Shown here piece after piece: positions 1 to 11,099 of a stretch of DNA of 11,099 nt; the stretch's first letter is position 1; the number at the start of each line of letters is the position of its first letter. The position numbers and the translations under genes were made by a program. Location of the stretch: positions 1-11,099 of the forward strand of contig JBILDU010000096.1 of NCBI GenBank assembly GCA_044352465.1, given 5' to 3'. The stretch is from Bdellovibrionota bacterium (lineage in GTDB: Bacteria; Bdellovibrionota_C; UBA2361). The notes under the pieces were generated by a model that was not told the DNA's origin, did not search any database, and saw only the letters and a list, made by a program, of their open reading frames with translations.

Positions 1-2
1 CG

Positions 3-110
3 CCTCGCCGCGACCTCTTCAAGGAACGCGCCGATATCGCGTCACCCACCTTTTTCGCGACAGCGGTGGGAATAGTTCCGCCTGAACCCCTGGTTACTCC
101 GCTAACTTAG
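3..110 (+). CDS. Probable 3' end of a CDS entering from the left edge (product unknown)
   Basis: Frame 3 is open from the edge to TAG at 108-110 (PRRDLFKERADIASPTFFATAVGIVPPEPLVTPLT*) with GC-rich third positions in its first part; too short to identify. Confidence 0.35.
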   Translation, partial: PRRDLFKERADIASPTFFATAVGIVPPEPLVTPLT

Positions 111-194
111 CAGCGCTGAAAACCTCTAGCGGCATTAGCTCCGGACAGCGGCGGCGAAGTTTCTTAGCACCCCAAAAGCCGGTACGATACCGCC

Positions 195-1124
195 ATGAAT
201 CGACTCCCTGAACCGGATCATCACAGGCTTACGCCGCTGCCCTCAACCGCAGCGATCACCGGGAACCTTCCCCGCCCTTTCGCGCCGGGTCAGGGGGTTT
301 TGCACGGACTCACCCCCTTGCCCACCCAAACCGCCATCGAGCTTGCGTTCCTACCGTCGGTTGCCCAAGAGCAGGCGCTGTACCGACGGCGCGCCACCGC
401 TGTGGCGGTGTATGACAACGCACGCTCAACTTTTTCGGTCATCGAAGAGGGGCAAATCCGGCGACTGACGATGCACCTTCTTGCCGAGGAACATCACCAC
501 CCCGGGCAAAATTCGGAGCTTCGGTGGGCGCATACGAATAGCTCACTCAAGCAGAACCTCACCGCGCACACCACCCATCTGCTGGGAACGATCCACCACC
601 TCGCTGAAGAGCGTGAGCTCGGACTATTCCACGGCCGATTTTTACGCGGTATCGGCGGGCCGCTACCGATCGGCCGAGTGGTCTCCGCTATCGCCGCGGA
701 GCTTTTAGAGACCCCCCTGACCCCGCTCGGCGTACAACGCGAGGACAAAGGGCGCGCTATTTTGAGCTGGTATTTGGTCGACGATACCGCATCCCCGCAC
801 CAACCCCACCGCATCGATTCGGAGCGCGAGAGATTAGTATTTTGTCGAAACGTGATCGAGACGGGATTTCAACTCGGCCATACCTTCATCGAACAACCAC
901 TCGATGCCGTCGTCGCACTCGGGCAACGCCTCGGTCTTTTGAGTGGAAAAAGCGATTCACGAACTGCTTACGTGGTGGCACCGAATTCGCCCGACAACAC
1001 TGGAGAGCCGCTCGCGCTCATCGTCCGACCAGGGCCACAAGAGGGGTATGTCCCTGGAGTAACGATAGGCTGGGCACACCACGACTCGACTCCTCGACCA
1101 CCCGAGACCCGTCGAGCCAACTGA
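195..1124 (+). CDS. Hypothetical protein, 309 aa, His-rich
   Basis: Longest ORF in the region, with globular-like composition after a Pro-rich N-terminus; 18 His residues; no family motif recognised; no SD upstream. Confidence 0.7.
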   Translation: MNRLPEPDHHRLTPLPSTAAITGNLPRPFAPGQGVLHGLTPLPTQTAIELAFLPSVAQEQALYRRRATAVAVYDNARSTFSVIEEGQIRRLTMHLLAEEHHHPGQNSELRWAHTNSSLKQNLTAHTTHLLGTIHHLAEERELGLFHGRFLRGIGGPLPIGRVVSAIAAELLETPLTPLGVQREDKGRAILSWYLVDDTASPHQPHRIDSERERLVFCRNVIETGFQLGHTFIEQPLDAVVALGQRLGLLSGKSDSRTAYVVAPNSPDNTGEPLALIVRPGPQEGYVPGVTIGWAHHDSTPRPPETRRAN

Positions 1125-1310
1125 CCAAGAGTATTCACGGGCACCATTGTGCAAGCTCTTTTTCCGCAACCACCCGGAAGCGGTGCTTAGAAGAGAGAGA
1201 GCGCTGCAATAACGAAGTTACCTTGAAAGATCGAAAACGATCTTCAAAAAAAGGAACCCGTTACGAGCACCCAAAAGCCGCTGCGAATCGTGCAGATCCG
1301 CAGCAGCCGA

Positions 1311-1362
1311 GGTGAAAGATGGACGGTGAAAGATGGACGGTGAAAGTTCGGACGGTGAAAGA
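1311..1362. repeat. Tandem repeat GGTGAAAGATGGAC, ~3.6 copies
   Basis: GGTGAAAGATGGAC at 1311-1324 and 1325-1338, variant GGTGAAAGTTCGGAC at 1339-1353, partial GGTGAAAGA at 1354-1362. Confidence 0.95.
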
Positions 1363-1407
1363 CAAGCCGGAATACCTTGCGACCCACTTTCGACGGCGTC
1401 AAACTGT

Positions 1408-1443
1408 AAAAAACCACCACCAGAGTTTCCCCTGGATGGTGGC
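1408..1443 (-). terminator. Intrinsic-terminator-like hairpin inside the ncRNA candidate
   Basis: Minus strand reads GCCACCA-T-CCAGGG-GAAA-CTCTGG-TGGTGG followed by TTTTTT. Confidence 0.5.
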
Positions 1444-1893
1444 TCGAGGAGAGAGAGAGTTCACCAAAACGACCACAAAGCCCCCGTGACAGCGTCCCAT
1501 CACGAGGGCCGGGAGGAGAGAAGCTCACGACTCTGCCGCACATCATTACGACCAACCAAACTCGGAACGAGTGAAACCGGGAAAACCGTTGGACGTTATT
1601 GCAGCGAGGGCATCCCTCCGTGGAGGGGTCGCATCGCCGCGCTAACTCGAAAAATCGCTCTACCCTTAACCAAGCTTGTTTCGTAGGACTATCATGCTGA
1701 GAGTTTCAGGGAAAACACTTTTCACACCCTGCACCCGCTTCGGCCAACGAAGGGGCACTAAGCATCAGTTTATGGACCAGTGGCGGTGACATCGCCCCTC
1801 TCGAACGAACGGCGTTTGGGATAATCGACGACCCCGAGCGCGCCAAATAACGACGAGAGCCATTGCAGGGCCACCCGCAAAGATGGCCGAGGC

Positions 1894-2346
1894 TTATAAT
1901 CCGAACACCGCTGTCGCCGGAGCGTAGACCCCCGCACCGTGTTTAAATACGAGCTGGCCGCCTAAATATCCAACGTATAAGGCAAGCCCAATGGAGCTTC
2001 CGAGGGTAAAGCCGTAGGCCACGCCGAAGGCCGTGCGATTGAATCGCGCGCGCGCCGCGACAAAACGGAGCGCCGCACACGGCACACTTAAAAAAAGGAG
2101 GAGACGCCCGCAATTGTGATGCCATGCAATCGCCTCGTTCGGCACCGCGAACGTTTGGTCAGCGAGATCGCTCGCCTGATACCCCGAGAAAAAAGCCGCC
2201 CCCACCGCAACCACCATCAGCACGAGGATGACTTCGATCGGCTTCTGCCAATCGAGTCGACGTGCCCACGCCCACACCTCAAGAAAAGCGATGAGACATA
2301 GCAGCACGATCGGAAATGCAGTGAGCGGTGGATGGAGATTCAACAT
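1894..2346 (-). CDS. DUF2231-family integral membrane protein (150 aa)
   Basis: N-terminal LHPPLTAFPIVLL resembles the family HPxxVHFP motif; four hydrophobic segments; His in AIAWHH; C-terminal GYLGGQLVFKHGAGV matches the family GxLGGxLV motif. Start moved to ATG 2346 because SD GAGGAG (2361-2356) lies 9 nt upstream. Confidence 0.85.
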   Translation of the reverse strand: MLNLHPPLTAFPIVLLCLIAFLEVWAWARRLDWQKPIEVILVLMVVAVGAAFFSGYQASDLADQTFAVPNEAIAWHHNCGRLLLFLSVPCAALRFVAARARFNRTAFGVAYGFTLGSSIGLALYVGYLGGQLVFKHGAGVYAPATAVFGL

Positions 2347-2393
2347 CTCGGACGACTCCTCGTGCAATCCGTACCATACGTTTGACGGATAGG

Positions 2394-3554
2394 CTACTCC
2401 GCTCGGCGTTTAAGAGCGATAACGGTGACGTCGTCTTTCACCGCACGACCATCCAGGAAGCCATTAAAATGATCGAGGGTGACACGCAGCACCTCAAACG
2501 CTCCGGCCCCTGGAGGAATAGATTTAAAGGCCGCGGAGAGACCTTCAACTCCGTAAATGACTCGACTGCGATTCTGCGATTCAGTGACCCCATCGGTATA
2601 GAGGAAAAACAGATCCTCGACCTCGAGCGTGGTCGATACCTCGGAGTATTCGCCTTCCTCAAAAAATCCGAGCGCGAACCCCTCTCCACGCAACTCCTCA
2701 ACGACACCGGTGCGAGCCCGATACAGCAGCGCCGGCGGGTGCCCGGCACGGGCAAACCGCAAGAGCCCGGTGTCGGGATTGAACGAAGCGACCGCGCTCG
2801 TAATAAAGCGCCCCGCGGGGAGAAGTGGTGCCATCAAACGATTCATTCCCGCAAGTATCCGCGCGGGGGACTCCTCACCCACCGCGCGTTGAGCCAACTT
2901 CGTCATGCTTCCGAGGAACGCGGCGGCGAGACCGTGGCCAGACACATCAGCGATTTGAATCGTCACCACCCCGCTCGACTCCCGGTCAACCGAATACCAA
3001 TCCCCTCCCACCTCCTCGAGCGGATCGTAACTCGCCGCCACCGAATAGCGTGAATCATCAGGGAGACTTGTGGGAAGAAGACCTTGCTGAATCTCGCGCG
3101 CCTCCTCGATCTCACGGGTAAAATGATCGGTTAGATCGCGCAACCGGGCGTTCATCTCGTGGAGCGTGGCGCTCGCCCCCTTCTCCTCCCCGGCAAGCTT
3201 CCGCAGCCGTAACACGGTCGCAATCCGACTCACAACACTGCCGTTTGAGTGAGGCGGAGGAATCGACTCGACCAGCGGGAAAGCGGCTCCCGCGATCGAG
3301 TCATGATCCTCAACCGAATTCGATAGAACCACGAGCGGGATCTGTTTCGCCACCGGCTCGGTGCGGAGAAACTCACACAGCTCCAGAGCATCGGTGTGAC
3401 ACGAGGCATCGAGAACGATGAGATCCACTACCTCCTGCCGAATCACTTCGGGAAGAGCGCGTTCCCCAACGGCCTCGACTATCTTGTAGCCGAGTTTTCC
3501 AAAAAGCTGTTTAAGGCGTGCATCGCACTCGCCTACGAGGAGAAGAGAATCCAT
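2394..3554 (-). CDS. Receiver (atypical) + coiled coil + SpoIIE/PP2C Ser phosphatase (RsbU/RsbP-like)
   Basis: PP2C motifs intact: AREIQQGLLP, VGGDWY, IADVSGHG, ARAGHPP, LYTDGVTE, DDVTVI. N-terminal receiver-like fold (DLIVLD, DALELCEFLR, IPLVVLS). Confidence 0.92.
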   Translation of the reverse strand: MDSLLLVGECDARLKQLFGKLGYKIVEAVGERALPEVIRQEVVDLIVLDASCHTDALELCEFLRTEPVAKQIPLVVLSNSVEDHDSIAGAAFPLVESIPPPHSNGSVVSRIATVLRLRKLAGEEKGASATLHEMNARLRDLTDHFTREIEEAREIQQGLLPTSLPDDSRYSVAASYDPLEEVGGDWYSVDRESSGVVTIQIADVSGHGLAAAFLGSMTKLAQRAVGEESPARILAGMNRLMAPLLPAGRFITSAVASFNPDTGLLRFARAGHPPALLYRARTGVVEELRGEGFALGFFEEGEYSEVSTTLEVEDLFFLYTDGVTESQNRSRVIYGVEGLSAAFKSIPPGAGAFEVLRVTLDHFNGFLDGRAVKDDVTVIALKRRAE

Positions 3555-3665
3555 ATGATCGACCGAAGAACGAAGCTTCCCACTGTTCTATCGCCACAAA
3601 AAGCTCTAAACTTAACGGATATTTGCACCCACCAAAGCGCGCAACAAACGGTTCGCTAACCCCCT

Positions 3666-4931
3666 ATGGATGAATCAAAAGGCTTATCTCAAGCGGAATC
3701 GGTCACACCGGCCCAGCTCACCGCCGGTCTCCTCAGCGCGGACAAAACGCTCCTGCTGCCCCTGCTCTTTATTTTTGCCCTCACCGGCCTCATTGAGACC
3801 TCCCGACCGTGGAATACTGAAACCGAGACGTTCCTCTTTGCTGCGCTCCGCCAACTGGTTGCCATGATTGGAGGCTGTGCTATCGGGGCACGCTGGATCG
3901 GACGTCTGCGCCGTGAGGGGCGCACCGCACGCCCGACTGAGATGGTCAGCGCGATCCTCGCTGGCTGGGCGCTCTGGTTTTTGTTCTCGATCCCACCACT
4001 TCTCCCGCTCATCAATCCCCGACCCGAGATGCGCTTCCTCGGCGTTGTCATAGCCGTTCCGGCGATCATCATCGCGTGGCGCTATTTTATGTTGCCGACC
4101 GCGTGCCTGCTGGGGATTAGAGGCTGGCGTGCCCAACTAACGTTCAGCCGTAACTTGACTCGCCACGACCCGCTTCTCCCCGTTCGGATCGTAGCACCCG
4201 CTGTGGGGCTCAAAGTCCTTCTCCTAGCTGCACTTCACACCCTTTCCCCCGAAGGCCGTGCTCCCAGTGTTGTTTTCGGTGCACCCTTCGTCTCCGCCCT
4301 CGCGCCCCTTCTCTGCGCCTATTTGAGCGTTGCCTTCCTCATGCAGCGCTTACCGGATCGGGTGTGGAGCGACCTCGGACTCGACCCGTATCGACAAGCG
4401 CGTTTGACCACCCTGGTCATTCAAGGTCGCGGGTGGCTTGCCCGACTCCTCAAGATGCGTTCAGCGCTCGCGACCTTAGTTCTGGGGATACTTGTAGCGA
4501 TAGGCAACACACTCCGGCTCGCAACAACGCCACCGCCGGTCGATATTTCCATCGCCTCGATTGCCCTCGCCGATGGGCAAGCAACGATCCTCACCCGGCT
4601 CACCGATACGCAGGGGCACTTCCGCGGGTTTCGAGCGGTGGCTTTTTTTCTGGCGAGTGAAAGAGGCTTTCCCGTCGCGCGACGCCCTGAATCAGCTACA
4701 ATCGCGCAAGACACGCGCGATGTAAGGCTACGATTTCCCCACGACCGAACCGAAGCCGAGCTTACGCTCACCTTTCAAACCGATCGCACCGCTCTGGACA
4801 TGCAGCGCTTAGAGAATATCTATCTTTGGTACGGTGGAACCCAAGTCAAAAAACTCGACCTTACGGCTGCCCTGGTTGAGCGCTCTCAGGAGGAGGCGGA
4901 TTCTCGGCCGCCCGCAGCATCTCTGCCGTGA
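3666..4931 (+). CDS. Polytopic membrane protein with C-terminal soluble beta-rich domain (421 aa)
   Basis: About 6-7 hydrophobic segments in residues ~25-285. PAIIIAWRYFMLPTACLLGIRGWRAQLTFSRNLTR resembles the loop of YciC/GPDPase-membrane-like proteins (weak). A hydrophilic domain of alternating strands follows. Confidence 0.8.
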   Translation: MDESKGLSQAESVTPAQLTAGLLSADKTLLLPLLFIFALTGLIETSRPWNTETETFLFAALRQLVAMIGGCAIGARWIGRLRREGRTARPTEMVSAILAGWALWFLFSIPPLLPLINPRPEMRFLGVVIAVPAIIIAWRYFMLPTACLLGIRGWRAQLTFSRNLTRHDPLLPVRIVAPAVGLKVLLLAALHTLSPEGRAPSVVFGAPFVSALAPLLCAYLSVAFLMQRLPDRVWSDLGLDPYRQARLTTLVIQGRGWLARLLKMRSALATLVLGILVAIGNTLRLATTPPPVDISIASIALADGQATILTRLTDTQGHFRGFRAVAFFLASERGFPVARRPESATIAQDTRDVRLRFPHDRTEAELTLTFQTDRTALDMQRLENIYLWYGGTQVKKLDLTAALVERSQEEADSRPPAASLP

Positions 4932-5391
4932 CGGGCAGGCGCCACGAGGGAGAGACCTCGCGCCCAACATAGACATACAACGTGTCACGCGGTCCCCCGT
5001 AGACCCCGGCGTCGAACTGAATCTCGTAGTACGGGAGATTCACCTTGGCAGGCCCCGAGAGAACCCTTCCCTCAAGGTCGTAGGTGGTCTGCGAAAAGGG
5101 CGAGTACAACACGAGACCTTGTTCGGTCTTCCGGAGCGCAAGCCTGGAGAGGTCGTAGGTACACTGCGTGCTCATCGCGGAGAGCCCCTGCTCATCGCGT
5201 CGTATAATCAGATCAAAATCTTTAAGCTCTTGCGCCCGACCAAGAAGCCCCGAAATGTGGCCGATTCTAAAATAGCCGGGCGGGCGTCTGCGCCCGTCCG
5301 CACAACCCGAAAAAAGAAATACGATCAAAAGCAGAGCGAGCCCCACGACCGCGGTTCCTCTGACTCGAGGCGTTGCGACTACTGTAGCCAC
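4861..5391 (-). CDS. Lipoprotein with degenerate Rieske [2Fe-2S] fold
   Basis: Hydrophobic signal plus lipobox LFSG-C30. IIRRDEQGLSAMSTQCTY...YDLEGRVLSGPAKVNLPYYEI follows the Rieske consensus (AxSxxCTH...FDxxGxVLxGPAxxxL), but the ligands are substituted. GTG start overlaps the upstream gene by 13 nt. Confidence 0.8.
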   Translation of the reverse strand: MATVVATPRVRGTAVVGLALLLIVFLFSGCADGRRRPPGYFRIGHISGLLGRAQELKDFDLIIRRDEQGLSAMSTQCTYDLSRLALRKTEQGLVLYSPFSQTTYDLEGRVLSGPAKVNLPYYEIQFDAGVYGGPRDTLYVYVGREVSPSWRLPVTAEMLRAAENPPPPESAQPGQP

Positions 5392-5669
5392 GGCAGCTCA
5401 ATCTCCAGATTTCGGATAATATCGGAAACCTCGGTGTTCCGGGGAGCGATCACGACCCCCCCGTTGATTTCCTTGGCGAGCCGCTCAAAGAGAACATCGC
5501 GCGACTCTCGCGATCCGCCGGCTTGAAAGCCCTTCACCGTGTCCCCACCGATGAGCTCAAGCGCATCCTCAAGGCATGACCGATCTCGCGCCACGATAAG
5601 GAGTTTGTGCCCATTTATGGATAACGCCGCCGGCTCTTTACCAACAAACGGCGCAAAATACTTGGCCAT
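5379..5669 (-). CDS. Hypothetical protein, 96 aa
   Basis: ATG start, alpha/beta-like composition, and overlap with the downstream lipoprotein gene suggesting translational coupling. Confidence 0.75.
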   Translation of the reverse strand: MAKYFAPFVGKEPAALSINGHKLLIVARDRSCLEDALELIGGDTVKGFQAGGSRESRDVLFERLAKEINGGVVIAPRNTEVSDIIRNLEIELPWLQ

Positions 5670-5792
5670 ACGGAATCAGGATAAGCTCTCACTGAAGACA
5701 AGCTCTTCTAAAGATAAGCATTGAGCCACAGAGTTTCAAGGGGTCTTTGCCCCTCGGCGCAGGCAAAAAGCGAACCGATACAATTGCTTAGC

Positions 5793-6728
5793 CTATCCTT
5801 CGCACCGGGAGCGCCAGGTCTTATAAAATTTGCCCGGCAAGGAGGCCCCCACGATGGCCTCAGCCAGGACGGCTGCCTCGGCTAACTTCGCTAGTTCGAG
5901 CCCGGTCGAAATACCGAGTTCCTCACACAAGAAAGCGACATCCTCGGTCGGGACATTTCCCGCTGCGCCTCGGGCAAACGGACACCCACCGAGACCACCG
6001 ATCGAGCAATCGAAGATATCAACCCCGACCTCAAGACCAGCGTAGACGTTGGCCATACCGCTTCCCCGGGTGTCGTGAAGGTGAAGGGAAACAACCGAGT
6101 CCGGAAACTCCCGTCGCACCGCCTCAATTCGTTCCTGAAGCATCACCGGGGTGGCCCATCCCATCGTATCAGCGAGGCAGATCTCTGCTAATTTCCCACC
6201 GCTCGACTCAACGTGCGCCACGACCTGCTGAAGAATCGACACAATTTTCCCGGTTGGAATTGCCCCCTCAAAGTTACACCCGAAAGCGGTGGACAACATG
6301 ATCCCTCGAACCCCCTTACCGCGCGAACGGAAGGCCTCGATCCATCGCGGAATCTCCCCGATACCCGCCGCTACGGTGGTATTGCTATTCCGTTTTAAAA
6401 AGGTCTCGCTCGCCGCGAGGTAGAGCCACCCCTCGTTCTGCAGTCGCCCCGTGTCCTCGGCGCGAAGGAATCCATTCGGATTGAGATAAAGACCGGTGTA
6501 GTTAATTCCTGGGTGAGCAACGTAACGCTCCACCACGTCGACGGCATCGGCCATCTGCGGAACTTTGTCAGGGCGAACAAATGAGGTGATCTCGATATCT
6601 TTGAGCCCGGTCCCAGAGAGCGCTTCAATAAGTTCGAGCTTACGCTCTGTCGGCACCACGGCGGCGAGAGTTTGAAACCCCTCACGCGGTCCGACCTCGC
6701 GGATTTTGACTTTTTTAGGGAGCGCCAT
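5793..6728 (-). CDS. hmgL: Hydroxymethylglutaryl-CoA lyase family enzyme (DRE-TIM metallolyase)
   Basis: EVGPREGFQ, IEITSFVRPDKVPQMAD, LSTAFGC, LADTMG, LHLHDTRG (metal His pair), GGLGGCPFARGAAGNVPTED (catalytic Cys). Confidence 0.93.
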   Translation of the reverse strand: MALPKKVKIREVGPREGFQTLAAVVPTERKLELIEALSGTGLKDIEITSFVRPDKVPQMADAVDVVERYVAHPGINYTGLYLNPNGFLRAEDTGRLQNEGWLYLAASETFLKRNSNTTVAAGIGEIPRWIEAFRSRGKGVRGIMLSTAFGCNFEGAIPTGKIVSILQQVVAHVESSGGKLAEICLADTMGWATPVMLQERIEAVRREFPDSVVSLHLHDTRGSGMANVYAGLEVGVDIFDCSIGGLGGCPFARGAAGNVPTEDVAFLCEELGISTGLELAKLAEAAVLAEAIVGASLPGKFYKTWRSRCEG

Positions 6729-6748
6729 AAAACCCCGTAATCCCCTGA

Positions 6749-6778
6749 TTGCTTACCCCGCACAGTATCCAATAAAAT
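6749..6778 (+). promoter_or_regulatory. Putative sigma70 promoter for ilvA
   Basis: TTGCTT (6749-6754), 18-nt spacer, TAAAAT (6773-6778), then 7 nt to ATG 6786. Confidence 0.45.
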
Positions 6779-6785
6779 GTCATCC

Positions 6786-8027
6786 ATGGGAACAAGTTCA
6801 ACTTCCGACCAAGCACTGTGTACAAGCCGCGCCTTGATAGAGGCCGCCCTCCCCCGCATCCGCGCGGCCTTGCCGATAACCCCGCTCACTCACTCGCCCG
6901 CTCTGAGTGAGGTTTCGGGGCGCGAGATATTCATAAAATGGGAGAACCGACACCGCACCGGCTCCTTTAAAGAAAGAGGTGCGGTCAACTTCGTGGCGCT
7001 CCACGGCGCCGACTCGAAAAACGGAGTGTGCGCCGCGAGCGCGGGGAACCACGCCCTAGCACTCAGTTACCATGCGGCGCGGGCGGGCATTCCATGCCAC
7101 ATCGTCATGCCCGTCTCAGCGCCCCTCGTGAAGGTCCAAGCAACCCGCAAAACCGGGGCTGAGGTGATCCTCTTCGGCAACACGTTCGACGAGGCCTACG
7201 CGCACGGCGTCGCGCTAGCTGAGGAAAAAGGGTACGCCTACTGCCCCGCGTTTGATCACCCCTCCGTGATTGCAGGTCAAGGTACCGCCGGTCTCGAGAT
7301 CCTCGAACAACTAGCTGACTTTGATTCGGTGATCGTCCCGATTGGGGGTGGTGGACTCATCTCGGGTATCTCAACCGCCATCAAATCACAACGACCCGAT
7401 GTCTTTTTCCTCGGAGTCCAATCCGAATGGGTCGTCAACGCTCGCGCCAAAAAAGCTGACCCCTCAGCACCCCAACCACTCATTCCGCCCACCTCGATCG
7501 CCGATGGAATCGCCGTAAAAACTATCGGCAAGCTCACTGCTCCGATCATCGCTGCAAACGTTGACGAGGTAGTCACCGTTTCGGAGAACCAGATAGCAAA
7601 TGCGATCATGCGGCTCCTGGAACTCGAGCGTACCGTGGTTGAGGGGGCGGGAGCTGCTGGGATAGCCGCACTCCTCGCGGGGATGCTCCCGGCAAAATAC
7701 AAACGCACCGCGGTCGTCGTCTGCGGCAGCAACATCGACACCAGCGTCCTTTCGCGGCTCATCGAACGCGACATGGCGCAACGAGACCGGTTGCTACGGC
7801 TGTTGGTCTCGGTACCCGATCGACCGGGCTCGCTGCACGCCACGACCGGAATCGTGGCGCGCCTCGGCGCCAACGTGCTGCAGGTTTACCATGATCGCTC
7901 CTCGACCAGCTTGCCTGGAAACGTCGACATCGCATTTGTCCTTGAGGTCCGGGACCACCCCCACAAGGAGGCTGTCGTTTCTGGAATCAGAGAAGCGGGG
8001 CTCGAGGTAAAGGAGCTCGAACACTAA
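6786..8027 (+). CDS. ilvA: Threonine ammonia-lyase (PLP-dependent), short form with C-terminal ACT domain
   Basis: KWENRHRTGSFKERGA (PLP Lys), ASAGNHA, FDHPSVIAGQGT, PIGGGGLISG, IADGIAVK, VVEGAGA, CGSNID, and ACT motif VPDRPGSL. The start may be 6777 or 6786; 6786 is preferred from promoter geometry. Confidence 0.96.
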   Translation: MGTSSTSDQALCTSRALIEAALPRIRAALPITPLTHSPALSEVSGREIFIKWENRHRTGSFKERGAVNFVALHGADSKNGVCAASAGNHALALSYHAARAGIPCHIVMPVSAPLVKVQATRKTGAEVILFGNTFDEAYAHGVALAEEKGYAYCPAFDHPSVIAGQGTAGLEILEQLADFDSVIVPIGGGGLISGISTAIKSQRPDVFFLGVQSEWVVNARAKKADPSAPQPLIPPTSIADGIAVKTIGKLTAPIIAANVDEVVTVSENQIANAIMRLLELERTVVEGAGAAGIAALLAGMLPAKYKRTAVVVCGSNIDTSVLSRLIERDMAQRDRLLRLLVSVPDRPGSLHATTGIVARLGANVLQVYHDRSSTSLPGNVDIAFVLEVRDHPHKEAVVSGIREAGLEVKELEH

Positions 8028-8082
8028 GCACGCGCAGCGGGTTAGCCTTAACGGGCCTGACGAGCGCACCCCATGATTTACT

Positions 8083-8117
8083 CGCATTTTCGACACCTTA
8101 GCAAAGGTGTCGATGCG
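8083..8117. other. Strong stem-loop downstream of ilvA (possible 3' protective or terminator-like hairpin)
   Basis: TCGACACCTT (8090-8099), loop AGCA, AAGGTGTCGA (8104-8113); extendable by CGCA/TGCG with a bulge; no downstream U-tract on either strand. Confidence 0.5.
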
Positions 8118-8310
8118 CCTGAGGTTCTCAGCACACCGCGGTAGAGTGGCTTAAGCAATTTAAGCCGGATCAATCCCATAACGAAGTATATGGCTTTCTG
8201 CGCTAAAAGAATCGTAATCTTCTGGGAAATTAAATTTAAATCCGTCGGGGTAAACTTCTCGGCGTTCTCATGATCGGCTCAGCTAAGCGCACCGACTAAC
8301 GACACCAAAG

Positions 8311-8859
8311 ATGCAGAGCGACCGCAAAAAGATCACCCTCCACTCAACCGAAGTTGAAGTGGGCGCTTTGCAAGGGGCCCACATGGAGCGACCACAGCTC
8401 GCCGGCCCCCTCAACGGCCCCGATCAAGTTGCACCGGTCGGCCCAGGGCAATCACCCCAAGAGTTCCTCCATACTTCATTTAGCTTCGAGACCCCGCGGG
8501 CAAAGATTCAAGAGGGGCCCCAGCGTGTCACCGCCGAGCGCATTCGACAGATCCGATCCTCTATCGCTGTTCGCTCCAAACAGGCGAACAACACCAGGCA
8601 CCGCGACTCCCCGGAGAACACCAAGATATCCCTTTCTCACGGGGAAACGATTATCGATCGAGTCATGGCGTGGATAGCCCTATCGTTAAAGTCACTCGAG
8701 CTACGACTCTTCTCAAGACCGAAGGCCTCGACGCCCAAAAATGCACCACAGCCAGATCGAGAGAAGAGAAGGCGTGAGCGCGAATCGAAAGAAAGGCAGC
8801 GGCTTGAGCACGCGATGCGGGCGCGGCGAGAAAAGCGAGGTCCCGGAAAACTCCGCTAA
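8311..8859 (+). CDS. Hypothetical protein, 182 aa, Arg/Lys-rich C-terminus
   Basis: ATG-started ORF filling the gap between ilvA and the convergent gene; largely polar, with one amphipathic helix (IIDRVMAWIALSLKSLELRLF) and a highly charged tail. Confidence 0.6.
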   Translation: MQSDRKKITLHSTEVEVGALQGAHMERPQLAGPLNGPDQVAPVGPGQSPQEFLHTSFSFETPRAKIQEGPQRVTAERIRQIRSSIAVRSKQANNTRHRDSPENTKISLSHGETIIDRVMAWIALSLKSLELRLFSRPKASTPKNAPQPDREKRRRERESKERQRLEHAMRARREKRGPGKLR

Positions 8860-8884
8860 AAACCTCTCCCCGCCCCAGGAGAAA
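8858..8884 (-). terminator. Possible intrinsic terminator for the 8946-9821 gene
   Basis: Minus strand TTTCTCCT-GGGGCG-GGGAGAGG (8 bp with G-U pairs) followed by TTTTT, ~60 nt after the stop codon. Confidence 0.4.
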
Positions 8885-8945
8885 TGGAGCCCTTATCCCG
8901 CACTCAGATAGCCGCAGTTCGAACGAGCTTGGTGTCTCCCGGTGA

Positions 8946-9821
8946 CTATTTACTCGCCTTCAAACGGGCGATCTCAGGACCTACGAAGCTCTCCTGTTCG
9001 GGCTGTGCGGTTAAGATTCCCTCAAGGATGCTCAACGCAGACTCGCGCTCGGCAGGCGAGCTCGCGATATGCGCGAGAGCCACACCAGCTGACACCCGGG
9101 TGTAAACACCTTTCGTCGCGAGCTCGGTCAGAGCTTCAATGCCCTCATTCCGCGTCTCAACCCCATCAATCAAAGTACGCGCCAGCGCAATCGCACGAAG
9201 CTCCGTCGCGAGATCAGGCTTCTCACCGAGAGCCACCGAGCCAGAGGCGAGTCCCAGGGCTGCACGCATCTCCGCCACCCGTTTCTCCGGTGCCGCGCTC
9301 CCACGCGCGAGAAGCCCCTTATAAAGTCCCCCCAACTCCTGATACGGAGACCGTGCATCAACGAGGGAGCCCAGGTGGCCCTCGATCCGACGCTGCGCCT
9401 CTCCGAGCTGCCGCTCCAGTTCGGTCACCCGACCCTCAGCTGGGTCGACGGCTTTTGGGTCGCTCTCAGTGGTACCTTTCTTAGCGTCATCTTTTTTATC
9501 ACCGAGTTTCTTCCGCGCATCTGCGAGTTGCACCTCAAGCCCGAGGATCTGCTCGTACTCAGCCCGCGCGCGATTAAAGATATCGGCGGAGCGCTCGAGA
9601 TCCGCTACCCGAGTATCTCGAAACACCTGCTGTGCGTAGAGGAGCGCGGCAACACATCCAACCAGGAGGAGCACCTGCCTCCAATGACGTTGAAGAAATC
9701 GAAACACCGGATCATCGTTGATAGTCTGACGCATTGCCGGATCGGTGAAGATGTCGTGCCCCTCGGGGGTCACTGGCGGGGAACTGGGAGCTTGGGGGGC
9801 GGTTGGTTGATTGTTAGTCAC
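8946..9821 (-). CDS. Single-pass membrane protein with helical/TPR-like periplasmic domain (YfgM-like)
   Basis: FRFLQRHWRQVLLLVGCVAALLYAQQVF...ERSADIFNRA resembles the YfgM/TPR_21 N-terminal pattern; the rest is Ala/Leu/Glu-rich helical repeats with a charged insert (KKLGDKKDDAKKG). GTG start. Confidence 0.7.
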   Translation of the reverse strand: MTNNQPTAPQAPSSPPVTPEGHDIFTDPAMRQTINDDPVFRFLQRHWRQVLLLVGCVAALLYAQQVFRDTRVADLERSADIFNRARAEYEQILGLEVQLADARKKLGDKKDDAKKGTTESDPKAVDPAEGRVTELERQLGEAQRRIEGHLGSLVDARSPYQELGGLYKGLLARGSAAPEKRVAEMRAALGLASGSVALGEKPDLATELRAIALARTLIDGVETRNEGIEALTELATKGVYTRVSAGVALAHIASSPAERESALSILEGILTAQPEQESFVGPEIARLKASK

Positions 9822-10058
9822 AGCGTAAGCTTAAAAATAAAAACGGGCCCTTCAGCCTGGCACGGCGACTCACCGCGGATGACAGTGCGCCCCATAAAAT
9901 GGCGCACCGATCGTCCGGCCAAACGATCTTTTAACAATGGGAAATTGCCATTTTCATCGAGTTTTTTCAAGCGAATACCTCAGAGTCAAGAGTCACCAGG
10001 AGCGCCTCTTGATTGGGCCCTGAACCTCTTTTACCTCGGGGGAGCGGGGATGAAACGA

Positions 10059-10084
10059 GCGCCGGACAAAGGCGCCGGACAAGG
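10059..10084. repeat. Short tandem duplication GCGCCGGACAA(A/G)G x2
   Basis: GCGCCGGACAAAG (10059-10071) followed by GCGCCGGACAAGG (10072-10084). Confidence 0.8.
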
Positions 10085-10333
10085 GTGAGGAAAGACTCCC
10101 TCCAAGCCTCTCACATGCGCACGGGCCAATTCATTCCTGAGAGTTTCTTTAGGGTTTTTCCTGAACTATTTAGCCGCGAAGAATCCGAGTTCGCCTTGCA
10201 AAGAACGGGGGCCCCCTACTCCATCGGTTCTTCTCCAGATGGGGTCGATCAGAGGACGACGGTGTGACAGCTCTTGTCCAGTGCCTGGCCAACTGAATCG
10301 AGGCAAATCAATTAACGCCGCGGCTCGGGGCCC

Positions 10334-10948
10334 CTACATCTTGTACTTAAAGTCGTCCGGATCGAGCTCACTGAGGATATCGTTCCACTTGTCTTTGTCG
10401 ATGTGGCGAAAATCTTTGTCCTGCTCTTCCTCCTGCGGCGCCTCAGCTACTTGCCCCTCAGGATTACTATGCTCCTCTGATTTCGGTTCGCTCGACTCCC
10501 CCTGCCCTGCGGCGTCCGCGGATCCGGGTGGCAGCGCAAAATTCATCTTCGCTTGATCGAGCACCACTTGTGCTACGAAAATCGGAGCCTCGCTCCGGAG
10601 TGCTATCCCGATAGCATCGCTCGGACGAGCATCGAGGGTGAAAACTCGCTCTCCGTGGGAAAGGGTCAATTCAGCAAAATAGGTGGAGTCTTTCAAATCG
10701 GTGATAACGATACGCTGAACCTTTACCCCCAGCTCATCGAGAGCATTCTGCATCAGGTCGTGGGTCAGCGGGCGCTGCATCGCCACCTGCTTTATAGCAC
10801 TCGCTATCGAGGTCGCTTCAGCCACACCGATCCAGATCGGCAGAGCGATCTTCCCCGTTTCATCCTTAAGCACCACAACCGGTGCCTGGGTGTTCGGGTC
10901 GAGCACCAGCCCGCCTACGAACATCTCAATAACAGCTTCCTTGGACAT
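10334..10948 (-). CDS. Bifunctional nuclease family protein (DUF151/BFN)
   Basis: PVVVLKD, LPIWIGVAEATSI, RPLTHDL, ITDLKDSTYFAEL, LDARPSDAIGIALRSEAPIFV; acidic tail ending LSELDPDDFKYKM; SD-like GAAGGAAG upstream. Confidence 0.95.
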   Translation of the reverse strand: MSKEAVIEMFVGGLVLDPNTQAPVVVLKDETGKIALPIWIGVAEATSIASAIKQVAMQRPLTHDLMQNALDELGVKVQRIVITDLKDSTYFAELTLSHGERVFTLDARPSDAIGIALRSEAPIFVAQVVLDQAKMNFALPPGSADAAGQGESSEPKSEEHSNPEGQVAEAPQEEEQDKDFRHIDKDKWNDILSELDPDDFKYKM

Positions 10949-11099
10949 CGCGCTTCCTTCGCTAACCTTGCGCCGACAGCCTCGCCCTGCGCATCACCGT
11001 GATACTTTAGGATCGCAGATTACGACCACTTCCACCAGCGTTTTTAGCCCCTAACCGATGAGTCTGATTATTAATTTCACCCAACTACGAACTAACAAC

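Follow-up and report, generated by a model that had tools for sequence, protein, structure and literature searches.

RsaC of Staphylococcus aureus is freed by RNase III from the mntABC 3′UTR, is 584–1116 nt long with 133-nt repeats at its 5′ end (2–4 copies, the length varying by isolate), occurs in one species group and blocks translation initiation of its target mRNA (PMC6765141). In the icaR mRNA 3′UTR of the same species, a UCCCCUG motif located 260 nt behind the stop codon is complementary to the transcript's own Shine–Dalgarno (SD) sequence (PMC3868564). The LhrC1–5 RNAs of Listeria come from ~110-nt sibling genes with their own promoters, whose redundant C/U-rich motifs, single-stranded or in loops, bind the G-rich region ahead of the start codon (PMC4132741).

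The locus compared here lies in a window of 11,099 nt (the whole stretch of DNA that was analysed) from an uncultured freshwater bacterium of the Bdellovibrionota (assembly GCA_044352465.1, contig JBILDU010000096.1), the minus strand of which holds a hairpin-rich folded RNA element of ~490 nt at ~1185–1680. Like RsaC, it is a large structured RNA behind an operon, on the same strand and in one species group, with a repeat of varying copy number, here a 14-nt repeat that differs between lake strains and is missing in the same-genus MAG G001. It differs from RsaC in having no sequence relation to it (no Rfam family matched), in its length (~490 versus 584–1116 nt) and in carrying 14-nt repeats in mid-element instead of 133-nt repeats at the 5′ end. 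As in icaR, a pyrimidine motif stands behind a stop codon (260 nt there; tracts 370–450 nt behind the DUF2231 gene here) and complementarity to the SD sequence of the same transcript is predicted; icaR, however, has one motif, whereas the element carries three or four tracts, all accompanied by a strong hairpin, and the predicted complementarity here hardly goes beyond generic SD pairing. Several C/U-rich motifs beside hairpins also recall the LhrC-type RNAs, which are separate genes, whereas the modules here are parts of one element bracketed by a long-range stem, in another phylum, with tracts that form linkers on the 5′ side of the hairpins instead of loops. RNAIII, with 514 nt, is a further RNA with UCCC/CU motifs.

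Extent, fold and identity of the element

The 13-nt inverted repeat 1202–1214/1594–1606 was a perfect 13-mer pair, as claimed in the original prediction; by an arithmetic estimate, ~0.005 such perfect pairs occur by chance in an 800-nt region. For the 405 nt bracketed by this repeat, the minus strand had a minimum free energy (MFE) of −166.8 kcal/mol, compared with −125.9 ± 5.5 kcal/mol for shuffled sequences (z −7.49; 0 of 100 shuffles as good), and the plus strand one of −132.4 kcal/mol (z −3.61), which bore out the expected minus-strand folding advantage. In 120-nt windows across 1–2400, structure signal was found in 1201–1320 (minus z −7.1) and 1401–1520 (minus z −4.1), the folding signal of the others being unremarkable. 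A 501-nt version (1185–1685, minus strand) gave −198 kcal/mol (z −4.89); in this fold the structure reached ~1185, and conservation with G001 ran to ~1665–1680 on the 5′ side. With these limits, the proposed 405-nt unit between the repeat arms, variable in its middle, was not upheld. Neither was its 13-bp closing stem as described: the repeat itself is perfect, but the stem reached ensemble pair probabilities of only ~0.5 (pair-probability calculation), because a conserved, covarying local helix takes the same bases. As block 1594–1610, the most conserved of all, can pair alternatively with the local upstream helix or the 3′ end, the modelled RNA may alternate between open and closed forms. 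Mostly, the element is a chain of simple hairpins without an intricate tertiary fold.

Read 5′ to 3′ on the minus strand, the element begins with a block GGGUAGAGCG (1656–1665), at which conservation with G001 starts in the alignment and which, in the full-length fold of 1185–1685, is predicted to pair with the terminal CU tract (CUCUCUCUCUUCU, 1189–1201) at the 3′ end. A local 5′ helix–hairpin domain (1592–1648), composed of an outer helix GCGGCGA/UCGCUGC and a covarying inner hairpin, is the rival of the long-range stem; 17 of its 21 pairs as defined from this genome were kept in G001, 3 were changed on both sides, and the two-species alifold contained it as pairs 44–83. It includes a 17-nt block CCCUCGCUGCAAUAACG (1594–1610), identical in both species, that holds the 5′ arm of the inverted repeat (1594–1606). 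A small conserved hairpin CACUCGUUCCGAGU (1560–1573; alignment and alifold pairs 114–126) is followed by the anti-SD-like CU-rich tract 1 (CUUCUCUCCUCCC, 1511–1523), conserved in G001 and directly 5′ of hairpin B (1480–1509; 13–14 bp, 3 G–U pairs, GACG loop). Of the 17 pairs of the MFE helix holding hairpin B (1516–1497/1492–1473), 14 were kept in G001, 0 were broken and 3 fell at gaps. CU-rich tract 2 (CUCUCUCUCUCCUC, 1446–1459; 13/14 positions identical in G001, where unpaired columns average 60% identity) lies directly 5′ of hairpin C with its U6 (1407–1443). The stem of hairpin C (1443–1413; 7+6 bp, one bulged U, 2 G–U pairs, GAAA loop) had four pairs with two-sided changes in G001 (alifold columns 246/270, 248/268, 253/264 and 254/263).

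The variable middle (1309–1408), missing or diverged in the G001 alignment, includes a tandem repeat (1311–1362; 14-nt unit, 3.6 copies, TRF). Behind it, hairpin A (1276–1308; 14 bp, 5-nt loop, 3 G–U pairs), with CU-rich CUUUCACCUCG ahead, kept 14/14 pairs in G001. A U7 run and hairpin D (GAAGAUCG-UUUU-CGAUCUUU) occupy 1226–1252, the hairpin being located at 1245–1226 by fold and window scan, and the 3′ arm of the inverted repeat (1202–1214) stands before the terminal CU tract. Hairpins A, B and C were found exactly where they had been placed (1308–1276, 1509–1480 and 1443–1413), with the same loops and G–U counts. Outside helices, primary sequence was conserved in block 1594–1610 and in GAUGUG-GGCAGAGU.

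No Rfam family was matched at gathering scores in the whole window, or at E ≤ 10 in 1050–2000, so the element stayed uncatalogued as predicted; Rfam 15 covers, as far as curated, 6S, tmRNA, RNase P, SRP, OLE, GOLLD, HEARO, ROOL, raiA, RNAIII and riboswitches. The G001 homologue matched mir-988 only (18.4 bits versus a gathering score of 72, E 0.62). A divergent housekeeping RNA was rejected, and the earlier failure to recognise tmRNA, RNase P or SRP at the locus agreed with their presence on other contigs: RNase P on C146 (226.7 bits), tmRNA on C43 (175.7) and SRP on C97 (54.4). 6S (RF00013) was not found in the genome at E ≤ 1 with a model that detected 6S in just 5 of 14 control genomes; the element bears no likeness to it, and a 6S role is unsupported, given the branched fold of the element and a length 2.5 times that of 6S.

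Conservation in a second species and distribution

One homologue was found, in G001, in the same position downstream of the SpoIIE-phosphatase/DUF2231 genes; the G001 contig ends inside hairpin D. Two-species RNAalifold gave −110.7 kcal/mol, 95 pairs and 14 two-sided changes for the minus strand versus −60.3 kcal/mol and 69 pairs for the plus strand, in agreement with the proposed selection of structure at the RNA level. When this genome's own MFE pairs were scored in G001, 94 were kept, 28 broken and 36 at gaps, compared with 52–57 kept and 63–74 broken in slid controls, and hairpins defined from this genome alone were kept there with one- and two-sided changes. Identity with G001 was 0.73 (5′ domain), 0.68 (hairpin C module) and 0.77 (hairpin A–D), compared with 0.46 and 0.44 at third codon positions of the two flanking genes and 0.44 in the adjoining spacer; differing columns numbered 43/190 among paired and 84/210 among unpaired positions. 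Hairpins kept via compensatory changes, together with 68–77% versus 44–46% identity, point to selection on the minus-strand RNA. The homologue and covariation check thus yielded compensatory changes, on the basis of two species only, at which number (n = 2) no statistical covariation test is possible. Searches of the genome for further copies by blastn-short, using 11 segments, returned the element itself and 12–17-nt chance matches, and a 776-nt query returned one match. In sum, the hairpins belong to a genuine folded RNA element that is strand-specific and conserved in evolution, present in single copy, under purifying selection and with compensatory changes.

The 13-mer arm, searched in G001 with ≤2 mismatches, gave 49 + 48 matches versus 41 + 35 for the reversed control, the sole exact match being the known arm; G001 contig C251 was rejected as carrier of the 3′ arm, the match lying near the contig end but in unrelated sequence. 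The left 1300 nt of the window had only 17–37-nt matches in G001 at E ≤ 1.

Among 40 relatives searched by blastn, G001 held the sole homologue; three other matches were 20–33 nt long (E 0.002–0.009). A covariance model of 172 positions, built from the two sequences, found only this genome and G001 in 91 genomes of the order and 124 of the phylum. A two-block pattern matched, in genome contigs, the record of G001 and one Planctomycetia record, the latter at the end of a coding gene and looking like chance; this type of pattern had 0 matches in metagenome contigs and 0 in viral contigs, and a DUF2231 protein pattern had 136 matches in metagenome contigs, 0 of them confirmed. In G004 (53% identity) and G002 (26%), from two further genera of the family, the DNA behind the DUF2231 relatives was unrelated. 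As far as could be searched, the element thus appears restricted to one genus of uncultured freshwater bacteria.

Strain variants were seen in a contig of run X8, which has a depth of ~23, with a 29-nt deletion in the variable middle, and a contig of run X16, with a 100-nt skip (1308>1409); the copy number of the 14-nt tandem repeat varies between strains. Within 1185–1680, the two contigs carried seven substitutions, 2 in hairpin loops (1291, 1494), 1 that keeps a predicted pair as G–U (1460) and 4 in linkers. The stems of hairpins A–C had 0 substitutions, which is not significant since only ~1.2 were expected by chance. Among the 22 runs listed for the stretch, none was an RNA run.

Link to the operon and proposed function

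The upstream pair on the minus strand consists of a SpoIIE-type PP2C phosphatase gene (2394–3554; Pfam SpoIIE and a weak receiver-domain match), as first gene, and a DUF2231 membrane-protein gene (1894–2367; Pfam match; likely start ATG at 2346 with GAGGAG ahead); an orphan ORF of 309 aa (195–1124, plus strand), whose codon GC profile is coding-like, converges on the element. The distance of ~290 nt behind the phosphatase–DUF2231 genes, on the same strand, was confirmed as 288 nt from the DUF2231 stop (1894) to the element as first described (405 nt), and a poorly conserved spacer of 215 nt separates that stop from the first conserved block. A simple scan, for sigma-70-type sites only, gave no promoter-like site ahead of the element on the minus strand, and inspection of both species by eye for conserved sigma-70, sigma-54 and sigma-28-like sites upstream gave nothing convincing; between 1894 and 1680, the terminator scan gave no terminator-like site. 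Since neither kind of site separates operon and element, the element is probably a long 3′ extension of the upstream operon. The original prediction of an unannotated large ncRNA thus stands as a structured, uncatalogued RNA, which, with no promoter-like site on its strand, may be a 3′UTR and not a separate gene.

CTCC-containing pyrimidine runs of at least 10 nt stood ahead of 12/2657 long hairpins genome-wide, so a CU tract with hairpin is not the organism's usual terminator design. The CU tracts were predicted to be more exposed than the RNA on average in both species (mean P(unpaired) 0.47–0.64 versus 0.33–0.36); in this genome, values were 0.47 for tract 1 and 0.54 for tract 2 versus 0.33 for the whole RNA, and the terminal tract was mostly paired (0.23). 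Ribosome-binding sites of the organism are GGAG-type and peak at −14 to −9. Four tracts were compared with 2306 crude leaders by duplex energy. Tract 2 was the best partner of the DUF2231 leader among the tracts in both species, with −18.9 kcal/mol here (top 8% of the 2306 leaders) and −26.8 kcal/mol in G001 (top 1.2% against the same background), a moderate pairing in both species that is mostly plain SD complementarity and that any strong ribosome-binding site would show. The top duplex matches were an OmpA-family gene, NAD kinase and a fused E1 dehydrogenase; the OmpA-family gene, with the best (GA-rich) leader genome-wide, was rejected as target, its GA-rich leader not being kept in G001. 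The operon's first gene had no matching leader, and no conserved mRNA target was found among the leaders searched. Pyrimidine tracts are easily over-interpreted, and the anti-SD reading may be a case of this.

Our leading reading, held tentatively and at slightly less than an even chance, is a functional, highly folded non-coding RNA that would be transcribed as a long 3′ extension of the SpoIIE-phosphatase/DUF2231 operon and may be freed from its transcript by cleavage at the long-range 5′/3′ stem. Three conserved modules would do the work, each combining a partly exposed CU-rich tract with a stable 13–15-bp hairpin behind it. The tracts, of CCUCC type and complementary to GGAGG ribosome-binding sites, would pair with SD regions, those of DUF2231 itself or of other mRNAs, and lower translation; the hairpins would stabilise the RNA and end transcription, and block 1594–1610 may swap between the local upstream helix and the 3′ end, giving an open and a closed form. 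An objection is that, in this genome, hairpin C and its U6 would terminate many transcripts at ~1407, so that these would lack the 3′ arm of the closing stem.

Alternative explanations and significance

The repeated similar modules, which are typical of protein sponges (CsrB/RsmZ, CrcZ), would also suit a stand-alone ncRNA with its own unrecognised promoter that titrates a protein (e.g. a pyrimidine-tract/hairpin binder) or has another structural role. The poorly conserved spacer behind the DUF2231 stop, the conserved primary blocks outside helices and the lack of a conserved mRNA target all fit such an RNA, which is nevertheless unlikely in our judgement: no promoter-like site was seen on the minus strand, the loops show none of the known binding motifs (e.g. 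GGA), there is no candidate protein, and the distribution is genus-restricted.

A passive 3′UTR with no regulatory targets, its hairpins serving as terminators or stabilisers that shield the operon from the convergent orphan gene and conserved for termination and RNA stability alone, would agree with the position between convergent genes, with a structure signal limited to local hairpins, with the U-rich tail behind each hairpin here (UUUG, U6, UUUU) and with two sites passing the terminator scan, namely hairpin C with U6 and a weak site at 1268–1256. Hairpin C, however, resembles a terminator just in this genome: in G001, neither hairpin C nor hairpin A is followed by a U tract, although compensatory changes have preserved both. 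Conservation is equally strong in the stems, in the CU tracts and in blocks outside the hairpins, termination gives no role to the 13-nt long-range repeat or the 5′ domain, and CTCC runs are rare ahead of long hairpins (12/2657, as above), all of which makes a purely passive role improbable.

A bolder form of the leading reading, which we consider quite doubtful, is a half-kilobase regulatory RNA class in relatives of predatory bacteria, excised from the 3′ end of an operon at its 5′/3′ stem and displaying, between its hairpins, three conserved tracts directed against ribosome-binding sites; it would be gated by its fold, the 17-nt block pairing either with the local helix or, through a toehold of 7 nt, with the 3′ end of the RNA itself and so controlling access to the tracts.

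A DNA-level or selfish element, i.e. a MITE with 13-bp terminal inverted repeats or a REP/BIME-type hairpin cluster, is very improbable. The perfect 13-bp repeats ~400 bp apart have the form of MITE termini, and both assemblies break near the locus; but the element is single copy (11 blastn-short segments), homology runs past the right arm to ~1665 (60–75 nt), the flanks share at most AG, and a species with saturated neutral sites has the element at this very site. With REP/BIME sequences, whose palindromes bear a tetranucleotide tag at their 5′ foot, it shares GC-rich hairpins, GGAG-rich runs alongside (after hairpins B and C on the plus strand) and an intergenic position, and the genome does hold REP arrays of the type GGAGGG-CCGGAC...GTCCGG, with GGAGGG ahead of the palindrome (TRF). 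The hairpins are, however, unlike this consensus, and the tag is on the opposite flank, with the plus-strand GGAG run 3′ of the hairpin (on the minus strand, CUCC precedes the hairpin), which matches neither REP orientation, and the G–U pairs work on one strand only.

Small proteins, conserved as such, from the ORFs of 103 and 117 aa (1244–1555, minus; 1333–1686, plus) or from a 12-codon mini-ORF (1634 to 1596, minus) of equal length and with the same last four residues in both species, can be practically dismissed, as no conserved reading frame was found against G001 (similarity in short pieces with frame changes over all six frames, indels not multiples of three), codon GC was flat (0.57/0.51/0.58 and 0.57/0.58/0.52 versus 0.64–0.69/0.36–0.51/0.63–0.68 in real genes), the stretch had 0 Pfam matches, and the mini-ORF has no ribosome-binding site and ends that sit in the two strands of a conserved helix.

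The weight of the finding is limited by its occurrence in one genus and by its make-up as a chain of simple hairpins. For the lineage, no description of a regulatory RNA was found in the relevant literature located, namely the portion consulted of a transcriptome of Bdellovibrio bacteriovorus. If expressed, the element would be an uncatalogued structured RNA of ~490 nt from a poorly studied, uncultured freshwater lineage. If the proposed mechanism is true, a regulatory design that, to our knowledge, is described only from staphylococci would extend to a distant phylum.

Fold of the element on the minus strand

The window constitutes an entire contig (11,099 nt) of a 3.1-Mb, 95% complete MAG (G000). 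The 405 nt originally predicted as one RNA (1202–1606) folded at −166.8 kcal/mol on the minus strand, versus −125.9 ± 5.5 for dinucleotide shuffles (z = −7.49; 0 of 100 shuffles equal), and with z = −3.61 on the plus strand; in 120-nt window folding, excess structure was limited to 1201–1320 and 1401–1520. The 13-nt inverted repeat (1202–1214/1594–1606) was perfect, and three minus-strand hairpins, A (1276–1308), B (1480–1509) and C (1407–1443, including U6), were recovered from sequence and fold with the lengths, loops and G-U counts claimed for them; a fourth hairpin was located at 1245–1226. Rfam 15 returned nothing that reached gathering scores, and over 1050–2000 nothing at E ≤ 10.

Folding of 1185–1685, which includes a conserved 5′ extension, gave −198 kcal/mol (z = −4.89). 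In this fold the 13-bp stem persists, and GGGUAGAGCG pairs with the CU tract at the 3′ end to lengthen it. Its arms are perfect, but closure is less neat than proposed: the ensemble probability was only about 0.5, and in a competing form bases 1601–1606 close a local helix, GCGGCGA/UCGCUGC, which is invariant between G000 and the same-genus MAG G001 and continuous with an inner hairpin bearing two two-sided changes. AAUAACG (1594–1600), unpaired in the local-helix form, might offer a toehold for the 3′ arm. No partner for the 13-nt arm was found elsewhere in the G001 assembly, whose contig is cut at the locus.

A 12-codon mini-ORF (AUG...UAA; 1596–1634, minus; about 325–363 in L002, the homologous G001 locus) is of equal length in both genomes, shares its last four residues (PSLQ) and lacks a ribosome-binding site. 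Its start and stop sit in opposite strands of GCGGCGA/UCGCUGC, which makes it a probable by-product of the structure.

Conservation in a same-genus relative

The single match among 40 relatives was in G001, with 71% identity over 1410–1648 (E = 8e-25), placed likewise behind DUF2231 and SpoIIE orthologues on a contig that ends inside hairpin D (within 1226–1252). Conservation begins at GGGUAGA (about 1665), 60 nt outside the original boundary, so that the 405-nt extent was too short, and spans a 17-nt block identical in both genomes, CCCUCGCUGCAAUAACG, and hairpins B, C and A. The assembly of both MAGs breaks at or near the locus (in G000 about 1.2 kb past the element), which suggests a nearby repeat or strain variation.

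Identity between G000 and G001 was 0.73 in the 5′ domain, 0.68 in the hairpin C module, 0.77 in the hairpin A–D part and 0.54 in the middle. At third codon positions the two flanking genes gave 0.46 and 0.44, and the DUF2231-to-element spacer gave 0.44 with 95 gap columns. Saturation of neutral sites follows from these values, and with it purifying selection on the element. A conserved reading frame was rejected as the cause, the similarity consisting of short pieces across all six frames. Two ORFs within the element had flat codon-position GC profiles.

RNAalifold of both sequences gave 95 pairs at −110.7 kcal/mol on the minus strand, 14 with two-sided changes, and 69 pairs at −60.3 kcal/mol on the plus strand, two sequences being too few for a statistical covariation test. 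Since this consensus was fitted on both sequences, MFE pairs of G000 alone were scored in G001 as an independent test: 94 were kept, 28 broken and 36 fell at gaps, compared with 52–57 kept and 63–74 broken when 3′ partners were slid by 1–3 columns. Hairpin A kept 14 of 14 pairs, and the 17-pair helix containing hairpin B (1516–1497/1492–1473) kept 14, with none broken and three at gaps. Hairpin C kept 12 of 15; in the alifold register every pair is retained, four of them through two-sided changes. The local 5′ helix (1648–1623/1618–1592) kept 17 of 21 and the long-range helix 1678–1670/1565–1557 eight of nine. The strong G000 hairpin 1405–1345 was unconserved (6 kept, 7 broken, 12 at gaps). 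The element is a genuine structured RNA element of the minus strand, under selection and of no catalogued family, with expression and function predicted; it is longer and less neatly closed than originally proposed.

Neighbouring genes and strain variants

Upstream on the minus strand, Pfam identified a gene for a SpoIIE-type phosphatase (2394–3554), which also matches a receiver domain weakly, and a DUF2231 membrane-protein gene (1894–2367; likely start ATG 2346, with GAGGAG ahead of it). Downstream lies a convergent 309-aa orphan ORF (195–1124, plus) without Pfam match and without relative among 40 related genomes; its codon-position GC (0.69/0.48/0.64) resembles that of real genes, and coverage by lake-metagenome contigs at ≥99% identity makes it part of the population. 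Further sizeable plus-strand ORFs at 3666–4931, 4834–5526 and 8311–8859 had no Pfam match at E ≤ 0.01.

The stretch, or part of it, was present in 20 of 22 listed public lake/freshwater metagenome runs (17 studies; 4 possibly the source sample), and four of these runs were aligned to the window. A 14-nt tandem repeat at 1311–1362, with 3.6 copies in G000, has no counterpart in G001. A 958-nt contig of run X8 spanning 876–1862 differed by 5 substitutions and lacked 29 nt at 1321, equal to two repeat units; in run X16 a contig of greater divergence skipped 1309–1408 entirely. Seven substitutions fell within the element and none in the stems of hairpins A–C, a sparing that is not significant because about 1.2 stem hits were expected.

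The start region of a gene for a fused E1 alpha/beta dehydrogenase (696 aa; G000:C99:43270–43345, about 170–245 of stretch L034) contains GGUGAGAGAUGG-type repeats complementary, G-U pairs included, to the tandem repeat missing in G001. The leader/repeat duplex, at −39 kcal/mol, was a clear outlier of 2306 leaders (mean −14.4, sd 5.0).

Pyrimidine tracts, candidate functions and distribution

The conserved part is built of three modules, in each of which a 13–15-bp hairpin follows a pyrimidine tract within 1–3 nt: on the minus strand, CUUCUCUCCUCCC (tract 1, 1511–1523) precedes hairpin B, CUCUCUCUCUCCUC (tract 2, 1446–1459) hairpin C, and CUUUCACCUCG in G000 or CUUUCUCCCCUCC in G001 hairpin A. 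A fourth tract (1189–1201) lies 3′ of the closing stem. G000 and G001 agree at 13 of 14 positions of tract 2, versus an average identity of 60% for unpaired columns, and in both genomes predicted exposure is higher for the tracts than for the remainder of the RNA. The organism uses GGAGG-type ribosome-binding sites, to which the tracts are complementary; by pairing they would mask such sites. Of the tracts, tract 2 was predicted to pair best with the DUF2231 leader in both species, and against a background of 2306 crude leaders this pairing ranked in the top 8% in G000 and the top 1.2% in G001. Generic SD complementarity accounts for nearly all of it, and no other conserved target emerged among the leaders compared.

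The nearest described designs are RsaC, a large, 3′UTR-derived, RNase III-released, species-restricted RNA with isolate-variable repeats (PMC6765141), the icaR 3′UTR with its anti-SD motif (PMC3868564) and the LhrC sRNAs with multiple UCCC motifs (PMC4132741). Because of these designs and the modular tracts and hairpins, a 3′UTR-linked regulatory RNA masking ribosome-binding sites is tentatively favoured. Ranking next, both as unlikely readings, are a stand-alone protein-binding RNA and a passive 3′UTR acting as terminator or stabiliser. A simple scan of the minus strand over 1050–2000 found no sigma-70-like site. The scan placed terminator-like sites at hairpin C and 1268–1256 only; the interval from the DUF2231 stop to the element had none.

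The organism's usual terminator design was rejected, as a CTCC-containing pyrimidine run of at least 10 precedes only 12 of 2657 G000 hairpins with stems of ≥10 pairs, hairpin B among them. REP/BIME-like arrays of palindromic GGAGGG-CCGGAC...GTCCGG-type units occur in G000 (151–172-nt period; C99:25389–25761, C71:8867–9227, C7:49810–50157), but a REP/BIME or MITE was dismissed: the element is single copy, its hairpins differ from these arrays, the GGAG run is on the opposite hairpin side, and homology continues beyond the repeat arm. RNase P, tmRNA and SRP were each found on another G000 contig; the 6S RNA model, which is insensitive, matched nowhere in the sequences searched.

Elsewhere in G000, tandem units of about 76–96 nt with a hairpin and GGA-rich runs (GAUAGGAAUGGAUCGAAUGGA...; C90:4788–5092, C145:7386–7600, C34:6283–6531) are reminiscent of CsrA-binding sRNA arrays, or may be another repeat family. 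Two inverted arrays of 77–78-nt period (C127:8614–8872 and 10219–10458) have a tRNA-gene-like unit (GGTTCGAATCC-type T arm) and weak tmRNA-model matches.

A covariance model of the 5′ domain found only G000 and G001 among 91 genomes of the order and 124 of the phylum, and no further homologues came from scanning GTDB contigs, JGI metagenomes and IMG/VR by pattern or protein. As far as could be searched, the element is restricted to its genus, a narrow range.
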